From: Chloropicon primus | Taxonomy: Eukaryota | DNA length: 64,000 nucleotides | Direction: 5' to 3' | Assembly (NCBI GenBank): GCA_023205875.1 | Contig: CP060771.1 | Location: forward strand, 1-64,000 | In this document: in pieces, positions 1 to 64,000 of the stretch | Numbering within the stretch: the first letter of the stretch is position 1 | Layout: each line of letters starts with the position of its first letter | Translations under genes and position numbers: made by a program | The notes under the pieces: model-generated | Database searches by the model: none | The model's input: only the letters and a program-made list of their open reading frames with translations | What the model was told of the DNA's origin: nothing

Positions 1-580
1 AAACCTAAAACCTAAAACCTAAACCTAAAAACCTAAAACCTAAAACCTAAAAACCTAAAACCTAAAACCTAAAACCTAAAACCTAAAAACCTAAAACCTA
101 AAACCTAAAACCTAAAACCTAAAAACCTAAAACCTAAAAACCTAAACCTAAAACCTAAAACCTAAAACCTAAAACCTAAAACCTAAAACCTAAAACCTAA
201 AACCTAAAACCTAAAACCTAAAACCTAAAACCTAAAACCTAAAACCTAAAACCTAAACCTAAAACCTAAAACCTAAAACCTAAAACCTAAAACCTAAAAC
301 CTAAAAACCTAAAACCTAAAACCTAAAACCTAAAACCTAAAACCTAAAACCTAAAACCTAAAACCTAAAACCTAAAACCTAAAACCTAAAACCTAAAACC
401 TAAAACCTAAAACCTAAAACCTAAAACCTAAAACCTAAACCTAAAACCTAAACCTAAAACCTAAAACCTAAAACCTAAAACCTAAACCTAAAACCTAAAA
501 CCTAAACCTAAAAACCTAAAACCTAAAACCTAAAACCTAAACCTAAAACCTAAACCTAAAACCTACAAACCTAAACCTAA
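1..580. repeat. Telomeric repeat array, (AAAACCT)n on + strand = (TTTTAGG)n; chromosome left end
   Basis: Uninterrupted heptamer tandem array from base 1, with occasional A3/A5 variants and degenerate units at 565-580. Confidence 0.98.
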
Positions 581-1278
581 GGAAGGACGACCTGGCCAAG
601 GAAAGGAGCCGGAGAACAAAAGAAGCCTAAGAGAAAGACACCGTCGCATCATTCAAGCTTTCCGTTGTGCCTCCGAGTCACCGCGTTTCCTAAAGCCTTG
701 GGAGTCCTAAAACCTAACGCCTAAAAGGCCCTCTCGTGGGTCCGAAGTGCCTTGAGTAGGGTTTGTCCGAGGAAGAAAGGAAGGAAGTCCTGGCCAAGGA
801 AAGGAGCCGGAGAACAAAAGAAGCCTAAGAGAAAGACACCGTCGCATCATCCAAGCTTTCCCTGGTGCATCCAAGCCACCGCGTTTCCTAAAGCCTTGGG
901 AGTCCTAAAACCTAACGCCTAAAAGGCCCTCTCAAACCAACCTAACAACCTAACAACCTACAAACCTACAAACGTAAGGAAGGACGACCTGGCCAAGGAA
1001 AGGAGCCGGGGAACAAAAGAAGCCTAAGAGAAAGACACCGTCGCATCATCCAAGCTTTCCTTGGTGCCTCCAAAGCACCGCGTTTCCTAAAGCCTTGGGA
1101 GTCCTAAAACCTAACGCCTAAAAGGCCCTCTCGTGGGTCCGAAGTGTCTTGAGTAGGGTTTGCTCGAGGAAGAAAGGAAGGAAGTCCTGGCCAAGGAAAG
1201 GAGCCGGAGAACAAAAGAAGCCTAAGTGAAAGACACCGCCGCATCATACAAGCTTTCCGTGGTGCCTCCAGCCACCGC
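581..1278. repeat. Subtelomeric satellite, ~198-bp monomers arranged as a ~397-bp dimer, ~3.5 copies
   Basis: CCTGGCCAAGGAAAGGAGCC recurs at 591, 789, 988 and 1186. Monomer tails alternate. Complete monomers contain a degenerate telomeric CCTAAAACCTAACGCCTAAAA. Confidence 0.95.
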
Positions 1279-2112
1279 ACTTTTTCTTTCTGGTATAAGT
1301 TTTAAGTGTGATCTGGGTTTTAGTCGGCCATAAACCAGGTCGCATAAGACGACGGATTCCAGCAGAAGAGTGGATCAGGGTAAGGTTTACGATTGGACCT
1401 CTTCATTCTCTGGTGCCCTAGATTGCACTCCACCCGGAACAGGTCTCTCCATCACGGGCTCCATTCACATAACATCATCATCAGCCATGGAGGGCTGTGG
1501 TTTGGGTTTTAGTGGTTCGACAGATGGACCTCTACAGGTTCAAGGACGACGGGAAGATACACCATATTACAAGAGTATCCAAATATAAAATACAAACGCC
1601 TTCTGACAAAGTTTAATAGCCATCGGACACGAACTGGATCCGTCACTCCACTATTCGTACCAAAAAATAGGCCCCAAAATAGGCAATAAAGGCAACAGAA
1701 TCATATCATACACATCTACATTACACAATCAAGTCACCATTTACCAAACCAAGAGGATCCAAGCCACGCACTACTACCCACAAGCACCTCTCCTTGCCTC
1801 CCCTGATCTCCCACCCCCCCTGCATCACCCTCAACACCGTCCTCGACACCGGTGCTTGCTAAGCACTGCTTGGGCCCTTCCCCCGCTCCAACGGCCCACA
1901 CGTCGACGTGAAACTCACGAAACTTCTTCCAAGCCCAATCCACTCTTTGGCAAACATTGCCCCTCCTCTTCCCTCTCTCCCCTCCCCTGTCACGTCCTCG
2001 TGATCCCCCTCCTCCTCCTCCTCCTCCTCCTCTGCTCCTGCTCTGCCAGCTCACGCACACGTTGCTTTTCGCTTTCGATCGACTAAGCTCTCGACGGACC
2101 TCAACCGACACT

Positions 2113-2158
<46 letters not shown>

Positions 2159-2242
2159 GGCCGAGTCGTGTGGAGGAGCAGACCCAGACCTAGACCCAGA
2201 CCCAGACCCGGACGCACGCACCTGACCGCACCGCCCGTCGTC

Positions 2243-3515
2243 ATGCTCTTGCGGCAGAGAGCCTCTGGTGGATGCGCGGGGAGGAGGCGAGGCTTCCTCC
2301 AGCTCCAGTCCTCCGGCTCGGCGAGGGTCCAGGGCCGGCACAACCACGGCGGGGGCCGTGATCCCTTCCACTGGGGTGCGGACAGGCGCAACGTCTGTCG
2401 GTTGGCCGTGAAGGAGAACGGCAAGGGCAACGACGGGTCTCCTGCCGAGTCGAGCCAGGCTCAGCAGCAGCAGCAGCAGCAGCAGAAGGAGGAGAAGAAG
2501 AAGACGGAGACTGCAACGGTTGGAGCGGACGCTTACCTCGAGCTCGAGGAGGAGGTGCAGGGCATGGAGCATCTCGTCCGCCAGTCCTTGCGGTCGCAGC
2601 TTACGGGTGGAGTCCAGGCGACCACGGCGACGCTGGACCTGCCGGAGCCTCAAGTGGCTGTCCGCAATCTGGTGGAGTACGCCAAGCATGCTCACATGAG
2701 CACGGTGATGAGCAAGGCCCAGCACCGGCGGGCGGGGTACCCCTTTGGGAGCATCGTGGAGTTTGCCGTGGACGCGGAGGGGGCGCCCGTCTTCGCCATG
2801 TCCTCCCTCGCCATTCACACGAGGAACGTCCTCGCCAATCCCAGGTGTGCGATACAGATTCACGCGCCAGGTAAGTGGAAGCCAGCCACCCCCCACAAAC
2901 CAAAGCAAACCTGGCTTGACTGACTCGTCCTCTCTCTCTCTCTTCCTTTCCTTTCCTTTCCTTTCCTTTCCTTGCTTGCTTGCTTGCTTGCTGGTAGGCT
3001 GGACGGGGCTGAACAACTCGAGGGTGACGCTCTTCGGCGACGTGTACCCGGTCTCCCCGGAGAGCGCCTCGGACGCCAACGAGCTGTTCGCCAGCAAGAG
3101 GAGGAAGCTGACGCCGAGGGGAGCGAGCGGCGGCGCGTCGTCGCAGTCGGACTCCACGAGGATTCCCCTGGCGAACACGAGGTACTTCGTGATGGACAAG
3201 ATTGTGGACGTCCTGTTCGTGGGCGGGTACGGGACGGTGACCTGGATCAACCCCAAGGACTACAAGGGGGCGGAGCCCGACTTCATACTGGAGGACATGT
3301 CTCACGTCATCAAGACGTGCAACGAGACGTTCGCCCACTCCATCAAGAAGGTCGTGAACGCCGACGACGTGGTCTTCATCTCCGTGGACAAGAAGGGGGT
3401 GGAGCTCCGAGTCAGGGAGGGCATGGAGGACACGGTGAGGAGGCTGGTGTTCAAGAAGCACTGCTACACGGTCGACGACATCATCAAGGAGCTCCGCGAC
3501 ATCATCAAGGTCTAG
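2243..3515 (+). CDS. Pyridoxamine 5'-phosphate oxidase-like / HugZ-type split-barrel protein, probably organellar; exons 2243-2870 and 2998-3515
   Basis: Spliced product reads GYPFGSIVEFAVD...SSLAIHTRNVLANPRC...PGWTGLNNSRVTLFGDVYP and LFVGGYGTVTWI, typical of the plant PNPOx-like family. GT-AG intron 2871-2997 has CTGAC at 2920. N-terminus resembles a transit peptide. Confidence 0.85.
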
Positions 3516-3621
3516 ACGCGGTAAGCAGCGGGTGGTTTTAATGTAGACGAGTGAAAACTAAAGGTGCGACGATAACAAGGACAACGCGACGAAAAAAACA
3601 CCACCCTATAAAGGTGCGAGA

Positions 3622-4695
3622 TTACTTGATTCTGAACGAGTCCACGATCTTCCTGGCGGCGTCCTCGGCGGCCTCCCTGGTCTCCGCGTCGCCCCCCATC
3701 TCGGTGGTCACCGCCAGCCAGTACACCTTCCCACCTCCCGCGGCCAGCACCAGCCTGACCCTCTCCCTCCCCCCCGCCTCGCCGGCCTCCTTGACCCTGG
3801 TGAAGTTGTACGTGTAATAGAACTTTGGCGGAGGGGTGTACATGCCTGCCATGGTCCCCGTGTCCCTGGCCGGTGCGCTGACCTTCCTGTTCGTGATGGA
3901 AAGGTCCCCAATCGACCCGCCGCTCGGGAGGACCAGGGAACCCACCTCCTCCACGCCCCCGTACTGGGTGATGTCGGTCACCTGGACGAGCGTCGGCTTG
4001 AACTGGGCACCCACGGTGTACGCCACGTACACGTTGACCACGTCGTCCGGACTGCTGAACTTGGCGAGCACGCCATTCGTCTTGGCCCCGATCCTCTTGC
4101 CTGGCGCACTGATCCCAAACCCAAGGTAAGCCGGGCCCGAGTCCCCCTCCCCCTCCGCCTCACCTCCGGTCGCCGTGGACGCTTTCCTCGCCTCCTCCTC
4201 CATGTCCTGCTCCGTGTAGGACTCCGGCACCCCGATTCGGAAGGCCCTGTAGTCCCTCACCCTCGTGACCTCCTCCCTCCTCCTCCCGCCGTCCTCCACG
4301 CCCAACGCCGGCGCCATCATCCCACCGGCCTCCTGCAATGCCGTTCCCCCTTCCTGCCTCTGCTCCGTCCCCAGTACCTCCTCCAACGCCACAGCGGGGT
4401 GTTCCACCACCCCACCCGTCACCCCAGTCATCACAGCACACGCCACCCCCACTCTCCACCCCCACATCTCCCTCCTCCCTCCCTCCTCCCTCCCATCCCC
4501 ACCATCCTTCCTGCTGGTCCCCTCATCCTTCCTGCTGGCCTTCCTGGTTGTGTTCCACCTCCTGGTGTTGTTGATGTTGTTGCTGGTGGTGATGAAGGTG
4601 TTTGGCTTTATTCTGTTGGTCCGATGTGTCCTGCCCCTCGTTGCTCTTGGCCTCGTCGTTGCCTTGGCCTCGCCTGAACACACCACCGGCGCCAT
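3622..4695 (-). CDS. PPD5: PsbP-domain thylakoid lumen protein, PPD5-like
   Basis: Bipartite transit peptide (RR, hydrophobic stretch, AVA). YRAFRIGVPESY, KPTLVQVTDITQYG, YYTYNF and C-terminal IVDSFRIK match the PsbP fold. Start at MAPVV is inferred. Confidence 0.7.
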   Translation of the reverse strand: MAPVVCSGEAKATTRPRATRGRTHRTNRIKPNTFITTSNNINNTRRWNTTRKASRKDEGTSRKDGGDGREEGGRREMWGWRVGVACAVMTGVTGGVVEHPAVALEEVLGTEQRQEGGTALQEAGGMMAPALGVEDGGRRREEVTRVRDYRAFRIGVPESYTEQDMEEEARKASTATGGEAEGEGDSGPAYLGFGISAPGKRIGAKTNGVLAKFSSPDDVVNVYVAYTVGAQFKPTLVQVTDITQYGGVEEVGSLVLPSGGSIGDLSITNRKVSAPARDTGTMAGMYTPPPKFYYTYNFTRVKEAGEAGGRERVRLVLAAGGGKVYWLAVTTEMGGDAETREAAEDAARKIVDSFRIK

Positions 4696-4884
4696 CGTCC
4701 TCCTCCACTGCCCACAACACCAAAGGCAGAGGAGCAGGCGCTTCCCTTGAGAAACAAAAAGAAACACACACGACACGACGACACGAGGACGAAACACGAG
4801 GAGGACGAGGAAGGGAACCAACCAACCAACAACACCCGTTACCATCATCATACGTTAGCCATCACCATCCGTGAGCATCGTCTA

Positions 4885-4951
4885 TCAATAGCTTCATCAT
4901 CAATAGCTTCATCATCAATAGCTTCATCATCAATAGCATCATCATCAATAA
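4885..4951. repeat. 15-bp tandem repeat (TCAATAGCTTCATCA), ~4.5 copies
   Basis: Read directly; lies in the divergent promoter region between the PPD5-like and DHHC genes. Confidence 0.9.
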
Positions 4952-5083
4952 TCCATCGTTGATGAGGAGGGAGGGTTGAAGAGCAGGGAAGCGACACGGC
5001 AAGCGCAGGGTCTGTCGCATCGCATCGCATCGCATCGCATCGTGTCGTGTCGTGCTGGTGGTGTGAGGAAGGACGGGGGTGGG

Positions 5084-6490
5084 ATGTTGTCCTACGTGTG
5101 GAGTGTCCTTGGGTTGGACAAGGAGGGAGGGGGGTTGGCCTTGTTCCTCTTGGGTTACCTCGGGTTCATGGCGTTCATCGTGTTCTCGGTGCTGTTCGGG
5201 GAGGCGGAGGCCTTGGAGAAAACGGTGGTCGGATGGTGCAACAGGTTCCTCATGGGTGGATGGTACGACGCGGTGGTGGGAGTGGCGGGGAGGCTGCCCT
5301 GTCTGGGCAAAGCCTGTGGCGCGGGGCTAAGGGTAAGTGCGCACGCCTTTGTGTGAGGACAATCCGCAACCACATCCGCATCCGGGTGGACGGCTCGGTC
5401 GAACAATCCATCCATCCATCCATCCATCCATCCACCGCAGTCGATCGTACTGCATTGCTTGCGCACGGGACTGACGCACGCACCTCGGATGAAATGGCTC
5501 CCTCTCTCTCTCTCCTTGTCCTTGTCCTTGTCCTTGTTGTTGTGGCAGGCCGCGGAGGAAGAGTGCTGCGGAACGCCCAACCCCTTCATGCAGGTGCTTT
5601 ACCTCGGCCTGGTCGCGGGGGGCTACCACGTGGCGAACATCTACGTCCTATCGGAGCAGGAGGCTGAGGCTGGATTGACCCCGACCTCGTCGGCATCATG
5701 GGGCTGGGCCCTTGCCCTCCTGCTGGAGAGGGCCGTGGCCGTTGCCCTCCTGCCCAGCCTCGTGGTCCTGGGACTGGTGCTCTTTGCGCTCACGTCCTTC
5801 TCGGATCCGGGAACCCTGACGAAGCAAAACTGCGAGGCCAAGGCCAAGGCTTACCCGATGGATGGCGTCCTGTACGAGGAGAAGGACTGCGGGACGTGCC
5901 TGCTGAGGAGGCCGGCGAGGTCCAAGCACTGCAGCGTCTGCGGCCGATGCGTCTGCAGGTTCGACCACCACTGCCCCTGGGTGAACAACTGCGTCGGGGA
6001 GAGGAACTTGAAGTACTTCCTGCTCTTCCTCCTGGTGCACTTTGCCTTGTGCTCCTACGTCAGCTGCATCATCGTCGCCCACGTGAGGCGGCAGTACCAC
6101 CGGAGGTTCGACTTTGGGCAGGGCAGTCCTCTGGGGTGGGGGGAGTGGATCCTCCTCGTCCTTCACTTTTGCTTCAACTCCTACCCGATCCAGGCGGTCG
6201 CCACGATCATGACCACCGTGCTGGCGATCATGCTGGGCGGGTTCCTCGGGTACCACCTCAGGCTCGCGGCGATCAACATCACGACCAACGAGATGTTCAA
6301 GTTCGAGAGGATCGAGTGCTACGAGAGGGCGGAGCTGGAGAAGAGGGGCGGGGCTGGTGCCGCCGCGAGGACTTGGCTCGGTTGGCTCGGGGACACGGTG
6401 AGCTCCGTGACCCACAGGAACCGGGTGCGTAGGAACATGTACGACAGGGGCTGCCTAGGGAATTTTGGCAGCATAATCTTTCCGGCGTGA
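5084..6490 (+). CDS. DHHC-type protein S-acyltransferase (palmitoyltransferase); exons 5084-5332 and 5549-6490
   Basis: CGTC...RPARSKHCSVCGRCVCRFDHHCPWVNNCVG plus TTNE motif and several TM segments. Phase-0 GT-AG intron 5333-5548 with CTGAC at 5471. Confidence 0.95.
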
Positions 6491-6718
6491 AGGGTGTGTT
6501 GGTTTAGGGCTCCACCCAAAAGAAGAAAAACGACTAAGTGTGTGTATATTGGAACAACAACAAAAAGAACTACTATCTATGGGGTCTTGTGTTTTACTTT
6601 TTTTTCTTTCATTTTTTTTTGCCGATGATAGTCTCTCTCTCTCTCTCTTTGGTACACGCGCGCGCTGCTTGCCTTGCCATGCCAGCATCATCCTCGTCGT
6701 CTGCATCACCGCCGCCCT

Positions 6719-7828
6719 CTAGGAGAGGATGGTGGTCTTCGCTATGAGGGAGGTGACGACGTAGGGGTCCATGTTGCTCGCTGGCCTCCTGTCCTCCATG
6801 TAGCCCTTCCCGTCCCTCTCGGTGTCCCTGCCGACCCTGACGCTTGCACCTCTGTTGGCCACTCCCCAGGAGAACGCGTCGATGGAAGCGGTCTCGTGGG
6901 CCCCGGTCAGCCTCCTCTCGTTGCCCTCGCCGTAGGCCTTGATGTGCTCCATGTGCTTCTCCTCGAGCTTGCCGATGGCCTTCTTGATGTGGGCCATGCC
7001 CCCGTCCGCCCTCATGGACTTGGTGGAGTAGTTAGTGTGGGCCCCGCTGCCGTTCCAGTCGCCGGGGATCGGCTTGGGGTCCAAGGACACGACGACTCCT
7101 GCCATCTCGCAGATCCTCTCCAGGAGGTACCTGCTGATCCACATCTGGTCCCCGCTCTCGATTCCGGTGCAGGGGCCTATCTGGTACTCCCACTGGGAGG
7201 GCATCACCTCCCCGTTCGTTCCGCTGATGTTCAGGCCGGCGTACAGGCAGGCCTTGAAGTGCGCGTCGCAGATCTCCCTGCCGCTGATCTTGTTGGCGCC
7301 CACCGCGCAGTAGTACGGACCCTGGGGCCCCGGGAACCCCTGCTCGGGCCAGCCGAGGGGCCAGTTGGTCTTCGCGTCGAGCAGCGCGTACTCCTGCTCG
7401 ATCCCGTACCACGGCTCCTCCCCCTTCACCTTGGGGTCCTCGAAGATCTTGGCCGCCGCGCGCCTGGAGTTGGTCTTCAGGGCGTTCCCGAACGGGTCCT
7501 CGCACTCGCACATGCAAAGCAGGTGCTGCCCACCCCTGAAGGGGTCCCTGTAAATCGCCTTGGGCACCAGGATGACCTCCGAGTCCTCCCCCCCGGCCTG
7601 GCCGGTCGAGGACCCGTCGAAGTTCCACTTACTGAGCTGGTCGACGGAGGTCACCCTCTTGGTCACGACCCTGGCCTTGGACCTGCAGTTCTCCATCGTC
7701 CCGTCGATCCAGATGTACTCCACCACCGTCGAGCTCAAGGGCGTAGGCATCTTCAGCAACTCCTCCACGGAGGTCGCACCCGTGTGCTCCTTCACGTCCT
7801 CCATCGCGATCCCGTTCCCCTTCGTCAT
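6719..7828 (-). CDS. GLN1: Glutamine synthetase type II (no transit peptide, probably cytosolic)
   Basis: [63 protein letters not shown]. Confidence 0.97.
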
Positions 7829-8881
7829 GCTCTCGTGCTCCGTCTCTCTCGTGCGCGTGCCCTCTTAGCGATTATCGCTTGCCGTTGTCGTCCGTCGGTT
7901 ACGTTCCTCTGCTCCTCTCCTCTGCTCCTCTGCTTTTTCTCTTGTCAATCTTCTTGGCCGCAGCACGTGGGGGAAATGTGTGGCTCACAGCTTCGCTTCG
8001 TTCAAGATCAAGATGAGATGAACGAGGAAGGAGGAAGGAGGAAGGAGGAAAGGAAGGAGGAAGGAGGAAGGAGGACAAGAGAAAGGGAACCGGGACACCT
8101 TGCTTTTCTTGCTTTCTGGGGTACTTCCCTTGCTGGGTCGAACAACTGTGGCTTCAGAGCTTCAGAGACGACGACTCAAACAAATTCTTCCAGGCGTTAC
8201 GACCAACAGGACCACCGTTGTCCCGCGCGCTCAAGCAGGAGAAAGGAAGCAAGTCTCTGCTCCTTGAAACAACGAAGTGAGGCCTCGTTCGACTCCCCCA
8301 AGGCATGGAAAGAAAGAACGGTTATTGTTGTGCGGGAGAAGGAGCGGAGAGATCGATCGAGGGTTTGGTCAGCTTCAAACTGTAGAGTTGGCTCTGAAGA
8401 TCCGGATGTAGAAGGACCTGGTTTACGACGACGTAGTGATCTTGTTCTCTCCTCCTGTACGCACCCGATTCCAGTGAAAGAAAGGACAGTTCCGACATCG
8501 CATCACCAGTCAGTCCAGCCGTCCCTTGCTTGATCGATCCTGCGACCGTGACGCCCCGTCCAACCCCCCCCCCTTCGTGCCAACTTGGCACTGCCAGGTG
8601 AGTCAGGCTCACGAAGAGAGCGAGAAGAAGAGAGAGAGAGAGTCCGAGCCAGAGCTAGAGAGGCACTGCATTGATCCCATTCCCCCTGGATTGATCCCCT
8701 CCGTCCTCCGCCCTCTGTCCTCCATCCTCCTCCTTTGCTCCTTTGGTGTCCGTTGGCCTCTTCTTCTTCTGCTGGTTTTGTTTTCGAACGGAGGGAGAGA
8801 CAGACGAAGAGATAGAGACAGAGACCGCTCCTCCACTCCAGACGAAGACGAAGACGAGGACGAGGACGAGAGCGGAGGAGA

Positions 8882-10072
8882 ATGGACGAGAACAACGCAC
8901 CGTCGGGTTCGTTCCTGACCTCCCTCTCCTTGGAGGAACCGGCGCTTGACTTCCAACAAGAGCAAGAGCAAGAACAAGAACAAGAACAAGAGGGCCAAGA
9001 TGAGGTGGAGGTGTTCATGGAAGAACAAAGGAAGAGGAGGGAGGAGCTTGCGGGGTACGTGAACAAAGTTCAGGAGGACGCGAGGTCTCTTCTGGGCAAC
9101 CACGACCGTGGGGAAGCCGGGAGGGAGGAAAGCCTCGTCCAAACGATAGCCTCCATGGTGAAGACGAACGTGAAGAACAAGCGGAACTTCCTCAAGGACT
9201 TGCAGGAGTACTCGAGCAGGAAGGCTGGACTCGCGGAGGAGGGGGAGAAGCCGTGGGAGGCGGACGAGAAGATCAACACCGGGCTGGACAAGATCAAGAA
9301 GCTCGACGATAAGCTCAAGGGGGTCGAGGACAAGCTCAAGATCTTGTCCGCGGAGCTCTCGGCGTCGGGCTCCGGGAGTGCCGGGGAGGGGAGCAGCGAG
9401 GGAACCGCCGCGGTGGCCAAGCACAAGTCCAACTTCATGAAGGCCAGGCAGCTGAAGCGGGTCCTGGGACCCGTGTCCGAGAGGACGGACCTCACGGCGC
9501 ACGAGAAGAGGAACGCGGCTGCGGTGGCCCTGGGGACGGACGCCGGGCGGTGGTTCACCCTGAGCGAGGAGGACGAGAAGCTGGTGGAGGAGGTGCTGTC
9601 GAGGGACGACGACGACTTCGAGAACGAGGAGGACCCGTACCAGGACGTCTTCCTCGGGACGGACCTCCTTGGCCCGGAGGAGGACCAGGAGGGCGGGGCC
9701 ACCTCCTCCCCCTCCCCGTCGCTCTCCGGAGCGGCGGGGCGCATGGCGGAGATCGACAGGAAGCTGGAGGAGTACTCCCAGTGCGGAAGCGTGCCCCCCA
9801 CGCCGAAGATGAGCTTGTCCTCCCTGTCCCTCCCCTCCTCCTCGTCTCCAGACTCGGTGATCTCGCCCAACTCGAAGAAGCAGTCTTACGTGCAGGAGGC
9901 CAGGGAGGTGAGGGCCCTGCTCCGGATGGAAAGGGACCTGGACGCCAAGATAGCGCACCTCAGGCAGTCGGAGCTCGTGCTGGTACCGAGGGAGGAGATT
10001 GACATGCTGCTGCTGAACCTCTACAACACCTCCGCACCGGCCGGGGAAGAAGTCGCCGTGGTGGCGAGCTAG
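8882..10072 (+). CDS. Coiled-coil protein, possibly FSIP1 (fibrous sheath-interacting protein 1) family
   Basis: 396-aa ORF with typical codon bias. Segments LDKIKKLDDKL, MAEIDRKLEEY and ERDLDAKIAHL recall FSIP1; family call is tentative. Confidence 0.55.
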   Translation: MDENNAPSGSFLTSLSLEEPALDFQQEQEQEQEQEQEGQDEVEVFMEEQRKRREELAGYVNKVQEDARSLLGNHDRGEAGREESLVQTIASMVKTNVKNKRNFLKDLQEYSSRKAGLAEEGEKPWEADEKINTGLDKIKKLDDKLKGVEDKLKILSAELSASGSGSAGEGSSEGTAAVAKHKSNFMKARQLKRVLGPVSERTDLTAHEKRNAAAVALGTDAGRWFTLSEEDEKLVEEVLSRDDDDFENEEDPYQDVFLGTDLLGPEEDQEGGATSSPSPSLSGAAGRMAEIDRKLEEYSQCGSVPPTPKMSLSSLSLPSSSSPDSVISPNSKKQSYVQEAREVRALLRMERDLDAKIAHLRQSELVLVPREEIDMLLLNLYNTSAPAGEEVAVVAS

Positions 10073-10138
10073 AGCTTTTGCAGCACGAGAACCGTTAAAG
10101 TTACACAGAGAGTAGTTGAGTTAATTTATTTTTTGCTT

Positions 10139-12112
10139 TTACGCCATGGGGATGACGAGCCACTGGAAGAACGAGCACGACACAGTGAAGGTGACCACTG
10201 ATATGGCCATCTGGATCAGCACGAGCTGGGCCAGGGACTCCCCCTGCTCCAGCCTGCCGTGCACCAGCAGCAGCATGACGACGTTCTGGGCGGTCGGCAC
10301 GGCGCTCTCCACCAGGATCACCAGCTGCATGATGGGCGTGTGCCCTTGGATGTCCGGCACCAGCTTGAGGGCGTTGAGGCACCACCACCACCCCAGGCCC
10401 ACAAAGGGCATGAGAAGCGTCCTTCCCAGAAGGATCGCCGTCGTCGCCGAGGCGGAGAAGCCTTGGTGGCCGTTCTTTTGGCCCTGCGGCGTGTCCGGAT
10501 CCCCCTCCCCTTCGGCCCCCTTGGCCTCCGCCACCGTCATCTTGATCGCCTTTTTCCGCAGCCCCTTCATGTACCTCAGAGTCGCCGTGCCGGAGAGCAT
10601 GAGCATCGAAACCGGAACTTGAGCCTGGCCCAAGGTGGAGAAAGCGTCGTACACGAAGTAGAGCGGGGGGACCTTGGTCGAGTCGCTGCCGCTGATGATC
10701 AGCAGGCTCTTCAGGGCGGGGATGCTGGCCAGGAAGATGGCGGACACCGCGGCCTGCAGGGCGGGGGTGCGAGCCAGCCGCACGAGAAGGACCAAGATCC
10801 AGTCCGTTACACTCGTGTACGTGGATTTGACCCTCCTCGCGCTCGTGTACACAAAGGTTGCAGCACGCTTGATCGGGCTCTTGACCTCCTCCCCGCCGTC
10901 CCCCCCGACCTCGCCGCCGCTAGTTCCGAGCAGGGCCTGGCGCATGCTGTCGCCCCCTCCATCCCGAGGGTCGCCCCCTTCGCTGTTGGCCATGCCCGGC
11001 GGTGCCCCACCCTCCTCCAGGAACCTCTCCCGCTGCAGGTCCTCCTTGGAGCTGCTGATGTAGTGAAGGTACTGCTCGATCGTGTCCCTGAGCTTGTGGG
11101 TGGGGGAAGACCCCATCTCCACCGCCAGGCTGTGGTCGCACTCCAGGGCGAGGTGGGACTGGACCTTCTTCAGGCCGTCGTGGCCGAGCTTGATGGTGTA
11201 GGAGGGTCTCGTCAGCGGGGTGCTCCTCCTGGTGAGTCCCCCCGAGCCGGGGAAAAGGACCCGGGCGCTGTCCCTCAGGTGGGGGGGCGGGTAGGGGGAG
11301 ACCCTGCAGAGGTAATCCTCGCTGGGAGACTCCTCCGTGCTCGTCCTCCTCCTCGTGTGCATGCCTCCGGTCTCGTCCTCCTCGGTGATCTCGACGTCCT
11401 CCGTCGCCGCCGTGGCGACGGACGTCCTCGCGCTGCCCGACCCCCCCGCTGCCCCCTCGCTGGCCTCCGGGTCGCCGGCCTCGCACAAGCCGGGGTCCTC
11501 GCGGCGGGGCTCCGGGTCGTCGTCCAGGCTGACCATGAGGCTCTCGCCCCAGGTGAACATCAAGAGGTTCTGGGTGATGAGGTAGAAGGCGATGTACGAG
11601 ATGGCGATGGAGCTGCACTCCTGCTGGGAGCCGGCCAGGGACGCCAGGGACTCGGAGTGGCAGAGGGAGTCCAGGACCGCGATGGCGAGGGCTCCTACAT
11701 TTCCGAACATCGTGGAAGCGATCCCGACCCTCCTCTCCTGGTTGCTCTGGACGCAGAGCAGCCTGCCGAAGACCTCGCCCACGACGAACCCCGAGGTGAC
11801 GTGAAGGAAGCAGGAGAAGGGCAGGATCCACAGCAAGTGGAGCCTCTCCACGGTGAACTCGTACAAAATTTTGCTGAAGAGGAGGCAAGGCAGCGAGATG
11901 TGGTACACGAGCTTTCCCATATCGCTCACCCCCTTGGAGTCGAAGACCCCCTTGAAGGCAAAGAAGGACCCCATCAGCACGAGGAACGCCACCGACAAGT
12001 TCGCCTCCGTCGTCGCCTTCAGCACCAGCGCCAGGGAAGACGACGACGAGGAGAGGAGGAGGAGGACGACGACGAATCATAGCCACCCGTCATCGTTGCC
12101 GATTCTTCCATC
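10139..12112 (-). CDS. PIN-LIKES (PILS)/auxin efflux carrier family (Mem_trans) transporter; 5' end appears frameshifted near 12053
   Basis: Two hydrophobic blocks (KLVYHISLPCLLFSKI, FGNVGALAIA; LGQAQVPVSMLML, LVESAVPTAQN) flank a long cytosolic loop. An in-frame TGA lies upstream of the N-terminal helix, and the likely start (MEESATMTGGYDSSS) is one base out of frame. Confidence 0.85.
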
Positions 12113-12278
12113 CCCGTCACCATCGCCAATGGACCTGGACCTGAACCTGGACCTGGACTCTCCCCCCAACTCCACGCGTCTCCAGGCAAGCCGAGCCGAG
12201 CCCCACCGAGCAAAGCAAAGCAAAGCGAAAGAGGGAGAGACTCGTTCCGCCCCCGTCGTCGTCTTCCTCGCCGCCGTC

Positions 12279-12314
<36 letters not shown>

Positions 12315-12680
12315 TTTCTGTTGCAGCCGTTTTTTTCTTCCTCGTATTTGTTTTTATATTTGTTTTTATTAGTTTCATATTTATGATTGTTTTTCGGCCA
12401 ATGAAAATGAACCTCCTCCTGGAGCCTCCAGAAGTGGATAAGGCAAACCCAACACAACCCAACACAACCCAACACAACCCAACACAACCCAGGGGGTAAG
12501 ACAAAGGAGGACGACGAGGAGGACATACACAACACAACACGCTACAAACTCTTTCCATACTGAACAACAACACACCGCTAACTCCGCCTTCCCTTCGCTT
12601 TTTGTCCTGGACAATGCAGAGACAGGTATTGATTCATTGATTGATTCATTGATTGCGGTTGCTTGGTTGATTGCTTGGTT

Positions 12681-12714
<34 letters not shown>

Positions 12715-12719
12715 AGACG

Positions 12720-13991
12720 ATGAAGACGAGGATGACGGGCGCGATGGCATCGAGGTCTTCCTCTTGTCCTTCTTCTCTTAGAGGGCAAGGGCAAGGGCAA
12801 GGTCTTGGGATGAGGACGGCCAGCAACAGAAGGCTTGGGGGGGGTGCTGGGAGGACGGCGTCCTCCTTGGCGGAGAGGAGGGAGGGAAGGACGGAAGCGG
12901 TGAGCCAAGCGGCGGCGGAGTTGGGGGTGCCGGTGGGGACGCCGACGAGGGAGGCGTGCAAGCAGGAGATTGCGGACAGGCCCAGGAGGAACAGGAAGGC
13001 TGCCATCTTGAGGGAAGCGATTAGGGAGACCCCACCGGTGCTTCCGGCGAACATGATCTACCCCCTGTTCGTGTACGACCACGTCATGGAGCCGGAAACT
13101 GAGACGGAGATCTCGTCCATGCCGGGCGTGAGGAGGCATACCGTCGAGGGGGTGGTGAAGGAGGTGGGGGAGGCGATCGCGGTGGGGGTGAAGCAGTGCG
13201 TCGTCTTCCCCAAGACGCCGGACGCCCTGAAGACGAGGCTGGGCGAGGAGTGCTACAACTCGGAGGGTCTCGCCCAGCGCACCATCAGGGCACTGAAGGA
13301 CGCCTACGGGGACGAGGTCTTCGTGCACACGGACGTCGCCCTCGACCCGTACAACACGGACGGCCACGACGGCATCGTGGACGACCTCACCGGGAGGGTC
13401 CTCAACGACGAGACTGTCCTCATGCTGTGCAAGCAGGCCGTGTCCCAGGCGGAGGCCGGGGCGGACTGCGTGGCCCCGAGCGACATGATGGACGGGAGGA
13501 TCGGGGCCATCAGGCAGGCCTTGGACGACAACGGCTTTGAGCACGTGAGCATCATGAGCTACTGCGCAAAGTACGCGAGTGCTTTCTACGGACCGTTCAG
13601 GGACGCCCTGGACAGCGCCCCGGTCGCCGGAGGCGTCCAGAGGAAGGTCCCCAAGGACAAGAAGACCTATCAGATGGACCCGGGGAACTACAGGGAAGCG
13701 CTGAGGGAGCTGGAGGCCGACGAGGCCGAGGGGGCGGACGTGGTAATGGTCAAGCCCGGCATGCCTTACCTGGACGTGATCAGGCTCCTCAGGGACAACA
13801 CCTCCCTGCCGGTGGCCGCGTATCACGTGTCTGGCGAGTACGCCATGCTCAAGGCCGCCGCCGCGAACGGTTGGGTGGACGAGAGGGAGTGCGTCCTAGA
13901 GGCCCTGACGTGCTTCAAGCGGGCGGGCGCGGACCTCATCCTGACCTACTACGCCAAGCAGGCCGCCGCCTGGCTCCAGGAGGAGGATTGA
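12720..13991 (+). CDS. HEMB: Delta-aminolevulinic acid dehydratase (porphobilinogen synthase), plastid, Mg-type
   Basis: RPRRNR, TDVALDPYNTDGHDGIV (Asp-rich rather than Cys/Zn site), APSDMMDGR, KYASAFYGPFRDAL, KKTYQMDP, MVKPGMPYLD; transit peptide. Confidence 0.98.
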   Translation: MKTRMTGAMASRSSSCPSSLRGQGQGQGLGMRTASNRRLGGGAGRTASSLAERREGRTEAVSQAAAELGVPVGTPTREACKQEIADRPRRNRKAAILREAIRETPPVLPANMIYPLFVYDHVMEPETETEISSMPGVRRHTVEGVVKEVGEAIAVGVKQCVVFPKTPDALKTRLGEECYNSEGLAQRTIRALKDAYGDEVFVHTDVALDPYNTDGHDGIVDDLTGRVLNDETVLMLCKQAVSQAEAGADCVAPSDMMDGRIGAIRQALDDNGFEHVSIMSYCAKYASAFYGPFRDALDSAPVAGGVQRKVPKDKKTYQMDPGNYREALRELEADEAEGADVVMVKPGMPYLDVIRLLRDNTSLPVAAYHVSGEYAMLKAAAANGWVDERECVLEALTCFKRAGADLILTYYAKQAAAWLQEED

Positions 13992-14234
13992 AGACGAAAG
14001 CCAGAGAAGAAGAAGAAGTAGAAGGAGTAGAGCTGTGGGTGTGGCTGGGGGGGGGGGCGGGAGGAAGGAAGGAAGTTAAAAAAAGAAAAAGCGATTCAAT
14101 GATTTTTTGGTTGTTGCTGGCTTGTTCACAGCAGCAGAGTGGTAGTACAGGCTATGCATCATTACTTTACAATTCCCCTCGTCGCCATTTATTCGCTTCT
14201 TTTATTCTCCTTCTTTTATTCTCCTTCTTCTTCT

Positions 14235-15389
14235 TCAAGAGGCTCTTATGATTGCCGGGTTGACGCTGACCCCGTCGTTCATCATCGGCGCGTAGATCTT
14301 GCTTCCCAGAGACTTTTTTATCCTCTCCCGGATCCCCGCGGACGAGCTGTTGACGTAGGAGCACACGTTGTTCACCAAGGAGCCCGCGAGGGAGCTGGCG
14401 CTGGACGAGGTCGCGAGGGTCGCCGGGCCCTTCGTCGGCGTGCACGGGAGCCCGGGGTTGCTCAGGTCCCTGAAGGATGACCCGCTCGAGAAGCAGCTGT
14501 CCCAGCTCCAGCTCCTCGAGTGCTCCAGGCCCCTCCCGCTTGGAGTCCTCTTCGACGACGACAACGACGACGAGTCCTTGAACTCGTCCCCGAGGAGGTC
14601 CTCCGAATTCCTCCGGCTGTTTCGCAGGGCGTAACGCCCCTCCGTCAGCACGTCCGCGGGGGCCTCCTCCACCTTGGCGGTGATAGACACGTTGGTCATC
14701 TTCAGCGGCAGAAGCAGGGAGGCCAAGGTGCCGGCGCCCCTCCTCCGCCTCAGCCCCGACGGCGCGATCTTCATCAGGCCCAGAACCCCCACGAGGTTGT
14801 CGTCGTCGTCGTCGTCGACGACGTTGGAGGCCTGGCGCCTCCCCCACCTGCGCCGCGAGGACTCCTTGGTGCTGCTGCTGCTGTGGGGGCTGAAGCACAC
14901 CGAGTCCCCCGCGTCCCTGTAAAGCCCGTTCAGCGTCACCTTCGCCGCCTGCGAGTCCTGCGAGTCCTGCGAGTCCGAGCCGGGGGAGGCGGCCGCATTG
15001 CGGTCGTCCACAGAGTGCGGCGGCGGGTCGTACTGCACGAGCGTCCCGTCGTTCCTCAGCACGATGAGGGGGAGAATCGTCGCCAGCTTCCTCCTGCAGC
15101 TCCCCTCGTCGTTGGAGAATATCGTTCGGCCGGATTTCCCCTCCTCCCCCGAGTGCAGCTCCTCCACGCCGTACCTCTCCCTCGCCACCCTCAGGCCCTC
15201 CATCCAAGCGAGCTCCTGCCTCTCCCACTCCGTCCTCACCGCGGCGCGCTCCATGGGCGACACCGGCTCCAGGGCGGTGCACGACACGCAGTGCCCGCAC
15301 GTCAACTGAGGCTGCACCACCACGTGCCGCGCCGGCCGGAACGACGACGACGAGGTAGCACAAGTCGCCACCGGACACAAAAAAGTCAT
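14235..15389 (-). CDS. Hypothetical Ser-rich protein
   Basis: ~384-aa ORF from MTFLCPV with GC3-rich codon usage like neighbours; no recognisable domain. Confidence 0.65.
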   Translation of the reverse strand: MTFLCPVATCATSSSSFRPARHVVVQPQLTCGHCVSCTALEPVSPMERAAVRTEWERQELAWMEGLRVARERYGVEELHSGEEGKSGRTIFSNDEGSCRRKLATILPLIVLRNDGTLVQYDPPPHSVDDRNAAASPGSDSQDSQDSQAAKVTLNGLYRDAGDSVCFSPHSSSSTKESSRRRWGRRQASNVVDDDDDDNLVGVLGLMKIAPSGLRRRRGAGTLASLLLPLKMTNVSITAKVEEAPADVLTEGRYALRNSRRNSEDLLGDEFKDSSSLSSSKRTPSGRGLEHSRSWSWDSCFSSGSSFRDLSNPGLPCTPTKGPATLATSSSASSLAGSLVNNVCSYVNSSSAGIRERIKKSLGSKIYAPMMNDGVSVNPAIIRAS

Positions 15390-15774
15390 CCTCTCCTCTC
15401 CTGCTGTGGTGGCTGTGGTGGTCGCGTGGCGGAGACGAAAGCGAAGCGAGTGCGAACGCGAACACAAAGTCTTCCCTCCGTGTTACGGTGCGTTGTGTTG
15501 TTGATATTGTTGTTGTTGTTGTTCCCTTCCCCCTCCTGGTTGTGTTACGTCGTCTCCCTTCCTTTCCCTTCCCCTCGTTGTTCTGGCGCGGCGCCGTCGT
15601 TTGTTTTTATGCGGTTGTGGTTCTGGCTCCTCTCCTCTTCTCACGGATTGGGATTGAAAATCAATGGGCGGGTGATGAGCGTTTCAAGGAGGCGTTACTA
15701 CTTGATGGGGAACATGGGAGGGAGATCGAAATTCCAAAAAAAACTTGGCGGGAAGATCAGGATCAGGCGGCCGA

Positions 15775-16152
15775 GGAGGAGGAGGAGGACATGAGGGGAG
15801 ATGGTGATGGTGATGGCGATGGTGACAAGCACACCACTAGACTTGGGAAACACAGGAACACACCACTTATCCAGGAAGAAAACACAAGGCTCCTACTACA
15901 TTGGACGACTGGGGATCAACACACAATAATACGATCAGAAGATCAGCATCAGGAATCAGGATATGGCCCGCCAACGAGGAGGAGGAGGAGGAGGACATGA
16001 GGGGAGATGGTGATGGTGATGGTGACAAGCACACCACTAGACTTGGGAAACACAGGAACACACCACTTATCCAGGAAGAAAACACAAGGCTCCTACTACA
16101 TTGGACGACTGGGGATCAACACACAATAATACGATCAGAAGATCAGCATCAG
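15775..16152. repeat. Direct tandem duplication of ~200 bp
   Basis: ACTTGGGAAACACAGGAACACACCAC... occurs at 15841 and 16041. Copies are nearly identical apart from a 6-bp difference in a GATGGT microsatellite. Confidence 0.95.
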
Positions 16153-16239
16153 CACGATCCCCTATCCCCCCCCCTATATCCATCCTCAAAGTCCTCCTCC
16201 TCCTCCTCCTCCTCCTCGTCGTCGTCATGACCATCACGA

Positions 16240-17634
16240 TCACGATCGTCCCATCGCGATCACGTCCCCCCACTTTTTGGCCTTGAGTTCGCCGTACTCG
16301 GGGTCGGATCGCGTCACGACCACGTTGGAGACCCTTCCCCCTCCTGCTGGCCCCTCCTCATCATCGCACAGGCGGAAGATAACGTGCCCCCCGCGCTTCC
16401 TCGGGGTGCCCACGATCCTTCCCTCTCTTCCCCCTTTCCTCTCCCCGCCCACAAGCTGCTCCACGATCGAGTTCCCCTTCCCCTCCTCCCCCTCCTCCTC
16501 CTTCTCCTTCTGGACCGCGAGGTACGAGAACTTCTCCGAGTAGCCCCCCTCCCTCCTCTCCCTCCTTGGACTCAGGGAGGCCCCGGGCCTGGCCCTCGCG
16601 TAATTGGCCCAGTGGGCGACCGGGGCCAACGACCCCTTCCTCGATCGATCCCCCTCCCTCCGGTACGGCTGCGCAAAGTGGCACCACTCCCCGACCTTCT
16701 TCTTCTTCAGATTCTTCTTCTTCTTCTTCTGGCTCCTCCCCTCCTCCTCCTCCTCCTCCTCCTCCGTCGTCGTCGCCATGGGGCAGGAGAGGAGGTGGGT
16801 GCACGGGGCCAATACCCTGAGCCCCCCGTGCTTTCCCATCTCCAGCACCCTCTCCCTCACCTTGGCCACCGTGTGGAACCCCCTGGGCGTGCCGGGCTCC
16901 ACCACCACCAGGAGCCCCCCCGGCCTCACCAAGCTCCATATCTTGTCCAGTTCCTTGGCCCTCCTGGCTCCCTCCTCGATCTCGCTGAGCGAGAAGCAGG
17001 CCAGGGCCACGTCGTACCTCGGGCCGGCCCTGGACCCGGTCAGGGTCCTGATCCCCCGGGACCAGAAGGCGTCGGGCACGACCCGGAGCCCCGAGCGCCT
17101 CAGGGCCTCGCTCGGCTCCACGCAGTCCAACCGAAACTCCAGGGGAGACCTCTCCAGCCCAGGGGTCGCCTTGGCGGCCAAGGGCAAAACCTCCATGAGG
17201 GCCAGGGAGGAGGAACCGCAACCCGCGCCGTAGTCGAGCACCGAGACCGAGACCGGTCCGCTCGCGTCGTCGGTCACGCTCGGCTCCGTTGGCCCCGCTC
17301 GTCCGACCTCGCTCACGTCCACACCCAGGGCACTCGCAATCGCGTGGACCGAGGCAACAAAGGTGGGAGGTCCCCTCAGGAGCGTGTGTGCCGCCACCAG
17401 GCTCCCTGCCTTCTTGCTCTTCCTCCCTCCTCCACCCTCCAGGACGTGCTTCCACCCAGGAGGCCCAGGCCTCCCTCCCTCCTCCTCCTGCCGAACTGAG
17501 CCGCCTCCCACCGCCACTCTGTCCACGAGCTCCGTGGCCGCCCTGGCCAGCTGATTGTTCGTCAAGGGATTCCCTCGCTTGGACAAGAGCGCCTGCTGAA
17601 ACCTCTCCAGCACCCGCGACGGCACCACCAGCAT
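16240..17634 (-). CDS. RSM22: Rsm22/METTL17 family mitochondrial small ribosomal subunit methyltransferase-like protein
   Basis: VLDYGAGCG SAM motif, LVVVEPGTPRGF, VLAPCTHLLSCPM, WCHFAQ, EKFSYL, PRKRGGHVIFRLC, WGD. Start codon uncertain. Confidence 0.88.
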   Translation of the reverse strand: MLVVPSRVLERFQQALLSKRGNPLTNNQLARAATELVDRVAVGGGSVRQEEEGGRPGPPGWKHVLEGGGGRKSKKAGSLVAAHTLLRGPPTFVASVHAIASALGVDVSEVGRAGPTEPSVTDDASGPVSVSVLDYGAGCGSSSLALMEVLPLAAKATPGLERSPLEFRLDCVEPSEALRRSGLRVVPDAFWSRGIRTLTGSRAGPRYDVALACFSLSEIEEGARRAKELDKIWSLVRPGGLLVVVEPGTPRGFHTVAKVRERVLEMGKHGGLRVLAPCTHLLSCPMATTTEEEEEEEEGRSQKKKKKNLKKKKVGEWCHFAQPYRREGDRSRKGSLAPVAHWANYARARPGASLSPRRERREGGYSEKFSYLAVQKEKEEEGEEGKGNSIVEQLVGGERKGGREGRIVGTPRKRGGHVIFRLCDDEEGPAGGGRVSNVVVTRSDPEYGELKAKKWGDVIAMGRS

Positions 17635-18004
17635 GCTCGCTCGCCAACCTCTCTCCCTCTCTCTCCTCTCTCCTCTCTTCGTCAATCCCCTCCCGACTCC
17701 TTGCCCCGCCCTTCACCGACAACACGAGACCCTCCTCCTTGCCATCCGCACAAACCTCCCCCTCCTGGTCTCTTCTCAATGCTGCATGGCTGGATGCCTC
17801 CTCCTCCTGTTCCTGATCCTCCTCCTCCTCGTCCTCGTGCTCTGATACTGATGCTGATGCTTGATGCGTCAAGCAATGACCAGCTGGATGGGCAGGGCGG
17901 CAGGGCGAGGACTCCTCCCTCTCCTCCCTCTCTCCTCGTCCTCGTCCTCGTCCTCGTCCGCGGCGCTCCTCTCTGCTCTGCTCCTCAGAACTGAAGCACG
18001 AGTG

Positions 18005-18039
<35 letters not shown>

Positions 18040-18133
18040 AGCAGGGAACGGGGACGAGGACGAGGAAGAGGGCAACACCAGGAAAACCTACGTCTCAAGG
18101 GCTTTCGTTTGGTACCGGCATCGAGGCACGAGC

Positions 18134-18486
18134 GCTTGGGGGCAAGTGAAGGAGAGGGAGAGGGAGAGAGGGAGGACTGTGGGGCGCTTTGGGGCAAGTG
18201 AAGGAGAGGGAGAGGGAGAGAGGGGAACGAGCGAGCGAGAGAGAGGGAGAGAGGGAGGACTGTGGGGCGCTTGGGGGCAAGTGAAGGAGAGGGAGAGGGA
18301 GATAAGGGAACGAGCAAGAGAGAGAGAGGGAGAGAGGGAGGACTGTGGGGCGCTTGGGGGCAAGTGAAGGAGAGGGAGAGGGAGGGAGGGGAACGAGCGA
18401 GAGAGAGAGAGAGGGAGAGAGGGAGGACTGTGGGGCGCTTGGGGGCAAGTGAAGGAGAGGGAGAGGGAGAGAGGGAGGACTGTGGG
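18134..18486. repeat. Purine-rich minisatellite (core GCTTGGGGGCAAGTGAAGGAGAGGGAGAGGGAG...GGAGGACTGTGGGGC), 5 copies of variable length
   Basis: GGGGCAAGTGAAGGAGAGGG recurs near 18138, 18191, 18274, 18357 and 18442. Confidence 0.93.
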
Positions 18487-18567
18487 CTTGGGCTTTCGTG
18501 GACGGAGCAGTCGGATTGCTTGATTGGTTGGGAGCATCACATCGCATCGCATTGGATACGTTTGAAG

Positions 18568-19449
18568 ATGCGTGACTTGAGAGAAGGGAACGTGGGTCTG
18601 GAGGACTTCCCCTACGTGCTGGATGCAGAGTACCTGGTGGAGGTAGCGAGGAAGGCAGGGGATGCGGTGATGGAGGTGTACGGGGAGAGCGAGGAGGACT
18701 GGGGGGTGCAGAAGAAGGGGGACGAGAGTCCGGTGACCAAGGCGGACCTCAAAGCCAACAAGGTCATTTGCGATATGCTGGTGAGCGCGTACCCGAGCGT
18801 ACCCATAACGAGCGAGGAGAACAAGAAAGTGGATTGGGAGACGAGGAAGGACTACCTGTACAGCTGGAACATCGACCCCCTGGACGGGACCAAGGAGTTC
18901 ATCAAGAGGAACGGCCAGTTCGCTGTGAATATCGCCCTGGTGAAGCGGCAGGAGGCGGTGGTGGGCCTCGTGCAGGTGCCGGTGACAGGACGGACCTACT
19001 GGGCGGCCAAGGGGAAGGGCTCGTACGTCCGCACCGCCTCCGGGGAGGAGACCCGACTCCAGTGCAAGGCGTTCAGGGAGGACGCCGCCGGCCTCGGCAT
19101 CATCGTGAGCCGCAGGCACATGAGCAAGGAGACGGAAGACTTCATCTCCAGGTACGACTCCCCCGTGTTCACCCAGATGGGCTCGTCCCTCAAGTTCACC
19201 AAAATTGCGGAGAACGAGGCCCACATCTACCCCAGGATGGCCCCGACCTGCGAGTGGGACACTGCCGCGCCCCACGTCGTGCTCTCGGAGGCCGGGGGCG
19301 AGGTCCTTCAGTGCGGACTGTGCACGTCCTCCGGCGAGCTTTTGGAGGATTGGAAGGAGGTTCTCGTGAAGCAGGTCCCCGTGGTGTACAACAAGGAGAA
19401 CGACCTCAACCCCTTCTTCGTGGCTTACGGGAAGAGAATCAAGGATTGA
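18568..19449 (+). CDS. cysQ: 3'(2'),5'-bisphosphate nucleotidase, CysQ-type inositol monophosphatase family
   Basis: KGDESPVTKAD, SEE, WNIDPLDGTKEFI, GSSLKF, YPRMAPTCEWDTAA. Confidence 0.92.
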   Translation: MRDLREGNVGLEDFPYVLDAEYLVEVARKAGDAVMEVYGESEEDWGVQKKGDESPVTKADLKANKVICDMLVSAYPSVPITSEENKKVDWETRKDYLYSWNIDPLDGTKEFIKRNGQFAVNIALVKRQEAVVGLVQVPVTGRTYWAAKGKGSYVRTASGEETRLQCKAFREDAAGLGIIVSRRHMSKETEDFISRYDSPVFTQMGSSLKFTKIAENEAHIYPRMAPTCEWDTAAPHVVLSEAGGEVLQCGLCTSSGELLEDWKEVLVKQVPVVYNKENDLNPFFVAYGKRIKD

Positions 19450-19909
19450 TGGATGGATCCACAGCCAGCTTAACACCACGACTTGACCAAACTGAAAAAA
19501 AGAGGCAACTTCTTTCCTTTTCGATTGCCGTGAGTGATCACACCTCGCCAAGTGTTTCCCCTCCTGCCTGATCCCGTACCAATGCCGTCCCTCCCTCCCC
19601 CCTCCCAGTCCTCACCATGATCCCTTTCACCATTCCTCCCAAGTGAGAGCTCTTTGGAAAGAGCAAGAGACAACGCATTCATCTATTCATGATGCCTCCC
19701 CCCCTCCCCCTCCTTCCATTCACCCCCTCCTTCCATTCACCCCCTCCCGCCGTCCGTTCTCCTCCGCCTCCGAACCATCCGTAACGCTTGGCTGGGTCGA
19801 CGATTTCAAATTCAGGGAGCGACAGATCGACAAAGAGCCAGCGACGACGAGGACGACGAGGACGACGACGAGGACGACGACGAGGACGACGAGGAAGAAG
19901 CGCGGCGCC

Positions 19910-20929
19910 ATGGAGGAGAACAAACCCATCCTTTACCCTATCGCTCTCCCCAACGCCAACAAGAAGAAGAAAAGCAACGGAGGTAAGAACAAAACAAAAC
20001 GAAACAAAACAAAACGAGGAGGCGAGGGCTTCATGTCACATCGAGGAATGGCCACGGCTCGGAGGTTTGTTCGTGAGCGGCGGACTGACGGACTCCCTTC
20101 CCTTGCTTGGTGTTGGTTCATGTTGTCAGGCGGAGGGCTTGCGTGCGCGGTGGGGAATTGCTTTGCGAACACGAATGGAAAGACTTACACCATGACGCCC
20201 TCGCCCTTTGGAAAGGGAGGAGGAGGAGGATCTGGTGCCATGGCGATAGGAGACAGGGAAGACAAGGAGAACAGCAATATCGAGGCGGCGATGGAGGGGA
20301 TTCGTGCCATGAAGGAGGTCCTCTCCAGGAACAACAGCGCCCACGAGCTCGACATCGAGGTCACGAGCAGGGCGGTGAACATGCGCCACAACCACGTGAA
20401 GCCGCCGAGGAGGGACACCCCCCCGAGCAAGGTGTCCGTCCTCGCGAAGATCGACAACGTTCTGTCCGAGTCGGCGAAAGTCACCCCGCTGGCGAGCCAG
20501 GCCAGCAGCGGCAGCAGCGCGTTCACGCTGCAGGACGAGGTGATTGGGAGCTTGAGCTCGACGCCAAGGATGGCCTCGCACTTGGACGTGACCCCGCCGA
20601 AGAAGAGCGGCACCGCCGGCTTCATCGACATGGGGACCCTCCACTCGAACGGGTCCTCGAGCATCACCTTCTCGAACGATGCCACGCCGGTGAAGGACTG
20701 CGACAGGATGCTCCAAGAGATGATGGGAAGCAGTAACGCATCCCCAAAGTCGCCCACCACGATGCTGGCGCACTCCCTGTACCTCAAGGCCCAGGACACG
20801 GCGCCCGCCGAGCAGAGAAGCAAGTCGAGGAGCAGCAACAGGGTGCAAGTGGTGGCGAGCCTCTTGGGGGCTGTGGCCTTGTTCACCGTGACTAGGCTCG
20901 TCGGTGGGGGAAAGAGAAGCAGAACCTGA
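19910..20929 (+). CDS. Hypothetical tail-anchored protein; exons 19910-19982 and 20130-20929
   Basis: In-frame 147-nt GT-AG intron with CTGAC at 20085. Ser/Thr/Pro-rich body; C-terminal hydrophobic helix followed by basic residues. Confidence 0.65.
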   Translation: MEENKPILYPIALPNANKKKKSNGGKNKTKRNKTKRGGEGFMSHRGMATARRFVRERRTDGLPSLAWCWFMLSGGGLACAVGNCFANTNGKTYTMTPSPFGKGGGGGSGAMAIGDREDKENSNIEAAMEGIRAMKEVLSRNNSAHELDIEVTSRAVNMRHNHVKPPRRDTPPSKVSVLAKIDNVLSESAKVTPLASQASSGSSAFTLQDEVIGSLSSTPRMASHLDVTPPKKSGTAGFIDMGTLHSNGSSSITFSNDATPVKDCDRMLQEMMGSSNASPKSPTTMLAHSLYLKAQDTAPAEQRSKSRSSNRVQVVASLLGAVALFTVTRLVGGGKRSRT

Positions 20930-21084
20930 GGAGGACGAGCGACGGCGACGACAAGACCCGAGTCAAAAGGGCAGTGCACCTCGTTAAAACATAGCATGTA
21001 ATCACAAGGGCCGCCAAGACCTGCTGAGAGGACCTTTATATACACAAGTCGTGTGTCATCCACCGGTGGGCCTTTTGCCCCTGC

Positions 21085-22014
21085 CTACCGGATGTGTGAA
21101 AACTGAGAGAACTCAGAGTTGTTGAAGGAGAAGGGCTGGTCCGCAGACCTCGTGACGTCTATCCTCGGGCCAAAGACCTTGATCTGCCTCAGGTGCGTGT
21201 CCCTCCCGTTCTGATGGTTGCTGAGCACGGCGATCTGCAAGCAGTGGGTCCGGACGAACCTCTGCCCCTCGTGGTTCTCTCCCCCCTTGACGGCGTTCGG
21301 GTCGTCCGAGGAGGTCCCCGCGGCGCCCGTCCCCGCCAGGGGTATTACCACCCAGCCCTGAGGCTCCTCCAGCTCCACGGTCTTGATCTCCTGCAAGTCG
21401 TAGTAGCTGTTCCCAACCCGGAAGCTCACCTTTCATCGTGGTGGTGAAGATGAAGAAGAAGTGAAGCGTTTCATGTCAGTCAGCAAGTCTCTGCCGAAGT
21501 CGTCTGCCCGCCTTCCCTCTCCCTGGCTTACCTTTTGAGGCGTGTAGGACTCATCGTTCCTGTAGTCCACGTACATGACAACCTCCAGGACCCTGACCTT
21601 CCTTTGGAATTGGATGTTGACCAAGTGTGGTTGAGTTCCATCCGACTGCCAGAAAGTTTCCACGTTGTTGTCTCGGAGATACTCCACGCCGTTCCCTGGT
21701 TTGTTGCTCGTCACAGACCACACCGCAAGGCAACCCACCTCCCTCTTCGAGCTGCAGGCAGCATCTGAAAAAAAAAAAAAAGCAGAGGTCAGCTTGAGCT
21801 TGCTCCATCCCCTTCCCTTTTGCTTGTCTGGGTCCATCCATCCATGGGTTGTTTTCTTGTTCTTGTTCTTACATTCTGTTCCTGGTACTTGGTGTACTCC
21901 GTCGTTTGCGGGAGGATCTCGCGGTGGAGAGTCCCTCTCCCCCTGGAGGTCCTCCCTGTCCACCTCACCCTCCTGGTCGTGGTCCGTCCAAGTCATGTCA
22001 GCCTCCATCGCCAT
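21085..22014 (-). CDS. APC10: Anaphase-promoting complex subunit 10; exons 22014-21873, 21764-21532, 21429-21085
   Basis: [55 protein letters not shown] and C-terminal IR tail. Two GT-AG introns keep the frame. Confidence 0.95.
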
Positions 22015-22043
22015 CGCCTCTGCTGTCGTTCAGCGCTTTTGAA

Positions 22044-22386
22044 CTGCTGATGACAGAGGAGGAGTGGGGATGGTAATGGAGGGAGAGAGGGAGGGATTAG
22101 GGCCAGGAGGGGTGATGGGTGATGGCACCTGCCTCTCTATCCGCCTTTCACACACACACACACACACACACACGCTCTCTGATGGGTTGGGAAGGAAGCA
22201 GGGGGGATGATACCATTCTCCTTGCTCTCTGCTGATGACAGAGGAGGAGTGGGTGAGGGTGAGGGTGAGGGTAATGGAGGGAGAGAGGGAGGGATTAGGG
22301 CCAGGAGGGGTGATGGGTGGCGGCACCTGCCTCTCTCTCTCTCTCTCTTTCTCTGATGGGTTGGGAAGGAAGCAGGAGGGATGATA
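22044..22386. repeat. Diverged direct tandem duplication (~175-198 bp) containing microsatellites
   Basis: CTGCTGATGACAGAGGAGGAGTGGG at 22044 and 22229; GGGATTAGGGCCAGGAGGGGTGATGGG at 22093 and 22291. Confidence 0.9.
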
Positions 22387-22431
22387 TTATGCAATGCAAT
22401 GCACTTCATTACATGCTTCGCCGAGGTCGTG

Positions 22432-23553
22432 TCACTGAAAGTGTTCTGATACAATGGTTGGAAGGACACCATTCGTGTGGACTTGAGCCAGGGCCTCGAG
22501 GGCTTCCGCGTCAAAATCCTCACCTTGGTTTGGATGCACGTCGGTTTTGTGAATGCCGCTCGTGATGAACAAAGAGTCGACCCCAAAATCGACGGCGCCT
22601 TTGATGTCGTGCTCGATGGAATCTCCAACGGCGACTGTCCTCCCCCTGTCGCTCTTCTCGATCCCGTACCTCATCGATGCGATGTCGTAAATCATTTTGT
22701 TCGGCTTACCCAGCAAGTGGACGTGCTCTTCCCCTATGCCAAGTTCGCGATACCGTCGGCCAAACTTGCCTGGCATGTCAACCAACTGACCCCCGCTCAC
22801 TGTGACGAGGTCCGGGTTCGCTACCAGCATAGGCAATCCCAGGTCAGCGCAGGCCACGAGCACTCCGTCGATCTCCTCCCGAGAGCGGGGCACCACCCTG
22901 CGCTCCCCGCCTCCCTCGACCACCGTTTGAGCTTCCGTGCCGTGGATCAGGATGAAGTCGGCATTCTTGGGCTCGTTGACGGCCCTGACCCTCGGAACCT
23001 CTTTCAGGGGGTCAAAGGCGCTCTTGAAACCGTCGCTTGATCCTCTCTCCGACCAAGTGAAGTGAATGCAGCTCAAGTTCGCCGCAACCGAGCCCTCCTC
23101 GCCCGCAGGAGGTAATTGTAGGTCTCTCCAAAGGCCTTCGTAACCTTTGTCCGATGTCAGTTCCTTCCCTTGGCTCGCGTTCAGGGCGTACTGCGCCACA
23201 TCCCCGGACGTAACCGCCCCGAGGAACCACTCCTTCCGGAACCCCATGCTCTCCAGGCGGTCGAACGTGGAAGAGGAGAGCCTCGATGAGTTGCTCAGGA
23301 TCACCAGGCGTTTCCCCTCGTCCTCCGCGAGCGCCCTGCACAGCTCCCTCGCCCTCGGGTACGGTTCCTTCCCATCGTGAAGCACACCAAACTGATCGAG
23401 GAAGAAAGTGTCGTATCTCTTGGTGAGGACCTCAAGGAGTCCCTCTCCCTCCGGCCTTGCTGAGGCCCTCGTTCGAGCAGCACACTCCTTCCTCCTCGCC
23501 ATGGAAGCACCCATCCCAGCACCACGAGCGGAGGAGCACCACAACCTCACCAT
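22432..23553 (-). CDS. HAD-superfamily hydrolase, subfamily IIA
   Basis: FLDQFGVLHDG motif I, ILSNSSR, VANPD, GKP, AVGDSIEHDIKGA, ITSGIH. Start could be 23553 or 23514. Confidence 0.9.
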   Translation of the reverse strand: MVRLWCSSARGAGMGASMARRKECAARTRASARPEGEGLLEVLTKRYDTFFLDQFGVLHDGKEPYPRARELCRALAEDEGKRLVILSNSSRLSSSTFDRLESMGFRKEWFLGAVTSGDVAQYALNASQGKELTSDKGYEGLWRDLQLPPAGEEGSVAANLSCIHFTWSERGSSDGFKSAFDPLKEVPRVRAVNEPKNADFILIHGTEAQTVVEGGGERRVVPRSREEIDGVLVACADLGLPMLVANPDLVTVSGGQLVDMPGKFGRRYRELGIGEEHVHLLGKPNKMIYDIASMRYGIEKSDRGRTVAVGDSIEHDIKGAVDFGVDSLFITSGIHKTDVHPNQGEDFDAEALEALAQVHTNGVLPTIVSEHFQ

Positions 23554-24196
23554 CCAAACCAATCCAATCCAATCCACTTTGCAAGCCACCGATGACCCTG
23601 TGCCTCTGTCTCTGTCTCTGTCTCTTTCTCCGTGTCTGCCTATGTTGGTTCCTATCCCAATGAGGCCAGGTCCACAAGGCCGAACTCCAAGGTTCCCTTC
23701 CCTTCCCTTCCCTTCCCTTGTCCCTCACTCGTGGGTTCCCTCCCCAATGCCCCTGCCCCTCCCCTCCATGAAGCGATGCCTTTGTCCGTGTTCGTTCGTC
23801 AGTGTCGTCAGTATGTTGGAGTGCGGTGAGGTGGCGAGCGCCGGGGTCAACCTCCACGTCCACGTCCACGTCCACCCTTCCCCTTCCCTCCTCCGCGTCG
23901 TGTGTTCGGTCAGCGAGGAGGCGAGGAGGCGAGGAGTGTCCCCTTCAGAGTCACCATCACCACGGCGACGAGGAGCAAGGACGAGGAGGAGGAGGAGACA
24001 GCGGTTGGGTTGGCGTCGAGGCGCAACACACTAGACACCGCACGACACGACACGACACGACACGACACGCACTTGACTGACTCACTGACAGAGAGAGAGG
24101 AGAGTGAGATTGAGATAGAGAAGCAGCTTCCACTTCATCAGCAGAGCAGGAGCAGGAGGGGGAGAGGAGAGAGGCTTCAGGGTTTGGAAAGGAAGG

Positions 24197-26037
24197 ATGA
24201 AGAGGTGGATGGTGTTTTATGTTGGTGTGGGATTGGCTTTCGCATTGTCCTTGGTCCAAGGGAGTTCGTATACCTCGCCTGAGGACTACACAAAGTATTC
24301 CACCTCACAGGTCTACACCTTTCCGACCAAGTCCACCAACCTGGACAAGGCTCTCACCTGCCAGAGTTCTATCACATGTTCGTCCACAGCAACTCCAAGG
24401 AGGAGAACTCCACGAGGAGGGTCAGCATTCCAACACAAGGTGGACTAGAGGACGCTCACCCAGTCCATGGCATTCAGACGAGTGAGGGATCCATGGTCCT
24501 CTGTGGCAAGGCATCGGTCTTGGAGGGGGAGGCTGAGCTTGGTTCAGAGGCCTTTGCGATCAAGGTGGATGGCCTTGGAGGATTGGTGTGGTCCTGGTCG
24601 AGTGGGCTGGTAAGGAAAGGAAAGGGAAGTAACGTCGCCAACGCCGTCGTGCAGGTTTCCTCCAAGGAGGTGCTTGTCGTGGGGTACTCGACCATTTCCG
24701 GATCCAGCGGTGCCAAGTCAGGAGCGAGAACGATGTGGAAGCTCGACCTGCAGACAGGAGGAGAGCTGTGGAAGGCTGAGCTCGGTCAGAATGACGCAGG
24801 GTCGAAAACCAGCGCGTATGAGATGGCGGAGGTAGACGGGGATTCATTGTTGTTGAGCGGCGTTACCAACAAGGACAACTTGGATGAGATGTTCTTCAAG
24901 AGTTATGGCAACGTCGCTGAAGGTGTCGCCTTTGTGGAGAGCTTCCCGCTGTCTTCGATTGCAGGACTCGTGACGCCCAAACCAACTGACAGCGCTCGCA
25001 GCTGGATCACGACTTTTGCTGGTTACTCCACTGCGAAAGCCGCGCGAGCGGCCGGGGACTCTGTCGCCGTGCTACTTTACGGTGAAGATAATGAGAAGCA
25101 TGCAGGGCTTGCTGTTGTGAACAAGAAGGATGGGGCGCACGGATCTTCCTGGCCAAAAAATTACGGAAACAGCCACGGAGAAGCAACTGACCTGGTGGTG
25201 AGCCACGACAAAAAGGCTGTGGTGATCACGGGACACAAGAGCGTCGAGCCCGGAACCTATAGCGGGGCCTTATCGAAGATCACCTTGGACCAAGGCATCC
25301 TCTCCTGGAGTAAGTTTTACGGCGCAGGAGGCAACCCGTACCTGATCTACAATGAGTGCTGGTCGGTTGCGAGGGTGGGCACTGACGGTTATATCTTGGG
25401 ATGCGGAACGGGGATTGAAGGATGCGAGGACACGGCGGCCAAAGAAAAGGGGTTCTATGATGATTGCGTAAAGGGAAAGGGTGACACCAGGGATGGAGCC
25501 ATTAACAGACCCCCTGGGGTCTGGCAGTCTTACTTGAACGTCGTTTCCGAGGACGGAAATCTCCTTTATTCTCGGGTCGACCAGTACAGACAAGCCGATC
25601 CGCTGGATGAGTTCCCCTTGGGGGCTCCAAGCTGGTCTGAGAATAGAATGCAGAGCAGCGCTGCCGAGTGGGTGTTTGAAACGACGGACGGGGGTATCAC
25701 AGTCATCACCGACGAGCAGTTCGGTATCGGTCTTTTGAAGTTGAAGGGATCGACGACGACGACGCCAGGGGGACCTGCATCGCCATCGCCAGCACCCACA
25801 CCAACACCCACTCCCACACCAGCACCAGCACCGGGCTCGCCTGGTCTAGTAACGGGGAGAGCTATGTACAACCAGGATCCCCAAGTTGAGGAGAAAGGCG
25901 ACGACACCCTGACTCTGGTGCTGATCATCGTCGGCGCCGTGCTCGGTTGTGCCATTCTCGGCTACGGGGCTTTTGTTCTTGTCAACAGAAGGAAGGCCAA
26001 GGCCGGCGAGTGGACAGTTGTGGCTGGAGAGCTCTGA
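24197..26037 (+). CDS. Type I membrane protein: signal peptide, beta-propeller-like ectodomain, Pro/Thr linker, TM helix; apparent -1 frameshift between ~24350 and 24445
   Basis: ORF 24197-24448 supplies a signal peptide. ORF 24376-26037 has W/G-rich beta repeats, PAPTPTPTP and a TM helix followed by NRRK. Confidence 0.7.
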
Positions 26038-26084
26038 ACACGATGGGCACGATGGGCCCCACCGGATTCCATCATTATCATCAC

Positions 26085-26425
26085 CACCACCATCATCACC
26101 TCCCTCCTCCTCCCCTTGGCCTGATCAGTGATGATCCATGACCTTCTTTCCCGGTTACCCCATCAAGCGAGGGCTCTTTGGAAAGAGGGAGAGGAGCGTG
26201 AATTCATTGTCCTTCGACCTCCCACCTTCCCCCTCCTTCCCCGCCACCACCACCATCATCACCTCCCTCCTCTCCCTTTGGCCTGATCAGTGATGATCCA
26301 TGACCTTCTTTCCCGGTTACCCCATCAAGCGAGGGTTCTTTGGAAAGAGGGAGAGGAGCGTGAATTCATTGTCCTTCGACCTCCCACCTTCCCCCTCCTT
26401 CCCCGCCACCACCACCACCATCATC
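26085..26425. repeat. Direct tandem duplication, ~162-bp period, upstream of acyl-CoA oxidase
   Basis: CTGATCAGTGATGATCCATGACCTTCTTTCCCGG at 26121 and 26283, with small differences between copies. Confidence 0.93.
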
Positions 26426-26494
26426 ACCACCACCACCCACCACCATCTCATCCATCATCTGTGGCTGTGGCGCATTCTCATTCTGAGGCGAGGG

Positions 26495-28615
26495 ATGGCG
26501 GACGAGAGAGCGAAGAAGGTGTCGGAGGAGGCGACCGAGGCGGTGAGGAGGACGTGGAGGGACCCAAAGGTCGACATCTCGAGGGAGAGGGAGGTCTCCA
26601 CCGTGGATTCTGGTGCTCTCGCTTGCGTTCTCGCGGGAGGAGAGGAAAGCTTGAAGAGGAGGGGGGTTCTGAGCCGGCTTCTTCAAGCGGAACCATGGGC
26701 GAACAAGGCCGACAGGTACTTCCTGTCGCGGGAGGAGCTCCACAAGCGAGGCCTCCAGGTTGCGATCGGAATCCGGGAGCTCGTGGAGAAGCACGGCCTG
26801 TCTTATGACGATGCATTGACGATGAGAAAGCTGGTGGACTTGCCTGGTGGTTTCGAGCTGCACTTCGGGATGTGGATGCCAACGCTGCTCAATCAGGGGA
26901 CGGAGGAGCAGCTCGAGAAGTGGATGGGGCCGTCGATAGGGATGGAGATCCTTGGGACGTACGCACAGACGGAGCTCGGCCACGGCACCTTTCTGAAGGG
27001 GCTGGAGACCACCGCGAGCTTTGACGAGGAGAGGGACGAATTTATAGTCAACTCTCCGACGAATACGGCGACCAAGTGGTGGCCGGGCGGCCTTGGCAAG
27101 ACTGCAACCCACGCCGTGGTGATGTGCCGCCTCTTCATCAAGGGAAGGGACTACGGGCCGCACCCTTTTGTCGTGCAGCTGAGGGACCTCGAGACGCACC
27201 TGCCGTTGCCGGGGAGAACGATCGGCGACATCGGGCCAAAGATGGGATACAACGGCGTCGACAACGGATTCTTGAGCTTCGATCACGTCAGGATCCCACG
27301 AGGAGCTTTGCTGCAGAGGTACACGAAGGTCACGAGGGAAGGTTCGTACGTCCCTCCGCCGAAGCAGAACGCAAAATCGAGCTACGCGACCATGGTGAGC
27401 GTCAGAGCCGACATCGTGGAGTATGCCGGGGAGGTCCTGTCCAAGGCCGTGACCATCGCGGTCAGGTACAACGCCGTGAGGCGGCAAACCACCTCGGTGC
27501 CTGGCCAGCCGGAGGAGATCATTCTGAACTACCAGCAGTCTGCCCGGAACCTTATCTCGCAAATTGCCATCTCGTATGCGTTGCTCTTCATGGGCAGGTC
27601 GATGCACCAGATGCACGAATCGTTTGAAGCAGATCGGGAAAGCGGCGACTTTGGGCTCCTGCCCGAGCTCCACGCCACGAGCTCGTGCCTCAAGGCCCTG
27701 TGCACGTGGCTGACGACGTCGGGCATTGAGATTTGTCGGCAAAGTTGCGGGGGCCAGGGCTACTCGGTATTGTCGGGGCTGCCGGGATTGTACACGAACT
27801 ACGTCCAGAACCTAACTTGGGAGGGCGACAACACCATCCTCTGCCTGCAGACAGCGAGGTACTTGACCAAAACCTTGATGAGCATCTTGCAGGCCCACAA
27901 GAGGGGGGACAGTCAGCCCGCCTTGGCCGAAACGGTGGCCTACCTTGCCGGGACCGTGCAGGAGGACCCGTTCCTGGACCTCTCCAGGCAAGATTTGGAG
28001 CTGCACGACCTCTTCAGCTTTGAGGTCCTCGATTCGTTGATGTCCCAGCGGAGCCTCTTTGTCGCGAAGCAGGCGCTGGAGAACCTCGAGGCCAATGCCA
28101 GGAGGATGGAGGTCCGGGTGCAGCTTGGCGAGGGGCTCGCCTGGAACGCGTCTCACGTCTCCCTGGTCAAGCTCGCAAAGTGCCATGGCTGGCTTCTCCT
28201 CCACAGGAGCTTCTTCGGTCAAGTCGCCGCGCTGGAGAAGGACGCGAAGCTGCCTGACTCCTCAGTGAAGGTTTTGAGGGACGTGGCCTTCCTTTTCACA
28301 TTGTGTCACGTGGAGGACTCCCTCGGTGACTTTTTGGAGGGTAACATCCTGCTGCCCTCGCAGGCCTCCGTGATTCACGAGGCCGTCCAGGAGCTCCTCA
28401 GGAAGCTGCGCACGGAGGCCGTCGCGTTGGTCGACGCGTTCAGCCACGATGATTACTCCCTCAACAGCGCGATCGGTTCGAGGGACGGTGATGTCTACAA
28501 TCGCCTGTTGAGGATGGCGCGGTCCAGCCCCTTCAATGCGACCCAAGAGGGCCCTGCCTGGGACGCCATCCTCAACCCCTTCTTCAACAGAGGGAAAAGG
28601 ACCGCAAAGTTGTAG
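26495..28615 (+). CDS. ACX1: Peroxisomal acyl-CoA oxidase
   Basis: GTYAQTELGHG, TKWWPGGLG, GDIGPKMG, DNG, CRQSCGGQGY, TWEGDNTIL; C-terminal PTS1 -AKL. Confidence 0.96.
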   Translation: MADERAKKVSEEATEAVRRTWRDPKVDISREREVSTVDSGALACVLAGGEESLKRRGVLSRLLQAEPWANKADRYFLSREELHKRGLQVAIGIRELVEKHGLSYDDALTMRKLVDLPGGFELHFGMWMPTLLNQGTEEQLEKWMGPSIGMEILGTYAQTELGHGTFLKGLETTASFDEERDEFIVNSPTNTATKWWPGGLGKTATHAVVMCRLFIKGRDYGPHPFVVQLRDLETHLPLPGRTIGDIGPKMGYNGVDNGFLSFDHVRIPRGALLQRYTKVTREGSYVPPPKQNAKSSYATMVSVRADIVEYAGEVLSKAVTIAVRYNAVRRQTTSVPGQPEEIILNYQQSARNLISQIAISYALLFMGRSMHQMHESFEADRESGDFGLLPELHATSSCLKALCTWLTTSGIEICRQSCGGQGYSVLSGLPGLYTNYVQNLTWEGDNTILCLQTARYLTKTLMSILQAHKRGDSQPALAETVAYLAGTVQEDPFLDLSRQDLELHDLFSFEVLDSLMSQRSLFVAKQALENLEANARRMEVRVQLGEGLAWNASHVSLVKLAKCHGWLLLHRSFFGQVAALEKDAKLPDSSVKVLRDVAFLFTLCHVEDSLGDFLEGNILLPSQASVIHEAVQELLRKLRTEAVALVDAFSHDDYSLNSAIGSRDGDVYNRLLRMARSSPFNATQEGPAWDAILNPFFNRGKRTAKL

Positions 28616-29010
28616 GGGAGGGGGGAAGAATCGACAAAAACAACTCCCTCTCTATCTATATCTAAATCTATATCTATATTTTATCAATACTGTGATTAAG
28701 TTTATACGACAAGTGGATGAAAAAAAAAAGGTAATGAAGTGCAATGCCATTCCTATTCTTGTTCCCAGCCTCAACCTCCAAACCAATCCACTTTGCAAGC
28801 CACCGATGAACCCCGTGCCTCTCTCTCTCTCTCTGCCTCACCAACCCCCCCCCCCCCTCCTCCTCTGTCCAAGCTCAGCCGTTATGGATAACGAAGGAAG
28901 GGCTCCTCTCTCTCTCGGCGTCTCGCTCGCTCGTTTTCTTTCTGTTCGTGTTCGCGAGGGACGCGACGGCGACGGCGGCGGAGGACAACGCGACGACTCG
29001 ATAGGATAGG

Positions 29011-30675
29011 ATGCTCGGCGACGGCGACGGTGGTCTTAGGGGTTTGTGGGAGGCGGCCTCTGCCCTCAAGGAGGAGGCGGGACCCTTGCTCGCCTCCCTG
29101 AAGAAGTGCGACGCCGGATTGGTCGACTTTGGTAGGACGCTGGAGCTCGGGTACGGGTATGGTGGCTCGGAAGAGGAAGGGGAAGGGGGTGCGAAGGCTC
29201 GCTCCTCTTCCTCTGCCGTTTCCGTTTCCCTCGTGCAATCGATGCACAGGTTCCTGGCCAAGGCGAGGTTCAACCTGGGGATGTTCGCCTTCTTCGCGCC
29301 GTGGGCGGGGGCCATAGCCCTGAGTGGGCTCGCCACCGCGGCGGTGGTCATGGCGCTCTTCCCCGTGACGGTGGTGCTGGAGGTCGTGTTCTACGTCTTC
29401 ATGTCTCGGAGGAGGAGGGGACTGCTCTTGGTGAGCGAGGAGGGGACCAAGCCCATCTGCAAGGAAGAGTGCGTCGGGCACATGAAGCAGGTGCAGGAGT
29501 CCATGGTGGATCTGGCGAGGGACTCGCCGGGGCTCGCGACGGCCTTCTTGTCGGATTGGTTCAGGGGTGGGGACCCGGGGGGCGTGACTCGGGCGGACGC
29601 CCTCGAGTGGATGTCGCAGAACTTCATGTTCCGGGATTATTGCGACCTGGAGACGGAGGCCGAGAGGGAGACGGTCCACGAGGTGGTCGACGTCGTGGAG
29701 GACCTCTTCGGCCACGAGAAGCTCTTGGGATCCGGATTCAAGTTCCAAGAGGGGGGAAGGAGAATGCAGTGCCTGAAGAGCGGCTTCAGCGTCTACAAGG
29801 ACTACGAGACTCGGCACTACCCTCTCAGCGTCTACCTGGGCATCCGCGTGTTCAAGCAGCTGGCGGAGGTCCTCGTCGGGCAGTTGGGGTTCGAGCGGCA
29901 CGAGGGGTCGGGCCTGACGTACTGGCTGAGGGGCGGGGGCAGCAGGAGGGGGAAGGGGGCGAGGCCCATCGTGTTCTTCCACGGGATAGGCACCGGGGTG
30001 TCGTCCTACGCGGTGATCCTGAAGGCCCTGTGCATCGCCTACCCGGACTCGTCCATCATGATGGTTGAGCTGCCCCTGGTGGCCATGGAGATGCCTTGGG
30101 GCGAGGGCTGGATCGCAGAGCGGCCCACCTCCAGCGAGGAGACCCTGTGCAAGCCTCTGCTTCAGGTTCTGTTGAAGCACGAGCTCCTGCACCGGCGCCC
30201 CGTCGTCATGGGCCACTCGTTCGGGTGCTTTGCGTGCCGGTGGGTTCTCAACCACAAGGAGCTCGCGAGATGCCTCGGGGGGTGCGTCCTGCTCGATCCC
30301 CTCGTGTTCCTCCTCCCTTACCCCGACATCAGCAAGAGGCTCGAGGGGGAGCCCAAAACATTTTACGAGTTCTTCGTCAGGAAGATCATCATGAGGGAGC
30401 CGGGTGTCGCGTTCGCGCTGAACAGGAAGTCCAAGTGGCCAAAGTGCTGCCTGTGGCAGAAGGACCTGGAGGACATCAGGCAGGACAACGCGGACTTCAA
30501 AGTGGCCATCGCCCTGAGCAAGAGGGACTGCTTCTTCGACGTCACGGTGGTGGAGAGGCACCTGAAGAAGAAGCCCTGGCAGCACCACGAGACTTACGAC
30601 TGCACCCACGGCGAGCTCATTTTTCGCCCGGACCTAATATGTGGAACCATGAAGATGATCCACTTTGTGATGTGA
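29011..30675 (+). CDS. Alpha/beta-hydrolase fold protein with N-terminal TM segments
   Basis: PIVFFHGIG oxyanion motif, MGHSFG nucleophile elbow, LLDP and a late HG. Confidence 0.85.
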   Translation: MLGDGDGGLRGLWEAASALKEEAGPLLASLKKCDAGLVDFGRTLELGYGYGGSEEEGEGGAKARSSSSAVSVSLVQSMHRFLAKARFNLGMFAFFAPWAGAIALSGLATAAVVMALFPVTVVLEVVFYVFMSRRRRGLLLVSEEGTKPICKEECVGHMKQVQESMVDLARDSPGLATAFLSDWFRGGDPGGVTRADALEWMSQNFMFRDYCDLETEAERETVHEVVDVVEDLFGHEKLLGSGFKFQEGGRRMQCLKSGFSVYKDYETRHYPLSVYLGIRVFKQLAEVLVGQLGFERHEGSGLTYWLRGGGSRRGKGARPIVFFHGIGTGVSSYAVILKALCIAYPDSSIMMVELPLVAMEMPWGEGWIAERPTSSEETLCKPLLQVLLKHELLHRRPVVMGHSFGCFACRWVLNHKELARCLGGCVLLDPLVFLLPYPDISKRLEGEPKTFYEFFVRKIIMREPGVAFALNRKSKWPKCCLWQKDLEDIRQDNADFKVAIALSKRDCFFDVTVVERHLKKKPWQHHETYDCTHGELIFRPDLICGTMKMIHFVM

Positions 30676-31239
30676 CATGCAACACAGCGCGGTTTCTTCC
30701 TCCGAGGAGCTACATCCTGTCCCATCATTTCCTTTCTCTCACTGGATCGATCGATCGATCCAGGGCAACCTCATCGGAGCGAGTTCCTGATGGATGTTCT
30801 GAAAACGTCCTTGGGAGGCCAAAACCCCCTTCTCCCTCCCCCTCCCCTCCTCCTCCTCCTCCTTCATCACCAGCCTCTCCATCCTCAATCCATCCAATCC
30901 CTCTGCTCCTCGGAAAGAGGGAGGAAGAGGGGCGGCAGAGGAAGACAAAGCAGCGGTTCCACCTGCAAGTGCTGGCCCTCCTCCTCCTCCTCCTCCTCAT
31001 CATCATCATCCTTGCTCCTCTCCTCCTCTCTTCCTCCTCCTCATCATCATCATCCTTGCTCCTCTCCTCCTCTCTTCCTCTTCCTCGATTCTCAGGAGAG
31101 GCTCGTGCGTTAAAGAAGAACAGAATTCCGTTGGCGGAGACGGAGAGCGAGGACCTCGACGACGACGACGACGACGACGAGGGCGACGACGACCAGAGAG
31201 AGGGTGAACGAAGGAAGGGCGTTATACTGAACCGACACC

Positions 31240-32063
31240 ATGGACGTCGGTGCGATGGCGACCGCGAGGGGAGGACTACTCGGAGCAGAGTGGGTGAGTG
31301 GAGGATGAGCGTTGCACATACCGAATTACCCTAGGGCGTTACGTTACGTTGGGTCCGAGTCCGAGTCCGAGGAAGAACATCACCTCGCCACTGCCACCGC
31401 CATCGTCATGAGTTATGAGTCATGACCACCGCGTCGTGGCCTGAGCTGCGGTTGACACTGACCTTCCCTCTCCCTCGCGCTCTCGCTCTCGCTCTGTCCT
31501 TGTTTCTCTTCGGTGGTGGCGGTGGGCAGCTCACCTCCCTGATCATGTTCAGCACGATGGCGAGCGCAGGGGACAGAGACTCCGCGCGAGGGTACGTCAT
31601 TGCCATAGGAGTTATCATGTGGCTCCTCACCAGCGCGATTGCGGTGTGCTACTTGCTGTCGTACAACCACGAGCTGCCGATGATCCACTTGGACCACCAA
31701 GGACCAGTGGTGCAGATCACCGGGAAGCTCACGCTGGAGTTGGTGTACTACGCATTGTTCTCCTTCCTTTCCCTCGTCGCGTTTTTCTGCGCGGCATCGC
31801 ATGCACACGGCTCCGGCGCTGCTGCGGCCTCGGCGGTAAGTCTTCTGTGGTGCGCTTTGGATTGACGATAGACTGACCTTACCCGTCCGTTTCAGTTCTT
31901 TGGAGTGGTCCTGTCGATTTGCACGATGACGTCGTGCTTCGTGACGTACAAGGATCTCGCCGAGGAGTTCCAGGGTCACATTGGTCCGGGTCTGACGCCA
32001 GGTCAGCCCGCCAGCATGGCGCAGCCAACGTCGTCCGGGGTGATCCCAGGCTCGCAGTTCTGA
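31240..32063 (+). CDS. Small 4-TM MARVEL/CASP-like membrane protein; exons 31240-31293, 31530-31835, 31896-32063
   Basis: Two phase-0 GT-AG introns (CTGAC at 31458 and 31873) join MDVGAMATARGGLLGAEW|LTSLIMFSTMAS...AAAASA|FFGVVLSIC...SQF*. Four hydrophobic helices. Confidence 0.7.
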
Positions 32064-32188
32064 GAGCTCAAGGGAATGGGCAGGGGGAGGGAGAGAAGAC
32101 AATTCAAAAGAAGCATTTTCATGTTGTTGTTTGTTTTCCAAAGTTGATGTACAGTATCAGTCCCCTCTTCGATAGAAAAAGTATGCGT

Positions 32189-33457
32189 TTACGTGTTCAC
32201 GGAAAGTGGCGACCAATTGCAAGACTCTTCCGTCTCGCTGCACGGGGTGTAAGCTCCTTCCCCCATGGACTTCCTTCTGCCAGCGAGGCTCCTCCTCAGC
32301 TCGGTCATCAGCCCGCTGCTCTGCTTCCCGGTGCTCATCGGCGTCGGCGTGAACGCCACGCTTGGGTGCACGTTCTCCAAGCCAGTCACCTCGTGAGGGT
32401 TCCCCCTTCGCCCCTTCCCTCCAAACTTTGCAGCGGGGGGGTGCAACTTCACACCTTGCCTGATCTGGGCCAAGATGTTGAGGTTCTGCTGCAGCGGGAC
32501 CGGCATCCTTCCCCGCGTCATCGGCGCCGGAGCCGCCTCCGTCACGCGTTGCGACGTGACCTCCTCGCACGGCCCCGCGATGGCGGGGGTCCGCAGAGAG
32601 ATCGTTTTCTCGGCTGAAATGGCTAGGCTTCCTCCATCCTCGGCGCTCCTCCGGCTGCTCACGGGAGTTTCCAGCCACTTGTTGCCTTTCCTCGGCCTGC
32701 TTCGTGCTTTGGGCACAAAGTCTTCCCCTTCAAGGTCCTCCTGCAGCGTCCTCGTTGGTGCCAGGCCGTCCCTTCCGCTGACGCCCGCCTCGTCGCCGAC
32801 CAGCGTCTCGAGCCTTGAGATCAGCCTCTTCGCTTCGCTGACCAGAGCTGCCTCCTCTTCTGCTTCTTTCTTGCCCGAGTCCTGTGCAGGAGCAGAGGAG
32901 CTTCCAAGGAGGAACCGTGAACTCACTCTGTCCAGGAAGTGTATGCAGGTGGGTCCAATCCTGGTCTGTGGCCTGGCTTTATTTGCCAACACAATTTGGT
33001 TTCCCTTGGACTTCCCGTCCTCTGAGGTCTCAAGGACGAACCAAACTCCCCTATCGTCCACTCTCTTTCCTTCTCCGTACCCTCGAAGCACGACCTTGCT
33101 CCTCCCTCTCCTCCCTGCTGTCCTCGTGTCCAGGCAGAGGACTCTGCCACCACTGGAGACCGAGCGGATGATCAAAGCAGGCCGAGAGGAGCAAACCTCG
33201 TCCCTGCTGATGTCCTCAAAAGTGAAAAGGAACCGCGTCGGGTCCACCTCTTTCCCTTCCCTCACCACTTCACGTTCCAAGGTCCACAAAGATTCCATCT
33301 TGGCTGGCCTTGGCTTGAGCAACCATTTCTTGGCCTGGTTTGTTCCACCACTGGAAGCCTTTCGGTGACTGCACTGGCACACCTCAATGGTTGCGACCTT
33401 TGGCCTCCTGGGCCATTGCCTGGTGGCCGTGTCCTCGTCCTTGTCCTCCGTTGTCAT
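32189..33457 (-). CDS. Hypothetical protein with C-terminal WH2-Central-Acidic (VCA)-like module
   Basis: ILAQIRQGVKL (WH2-like), GLMTELRRSLAGRRKSM (C-helix-like), SETEESCNW (acidic, Trp). Confidence 0.6.
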   Translation of the reverse strand: MTTEDKDEDTATRQWPRRPKVATIEVCQCSHRKASSGGTNQAKKWLLKPRPAKMESLWTLEREVVREGKEVDPTRFLFTFEDISRDEVCSSRPALIIRSVSSGGRVLCLDTRTAGRRGRSKVVLRGYGEGKRVDDRGVWFVLETSEDGKSKGNQIVLANKARPQTRIGPTCIHFLDRVSSRFLLGSSSAPAQDSGKKEAEEEAALVSEAKRLISRLETLVGDEAGVSGRDGLAPTRTLQEDLEGEDFVPKARSRPRKGNKWLETPVSSRRSAEDGGSLAISAEKTISLRTPAIAGPCEEVTSQRVTEAAPAPMTRGRMPVPLQQNLNILAQIRQGVKLHPPAAKFGGKGRRGNPHEVTGLENVHPSVAFTPTPMSTGKQSSGLMTELRRSLAGRRKSMGEGAYTPCSETEESCNWSPLSVNT

Positions 33458-33950
33458 CCCAGTCGAGACGCTGCTTTCCTCCTTTCCTCCTCAGCTGTCG
33501 CTCTCCTGGCCCAAGGCTTCAACGGATGGATGCAGAGGGGAGGGAGGAGGAGGAACGGGGAGGAACAGAGGAGGAGGAGGAGGGGGATGAGGGCAAGGAG
33601 GGGGAAAGGGGAAGGGGAAAGGGGTGGAAGGGCTTTTGATGGACGGAAGCATCGCACTTCTTGTCCCCGTCTTCTTTTTTTTGGGGGGGGGAACTAGACT
33701 GACATCGGTGGGGCAGCAAGAAGGTGATGAAAGGGTAAGGAAGGTTGAGGGTGTTGAGTTGTGCCCGGTATGGCAAGGAGGTGTGGCTGGCGGGGTTCAA
33801 AGCCTCAGCTTGAATTGTTATTTATAATCTTTTCTTTTCTTTTCTATCCTTTCCTCATTCTTTCCTTACGCTTCGTCGAGGTCTCTGTCTCTCTCTCGAA
33901 GGAAGAAGCGAAAAAAGGAGGCGGCAAAAGCACGGTCCTTGGAGACGCAC

Positions 33951-35330
33951 TTACTCCATACCCACTGTCATTCCGAACCCGAACCTGTAGTCCTTTCTAT
34001 AGTGGTCGAGCTCCGCGGAGAGGACAAAGTTCACGCCAACGTTAAGCCTCTCCTCCAAAAAAGCGGTGATGACGCCCGAAGAGTCGACCCTTCCTCGAAG
34101 CCGGCACTGCCTCAGGATGTAGTCGTAACCAAAAGCGGCGCTGGCCTCTCTGGCGTTCCAGTTCCACATCAGCTCACTCGCCAAATAAACCTTCTCGGAG
34201 ACCTTGTGGTGGTAAGTGGCAGAGAGCAACCCAGTCGTGGCGATTTGACACGTAGCGATCCCTGGGTCACCTTGGTGCCTGGCCGCAAAACCCACTCCAG
34301 ACTTCCTTTGGCTGCCGAGGTAGAAGGCCTCTCCGCCGAGAGCAAGGTTGTTCGTGACGGACTGGAAGTAGTTGACGCCGACAAACTGGTTGTTTCCCAC
34401 CTTGACCTGGCCGTTCCAGTCCAAGCCCTTCACGTCAACATCAAACATAGTCTGAGAGTACTGCTTCTCCTCCGCAAGCTGAGCTTGAACCTTGAAAGAC
34501 AAGGCGTCGTTGAGGTCGTACTTGACCCTCCCGGACATCCTTCCGTCGGTCAGCATCCTGCCGATCATCATGCCCTTGTTCCCGATCAAGTTGGCCCCGA
34601 ACTCGTAAGAGCTCACTGGGATCTTCACGATCTGCTGAGGGTTTGCCGTCGGCATCTCCGCGGCACCCATCTGCAGAGAGTGTGACAGGGAGAAACTGCA
34701 GATTGTTTCCCACAAAACAGAAACAGAAACAGAAACAGCCAGAGGCCAAGGGAAAGGAGCGACGTGTCAGACGATGCGATGTGATGATCCAATAATGTTG
34801 TTGTTGTTGTTGGGGCAGATCTATCTTCCCTTCGTCACGTCCATCCGAGGACAACAGACAGAGAGAGAGAGAGAGGGAGGGAGAAGAAGAAGACGGGAGC
34901 TCGTTGACCGAGTGACTCACCTCTGGTTGAGGGGCTTGGTAAAGTCAAACCTCATGCCCTCGAAAGTCTCCGGCCTGAGAGACATGAGACACTCCTTCTG
35001 GAGCTCTTCATATCTCACGGGTTGCGGGAGTTCCATGTAGTCCGTGTCCTTGGCGACTCCCTGTGCAGCGAAGGTTGGCGCCTGCTGCGCCTTGCCAAGA
35101 TCTTCCGCACTCGCGTTCATCTCCTTGTCACCTTCCTCCGTCGTCGCGACGCTCGGTATCAAACTCATTCCCTCTTTCGCTTCCACAACTTCCATCTCAA
35201 ACCTCTTCCCCTTGACGTCGTTCCACAACATCCTCTTCACCTTCCCTTGCATGAGAAGAGGAGCGCTCGCCGTCGTCCCGAACGCCATGCCTCCCCCGCA
35301 ACTCGCCTCCACGCTCTGCCTCGCTCCCAT
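33951..35330 (-). CDS. TOM40: Mitochondrial import channel TOM40; exons 35330-34921 and 34695-33951
   Basis: [65 protein letters not shown] intron 34696-34920. Confidence 0.95.
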
Positions 35331-35814
35331 CCTCTCCTCTCCTCTCCTCTCCTCTCCTCGTCGTCGATCGATCGCGCGCTCCGCTCCTCTCCGCCGCCGT
35401 GATCGATCAGTTTTACACTGCACAGGGGGCGGCGGACTCCGCCGGAACGAACGGGGAAAGGAGGGAGGACAAAGGCAAGGAAGGGGAGGGGAACATCACA
35501 AACGTGTGGTACGGATCCAGGGCTTTCCATTGATACCTCGCTTGCGTCTTGGGGTGCGGTCATTGCGAAGCAGTGCCGGGATTAGTGCAGCACTCTGCAG
35601 CACCAGCAGGTGGTGGACTCGAGGGCAAGAGAGGCGTCCTACGAGGGGGGGAAGAGGGTGGAGGGCGCCAATAACACGACAGAGGTGTGGTACGTCTCCA
35701 GAGAGTTCAACTGATACCTCAATCGAGCGGTTTGGTTCCGATTAGGTTGGATTGTAGTGGTGAAGGTCGAATAAGTCTGCACCTTGTCTCCACCAGAGAG
35801 GGTGCACAGAGAGG

Positions 35815-37728
35815 ATGAAGGTGACCGCGGCAGATGGGGTCCAGGTGTACGAGCTGAGCGCCGGGAAGCGCTTGCCTCACTGGCTCTCGGACAGGAAGAG
35901 GAGGACCCTGTCGAAAGATGCGGATATTAGTCGTAGGGTGGACATCATACAAGACCTGGAGTTCCCCGCGGGCTGCGGGAAGATAAAGCAGAGTGAGGAC
36001 GGGGAGTTCATTCTCGCCACGGGGCTTCACCCGCCACAGGTGCGGTGCTACGAGCTCAAAGAGACTTCCATGAAGTTCTGGCGGGTCTTGGACTCGGAAA
36101 TCATACAGTTCCAGATCCTGTCCGAGGACTACAGCAAGCTCGCCTTCCTTTGCGATAACAGGACGGTTTGTATCCACGCAAAGTTCGGGAATTACTACAA
36201 GTTCAGGATACCAACGCCGGGGAGGGATATGTGCTACAACCCGGAGACGTGTGACTTGCTCTTGTGCGGCTCGTCGAGCGAGGTGTTCCGGTTCAACTTG
36301 CACGACGGGAGGTTTCAAACCAGTTTGAGGGCGGAGAGCACGGGAAGCGGCGAGGATTCTGGGGTGGAGGCGTGCGGGCTGTCGCCGATCCACGGCCTCT
36401 TTGCGACCTGCGGGTCCTCCGGCCACCTCGTTTGCCATGATCTCAGGAGCAGGAGAAGCGTGGCGACTTTTGACGTGGCCGCGTCGGTGAACCAAAACGG
36501 AGTCGGGCTCACGAGCATGAGGTTTGACGACACGGGGTACAACTTGGGCGTTGGCACGGAAACTGGCCTGGTGGCTCTGTACGACTTGAGGTCTTCCAAG
36601 CCCCTGGTGGTGAAGGACCACCTGTACGACACGAAAATAGTGGACATTAAGTTCAGAAATCCAACCAAACTGTCCAACTCTTACTCGTCCAACGCGTCGA
36701 GCTTCTGCGTGCTGAGTTCAGACAGGAAAGCTTGCAAGCTGTGGCGGGGGGACAACGGTGCGACAATCACGAGCATACAGCCCACCAACGGCGGCATCAA
36801 TGACGTGTTGTCGAACCCCTCGGATGGTCTCCTGATGCTTGGCTGCGACTCCCCGAAAATACAAGTCTACTTTGTGCCGATGCTGGGGCCGGCACCAAAA
36901 TGGTCGAGCTACCTGGAGAACGTGACGGAGGAGCTCGACGAGTCCTTCAAGCAGACTGAGGTGGCCCCATCGGCCTACGACGATTACAGGTTCGTCACCA
37001 GGGAGGGCGTCAAGCAGCTGGGTCTTTCTCACCTGCTTGGCACCCCAGTGATGAGGGCGTACATGCACGGCTTCTTCGTGGACAACAGGCTGTACCACAA
37101 GGCAAAGTCCTTGAGTGATCCTTTTGCTTACGATAGGTACAGGCAGCAGGTCGTGAACGACAAGCTCGAGGAGGAGAGGAAGTCCAGGATCAGCATCGCG
37201 AAGAAGATGCCCAAGATCAATGCCAGGCTCGCCTCCAAGCTCCAGGAGGATAAGGAGAAGGAGGAGGAGGAGGAAGAAGAAGGAGGGGACAAGGCGAGCC
37301 AGCCAAAGAGCTTGCTGGACGACGACAGATTCGCTTCTCTGTTCAAGGACGAGAGGTTCAAAATCGACGAGGAGAGCGAGGAGTATCGCATGCTTCACCC
37401 CAACGCTCCCACGACCAAAAAGCCAAGGTTCGCAAAGGAGGACGAATCGAGCGACGAGGAGGAGCAGGAAGGTGATGAGGATGCCGGTGGCCACTTGGCG
37501 CCCAAGATGTACTACGGGAGGAAGCACGACGAGATCGCTTCCATGCCCCTCGATCAGAGGGTGAACAGTCAGGACGACGGTGGTAGTGGCTTGACCTCGG
37601 TGGCGAAGAAGATCACGGGATCCCGAGAAATGACCTATTTCCCAGAAGAAGGGAGGAAGAGCAGAAAGGACGAAGGCGCAAAGCGGGAAAGCAAGTCCAG
37701 GAGGAGGAGGAAGATGGGAAAACTTTAA
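35815..37728 (+). CDS. NOL10: Nucleolar protein 10 / Enp2 (WD40, NUC153)
   Basis: IIQDLEFP, LSEDYSKLAFL, LGPAPKWSSYLENVTEEL, YDDYRFVT, RAYMHGFF, DDRFASLF. Confidence 0.95.
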   Translation: MKVTAADGVQVYELSAGKRLPHWLSDRKRRTLSKDADISRRVDIIQDLEFPAGCGKIKQSEDGEFILATGLHPPQVRCYELKETSMKFWRVLDSEIIQFQILSEDYSKLAFLCDNRTVCIHAKFGNYYKFRIPTPGRDMCYNPETCDLLLCGSSSEVFRFNLHDGRFQTSLRAESTGSGEDSGVEACGLSPIHGLFATCGSSGHLVCHDLRSRRSVATFDVAASVNQNGVGLTSMRFDDTGYNLGVGTETGLVALYDLRSSKPLVVKDHLYDTKIVDIKFRNPTKLSNSYSSNASSFCVLSSDRKACKLWRGDNGATITSIQPTNGGINDVLSNPSDGLLMLGCDSPKIQVYFVPMLGPAPKWSSYLENVTEELDESFKQTEVAPSAYDDYRFVTREGVKQLGLSHLLGTPVMRAYMHGFFVDNRLYHKAKSLSDPFAYDRYRQQVVNDKLEEERKSRISIAKKMPKINARLASKLQEDKEKEEEEEEEGGDKASQPKSLLDDDRFASLFKDERFKIDEESEEYRMLHPNAPTTKKPRFAKEDESSDEEEQEGDEDAGGHLAPKMYYGRKHDEIASMPLDQRVNSQDDGGSGLTSVAKKITGSREMTYFPEEGRKSRKDEGAKRESKSRRRRKMGKL

Positions 37729-37746
37729 GAAAAATTGTATATATCA

Positions 37747-38880
37747 TCATTGGGTCGAGAACCTTTCCCTTCCCATGTAAATGCTCCTCGCATGCTTCTT
37801 CCTCTTTGGCAAGCCCCTTTCCACATCTCTCAGGATGCGGCAACCCAAAGCTTCGACACCGCGCGTGATCCAATCCCAGTTTGCCCTCTTCACGACGCCC
37901 CGGAAGTGGTCTGGCTTGGGGGTGCACATGATGCAGAGCCGCAGGGAGCCGGACTCGCAGACCTTGACAAAGCAACCCATGCCGGAGTCGCAAGGCTCGT
38001 CCCTTTCCCCGAACCGCAGCGAAGACCTCACATATACCTCGCCAGGCACCAACTCGTCATCGCCATGCGGGGGGACGTTGCACAAGAGCCACGGCAAGAT
38101 GCACTCTCGTAGGTCATCGGCGTAAGTGACCTCGTACGAGCCGTCCGTGGCGTGTTTCGAGAGGATCGTGAAATGCAGGTCGAACACCGAGAGAAAGTAA
38201 GAGCTCGATCCCGACTCCAGCAAATGGCGGACGATCACATCCCTCACTTTTGTGCATCTGTCCGCGTCCCCGGTCGCCGCAAGACGACGACTTGCCTGAC
38301 CCTCTCCGAATCCTGCCAAGAGGGAGGTAAGCCAGGGAACCGCGTCTGGCACGCGATCACCCGCCAAGGTGTGCAGTTCCGCGTCCCCTGACATCCCGTA
38401 GCCGCAGGCCCCCAGCACGAGGAAGACGAGCTCGGAGGCCACCTTGAAGTTGTCTTGGTCTTGGCCTCCGCCCTGAGTTGGGCGGGCGAAGACGAAGAGA
38501 ACTTCCGTCCCCACCAGCCTCCTGAATGCAACTTGAAATTCCTCCTTGCGCTCCTTTGTCTTCCATTTGCTGACCGAGCACGTGCTCAACCTCGACCCGC
38601 ACACGTCCCTGTGCAAGTTGTCTATCGATATCAGGTACCTGTGCAGGTCCTCCCTCTCCCCTTCTGTTTCGAAGCCAAGGCTGGGCTTCATTCCGCCCTC
38701 AGACCCGCTCCCCTCGCAATGCTCCAAGCGGAACAGTGTCTCGCAGGCGCTCTCCCCATCGTCCGCCTCCTTGGACAGGTCGTGCTTTCGTAGCACGAGC
38801 ACCAGACCTCTCATCACTGATGGACACTGCTGTGTTGGACTCCTCGGAACAATCCGTTCAATCGCTGCCCTTCCATCCAA
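37747..38880 (-). CDS. Hypothetical protein, possibly longin-domain (Inturned/CCZ1-like)
   Basis: 377-aa ORF with coding-like composition and alternating beta/alpha pattern; family guess is weak. Confidence 0.55.
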   Translation of the reverse strand: MDGRAAIERIVPRSPTQQCPSVMRGLVLVLRKHDLSKEADDGESACETLFRLEHCEGSGSEGGMKPSLGFETEGEREDLHRYLISIDNLHRDVCGSRLSTCSVSKWKTKERKEEFQVAFRRLVGTEVLFVFARPTQGGGQDQDNFKVASELVFLVLGACGYGMSGDAELHTLAGDRVPDAVPWLTSLLAGFGEGQASRRLAATGDADRCTKVRDVIVRHLLESGSSSYFLSVFDLHFTILSKHATDGSYEVTYADDLRECILPWLLCNVPPHGDDELVPGEVYVRSSLRFGERDEPCDSGMGCFVKVCESGSLRLCIMCTPKPDHFRGVVKRANWDWITRGVEALGCRILRDVERGLPKRKKHARSIYMGRERFSTQ

Positions 38881-39219
38881 TGGACCAGGCAGGAGTAATG
38901 CAAGGCACCACGGGACTGAGTTCTCGAGCGTGTGCGTGTGGACTTGTTCACCGCAATGCCGAGCTTCTCATGGTATCGAGTCCAGTACCGAAGAGCCTCC
39001 CTTGGAGGATAAAAAGCCAAGGCAAAGGACAATTCAGTCCACCCTGTCTCTCAATTGGTTCCAAATGAATCGAGTGATGGCTCTTTCGAAAACTCGTGAG
39101 ACGATTCTTCCATCCAGTCCCTTGCTTTGACCTTTGAGTCCAGCCTCGTCACTGCAAGGTCGCCATCAGTCATGCAAGACTCCCCTCTGCTGCACTACCT
39201 TGTCCTTGGGATCCCTGCA

Positions 39220-39258
39220 CTAAAACCTAAAACCTAAAAAACCTAATCTTATCCTAAA
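39220..39258. repeat. Short interstitial telomeric-like tract
   Basis: CTAAAACCTAAAACCTAAAAAACCTAA...CCTAAA, same orientation as the telomere. Confidence 0.8.
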
Positions 39259-39772
39259 CAGGATCTCCAATTGGTTCGCCTAGCCAACCAGGACGAACGA
39301 GAACTTGAGGAGGTGAGTAGACGACGACAATGGCGACGGGTCCACGAGGTGCAAGATTAGATGAAAAGATCGTCTCCGCAGCTTTCCAAAGAGCTCTCAC
39401 TCGAAAGAAATGACGTCGGAATGAGAATGGGAGGAACTGAAACAAGATTTTTGATGGCCTTCTTCGTCCTTGGGTTTTGATGGATGATGTTCCCAGTCCG
39501 TTTGGAAAGGTGAGTTCCAGGCGACGCGGAAGGGTTTGGCGGGCAGAAGGGTCGCCAGTGTCATAGCCTCCATCCGTTCCTCTTTCCTTGGACCCCTCTC
39601 TCCAAGGGAATGACGTGGTGACTGACAGATTTACAGATACAGATCCCTTTCGTTTTGGTGTTGTGTTGTGTGTTGTGCAGCGGCTTGGTCGACTCAAGCG
39701 ACGCCCAGCGTTCGGAATTGAGGCAAAGGAGAAGCCTCGAAGCGTTGGGACTGGAATCGATTTCGTTTCACG

Positions 39773-42700
39773 ATGAATGGCCAACTTCTGACGCGGCGTG
39801 GGCCGGTGAAGCACGTGGAGAAGAGCGGAGTGAAGTGGACGGGAACCCAGAACAACGCGTCGTGTCGGAGGAGGAGTGCGAGACGGCAGCAGAACAGAAA
39901 GGACAGGGTGCACCTTAAGGCATGGAAGGGTCTGAGCCTGGGTGACATGGCCCTTGACACGTCGTCATCGACGAAGCCAACACCCCCAAGCGATGCGATG
40001 AAGAAATACTTGGAGATGACGCAGGGAAGTCAGCAGCCCAAGGCTCCCCCGGAGCAGAAAGGCCTCTTTGAGTTCAACTTTAAGATGCCAAAGATGGAGA
40101 TGCCGAAAGAGGAGGCGCCCTCGAGCGCACCGGAGCCTCCTGCGGTTGTGGACAAGGTGCAGCCCTTGGACATCATCGAGACTCCCCCCCCGGACACGGC
40201 GGCAACTCCAGACGTGATGCCCAAGTTCGAAGCGCCCAAGTTCTCCATGCCCAAGTTTGAGGCACCCAAGATGCCAAAGATGGAGGTGCCAAAGATGGAG
40301 ATGCCAAAGATGGAGGCGCCCTCGAGCGCACCGGAGCCTCCTGCGGTTGTGGACAAGGTGCAGCCCTTGGACATCATTGAGACTCCCCCCGCGGACACGG
40401 CGGCAACTCCAGACGTGATGCCCAAGTTCGAAGCGCCCAAGTTCGAGGCACCCAAGTTCGAGGCGCCCAAGTTCGAAGCGCCCAAGTTCTCCATGCCCAA
40501 GTTTGAGGCACCCAAGATGCCAAAGATGGAAGTGCCAAAGATGGAGGCGCCCTCGAGCGCACCGGAGCCTCCTGCGGTTGTGGACAAGGTGCAGCCCTTG
40601 GACATCATTGAGACTCCCCCCGCGGACACGGCGGCAACTCCAGACGTGATGCCCAAGTTCGAAGCGCCCAAGTTCGAGGCACCCAAGTTCGAGGCGCCCA
40701 AGTTCGAAGCGCCCAAGTTCTCCATGCCCAAGTTTGAGGCACCCAAGATGCCAAAGATGGAAGTGCCAAAGATGGAAGTGCCAAAGATGGAGATGCCAAA
40801 GATGGAGGCGCCCTCGAGCGCACCGGAGCCTCCTGCGGTTGTGGACAAGGTGCAGCCCTTGGACATCATCGAGACTCCCCCCGCGGACACGGCGGCAACT
40901 CCAACCCCAACCCCGCCAAGCGACGCCTTGAAGAAGTACATGGACATGACGCAGGGAACCCAGCAGCCAGAAGCCCCGGCAGCCGCTCCACAAGGAGGCT
41001 TTGAGATGCCCAAGTTCGAAGCGCCCAAGTTCTCTATGCCCAAGTTTGAGGCACCCAAGATGCCAAAGATGGAGGTGCCAAAGATGGAGATGCCTTCCAT
41101 GCCTGAGCTTCCAGCTGCTCCAGAAGCTCCAAGTGCTCCAAGTACTCCGGAACCTGCATCTCCTCTGTCGTGGAGAACGTGCAGCCCTTGGACATCATCG
41201 AGGCTCCCCCCGCGGACACGGCGGCAACTCCAGACGTGATGCCCAAGTTCGAAGCGCCCAAGTTCGAGGCACCCAAATTCGAGGCGCCCAAGTTCGAAGC
41301 GCCCAAGTTCGAGGCGCCCAAGTTCTCCATGCCCAAGTTTGAGGCACCCAAGATGCCAAAGATGGAGGTGCCAAAGATGGAAGTGCCAAAGATGGAGATG
41401 CCAAAGATGGAGATGCCTTCCATGCCTGAGCTTCCAGCTGCTCCAGAAGCTCCAAGTGCTCCAAGTACTCCGGAACCTGGATCTCCTCCTGTCGTGGAGA
41501 ACGTGCAGCCCTTGGACATCATGGAGACTCCCCCTGTCGTGGAGAACGTGCAGCCCTTGGACATCATCGAGACTCCCCCCGCGGACACGCCGGCAACTCC
41601 AGACGTGATGCCCAAGTTCGAAGCGCCCAAGTTCGAGGCACCCAAATTCGAGGCGCCCAAGTTCGAAGCGCCCAAGTTCGAGGCGCCCAAGTTCTCCATG
41701 CCCAAGTTTGAGGCACCCAAGATGCCAAAGATGGAGGTGCCAAAGATGGAAGTGCCAAAGATGGAGATGCCAAAGATGGAGATGCCTTCCATGCCTGAGC
41801 TTCCAGCTGCTCCAGAAGCTCCAAGTGCTCCAAGTACTCCGGAACCTGGATCTCCTCCTGTCGTGGAGAACGTGCAGCCCTTGGACATCATGGAGACTCC
41901 CCCTGTCGTGGAGAACGTGCAGCCCTTGGACATCATCGAGACTCCCCCCGCGGACACGGCGCCCCCTCCAAGCACCATCGAAGTTGAGCCAGCACCACCG
42001 GCGCCGTCAGTCCCAGCTCCTGCTGAGGTCATAGAAGCGCCACCTGCGGCGGCTCCTGAGATCCCCGTGACTCCTCAGCCAGAGGAAGCATCCGGCCTTG
42101 CTCAGCAGAAGTATTTGGAGATGACGGGAGGAAAGGGGGCAGGTGCCGGCGCCGACAGCCAAATGAATTTGGAGATGCCAAAGCTGGATGAGCTCGAGCT
42201 GCCGAAGATCGAGCTCCCTGACGTTGGGTCGGCGATCTCCAACCTCAAGTCCCAGGTGCAAGAGTCCATCGGTAATGTGGACATTCCAGAGGCACCCAAG
42301 CTGCCGGAGGTCCCCAGCTTCATCAAGGATTTTGAACCTGGCTCCGCCGTGTCTGCGGCAAAGGACCAAGCTTTGGATTACCTCCACTCCTTGCCCTTGC
42401 CCGAACCAGTGAACCAAGCGATAGACACTGCCGCAAGCCAGGATCCCAAAGTGTACACGGCGCTCGCTCAATACGGGTTGCCGCTCTTGGCTTTGCTTCT
42501 TTGGAACGACAAGTATGCGGGCTACGCTGGGATCATCTCCCCAAGAAAGATAATCAAGGAGCTGCTCGACGAGAATTCCGATTGCGTTTTGATCGACCTG
42601 CGAGACGACGTGCAGAGGGAGAATGATGGCATCCCAGATCTGAAATTCAAGGCCAGGGAGAGGGTGCAAGCCATCCCTTTCCAAGGGACTGTCCAGGTCG

Positions 42701-43290
42701 CTGCGGGTACGATGAAGAAGGTGTCCTCTGGGGCAACCAAGCTGCAGATCGAGCTCACGGCTCTCCTCGTGTCTTCCCTGCGAGCCATCGATCCAAAGAA
42801 GACGAAAATTTTCTTGATGACCAGCAACAAGTCGACCACCAACGGTGCGGCAAAGGACCTTGCCAGGAGGCTGAGGAAAAAGGGGTGTAAGAGGCCATAC
42901 ATCATGGAAGGCGGCTTCAGGGAGTGGGAGAGGGAGGGCTTGCCTGTGGTGTACGACACGGCAAATTACCAGAAGGGCACGATCAAAGTTGTTTCCGACA
43001 GGGCAGAAATCTTGGCGTCCGAAGCCTCTGAGATCATCGCAGACCCAGTCGTTGCTGTGGGTGCCGCGCTGGGTGCCGGCGGGTTGGGCCTCGCGCTGCT
43101 GAATTACCACTACGTCTTGCAATTCATCGGAGTCTCGGTAGTCTTGGCCAACTCTGCTTCGTACTTGTTTGGTTTTGACAACAAGGAGGCCCTTTGGGGG
43201 GATATGGAGGGCAACATCGGGGATGTCCTGGACAAATCATCCAAGCTGGCCTCGCAGGCCAAGAAACTCACAGATAAAGGCAGAGAGTGA
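39773..43290 (+). CDS. Plastid rhodanese-like (CAS-related) membrane protein with very large repetitive N-terminal region; -1 frameshift at ~41163
   Basis: Transit-like N-terminus; PKFEA/PKME repeats; TM then YAGYAGIISP...LIDLR...DGIPDL...YIMEGGFREW. The two ORFs join if one C is restored in a repeat copy. Confidence 0.85.
40084..41960. repeat. Hierarchical coding tandem repeat: 15-bp PKFEA/PKME units inside ~200-370-bp higher-order units
   Basis: GTGCAGCCCTTGGACATC recurs 9 times; two near-identical 369-bp units in 41170-41960. Confidence 0.95.
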
Positions 43291-43967
43291 TTTTTTTCCC
43301 TTTTCATTAAAAAGTCTGTAAAACAAGCTAACCAGTAGTAGTCTACCACCAAACACCCATCAGATCAGATCAGAGAGAGAAAGAGAGAGAGAGAGAGAGA
43401 GGTCTCACCGCCACCACCACGCCTTGGTGTATTCTTCCCTTCCTCCTATCATGGTGGTTGTCTCCTCCCTGCTGCTAGCAGCTTGTGTACAGAGTCAGAG
43501 AGCGAACAGAGAAGAGAGTCAAAGAGAGAGAGAGAGAGAGAGAATGAGACAAGGGAAGGGATGGAAGCATTCCATGTCTATCCTTGATGTGATGCTAATG
43601 CTCCCCTCCATGTTTCCATGTCTCCTTGTTCTTCCTCCTGGATGGATTTGGGTGTATCTCCTTGTACACTTGTTGCGAGACTTCAGTCAACGAAGGCACG
43701 AGGCGATCAACATCAACGGCACCAAAGAAGCGGAGGAGAGCGTGACGCCCATCCATTGTGTGTGAGGTCCCTGGCTGGAGACACAAGAGAGGGGACTCGG
43801 GGCCACAAGTATCAACACATTAGCACCGGCCTATCGCTTTGAACACGGCCAAGACTCTGCCTTTGGATTGAATTCAGAGAATCTTGGAACTCAAGGCCAA
43901 GGTTGGCTGACTCTGCCTTTGGTTTGGTGCAGCAGCGAGACAAGTTGTGAAGAGGAGAAGGATTGTG

Positions 43968-45857
43968 ATGGAGAGCGGGACTCTGATGACGAACGTGGGT
44001 CAGCCGAGCCCACCGAGGGCGGACTCGAGGACGAGCGACGACGCTCCGGTACTTGTGCCGAACGACAACTCGGCAACGTCCTTGGAGAACGTTGTATCCC
44101 AAGACTCTTTGAAGGGTGCAGGTGTCCAAGGTGCGGCGGACTTGGGGCCGAGTGGGGATGCACAAGCCCATAAGCAGTTCCCGACGATCAAGCCGTTCCA
44201 GATGCCCTCGGATGACGACCTGTTCACGCTGAGGGAGCAGGAGAGAGAGATGAAGCGCATGGAGAGACAGAGGAACAAGAACCTTCAGGTGCAAGACAAG
44301 ACAACTTTCAGTAGCCGCATGTCGAGGACGTGTCCAAGTGACAAGAGCATGAACACCATTGTGAATCCTAGCGGGACGGCTACGGGAGCGGCCGGCATGA
44401 AACCTGTTGGGACGACGGGCGGACAGTTTGGCAAGTCTGGGTTGTCTGGCGCGACGTCCCAGCAGCTTGTGTCGCAGAGGACGAGGCTGGAGAGGGAGAA
44501 CATGTCTGACTTCATCGCGAAGAAGAGAGAGATCTTCTTGGTGCAGATGTCCCTCGACACCAAGAGGGCTGAGATCAGGAAGCTGGAGGAGAGGGCCTTG
44601 CAGAGAGAGGAGGCCCTGAGGAGGTCCGAGTCCATGCTCGAGGAGGACAAGCTGAGGTTCGAGGAGTTCCTGCGAGAGAACGACGAGAAGGTGAAGGAAG
44701 CCATCACCAAGGCAGAGGTCGAGACAAAGGCGAAGCAGGACAAGGTCAATGAGATCAAGAGGCTGAACGCCGCCATCGCGACCTTGAGGAGTGAGCTCAA
44801 CAAGTACGAAGAGCAGCTCGAGGACTGTCGAAAGTACAAGCAGTTCTTGGATTACTTGACCCCGTCAGAGTGGTTCGCGCAGCAGGACGAGAAGAGGAAG
44901 GAGCTGATAGAGAAGCGGCAAAAGGCTTTCAAGGAGAAGCTTGAAGCCTGGGACGAGGACCAGAGGAAGGCGATGGAAGCCGTTACGGCAGCCGAGCAGC
45001 TCCTGGAGAAGGCGAGGACCCAGCAGGAGGTGGACATGAACGAGAAGGCCCTGTCCAGAGCCAGGGAGAGCTTGGCTGAGGCCCAGAAGGCCCCAAAGCC
45101 GGTTCAGCCCACGTCCTACCTGACGGACGAGGAAGAGGAGCAGCTCTCCAGCGAGATGCACTTCAAGCACCCGCAACAACTCTTGGACATCTTTGCCCAG
45201 CTTGAGGAGCAGAACCTCTTCCTGATTCAGAACTGTCAGGAGACGGAGGAGGCTTTGGAGGAGCTCAAGACCAAGTACAGGGAAACGAAGCAGCAGATGG
45301 ACGCGGAGATCAAGGGCCTCGACAGCCAAATATCCTCCCTCGAGTCGTCCATCGGAGTGGAGGAGGAGAAGTCTCGACTCCTTCGGTCTCTCACCGACGG
45401 CACCGAGTCAAAGACCAGCGTGGCCAACGGGAAGACCAGTGAAGGAACTTCGCTGGAGGCCCTCTCCGCCAAGGTCTCAGAAGTCTACGTTCGCTGCGGC
45501 TTTGACAACGACGCGAGTTTGAGCACGCTGCAGATGCTCACGAACATCGAAGCGAAGTTGGACGAGTACTTTTCGATCATCGAGACCATGCCGACCGAGT
45601 TCGTGGAGCAGGCCGAGAAGGCCAAGGAGAAGGAGAGGAGGCAAAGGGCCAGGGAGGAGAAGCTTGAGCAGCAGAAGAGGGAGCAAGAGAGGAGGGTCCA
45701 GCGATCCTTGGAGAGAGCACAGGCACCTGTCATGAAGAAGACGGGCAAGCCTGTGATGTTCAGGTCTCACGTTGTGAAGAAGAAGGTGGTCGGGTCCAAG
45801 AACGTCAAGAAGAACGACGAGGAAGCTGAGCTCGAAGCTTTCCTTGGCCGTGTATAG
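43968..45857 (+). CDS. CFAP100: Cilia- and flagella-associated protein 100 (FAP100/CCDC37, MIA complex)
   Basis: RENMSDFIAKKREIFLVQMSLDTKRAEIRKLEE, YKQFLDYLTP, MHFKHPQQLLDIFAQLEEQNLFLIQN, KKTGKPVMFRS. Confidence 0.88.
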   Translation: MESGTLMTNVGQPSPPRADSRTSDDAPVLVPNDNSATSLENVVSQDSLKGAGVQGAADLGPSGDAQAHKQFPTIKPFQMPSDDDLFTLREQEREMKRMERQRNKNLQVQDKTTFSSRMSRTCPSDKSMNTIVNPSGTATGAAGMKPVGTTGGQFGKSGLSGATSQQLVSQRTRLERENMSDFIAKKREIFLVQMSLDTKRAEIRKLEERALQREEALRRSESMLEEDKLRFEEFLRENDEKVKEAITKAEVETKAKQDKVNEIKRLNAAIATLRSELNKYEEQLEDCRKYKQFLDYLTPSEWFAQQDEKRKELIEKRQKAFKEKLEAWDEDQRKAMEAVTAAEQLLEKARTQQEVDMNEKALSRARESLAEAQKAPKPVQPTSYLTDEEEEQLSSEMHFKHPQQLLDIFAQLEEQNLFLIQNCQETEEALEELKTKYRETKQQMDAEIKGLDSQISSLESSIGVEEEKSRLLRSLTDGTESKTSVANGKTSEGTSLEALSAKVSEVYVRCGFDNDASLSTLQMLTNIEAKLDEYFSIIETMPTEFVEQAEKAKEKERRQRAREEKLEQQKREQERRVQRSLERAQAPVMKKTGKPVMFRSHVVKKKVVGSKNVKKNDEEAELEAFLGRV

Positions 45858-46609
45858 AGAAGGCCAATCAATCGCCACACAAAATAATCAAATCAAATCC
45901 ATCCACTTGTAACCTATCGACAGTACACCATTTTGCATCAGCAGAAATAGGATATTGGTTGGTCCCAAAGACACTGGGGTGACCCTTTCCCCTTTCCCTG
46001 CGTCCTCCCTCCAGTCTTCACCAGCGATGGCTCCGTGAGAGCCCCGAGGCCCTTCCTCCTCTCGTCCTCCTCCTCTCGTCCTCCTCCTCTCCCCTGATGC
46101 TTGATCATGCTGCTGCTGCTGCTGCTGGGCTTCTCCCTCGTCGCCTAGCCGTTGGTCTGTGCATCTGATGTGGTTTACAATATTGTAAATTATTGTAAAT
46201 TATAGAAAGAGGGGAAGGAAGAGAGCGCAGAGCGCAGAGAGCAAGAGAGACATCACCAGAACTCCCTCACAAGCCGACCAAGGCGAGGCATGACTGAGGC
46301 AGGGAGGGAGGACACAAGGTGAACTAAAGCCGACACAATAGTAATAGTATACGACACGATAACGATACGATAACGATACGCACGTGTGGAGGTGTCAGTG
46401 CCGCACACAAGACAGCAAGACTTTGCCTTTGCGGTGAGGAGTCTGTTGTTGTGCCCGCCGGCAGGAGGAGAGAGAAGGACCAAGACGAGACTTGCCTTGT
46501 GACCGGCGGTTTGGGACAAAGGGTATAGGGAATTTCAACACGAGTGAGGCTCGGGACGTTGGAGAAGTAGGTCTGGTGACGAAGGCAGTGGCCCGAGGAA
46601 AGGGAAACC

Positions 46610-49600
46610 ATGTCCAAGTATTCTTTCTGGCTGCTCAAGCCGCACCAGAAGCCGGTGTCTTGCCAATTTGAGATTACGGAGGGCACTGGAGTGCGTCTGC
46701 TCCGTGACTCGGGAGGGCAACTTTTCAAGTTCACTTTCGAGAAGATTGTCAAGTGGAACCTAGGGAGGGACCCGAACTTCTTGGAGCTTCAGATACAGAT
46801 AGGCAAGACTGGTCCTGCAGGTAGCCTCAAGTTCCAAGTGAAAGATGGCACGTCCACTGACGACATCCACAACATCTTGGAGATAATCACGAGGTGCAAG
46901 GGAGGAGCAAGTGACGGGCAAGGTTCTAAGCCAAAGGCTTCATCCGTTCATGAGAAGACCAACGTGGAGAGGAAGAAGGAGGCCGAAGACATTCAGAGGG
47001 CCTCCAAGGAAAAGCTCAAGAAAATCAAGGAGGAGAGAAAACAGCAGTCCATGGTGCTGCAGCAAGCGAACGTGACCGTGGCCCCTCCCAAGAAGGACGC
47101 CGAGGCGATCAAGGACAGGATGGCACACCACAAGAAGAGCATCCAGATGAAGGTGGAGAGAAAGAGAAGTTTCGCTGTCACGACAAAAGAGCCGCAGAAA
47201 GAGGAGCAACCCAAGAAGGACCCTCCACCGCCTCCGCCTCCCAAGACGACCGAGAAGGCAAGGCGCAAAGCAAGCTCGAGGGCGTCCATCTACTCCTTGG
47301 CGAGCAGTTCGAACTACGAAGAGGAAGAGGAAGAGGGCTCGCCAGCCAAGGACGCCGTCCCTCAAGCTCCTCCACCAAAGCCCGCGGCGCAAGCATTGAA
47401 GCCAAAGGTGATGAAGAAAGCAAGGCAACCTTCCGGGATCATGCCAGCCTCTCGGGTGGTGTCCAAGGCCAAGCCACCGCCACCCTCGCTGTCAGCAATT
47501 GGAGAGGATGAAGGAGAGGAGGACAAGGGCGCCGCGAAGAGAAAGTCGGTTCCACCACCACCTCCAACCAGCCCAAGCCCGAGGAAACTGTCTTCTATTG
47601 CCGCCTCGTCTGCGACAAAGCCCCCTCCTCCTCCGAAGCCTTCGCCTCAGGCGGAACAGAAGAAGAAGATGAGCTTGGTCCAAGCAAGGAGGAGCATGTT
47701 CCAGCAGATGGACGGTGATTCGAACGTGAGGTCGAGCATAAGGTCAAGATCACCTTCACCGAAGCCAGGAGTGCGGAAAGAGGAAGCGGAGGGTGCTGCC
47801 ACGCCTCCGACCCCAGCTGCGCCTTCAGCGGCTCCGGCGTCCCCACCGCCATCACAGAAGAAGAAGACACCGCCCCCACCTGCTCCTGCTGCTGCAGACC
47901 CAAGCGCGAGCAGCGAACAGGTGGCTCGGAGTCCTCCAAAGGCAGAGAGCAATGCCGGCAACAGCGCGGCGGCTCAGGACACCGTTCCCGTGGCCGAGAA
48001 GCGGCCCAAGAGAGGATCTTTCATGCTGAACAAAATCGATGCCTCGAGCCAACCAGACTTGGCCGAGGCCAAGTCCACGATCAACATGCTCAAGATGGAG
48101 CTGCAGAAGCAGATGGAGAAGAGCCAGAGCATCGAGAAGAAGCTGGTCGACGCGAATACTGAGCTGGGAACCGTTACATCCAAGTACGACAGTGCCGTAA
48201 GGGAGAGGGACGCGTACCTTGAGGAGATCACAAGCTTGAAGAAAGCGAAACTGTCGCTGGAAGAGCAGCAAAAGGCAGGAGATTCTGGCGCGGGTCCAGA
48301 TTCAGAGGAGAACTCAAATCTCAGAGAGGAGAACTCAAACCTTTTGCAGTCCGAGGCCCTTCTTCTCAGGTCCGTAGTCGATGCAAGCGAGCGGCTCGGG
48401 GCTCTCAGAAACCGGTTGTGGCAAGTCTGCGAAGTCGGTGAGGAGGCTCCTGAGGGCGAGGAGTCAGAGGCAGATGACGCGGACGCCGATTTGCAGGAGC
48501 TCAGGCGCACCATCACCTCCCTGGCAAAGGCCGTGGAGACGATGGAGTCTGAAAAGCTGGAGAGGGAGGAAGAGAAGCAGCACCTGGAGAAGAAGCTCAA
48601 GAGAGAGCAGGGTCACAAGAAGAAGATGGAGCAGCAAATCAAGGAAGAGGGGGAGGTCACTTCTGCGCTCATGACCGAAGCGGAGGCCGCTGCGATCGAG
48701 GGGGAGGACATGAGGTCCATGATGGAGGAGTTCAAGCGAATTGCCGAGGAGAGGTCGAACGATCTGGAAAGCATGCAGATGCAGAAGGACCAGGCCTACA
48801 GCGAGCTGGCGAGAGTCACTAGGGATTACGATTTGCTCCGTGCAAACGTTGAGGAGTCCGTGGAGAAGGCCATTGCCGAAGAGCGGACGAAGAGTGTTGC
48901 TCACCTAAAGTCAGAGCTCTCGAAGGAGAAGCAAAAGTACGAGGGAATGCTTGAGGACTTGCTTCGGGACGAGGAAGAGAGGTCCAAGATGGAGGAGGAC
49001 CAAGCCGAGGAAATCGAGAAGCAGGTGGCGCAGGCACTGAAGGAGAACGAGAAGGTTCTTCAAGAGAGGCTGAATGAGCTCGAAGCTGAATTTGCTTCCA
49101 AGATGCAAAGTCAGGAGCAGGCAGGCAAAGCGGAGCAGGACGGCGCCTTGGACGAGGCGAAGGCCGAGTTGGAAGCGTCCAACGCTAAAGTGGGTTCCCT
49201 CGAAAAGGAGCTCCAAAAGGCGAAGGACAGGAACGCCAAGGACAAGGAGAACCTCGTTCGAATGAAGAGCGAGATCAGGGTGCTCTCTGCGAGGACGAGT
49301 AGCGCGTACCGGGCGGTGGAATCCTTCGTCGACCAGTCGACGACTTTTGCCGATTCTTCCATCTCTGCGCTTTTGCAAAAGTCCGAGGACTTCTTGCAGT
49401 CTGTTGAGAGGGAAGCATCCGAAGTGCTTACCGCACTGGAGGAGGAGATCGAGGAGGTCTCTAACGAGCTCAACTCTCATTTCCCAATGCCCAGCACCAT
49501 TGACATGTCTCCCTCCTCGACGGAGATGTCCCCGATGTCGAAAACGGGGCCAGAAGAGGACGAGGGCGAGGACGAAGGCGACGTTACGGAAGTTACGTCA

Positions 49601-52576
49601 ACCCAGAAATCCCCAGCCGCAGAATCATCCCCCAAAGCTCGCAAGAGCAAGGTCAAGAGAAAGAGCACTGCCCGCAAGTCTTTCATGTCTCCAACAAAGT
49701 CCTCCGAGGGCAAAATGGTTCATGTCGATCTCAGTCAGTTGCCAAAGAGTTTGGTGGGTAACTTGGCCGACGCCGCGGGAGAGAAGTCCGAGAAGCCAGC
49801 CACTTCTGCGAGGAAATCTTCCGTTGCAGCATCCACAACGCCTTCGGGAAGGCGAGAAAGCGTCGTGAAGAAGGCGGACTTGGAGCTGCTTTCTAAGGAA
49901 ATCTCAGACAAGGTCCGCAAGGAGTTCAGGGAGGCCATGAAGGACGATGAGGCCACTCGAGTCGAGCTTGCGCAGCTGAAGGAGGCCTACGAAGCTCTGC
50001 AAGAGGAGCTCCAGGCTTCCAAGGAAGGACTTGAGAGCTCCAAGAAGAAGGAGGCCGAGGCGGACTTGATCTGCGCGGCTGTTGAATCGCAGTGCCGCAC
50101 TTTGGCACTGGAGCTCGCCGCCCAGAAGCTTGTCAATACCTCCAATGCCGTGACAGGGGAAGAGGACGTGCTGGTGAAGGATTCCTCTCGGTCCGCCTCG
50201 TCTTTGGACATGGGGTCCAACAGGCTGGTGGTCCCCGTGGATATTGTGAAGGACACTTTGCCCCACTACACGTTGCTCGAGCTGGGCGACGTTGGCATGA
50301 AACTCGGTGCCTCTGAAGTGGCTTTGGCGAGGAAGCAGACGTGGGATTTCCCTTGGGATCGCGTCAACCAGATCACGGTCGGCATCGCGAACGAGTACGT
50401 CTCCCTGGATCTCTTTGAGCACGCAAACGCTGAGGCGGCTCACCTCCGAGTGAGGGACGTTCGCCACCTGAACACGGTGCTAACGGTGATCACGAAGAAG
50501 CGCATAGAGGCTGCCCTGGCGTCAACTACCTACGCCACCGGGGCCCGGGCCGCTACCTCTGGGTCTCCGGATGGCCTAGACTTTGGCCTGAACGTCACAA
50601 GGGTCTACCAGGATCCAGGGGAGGCAGCGGAGAATAAAGCCATGGGAATGCAGCTGAAGAGCACCGGTCCCGGCGGTTCCGTAACGGCTGGTGGGCGCCC
50701 AGGCCAACCGCCTGCTTCCACAACAATGTCTCCGGCTGTTGTTCGCATAAGTTCCGTTTCAAGAGGCCTTGCGAGGACGCATGCCAACTTGAAGAGGAGG
50801 CTTCTGTCCGAGGGACTCAGCTCCCAAAAGCCTTCGGTCGGGGACCAGCAAGATGTGAACCTTGGCGGCGCGGGTCCTGACCAGGTGGACATGCTAGAGT
50901 TCTCGGATGTCTGCAGCGAGGGGGGCGACTTGACCGATGCGAGCCTGCGCAAGATCGAGGAAGAGACCGAGAGGGAAAGGAGCCTTTGCTCCAAGGTGGC
51001 TTCTCTCGAGGCAGTTCGGAATGACTTGGTTCATAAGCTCGCCACCCTCCGTGTCAACGCAGTGAACGCTGTGATGCAGTCTCACAACGTCGTCAAGTAC
51101 CTGGCCAGCGCGAGCAGGGAGGACATGGCGTCGGACTTGAAGAAGATAGAGAGCGATGGAGCCCTGGACGAGGAGGTCAGAGATCTCCAAAAGGACGAGG
51201 ACGAGTCAGGAAAGTTCAGAGTGCCGAGCTGGAAGCCTGTCAACGAGTCTGTGAAGAGCCTGCTGAGCGAGAGCCTGTCTTGGTCGGCCAGCGACTTCGC
51301 GACCAGCAAGGGAAGGGCTGGGGGCACGGATTTCAGCTTCGGCATGAATGATGCCGAGAAGGAGGCCTTCTTGGTGGCTCAGGCCGAGGCCGAGCTCACT
51401 CAGAGTGCAGTGAACTGCCTCGAGTCCCTGTGGAGCGACCGGGTCAAGAAGGTTCAGGGCCAGCTGGCTCTGGTGTCTCAGAAGGGAGAGGAAACGCAGG
51501 AGCATGAGTCGACCCTTTTGCAGGACTTGGCAAGCGCAAGGGCGCAGGTGGCCACTCTTCAGGAGGAGCTGACGTTCTCCAACAGAGAGTTGAGCACGCT
51601 GAAGCACGTCTACGAGTCTCAGGAGTTGGAAGAGAGGGAAAGGCTCAAGGTCGGTGACCAGGACGAGCCTGAAGTGATCTCGGGCGATGGCTTGGCGGAC
51701 TCGCAATCTCAGGAGATGGCCATAGTCTTGACGGGCGGTTCGAGCCCAACCAAGCAGCAGCAGCAGCAGTCCGGGGTGCCCGCACCTGCTCGAGGCAAGC
51801 TCCCTGACCACATCGTGAGCTCAGTCCAGGTCATCAAGCCGTACACCTACCTTGCCCCGAAGAAGGAAACCAAGGAGAAGGGTGGCGAGCCCTCTCCCTT
51901 GGAGGAGGTTGTGGACGCAAAGCAGACGGAGGACATGGTCAACGAGGAGAATGAATCCCGCCAGCGGCTTATCGTTGCCAATTACGATGACATCCAGATG
52001 AGGCAGAAGCAGCTTGCGCTGGAGGTCTCCGAAGCGGTGGAAAACTTGAAGTACATCGATGAAAAGCTCTCAGATTTGGACAATGCCGCCAGCGTTGTGG
52101 GTGAGAAGGTGGAGTCTTACTTTGAGAACTTGACTTCGATGGAGGAATCCTATGACAGGAACAAGCAGAAGCTCGGTCAGATCGAGCAGGAGATCTACGA
52201 GCAAGACCGCAAAATAGCTGAGGTGAAGTCTTCTGTTGGAACCGTTACGTCCCAGCAAGAGAGCTTGGCCCAGCAGCTGCGCCAGCAGACCGCCCCACAC
52301 AGCGTGCCGAAGAAGGTTGTGACGTTCGCGTCACCTCCGTCGGCCGAGACGGGCGTCTCACCCCTTTCGGAGAGGAAGGAAAACAATGGGGTGTCGAGCG
52401 TGCCCCCGTTGGCCTCCATGATGGACCTTGGCATGATGTACGGACAGAGTGTGCCCTCCACGCCCACTGCGCAAGTCTCTTCCCCCGTGACGCCCCCGAG
52501 CTCAAGGGTCTCGCTGAGCGTGAAAGCCAAGAAGCTTGAGAACGTTGTCCAGAATATCATGGACCTCATCGGTTAA
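46610..52576 (+). CDS. Large (1988 aa) coiled-coil scaffold with PH-like domains and a Pro-rich region
   Basis: Single long ORF. Beta-rich N-terminal domain (FKFTFEKIVKW), polyproline stretches, long E/K coiled coils and a second PH-like segment (WDFPWDRVNQITVG). Confidence 0.8.
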   Translation: MSKYSFWLLKPHQKPVSCQFEITEGTGVRLLRDSGGQLFKFTFEKIVKWNLGRDPNFLELQIQIGKTGPAGSLKFQVKDGTSTDDIHNILEIITRCKGGASDGQGSKPKASSVHEKTNVERKKEAEDIQRASKEKLKKIKEERKQQSMVLQQANVTVAPPKKDAEAIKDRMAHHKKSIQMKVERKRSFAVTTKEPQKEEQPKKDPPPPPPPKTTEKARRKASSRASIYSLASSSNYEEEEEEGSPAKDAVPQAPPPKPAAQALKPKVMKKARQPSGIMPASRVVSKAKPPPPSLSAIGEDEGEEDKGAAKRKSVPPPPPTSPSPRKLSSIAASSATKPPPPPKPSPQAEQKKKMSLVQARRSMFQQMDGDSNVRSSIRSRSPSPKPGVRKEEAEGAATPPTPAAPSAAPASPPPSQKKKTPPPPAPAAADPSASSEQVARSPPKAESNAGNSAAAQDTVPVAEKRPKRGSFMLNKIDASSQPDLAEAKSTINMLKMELQKQMEKSQSIEKKLVDANTELGTVTSKYDSAVRERDAYLEEITSLKKAKLSLEEQQKAGDSGAGPDSEENSNLREENSNLLQSEALLLRSVVDASERLGALRNRLWQVCEVGEEAPEGEESEADDADADLQELRRTITSLAKAVETMESEKLEREEEKQHLEKKLKREQGHKKKMEQQIKEEGEVTSALMTEAEAAAIEGEDMRSMMEEFKRIAEERSNDLESMQMQKDQAYSELARVTRDYDLLRANVEESVEKAIAEERTKSVAHLKSELSKEKQKYEGMLEDLLRDEEERSKMEEDQAEEIEKQVAQALKENEKVLQERLNELEAEFASKMQSQEQAGKAEQDGALDEAKAELEASNAKVGSLEKELQKAKDRNAKDKENLVRMKSEIRVLSARTSSAYRAVESFVDQSTTFADSSISALLQKSEDFLQSVEREASEVLTALEEEIEEVSNELNSHFPMPSTIDMSPSSTEMSPMSKTGPEEDEGEDEGDVTEVTSTQKSPAAESSPKARKSKVKRKSTARKSFMSPTKSSEGKMVHVDLSQLPKSLVGNLADAAGEKSEKPATSARKSSVAASTTPSGRRESVVKKADLELLSKEISDKVRKEFREAMKDDEATRVELAQLKEAYEALQEELQASKEGLESSKKKEAEADLICAAVESQCRTLALELAAQKLVNTSNAVTGEEDVLVKDSSRSASSLDMGSNRLVVPVDIVKDTLPHYTLLELGDVGMKLGASEVALARKQTWDFPWDRVNQITVGIANEYVSLDLFEHANAEAAHLRVRDVRHLNTVLTVITKKRIEAALASTTYATGARAATSGSPDGLDFGLNVTRVYQDPGEAAENKAMGMQLKSTGPGGSVTAGGRPGQPPASTTMSPAVVRISSVSRGLARTHANLKRRLLSEGLSSQKPSVGDQQDVNLGGAGPDQVDMLEFSDVCSEGGDLTDASLRKIEEETERERSLCSKVASLEAVRNDLVHKLATLRVNAVNAVMQSHNVVKYLASASREDMASDLKKIESDGALDEEVRDLQKDEDESGKFRVPSWKPVNESVKSLLSESLSWSASDFATSKGRAGGTDFSFGMNDAEKEAFLVAQAEAELTQSAVNCLESLWSDRVKKVQGQLALVSQKGEETQEHESTLLQDLASARAQVATLQEELTFSNRELSTLKHVYESQELEERERLKVGDQDEPEVISGDGLADSQSQEMAIVLTGGSSPTKQQQQQSGVPAPARGKLPDHIVSSVQVIKPYTYLAPKKETKEKGGEPSPLEEVVDAKQTEDMVNEENESRQRLIVANYDDIQMRQKQLALEVSEAVENLKYIDEKLSDLDNAASVVGEKVESYFENLTSMEESYDRNKQKLGQIEQEIYEQDRKIAEVKSSVGTVTSQQESLAQQLRQQTAPHSVPKKVVTFASPPSAETGVSPLSERKENNGVSSVPPLASMMDLGMMYGQSVPSTPTAQVSSPVTPPSSRVSLSVKAKKLENVVQNIMDLIG

Positions 52577-52644
52577 TAAGAGTAAACGTAGGAAAACAAA
52601 ACAAGATTAATATATATAAACAAACAAGATACAAAAATATGCTA

Positions 52645-54101
52645 CTAATGTTCTTCGGTGACCGTGACCATGTAGGTGGGTCCGTAAAAGTATCTCCTCA
52701 CTCGGGTAAACAAGCCCCTTCGAGATGACGATGAGTCCGCTCTCCCCTCCCCCAAAAGTGGCGTCTCGGCTGACGAGTCAAGCCCGGCCGAACTCTCCGG
52801 CGCCTCCTCGTCATCATTCGGCTCACTGCTTCTCGTCGAGAGGGCGGCGCGTATCGCGTCCGCGGAGGAGTTCTTGACGTGCTTCCCAATGTCAAATTTG
52901 CAGAGGGGGCACACAGAGTTCACCTTGGTGAGCCATTCGTCTATGCAGGAGATATGGAACCTGTGCCCGCACGGGAGTTCCCTGAGCCTGTCCCCGTCCT
53001 CGTACTCTTCAATGCAGATGGCGCAAGTCTCGGTCGACGAGTCGAGCGCGTCGCTACAGGCCGAGTCCTCCTCCGCGGGAACGCCTTGCTCGACGTCCCT
53101 TTCCTCTCCGTCCTTGTCGACGTTGGCCTCCTCCGAAGCGGCCCCCTTCATCGGCGCTCTCTTGTGCAGGACCTTGGGTATGGTCTCCACCTCCTCCTGA
53201 GTCAAGATTTGCTTTTGCCTCCTCCTTGACCTCCCGGTCTCCTCGAGGGCGTCGTCGTCGTCCAGGTCCGGCGGAGGGAAGCCAAAGCCGGCGCCGTGCT
53301 GGTACTTGGCAAACACGAAGAGGACCATCACCGTACCTATCGCGAGGATTCCCACCGTGGTCGAGGTGAAGATGCTGATCCACTTTAGCTGCTTGCCCGA
53401 GAGGAAGAAGACGATAGGGTCGGTCTCCGGGTTGCTCGACAACTCGATGAGCTTCTGGAGTTGCTGGCCGCTCCTGAGGGAGACAAAGACCGAGGGGATC
53501 TCCGGCTGCAGCATGGGGTCCCACGGCATCGGCGCCATCCTCTTCAGGGGTTCCTCCTCGTCGTCAAAAACAATGGCTGCTATCGCTCCGGCCTCCTGGG
53601 CCCTGATAACTTTGCGCACAAAGCTGCAGTTGTCGTCCCCTGGAGATATCTCGTGCTTGCCGTTGGTGGACCGCTTTATGAGCGCCACCCAACCCATCTC
53701 TCCGATGACGGACGGCGGCTTGAGGGGCTCACAAGCATCCAGGGGGTTCGCTTCCTGAGCACCGCAACAAAGTCACCAACCCACCCACGAAAAAGCACAA
53801 GAGAGAGAGACAGAGAGAGAGACAGAGAGAGAGTCAGTTCCCTTTCTCTTCACAAAAGAAAAGAAAAGAAGAAAAGAAAAGCTTCGTGACGTGACATGAC
53901 GTGACGTAACGTGACGTGACGTACCTTGAGGACACCCCAGAGTCTTTCCTCTCCGGCGGGTACCGGAGGACCGAACATGGCAGGAAGGTCCGCATACGGT
54001 GGGAACGTCACGTTGTCGCTCTGCACCACGAGCTCTCCCTGCACTTGAAAAACAAAAGTAAACAACAAAGCGAGTTGCGTCCCAAAAGATGAAGCTGCCA
54101 T
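52645..54101 (-). CDS. PA-TM-RING-H2 protein (RMR/RNF13 family E3 ligase); exons 54101-53925 and 53754-52645
   Basis: Signal peptide, PAMFGP, PLDAC, ALIKR...CSFVRKVIRAQEAGAIAAIV PA domain, TM helix, CAICIEEY...LPCGHRFHISCIDEWL...CPLC. Confidence 0.92.
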
Positions 54102-54792
54102 GGCGTCCAACGCAGCGTCTCTCCACCCTCCAACGCCAACGTTATCGTTATCCTACGTGGATGGACCGAACCACAAAAACTTTGGTCAGCCAAGGTGAAC
54201 GTGAACGTGTCCAGTTTCGTTCAAGGGAGGGCTCTTTCGAAAGAGAAAGAAGAGACGCTTCGTTCTGCGTGATCCTCTTGCACGCGAGGGAAGCGCCTCG
54301 ACCGCCACGCTCGCGCAAAAGGACTCACCTTGGTCTCCGAGTGCCGACGTCGCCTCGTCTTCGTCTTTTCTTTTTTCAGTTTGTCTTTTTCGGAATCGGT
54401 GTAAAAGAGTCGCACAATGAGTGTAATGAAAATAGGGTTTAGTTTTAGGGTTTTCGTCCAAGAATGAAGCTCTGGCGCTGTGGCTGGAGCCTGGTTCATC
54501 AGCCAACAAATGGTTCCTCTCTCTGCCTCTCTCTCTCTCTGTCTCTGTCTCTCTCTGTCTTGGTCGATTGACCCCCACGACAAGAAGGATGGTGATGATG
54601 ATGAGCGGTCGGCCGTATACGCTCAGAGCAACAGCAGCAGCAGCAGCAGCAAGCTGTCTCTCCTTGGGACTTGTGTGAGTCCTCTCTCTCTCTCTCTCTC
54701 TTTATGTATGTGAATGTTGATATAATACTCAATAGGCATTTTATGTGACGATATTGAGAAAGGAGTGGCCCAAAACGCCCGCCATATTTGTT

Positions 54793-57700
54793 TTACTTTT
54801 GCATGCTAATGAACCTCGACCGCTTCTTCTTCACTTTCTTCGTGGCGACTGGCAAGTTGGCGACGACGTCGTCCTCCTCGCCCTCGGCAAACGTTCTCAG
54901 AAGACTCTTTCGCTTCTCCTTCACGAGGTGGGAGATCTGGTGGTGCTCCACGTTCTCGTTGGAGCCCTCCAGGAAGTAGGTGTGCATGATGCCCTTGCCC
55001 TTGACCTGGATGTCGCCCCTTTCCCTGATCTTATAGTTCCCGCCCTTGAGGAAGTTCTGGGAGGCTTCCGTCATCTGGCACGTTCCCGGAATACCCGTGC
55101 TGATCATCCTCGACGCCGTGTTGACCGTGTCGCCAAAGATGTGGTAGAACGGACGGTGGACACCAATGATTCCGGCGGTGACCGGACCCGAGCTCATTCC
55201 AAAGTTGATCTTCACGTCCAAGCCAGACTTGTTGTTCTCCCGAGGAACCCAGTCATCCGTCTTCAATATCAGCAGCTGGGACACGAAGTTCGCCACGAGC
55301 TGGGCGTGGTTGTTCTTGGCTTTGGGCATGCCGCTGGCGGCCAAGTACATGTCCCCGACCGTCTCCACCTTGTACAGCTGGTGCCTGTCGACGAGAATGT
55401 CGAAGACGAAGAAGATCGTGTTCAGGAGCTCGACCACCTGGACGGAGTCCAACACTTTCGTGACGTGCTTTTCAAAGCTGTCGATGGAGCAGAACACCAG
55501 AGTCACTTGCTTGAACTCGTGGCAGATGGGAAACACGGTGGCCCCGTAAAGCTCCTTGGCCACTGCCTCCGGAAGCATGTTGTTGAGCACGATGTGAGAC
55601 TTTTGCCTCTCCAGCTTCTGGCCGAGCTCGCCAAGGAAGTCCTTCCTCTGGTTGTACTCCATGGTGAAGACCATGTAATTCACGAGGGATGCGAAGGTCA
55701 TGACGTAGCCCAAGGACCAGAACAGGTGCTCCTCCTTGAACTCGAGCCAGGGCTTCGCGATCTGATCGGCTATTACGAAGTAGCCCACGATGCTCGTATG
55801 CAGGACAGCGATGATGTAAAGCAACGGAATCGTGACGACGGACCTCAAGCGAAGGAAGAACCCGCAGAACAAGATGTAGAGCATGATCCCTCCGTAACCT
55901 GGCTCCTTGCCCACCACCGACAAGAAGCTGCAGGCGATGCCCAGCAGCGTGGCGAGCAGCATGCTCACCGAGGTGTAGGCTTTGGGCCTGGTGTACCACT
56001 GAGTGAAGGAGAACGCCAGCCAGATGACCGTCAAGGGAAGGGCCCCGAGGTACCTCACCAGCAGCAGGCTCTCCAGGGCGCTGTCCTTCCTGATCACGTA
56101 GTCGTACAAACCGAGGGTGGCAATGAAGAAAAGGAGGCAAGTGATGTTGAACCTCCTCCAGGGAATCTCGTTCGAGAGTCGAAGCTGGAACAGGGACTCG
56201 GCCCTGTCGTAGTCGAACAGCAGCGTGATCCCGTTGATGTTGGTGTTCTTCAGGACAACTCCTTCCACCATGCACTCGGCAAGACTGGCCTCCATGGAGT
56301 GTCCCACCCACGAGACCGCGCCCTTGAAGATTCTGTTTGTGATCTGGCTCACGTTGTTGGTAAAAGACTCGAGCTTGATGGAGGAGAGCTCCATCCTGCC
56401 CCCCCCCCTCCTCGCGCCAGGCTCCTTCTTCTTGTACCTGGCCTTGATCGGGATCACCCGCGTCATCTTGTTCCTCCTGTACTGGCAGCAAGACATCAAC
56501 TTCCCCGATATCGACTGCAGGAGGCCTTCTCCCCCATCTGGGATCTCCTCCTCGTCGTCCTCGCTGTCTTCGCTCCCCTTCTTTCCTCGCATGATCGTGG
56601 GACGCATTCCAGGGAAATCCTCCCTGCTTCCAGGGAAGGCTTCCTTCTTGTTGTTCGCCTTCTTCTCCTTCTCCCCAGCCTTGGGGCTGAACGGAGATTC
56701 AGGGATGTCGCCTATGTCATCGTCGTTCAGCCCCACTTCCAAAGAACCGACGGAACCAGTGTCTTCCCTCTCGTTGGTTTCGTCCATGTTTCCAATCACG
56801 GACCCCACCCCTTTGACCACGCTGTCCAGGAGACTCTCCTCTGGCATGATGCTGATGCTCTGCCTTCTCGAGACGTTCCTGTTCAAGGAATGCACGGAAT
56901 CGATGTACAGCCTGTTGATGCACCACATCCTTAACCCCGGGTTCTTGGCGATGTAATCCATGAAGTTCTCCTTCTTGATCTTGAAGGCCATTCCCCTCCT
57001 TATGCATTCCGCCTTCGTTACGCAGGGGAGGCTCTCGCTGTCAAGCAAAGCGTTCATGTCTCCAAGGATGGAACCGACCCCGAACTTCAAAGTCTTCGTC
57101 TTTTCCACCTCGATCGTCAGCTGAATCGTCGCGGACAAGTTGATGATGCAGTACTGAGCCACGTCGCCGATATCCCAAAGCACGTCCCCTTGGTTGATCT
57201 CGTACCTCTCGGCGATCGACATCAAGTTCGTCTTCTGCACGGAGGTGAGATCCTTGAACATAGTGTTACAGAGCAGGGTGTCGAGGAAGCCAAACGCCTG
57301 CATGTCAAGCATCTTGGTGATCTTCTGAGAGGCCTCGGGCATCTCATCAAGCATCTGCTGGAGGTCCTTTCCGCTGATGCTTATGGCTTCCACGTCCGTG
57401 AGGGCCGAAATGTCCACGTTACTCAGGTGGCCCGGCAGCAAGCAGCACTCCCCAAAATAGTCCCCAGAATAAGCTTTGGAGTGTATCTTTCCCATGTCGC
57501 TATCGATGTTAACGATTCCCAACCGAATGATGAAGAAATTGTCGACCCTGTCCCCTTCCTTGCAGATCAGAGATCCGGGGGAGAACTTGACGTTTTGGGC
57601 AAGCTGGAGAATGTCCCTCGCCCTGTCGCCGGTCATGAAGATTCCCTTGAAGAATGGTATCGTCTCCAGCAGCTCGAGGACCTCCACCGCATCCCCGCTC

Positions 57701-60700
57701 TCCTTGGCCTCGATGTCCAAGACCAGCGTGTTTTCCACTCCCTCTCGGGCCAGCTTAAGGCCAAGGTCGTTCGGAACGTCCTTCTCCGCGATGTGCACGA
57801 GCCACATCCTCTCCTTGACGTCTTCAGGCAAGGAGCTCAGGCTTCTCACAGGCGTATGAATGGGAGGAACTCCGCACTCGTGCAGTATGAGAGAGTAGTC
57901 CCAAGTCTGCTGCAGCAGCATGTCTTTCCTCTCGTTCGACATCACGCCCTCCTTGTGCATCTTCTCGATCAGCTCCACGTCATTGCAAGTGTCGCCAGAG
58001 TAATAGATCGTCTTCCCGCAGAACTTTGCCACGATACCGATGGCAGGAATGGTGTGCATCGTGTAAAACACGTTGATTTCTCCTCCGTTGATCAGGATGG
58101 GCTCGCCCACGATCGCGGGCCTCGCAATGAATAGCGTCTGCAGGAACTCCTCCTCAAGGTTCGTGAGGAGCGAATACTTTCTGATGAAGGAGTTCAAAAT
58201 TGCCGTGGTCGTGATCACGGTGCACTGGGTCTCTGCGAGAATTTTCTGCAGAGTTCCGCCGTCGTGGTCCGCGTGACAATGCGTCACCATCACCGCATCG
58301 ATCAGCCTGGCAGGGATGCCATAAGACTCCAACAAGGCCACCGAATTGAGTGGAGGGTCAACCATGATGCCTCTGCGGTTCATCCACAGCACAAAACCCG
58401 TCGTGGTTCGGTTCGGATCGAACCCATGGGAGGAACCAAGGATGGTTACGCCAAACAGTGGAGGGTCGAACTTCCGGGATGGGGTGTGAACGTGCTCGTT
58501 CAAAATCTTCTTCAGGGCGTGGGACTCCGTGGCGATCTTCGTGGGAATTCTCGCAATCGTCTCCCCGTTCTCTCGGACCTCAAAGCCGCTGACAACGTCC
58601 TTGATAACGACCTCCACGGAAGAGTCGATGTTCTTGCTTCCCGAAGCTTTCAGCTTCTCCAGCAGCTCACTTGTGATGTTGATCTCCCCAGAGGTCTTGT
58701 CAAAATGAATGAACTCCATCAGCTGGTCTGGGTCATCGAACGTTCTCAGCGAGGCGCACTCCTTGACAACATCTGACCTGCATTCTTTGGGAAAGTTTTC
58801 GCTGTACTCGATATCGTAGTCAATCGTGCTTGGCCCCACAAGAGTCTCTCGAAGCACTTTCCTGAGCCTCCTTTCCACCGAAGGATAGGTCAAGAACGTG
58901 GGCTTCCTGCCGAGCACGAAAAAGTTGAAGTAGGTTGGGAACTCCACCTCTGCCATGCAGATTCCGCACTTCTGGTCGAAGAGCTGGTGGGGTATGACGT
59001 AGCACACGGGCATCTTGTCCCTGATATCCTTTGCGGCCTCCATCTTCATGAGCATTGCGTCCTTGATGGTCTCCGGAGGGATTCCGAACTGGATGTTGCC
59101 TATGGCGGTGCGAACCATCACACCACCCCTTGGCAGCTGGACCACGCGGTCGCCGAGACTCGCCACGTTAATGGGGGCGCTCTGGTCTTGGTGGTTATCC
59201 TCGAAGTAGGAGGTCTCCTTCTCGTCCTCCGTCTCTTCGGTGATCATGCTCGTGGACTGGCCCTGCTTGAAGAACGTGGTTCGCCTACGCGTGTGCTTTC
59301 TCAGCGCCATCTGCGTGTGCTTCGACTTTGTTTTCCCCTGACCCTGCTTTTGCTGCGCCATCTCCTTGAGCCCCGCGGTGGTGAACTTGCCACTCTCATC
59401 AGGCACGGGCTCCAGCTTCTCCTCCGGCATGTCTATGTCGTCGGGACCCATCATCTTACCAAACTTAGTGGTCTGGGCGTGAAGGTCTCCCCTGATGCTT
59501 CCGAACACAGGAAGGCTAGCCCTCTTGGCAAATTTGACTTTCTTAGACTTCTTCCCCTGTATCTTGAAATCCTCCTCCTGTTCCTTGAGCTCGTCCACGC
59601 GCTCCTGCACCAAGTTCTGCAGCTTCTCCCTAGCCTTTTCTATCTGCTTGGTGATGCTATCGTTCCCTCCTTCCTTGGGGCCAATCAACAAGTACGTCTC
59701 CATCTTCTTGTCCTCGTGGCCCTTGATCTCGATCCAACCTCTCCTCTGCAAAATGAAGTACTCTTCCAGCAGTGTCTTGGTATAACTGCTGACCTGTATC
59801 GCACCTTCTACACCCCCTGCTTCAAGGTGCTCCGCAGTCGCTACTGTTTCTCCCCAAAGATGGTACCTCGGCATCTTCATCCCGATCACCCCAGCGATGA
59901 TGGGGCCGGAATGGATACCTATGCGGATGTTCACTGGATAATTGTTCGTGCTGTTGATGATCGGAATCTGCTCCAGCATACTGAGGCCGAAGTTCGTGAT
60001 GGACGCGGCGTTGATCTTGGACTTGAGAGTGATCTCCCTCTGCGTCAGCTTCCTGTCGTCCACGGAATCGTCGTTCATGTCAAGCCCACTGACCGCCTCG
60101 TAGGCGTCCCCGATCGTCTCCACCTTGTACACCCCGTAAATGTCCGTGAGCCTATCGAAAACGCAGTACAAGTTGTGCAACAAGATACAGATGTCCGAAG
60201 GATGCTTGTCCCCGGACAGCTTGGTGAACCCAACGATGTCGCTGAACAGAACCGTGGCCACTGGGAACTCGTCCGCGATGGCTTGGGTCCCGCTGCGAAG
60301 GGCCTTCACGGCCGAGGAAGGCAACAGGTTGTGCAAAAGATGGTTCATCTTCCCTGCCTCTAGTTGCACAATCACCGCGTTAAGGAACTCGCCCCTGAGC
60401 GTATTCTCTTGTACGTAAGACCCATACATGCAGCAGATATCGAGCAGCAGCAGCACGCCCACGTCGTTGAAGATCTTCCGGTTCCAGTCCGGCCTGTTGA
60501 ACTTTGGGTACTCGTTCCCAAGGTCGTCTTCACTCTTTACATACAAAAAGGCGTAGTGCGCCCCAATGATACACAACGTGCTCACGCTCGCCTTGAAGAA
60601 GCGAGACTGTGTGACGTGCGTCCCATCAAGCAGGCCAGAAAGAAAGAGAGAAAGAAAGAGAGAGACAAATTGAAATTGTTGTGGGTCAGCATCACTCCCA

Positions 60701-61491
60701 CCTAAGCTCACGAGGGGCGTGCATGGTCGCCATCGCGTTCTTTCTCTCCCACCGGTGCTGGTGCTGGTGTCGGTGACGGTGACGGTGACTTACCTTGGAG
60801 AGAAAAAAGGTATAAAATACAAACATGAAGACTGGTCCGTAGCCGGCGTAGTCTCCACCCAAGACGGCCATCGCAGAGAGCCCCGTGCCAAAGATGAAGT
60901 TGAAGATGGAGATGGCATACTGGATGTAGTGCTGGTACGTTTTCGTGGTCGACAGCAAGAGCAGCATGACCCCGAGGGGCAAAAGGGCCGCATATCGAAT
61001 GATAACGAGCGTGCCCAGCGACAATATCGAATCGTGATCGTTGTTGACGTGATACGAAAAGTCTGCGATACCTAAGAGCGCCGTGATCACTAACAAACAA
61101 AAGCACGCGATCTGACTCCTTTTCTTCACCAGCGTGTAATAGTGTGTGCCGAAGTCTTTCTCAAGCTTCGAGTCTTGGAAAGTCAGGAGGATGCGGTTTG
61201 TCTTCACATTCTCTACCGCTTTCTGTGGTTCGGGCCGTGGCGGCGTGGCAAGAAGAAACGAGAACACAAGCAAGTCAGTCTATCTGCGAGTCGGAGGAGG
61301 AGGAGGAGGAGCAAACCTTCCAGAAAACCATAGAGGAGGCTTTCCATGGTTTGTGTTTGAAACATTCAACTTGCCTGCTTGTGGTGCCAATTGATCAGCT
61401 CTTCTATTCCCGAGGCGTGGACCGTGGGCTTCCCATTGTCGTCCGTTTTCTCCTCGGGCAGGATGTTCGACAATTTGAGACTCCCCGACAT
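54793..61491 (-). CDS. Multi-domain membrane nucleotide cyclase: TM block - class III cyclase C1 - MBL phosphodiesterase - 2x cNMP-binding fold - TM block - cyclase C2; exons 61491-61375, 61222-60794, 60606-54793 (~2119 aa)
   Basis: C1: VLFSDIVGFT, YKVETIGDAY, RIGIHSG. MBL: GIMVDPP, THCHADHDGG, MHTIP, YSGDT, LHECG, WLVH. CNB: ICKEGD...GDYFGE. C2: YKVETVGDMY, YHIFGDTVNTASRM. Both introns are phase 0. Confidence 0.93.
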
Positions 61492-62209
61492 AACTGAGGT
61501 CCACTTGGTACTACGACTCTTATCGTTCAAGTATAGTTCAAGTACGCCATTCTCTCACCAAGCTCCCGAGACACGCAAGCTTCCCCCCTTGTTCAACGAA
61601 TGAATGCAATGTACTCCGGTCCCAAGGTTTCAACCTAAAGCCTTTCAGGCCGAGTTCATATATCCTGCCCCCTCTCTTCCTCCGGCTCCCCTGTGCAGGG
61701 TTTGAATCCCACCACCCCCTGGACCTCTTGCCTTCAAACCGGTAAGGCGGTTTCGGTTTAGTTGTGTGAACCAATTGCCTCCTCACTCTTGTGCCGTCCA
61801 CTTGGACCCAACCAAAGACAGAGACCAGGAGAGACAGAGTGAGAGTGAGAGAGAGAATGACAATGCGAGTGCGAGTGTATCGCTCCAAGGGTCAGGGGGC
61901 TCCTCCGGGTCGCTCCTGTTGCCCTCTCTCTCCTGGTTGTCCTCAAAACCTTATTCCTTTCCATCGTCATCGTCTAGGACCGTCTTGGTTTCGGTCCTTG
62001 CGATAATACACGTTACCCGAAGAACCCGAAGAACCCGAACAAGTGGAGAGCACGAGAGTAAACATTCCACATGGGACCAGAACGAAAGAGAGAGAAAGAG
62101 AGTCACGAGATGGAACGTCTTGGGAAGAATGAAAACGACAATTGAATTCAATCCTCTCTCAAGGTCTCAAGAGAACGACAGAGAGAGAGAGAAAGAAAGA
62201 GACACAGAG

Positions 62210-62246
<37 letters not shown>

Positions 62247-62650
62247 TGTGGCTTACTGCCTCCTCTGGTCTCCTGTCTCCTGTGGGATTAAGGTTTTTCC
62301 CTTCTCCTCCTTCGTTTCCTTTTCTTCTCCTCCTTTTCTCCTCTTCTTCTCCTTTCCTTTAATGATCCGGTCAATCCACCTCATAAGGGTGTAAAGGATG
62401 AGGAAGAGTGTACCGCACGAAAACACGAACGAAGCCAGAGCGCGACGACGACGACGGAGGACGTGGTTTCAGAGGACGAAAGGACCGCGAAGAGGGGAAA
62501 GGACGCGAGAGTTCGACGAGCAGGACGAAAGAGTATCTCGTGATCTTTCCAAAGAGCTCTTACTTGGCTCATTTGGCGTCCGGAAGAGGGAGACGGGTTG
62601 GCATTGGACACAGTTTGGGTTGCTGTTTGTAGAACAAGGGGGAAGGAAGG

Positions 62651-63696
62651 ATGACTTCGGCGGCGAGGCCGACGTGGGCACCCGCCAAGGGTTCCGAGGA
62701 CCAGGTAAGTTAGAACGTCGTCCATCCCTCCGGCCATCCCTCGCTCGACGAAACAAACCACTGAACCACCAACGTTGTTGTTGTTGTTGTTGTTGTTTGA
62801 CATGACATGGCATGGCAGGGAGGCAGTAAGATGTTTGGATCGAGGACCTCGTACTCGAGCAAGGACCTTCCGGGCCACAAGGAGCTGAAGTCTCGTGCTT
62901 TGGGTCAGGACGGGGCGGAGGAGGTGGGCAAGAGGGACCTGAAGAGGGAGCTCTTGGAGAAGGAGGCCAAGCACTTTGCCAACAAGCCGGAGCTCCTGGC
63001 GGCCAAGCAGCTCAAGGTAAGTCGCGAGCGTCCGAGTGCTCGATTCGATCAGCAAAAAGTTCCCGAGCCTTTGCCTGACTGAGTTGTTTTGTTTTCGTTC
63101 TGCTCTGTTTGCGCCTTCGCTTCGACGGCGGAACACAGATACAGGCGCTGGAGCATAAGATAAAGGTGCCGGGGGTCGTGGACGCGGAGTTTGCGGCGAC
63201 TGGGGACCTCGTGACGCGGGAGGCAGACGCCGACGAGGACTTTGATTTCGACGACGGAGAGGGGGAGGACACGAAGGCCCGGTCGGCCCTTGGGGGCGGG
63301 GTGGAGGGCGCGGACGGCGGTGCCGCCGGGGTTTCGGAGGAGGAGGAGGACAGCAGCGACGAGGACGACGACGAGGACGACGACGAGGCAGAGCTTCTGG
63401 CGGAGTTGGAAAAGATAAAGCGGGAAAGGGCCGAGGAGCGCCAGAAGAAGGAGCAGGAGGCGGCGGAGGAAAACATGCTGGGCCAGAAGGACGAGATCAT
63501 GAGGGGCAACCCGCTGCTCAACATCGATGGCGGCGCCGGCGGTGGTGGTGACGACTTCCTGGTCAGACGGCGGTGGGACGACGACGTCGTGTTCAAGAAC
63601 CAGACCAGGAATGAGCCCAAGAGACAGAAGCGGTTCATCAACGATACGATACGATCAGATTTTCACCGTCGTTTTCTTGATAAATATATCAAATGA
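62651..63696 (+). CDS. CWC15: Spliceosome-associated protein CWC15; exons 62651-62704, 62819-63016, 63139 (or 63145)-63696
   Basis: MTSAARPTWAPAKG, SKDLPGH, LLAELEKIKRER, GNPLL, RRWDDDVVFKNQ, FINDTIRSDFHRRFLDKYIK. Confidence 0.96.
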
Positions 63697-63784
63697 CACA
63701 TCCTTTTGCTTTGGTGCGTGTGTGTGTGTAATCCTAAAGAAACTGTTTGTTTGTCTGTCTGTCTGTGTGTCTGTCTGTTCGTTA

Positions 63785-64000
63785 TCACCTTTCACCTCTG
63801 AACTTGCGAGACTGCTGCTGCGACATCACTTTGAGGATGAGTTGGTCCGCCTTCCTCACCGCCTCGAGACAATCCCTCAGCTCGTGCTCTAGCCTCTCAC
63901 ACCTCTCGACCAGCTCCTGGTTGGCCCGGTGGAGCTCAAGGTTTTCCCTCTTCACCTCCTCCAACTGCAGGAACCTCGCATCATCCTGGTCCGTGGCGCT
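63785..64000 (-). CDS. 3' end of a coiled-coil protein gene running off the window
   Basis: Open frame ...QLEEVKRENLELHRANQELVERCERLEHELRDC...RGER* ends at TGA 63785-63787. Confidence 0.7.
   Translation of the reverse strand, partial: SATDQDDARFLQLEEVKRENLELHRANQELVERCERLEHELRDCLEAVRKADQLILKVMSQQQSRKFRGER

Follow-up and report, generated by a model that had tools for sequence, protein, structure and literature searches.

A 12-transmembrane cyclase of Chloropicon primus with a PdeD-type metallo-beta-lactamase phosphodiesterase module between its two cyclase halves

A gene on the minus strand of a 64,000-nucleotide stretch of the Chloropicon primus genome (contig CP060771.1; hereafter the window) encodes a 2119-aa protein composed, in order, of six transmembrane (TM) helices, a cyclase domain, a PdeD-type metallo-beta-lactamase (MBL) phosphodiesterase (PDE), two cNMP-binding (CNB) folds, six further TM helices and a second cyclase domain. 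The existing annotation of this gene reads only 'guanylate cyclase'. We favour, with a probability of about 0.58, a reading in which the paired cyclase halves of this 12-TM protein make cGMP and the tethered MBL domain hydrolyses the product, probably during a sexual or flagellated part of the life cycle that culture has not revealed. Making and breaking the nucleotide in one chain would keep cGMP short-lived and local, and the protein provides a natural test case for the effect of tethering on cGMP signals.

Gene model and domain architecture

The gene was modelled with three exons (Table 1), and the only stop in the translation is the terminal one. As the initial annotation had proposed, C1 through C2 lies in a single exon, forming one open frame of 1937 codons. 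Both intron positions, GC donor included, are identical in the metagenome locus L001, and P0122, a single 2198-aa protein, is contiguous across both exon junctions. Comparison with the present model shows that TM1 is missing from the one at NCBI (2070 aa). The locus tag A3770_18p81010 is given here from the neighbouring genes (Cwc15 is 18p81020).

Pfam searches of the last exon matched Guanylate_cyc over two stretches (E = 5.6e-96), cNMP_binding over two stretches (5.3e-19) and Lactamase_B_2 (5.2e-6) at 26.6 bits, slightly below the cut-off of 27; P0122 scores 35.3 for Lactamase_B_2, above this cut-off. Hydropathy analysis at a threshold of 1.2 predicts 6+6 TM helices in both the C. primus protein and P0122 (a stricter threshold of 1.5 resolved fewer than all twelve), so that by hydropathy the protein has the 12-TM cyclase topology of two six-TM blocks, each followed by a cyclase domain. 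The claim that one polypeptide carries all of these domains is borne out by Pfam, hydropathy, P0122 and the recurrence of the fusion in five sequence clusters.

No transcript across the whole gene was seen, as would be expected if an assembly or annotation artefact had fused separate genes. This explanation is effectively refuted at the DNA level: besides the uninterrupted frame from C1 to C2, many independent contigs from the five clusters show the same fusion, L001 is fused and has conserved neighbours, and P0122 carries the fusion as one ORF. The mis-assembled or split reading frame against which the initial annotation had cautioned is therefore not what is seen in the DNA. A 7701-base contig of sequencing run X1 matches positions 54718-62167 with zero differences; X1 may itself be the source of the window DNA.

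Table 1. Exons and predicted domains of the C. primus fusion gene, in window coordinates
Feature	Position	Strand	Details	Basis
Exon 1 (aa 1-39)	61375..61491	-	ATG at 61491; GC-AG intron next	Same GC donor in L001; P0122 contiguous over junction
Exon 2 (aa 40-182)	60794..61222	-	TM1-TM4	P0095 and P0122 align; hydropathy
Exon 3 (aa 183-2119 and stop)	54793..60606	-	TM5 to end	Open reading frame
M1	60412..61114	-	Six predicted TM helices; spans intron 2	Hydropathy
C1, class III cyclase	59683..60288	-	Metal-binding half: D305, D349; lacks Asn/Arg (A438, H442)	Pfam, alignment
Linker 1	59161..59682	-	Poorly conserved apart from KRASLP (S546) and RRRTT (T625)	Alignment
PdeD-type module, N-terminal part	58471..59160	-	IQFGIPPETIKD; probably a degenerate second MBL unit	Model alignment to RNase Z
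MBL catalytic domain	57718..58470	-	D932, H958, H960, D962, H963, H1033, D1054, H1091, H1099, H1120	Alignment, fold match
CNB-A	57298..57705	-	FGE kept (E1235); Ser1244 (codon 57423) replaces phosphate-binding Arg	Alignment
CNB-B	56893..57297	-	Degenerate cassette GDMNAL, like PdeD-family relatives	Pfam, alignment
Linker 2	56152..56892	-	Low conservation; SRRQS (RRAS in deepest cluster)	Alignment
M2	55663..56145	-	Six predicted TM helices	Hydropathy
C2, class III cyclase	54967..55536	-	Purine and transition-state half: E1930, H2004, N2011, R2015, K2053; S1889 replaces first metal Asp	Alignment

Cyclase halves and predicted substrate

The metal-binding Asp pair lies on C1 and the remaining catalytic residues lie on C2, a split that is identical in 5/5 clusters and that matches the pseudo-heterodimer scheme given in PMC6592433. 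C1 and C2 are predicted to pair, as such halves classically do, into one guanylyl-cyclase site, to which C1 would contribute D305/D349 and C2 would contribute E1930/H2004/N2011/R2015/K2053. The first purine position is Glu (E1930) rather than Lys, as in protist inverted 12-TM guanylyl cyclases (GCs). The second is His, unlike the classical Cys of GCs; this position is Lys or Arg in 58/61 of the protist inverted GCs compared. In alignments with AC8 and AC5, the Lys/Asp purine pair of mammalian adenylyl cyclases is absent from C2, Glu/His being found instead. The Glu/His combination, which would confer GTP specificity as in Dictyostelium GCA, points to GTP as the probable substrate.

This atypical purine site also bears on an alternative in which the protein is a cross-talk node, making one nucleotide and destroying the other (e.g. 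cGMP made and cAMP removed) without a futile cycle. Opposite activities tethered on one substrate would cost energy, and the PdeD/PdeE family includes both cGMP- and cAMP-preferring members. However, C2 has Glu and lacks the adenylyl cyclase Lys/Asp pair, and the nearest characterised relative of the MBL module is the cGMP enzyme PdeD; we consider cross-talk decidedly unlikely.

The M1-C1-M2-C2 arrangement had been likened to that of protist membrane GCs. The topology agrees, but the functional order of the halves is reversed: the metal half comes first in the fusion (5/5 clusters), whereas inverted GCs, as defined in PMC6592433, have the Asn/Arg and purine half first and the metal Asp half second. 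Among 99 other two-domain hits, the Asn/Arg half is first in 79 and the metal half in 0. Because of this reversal, the gene does not obviously derive from a standard protist GC gene by simple insertion into its C1b loop. Unmasked scores place C1 nearer to the second domains of 55/61 protist proteins and C2 nearer to the first domains of 60/61 (the 61 remain of the 79 inverted proteins once 13 P4-ATPase fusions, three truncated proteins, one duplicate and one nematode row are set aside). With catalytic columns masked, the C2 signal holds (55-61/61; 44 with the widest mask) and that of C1 drops to 30-36/61; tree support is only 83-86. The residue order itself is certain, and circular permutation is a suggestive history for the two halves.

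Protist 12-TM GCs (Dictyostelium GCA and those of alveolates and stramenopiles, whether or not they carry a P4-ATPase) share with the fusion the 2 x 6 TM helices, the pseudo-heterodimer and the purine-site Glu, but none of those compared contains a PdeD-type PDE. The best M2-C2 score was obtained with a Platysulcus 12-TM cyclase (168.7 bits), mammalian AC8 scoring lower (92.5 bits). The mammalian transmembrane adenylyl cyclases AC1-9 have the same topology and the same metal-half-first order; they differ in having Lys/Asp at the purine site and in lacking the approximately 1350 aa, containing a whole enzyme, that separate C1 from the next TM block in the Chloropicon protein.

The PdeD-type module and its CNB folds

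The MBL domain with two CNB folds, originally compared to Dictyostelium PdeD/GbpA and PdeE/GbpB (class IIb MBL phosphodiesterases), is an intact module: its motifs are kept and D. purpureum PdeD is among its nearest relatives. Like these enzymes, it combines an MBL fold, in which the HCHADHD motif and the ligands downstream of it are present, with two CNB domains C-terminal to the fold; identity to proteins of Acytostelium and D. purpureum is 41-42%. The MBL motifs occur at the positions first reported, THCHADH starting at 58284, and every fusion row long enough to cover the metal ligands has them unchanged, as do 222-225 of the 225 stand-alone rows. According to PMC3188802, PdeD is a cGMP-stimulated cGMP PDE with an HCHADHDS motif (HCHADHDG in the fusion). 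PdeD and PdeE are soluble, stand-alone and cNMP-activated, whereas the Chloropicon module is embedded in a 12-TM cyclase.

The module is predicted to be an active cGMP phosphodiesterase that would hydrolyse the product of the cyclase, the two enzymes probably being joined by loose 170- and 210-aa linkers and not docked. Its stem branch is long (0.99 changes per column), which would suit a protein with only one live activity, in which either the MBL module had a regulatory or scaffolding role or the cyclase served to anchor the PDE in the membrane. We regard this as very unlikely, as the catalytic residues of both enzymes are all retained down to 60% overall identity and dN/dS is at most 0.075 in both.

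The structure model of the module is confident (pLDDT 92.3, pTM 0.93). Apyc1 is a cNMP-cleaving enzyme and provides the best fold match to the catalytic MBL domain (7u2r; Z 23.4, rmsd 2.5 over 224 residues). The two share the fold, but identity to this anti-Pycsar MBL nuclease is 20%, with a Pfam family score of 16.6 against a cut-off of 50; unlike the fusion, Apyc1 is small and soluble and contains neither CNB nor cyclase domains. Model residues 3-482 align with the long-form RNase Z structures 5mtz and 8cbl. The MBL domain that had been placed at ~59150-57760 is present, but its catalytic part covers only 58470-57718; the remainder (59160-58471), which in the alignment corresponds to the N-terminal half of long-form RNase Z, is probably a degenerate second MBL unit. 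The ESM Atlas yielded no usable match, and for the module no NCBIfam profile scored above its cut-off.

In three trees, which sampled PdeD but not the cAMP-preferring PdeE, the module is sister to an amoebozoan clade with D. purpureum PdeD (SH-aLRT 99 in two trees and 98 in the third) and apart from the green-algal Cymbomonas homolog. This placement, on a long stem branch, supports descent from the PdeD clade. Vertical origin beside Cymbomonas was rejected (AU p = 0.0018), the tested group having been named after the tree was seen.

The initial annotation had further proposed feedback sensing by the CNB folds, a claim that is weakened here. Feedback sensing is doubtful because Ser1244 of CNB-A replaces the Arg of PKA and PKG and of most stand-alone relatives: yeast PKA-R and Plasmodium PKG carry their Arg in the same alignment column, which is Ser in 35/35 fusion rows from five clusters but Arg in 179/225 stand-alone relatives, and PdeD keeps the Arg. 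The Ala that follows is Val in the fusion rows, and CNB-B has degenerated throughout the relatives compared. Could a non-canonical pocket nevertheless let the folds bind cGMP and activate the PDE, giving a self-limiting pulse generator in one chain? CNB-A retains GDYFGE, and PdeD and PdeE are activated via these domains (PMC11988041 and PMC3188802). The Arg is also missing in 46/225 stand-alone rows (gaps counted), so the PdeD family tolerates change at this site. Set against these points, the uniform Ser, the altered Ala, the correspondence to PKA-R and PKG and the degenerate CNB-B make such sensing unlikely. Classical cGMP feedback through CNB-A is, we think, weak or lost to judge from these residues, and the CNB pair has probably been retained for the structure of the PDE. 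Since CNB-A evolves under constraint as strong as that on the catalytic domains (dN/dS 0.042), it may still bind a ligand. This natural Arg-to-Ser change offers a way to ask what role a PdeD-type CNB pair has without the canonical ligand contact.

Linker 1 contains KRASLP and RRRTT, which resemble basophilic-kinase motifs. Any feedback might instead, speculatively, act via kinase phosphorylation of conserved linker motifs. We offer only tentatively, as improbable in its entirety, a cGMP pulse generator in which permuted protist 12-TM GC halves surround a PdeD module acquired from an amoebozoan-type lineage, kinase feedback replaces CNB sensing, and the protein is used only in never-observed flagellate gametes of Chloropicon; if true, this would be new second-messenger wiring and a marker for finding the hidden stage.

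Distribution, novelty and expression

The fusion occurs in five sequence clusters, including C. primus and C. roscoffensis, at 60-86% identity. Of 493 proteins collected, 372 have an MBL match, and the 42 of these that also have a cyclase all belong to the five clusters; no MBL-cyclase fusion outside the clusters was found among the 372. A search of 1.84 billion representatives with C1, MBL and CNB returned only P0002 as spanning the query among the best 150 matches listed; word-index searching covered proteins up to 3390 aa. L001 was the sole fused locus among 79 metagenome loci (best 80 of at least 297, from 33/64 parts of the scan). L038 was rejected as a fusion: its stand-alone MBL-CNB gene lies two genes downstream of a bacterial cyclase gene. 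Purifying selection acts on every domain (dN/dS 0.04-0.08): against L001, values are 0.036 for C1, 0.051 for MBL, 0.042 for CNB-A, 0.069 for CNB-B, 0.075 for M2 and 0.053 for C2, and 0.20-0.23 for the linkers.

That one chain can both synthesise and hydrolyse is already known from CAPE, found in streptophytes whose sperm are motile, and from CAPE-like proteins of stramenopiles; these, too, join a class III cyclase to a cNMP PDE. CAPE is linked to male gametes (PMC5159850, PMC8115329) and consists of a class I PDE at the N terminus and a single adenylyl cyclase domain at the C terminus; in the Chloropicon fusion, by contrast, the PDE is of the MBL type and lies between the cyclase halves, and GTP use is predicted, so that it is not a CAPE protein. 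The two are of independent origin, and the Chloropicon protein represents a separate route to cNMP synthesis and breakdown in one chain, with a different PDE class placed between membrane-cyclase halves. The initial annotation did not recall this architecture as characterised, and our literature search likewise found no paper describing it; that search did not extend to most subscription papers or to the supplementary Physarum cyclase figures of PMC4758236, where a similar fusion could exist. The word 'phosphodiesterase' is absent from the main text of two Chloropicon genome papers.

The published RNA depth of A3770_18p81010 is 0.04, near zero in ordinary culture, while 26/30 of the cyclase genes listed have depths of 11-156. 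Flagellar genes are below 1 in 18 of the 22 rows listed (1.95-33.9 in the other four), and among the rows listed two PKG-annotated genes have depths of 0.42 and 0 and a third 20.5. The gene is intact in relatives yet hardly expressed under ordinary culture conditions, so its role is likely to lie in a flagellated (swimming) or sexual stage unseen in culture; the low depth fits any unused condition, a flagellate stage being one. If its expression tracks the silent flagellar and PKG genes, the gene would offer a way into a sexual stage that has yet to be observed in this abundant alga of the open ocean. RNA runs X15 and X16 give the gene no real cover, although absence from contigs proves nothing; X16 covers both neighbouring genes, with the Cwc15 intron spliced. 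In metatranscriptome X13, three short contigs, ~98% alike to the window, lie over 54791-55677 and may be DNA.

Gene model and domain organization

The three-exon model of the minus-strand gene yields a protein of 2119 aa, which matches the Chloropicon primus database entry QDZ25583.1 ('guanylate cyclase', 2070 aa). The database model drops 49 residues and with them the first TM helix, which is present both in C. roscoffensis WZN66566.1 and in P0122, a 2198-aa protein recovered in the searches. The first intron is of the GC-AG type; the NCBI model picks other splice sites, with the loss of this helix.

Features in the window (nucleotide positions)
Feature	Position	Strand	Remark
Exon 1	61491-61375	-	gene model of this analysis
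Exon 2	61222-60794	-	gene model of this analysis
Exon 3	60606-54793	-	gene model of this analysis
First intron	61375-61222		GC-AG
Open reading frame	46580-52576		1998 codons, no Pfam match, coiled-coil-rich in appearance
DUF4200 protein	43911-45857		
Telomeric repeats	1-300		mostly CCTAAAA, mixed with shorter and longer units

The initial annotation placed a cyclase and a phosphodiesterase (PDE) in one polypeptide, and the fused gene is real: P0122 is a single protein that is continuous across both exon junctions, the metagenome locus L001 shares with this gene both introns (GC donor included) and the downstream neighbours, and one contig of X1, a sequencing run that is perhaps the source of the DNA, spans the entire gene with zero differences. 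The protein consists of six TM helices, a first cyclase domain (C1), a 170-aa linker, a 756-aa module comprising a metallo-beta-lactamase (MBL) domain and two cNMP-binding (CNB) folds, a 210-aa linker, six further TM helices (M2) and a second cyclase domain (C2).

Cyclase halves and predicted substrate

Both metal aspartates are found in C1 (D305 and D349), which is missing the Asn/Arg pair. In C2 the first aspartate is absent, and E1930, H2004, N2011, R2015 and K2053 are present; this split is identical in 5/5 clusters of the fusion. With the metal residues on C1 and the remainder on C2, a single active site is predicted according to the scheme in the available text of PMC6592433, in which complementary halves of this kind form one site. 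The presence of Glu, not Lys, at the purine site points to GTP as the predicted substrate; the second purine position is His, which is unusual. A Glu/His pair is reportedly in use at the purine site of Dictyostelium GCA.

The cyclase halves are in reversed order relative to the inverted guanylyl cyclases of protists. Among the other two-domain proteins in the best 120 of 3237 matches, the Asn/Arg half is first in 79/99, other patterns occur in 20/99 and the metal half is first in 0/99; this list contains none of the mammalian-type adenylyl cyclases, in which the metal half is first. The closest match to M2-C2 is the first half of a protist cyclase (168.7 bits, compared to 92.5 bits for AC8). 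The likeness of C2 to protist first domains persists when the catalytic columns are masked; that of C1 to protist second domains is then mostly gone. The reversed order itself is established, and circular permutation is a candidate cause of it. In P0410, a 12-TM cyclase from Logan, the purine site of the first domain holds Glu and His, as in C2, and this domain groups with C2 (SH-like 94, with the join flagged as long-branch).

Phosphodiesterase module and CNB folds

The full set of MBL metal ligands is conserved. An AlphaFold2 model of the module (142-row alignment; pLDDT 92.3, pTM 0.93) has Apyc1 as the top fold match for its catalytic part (Z 23.4, rmsd 2.5, 224 aligned), ahead of other MBL folds resembling RNase Z (Z about 19-20), and its C-terminal part matches the tandem CNB domains of PKA and PKG. 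Model residues 3-482 can be aligned to long-form RNase Z, and a second, degenerate MBL unit therefore probably makes up the first 230 residues.

In trees built without PdeE (FastTree, 205 rows; IQ-TREE mixture model, 44 rows; IQ-TREE with one long branch removed, 43 rows), the module lies on a long stem as sister to an eight-row clade (SH-aLRT 98-99) of Dictyostelium purpureum, Acytostelium, Synstelium, Phalansterium, Protostelium and three other proteins. The D. purpureum member (protein id 98774) is PdeD, a cGMP PDE stimulated by cGMP according to the available part of PMC3188802. Hidden paralogy with losses would explain this tree just as well as gene transfer would. A grouping of the module with a Cymbomonas homolog, named post hoc with the tree already seen, was rejected (AU p 0.0018). 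Among related proteins, the PdeD-type MBL-CNB module of P0006 and P0010 of Rhodelphis marinus has a class I PDE domain fused on its C-terminal side (Pfam scan for P0006, precomputed domains for both), giving two unrelated phosphodiesterases per chain. The ENA proteins P0009 and P0013 have inteins within their PdeD-type MBL domains, and one of the two shows a weak LAGLIDADG match; P0008 has a similar large insertion with no intein match.

Feedback sensing by the CNB folds, also proposed initially, is doubtful. Both folds are there and the first, CNB-A (GDYFGE...GHLSNV), is strongly conserved; however, the Ser of GHLSNV aligns to an Arg in yeast PKA-R and Plasmodium PKG that binds the cyclic phosphate. 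Ser occupies this position in 35/35 fusion rows, which come from five clusters and include many near-copies; Arg is found there in 179/225 stand-alone rows, PdeD among them. As this Arg is replaced and the second fold, CNB-B, is degenerate throughout the compared relatives, the predicted feedback step is the weakest link in the earlier reading. The linkers keep the motifs KRASLP (KRTSLP in one cluster), RRRTT and RRQS/RRAS, which resemble PKA/PKG sites, amid surrounding identity of 33-69%; speculatively, these putative kinase sites could convey feedback in place of the CNB folds.

Distribution, known systems and expression

At 90% identity the fusion forms five clusters: C. primus, one containing C. 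roscoffensis, and three others, with identities to the C. primus protein across the last exon of 86, 84, 78 and 60%. A cyclase domain accompanies this MBL in 42/372 proteins, all from these clusters, and among the best 150 matches of an exhaustive representative search no further protein covered C1 together with the module. MBL-2xCNB proteins without a cyclase are widespread in bacteria and protists. A bacterial locus (L038:276-7629) has the same two predicted activities unfused, with a stand-alone MBL-2xCNB gene located two genes downstream of a membrane class III cyclase gene; a nearby gene is presumably glycerophosphodiesterase-like. In comparison to L001, dN/dS is 0.036-0.075 across all folded domains and 0.20-0.23 in linkers, which argues from sequence that both predicted enzymes are maintained.

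By its sequence, the protein would function like a membrane guanylyl cyclase with a built-in, predicted PdeD-type phosphodiesterase. It belongs neither to the inverted protist guanylyl cyclases nor to the mammalian adenylyl cyclases nor to CAPE, a joined class III cyclase and PDE (PMC5159850, available text) to which the class I PDE-cyclase fusions of stramenopiles are similar (PMC8115329, available text). P0403 (Nitzschia), with a class I PDE and two cyclase domains (precomputed Pfam domains), is a further cyclase-PDE fusion. The concept of both enzymes in one chain is known; this build is new. The literature search found no description of an MBL PDE located inside a 12-TM cyclase: in their available parts, PMC11988041, PMC8684759 and PMC4758236 describe PdeD and PdeE, the Chloropicon genome paper PMC12301720 and its supplement offer of relevance only expanded guanylate cyclase families, and PMC4412288 and PMC1435932 give background only. 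The architecture is real, conserved and, as initially supposed, apparently undescribed.

The neighbours are A3770_18p81000 on one side and the Cwc15 gene (18p81020) on the other, and from this position we take the gene to be A3770_18p81010, which has an RNA depth of 0.04, compared to 11-156 for 26/30 listed cyclase genes (PMC6731263, Supplementary Data 5). In the available portions of the same source, RNA depth is <1 in 18/22 of the flagellar gene rows covered and 0.42, 0 and 20.5 for three PKG-annotated genes, and the cells, which lack flagella, are reported to have an almost complete set of flagellar genes and meiosis genes that are silent. Given this co-silence and the parallel with CAPE, the protein may act in a hidden gamete stage.

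Elsewhere in the window, the 1998-codon open reading frame has a conserved counterpart at the syntenic position in L001 (54-83% identity), and the DUF4200 protein belongs to a family that we take to be cilia-associated (CCDC37/CFAP100-like). The canonical telomeric repeat in the available text of the genome paper is CCTAAAAA (PMC6731263).
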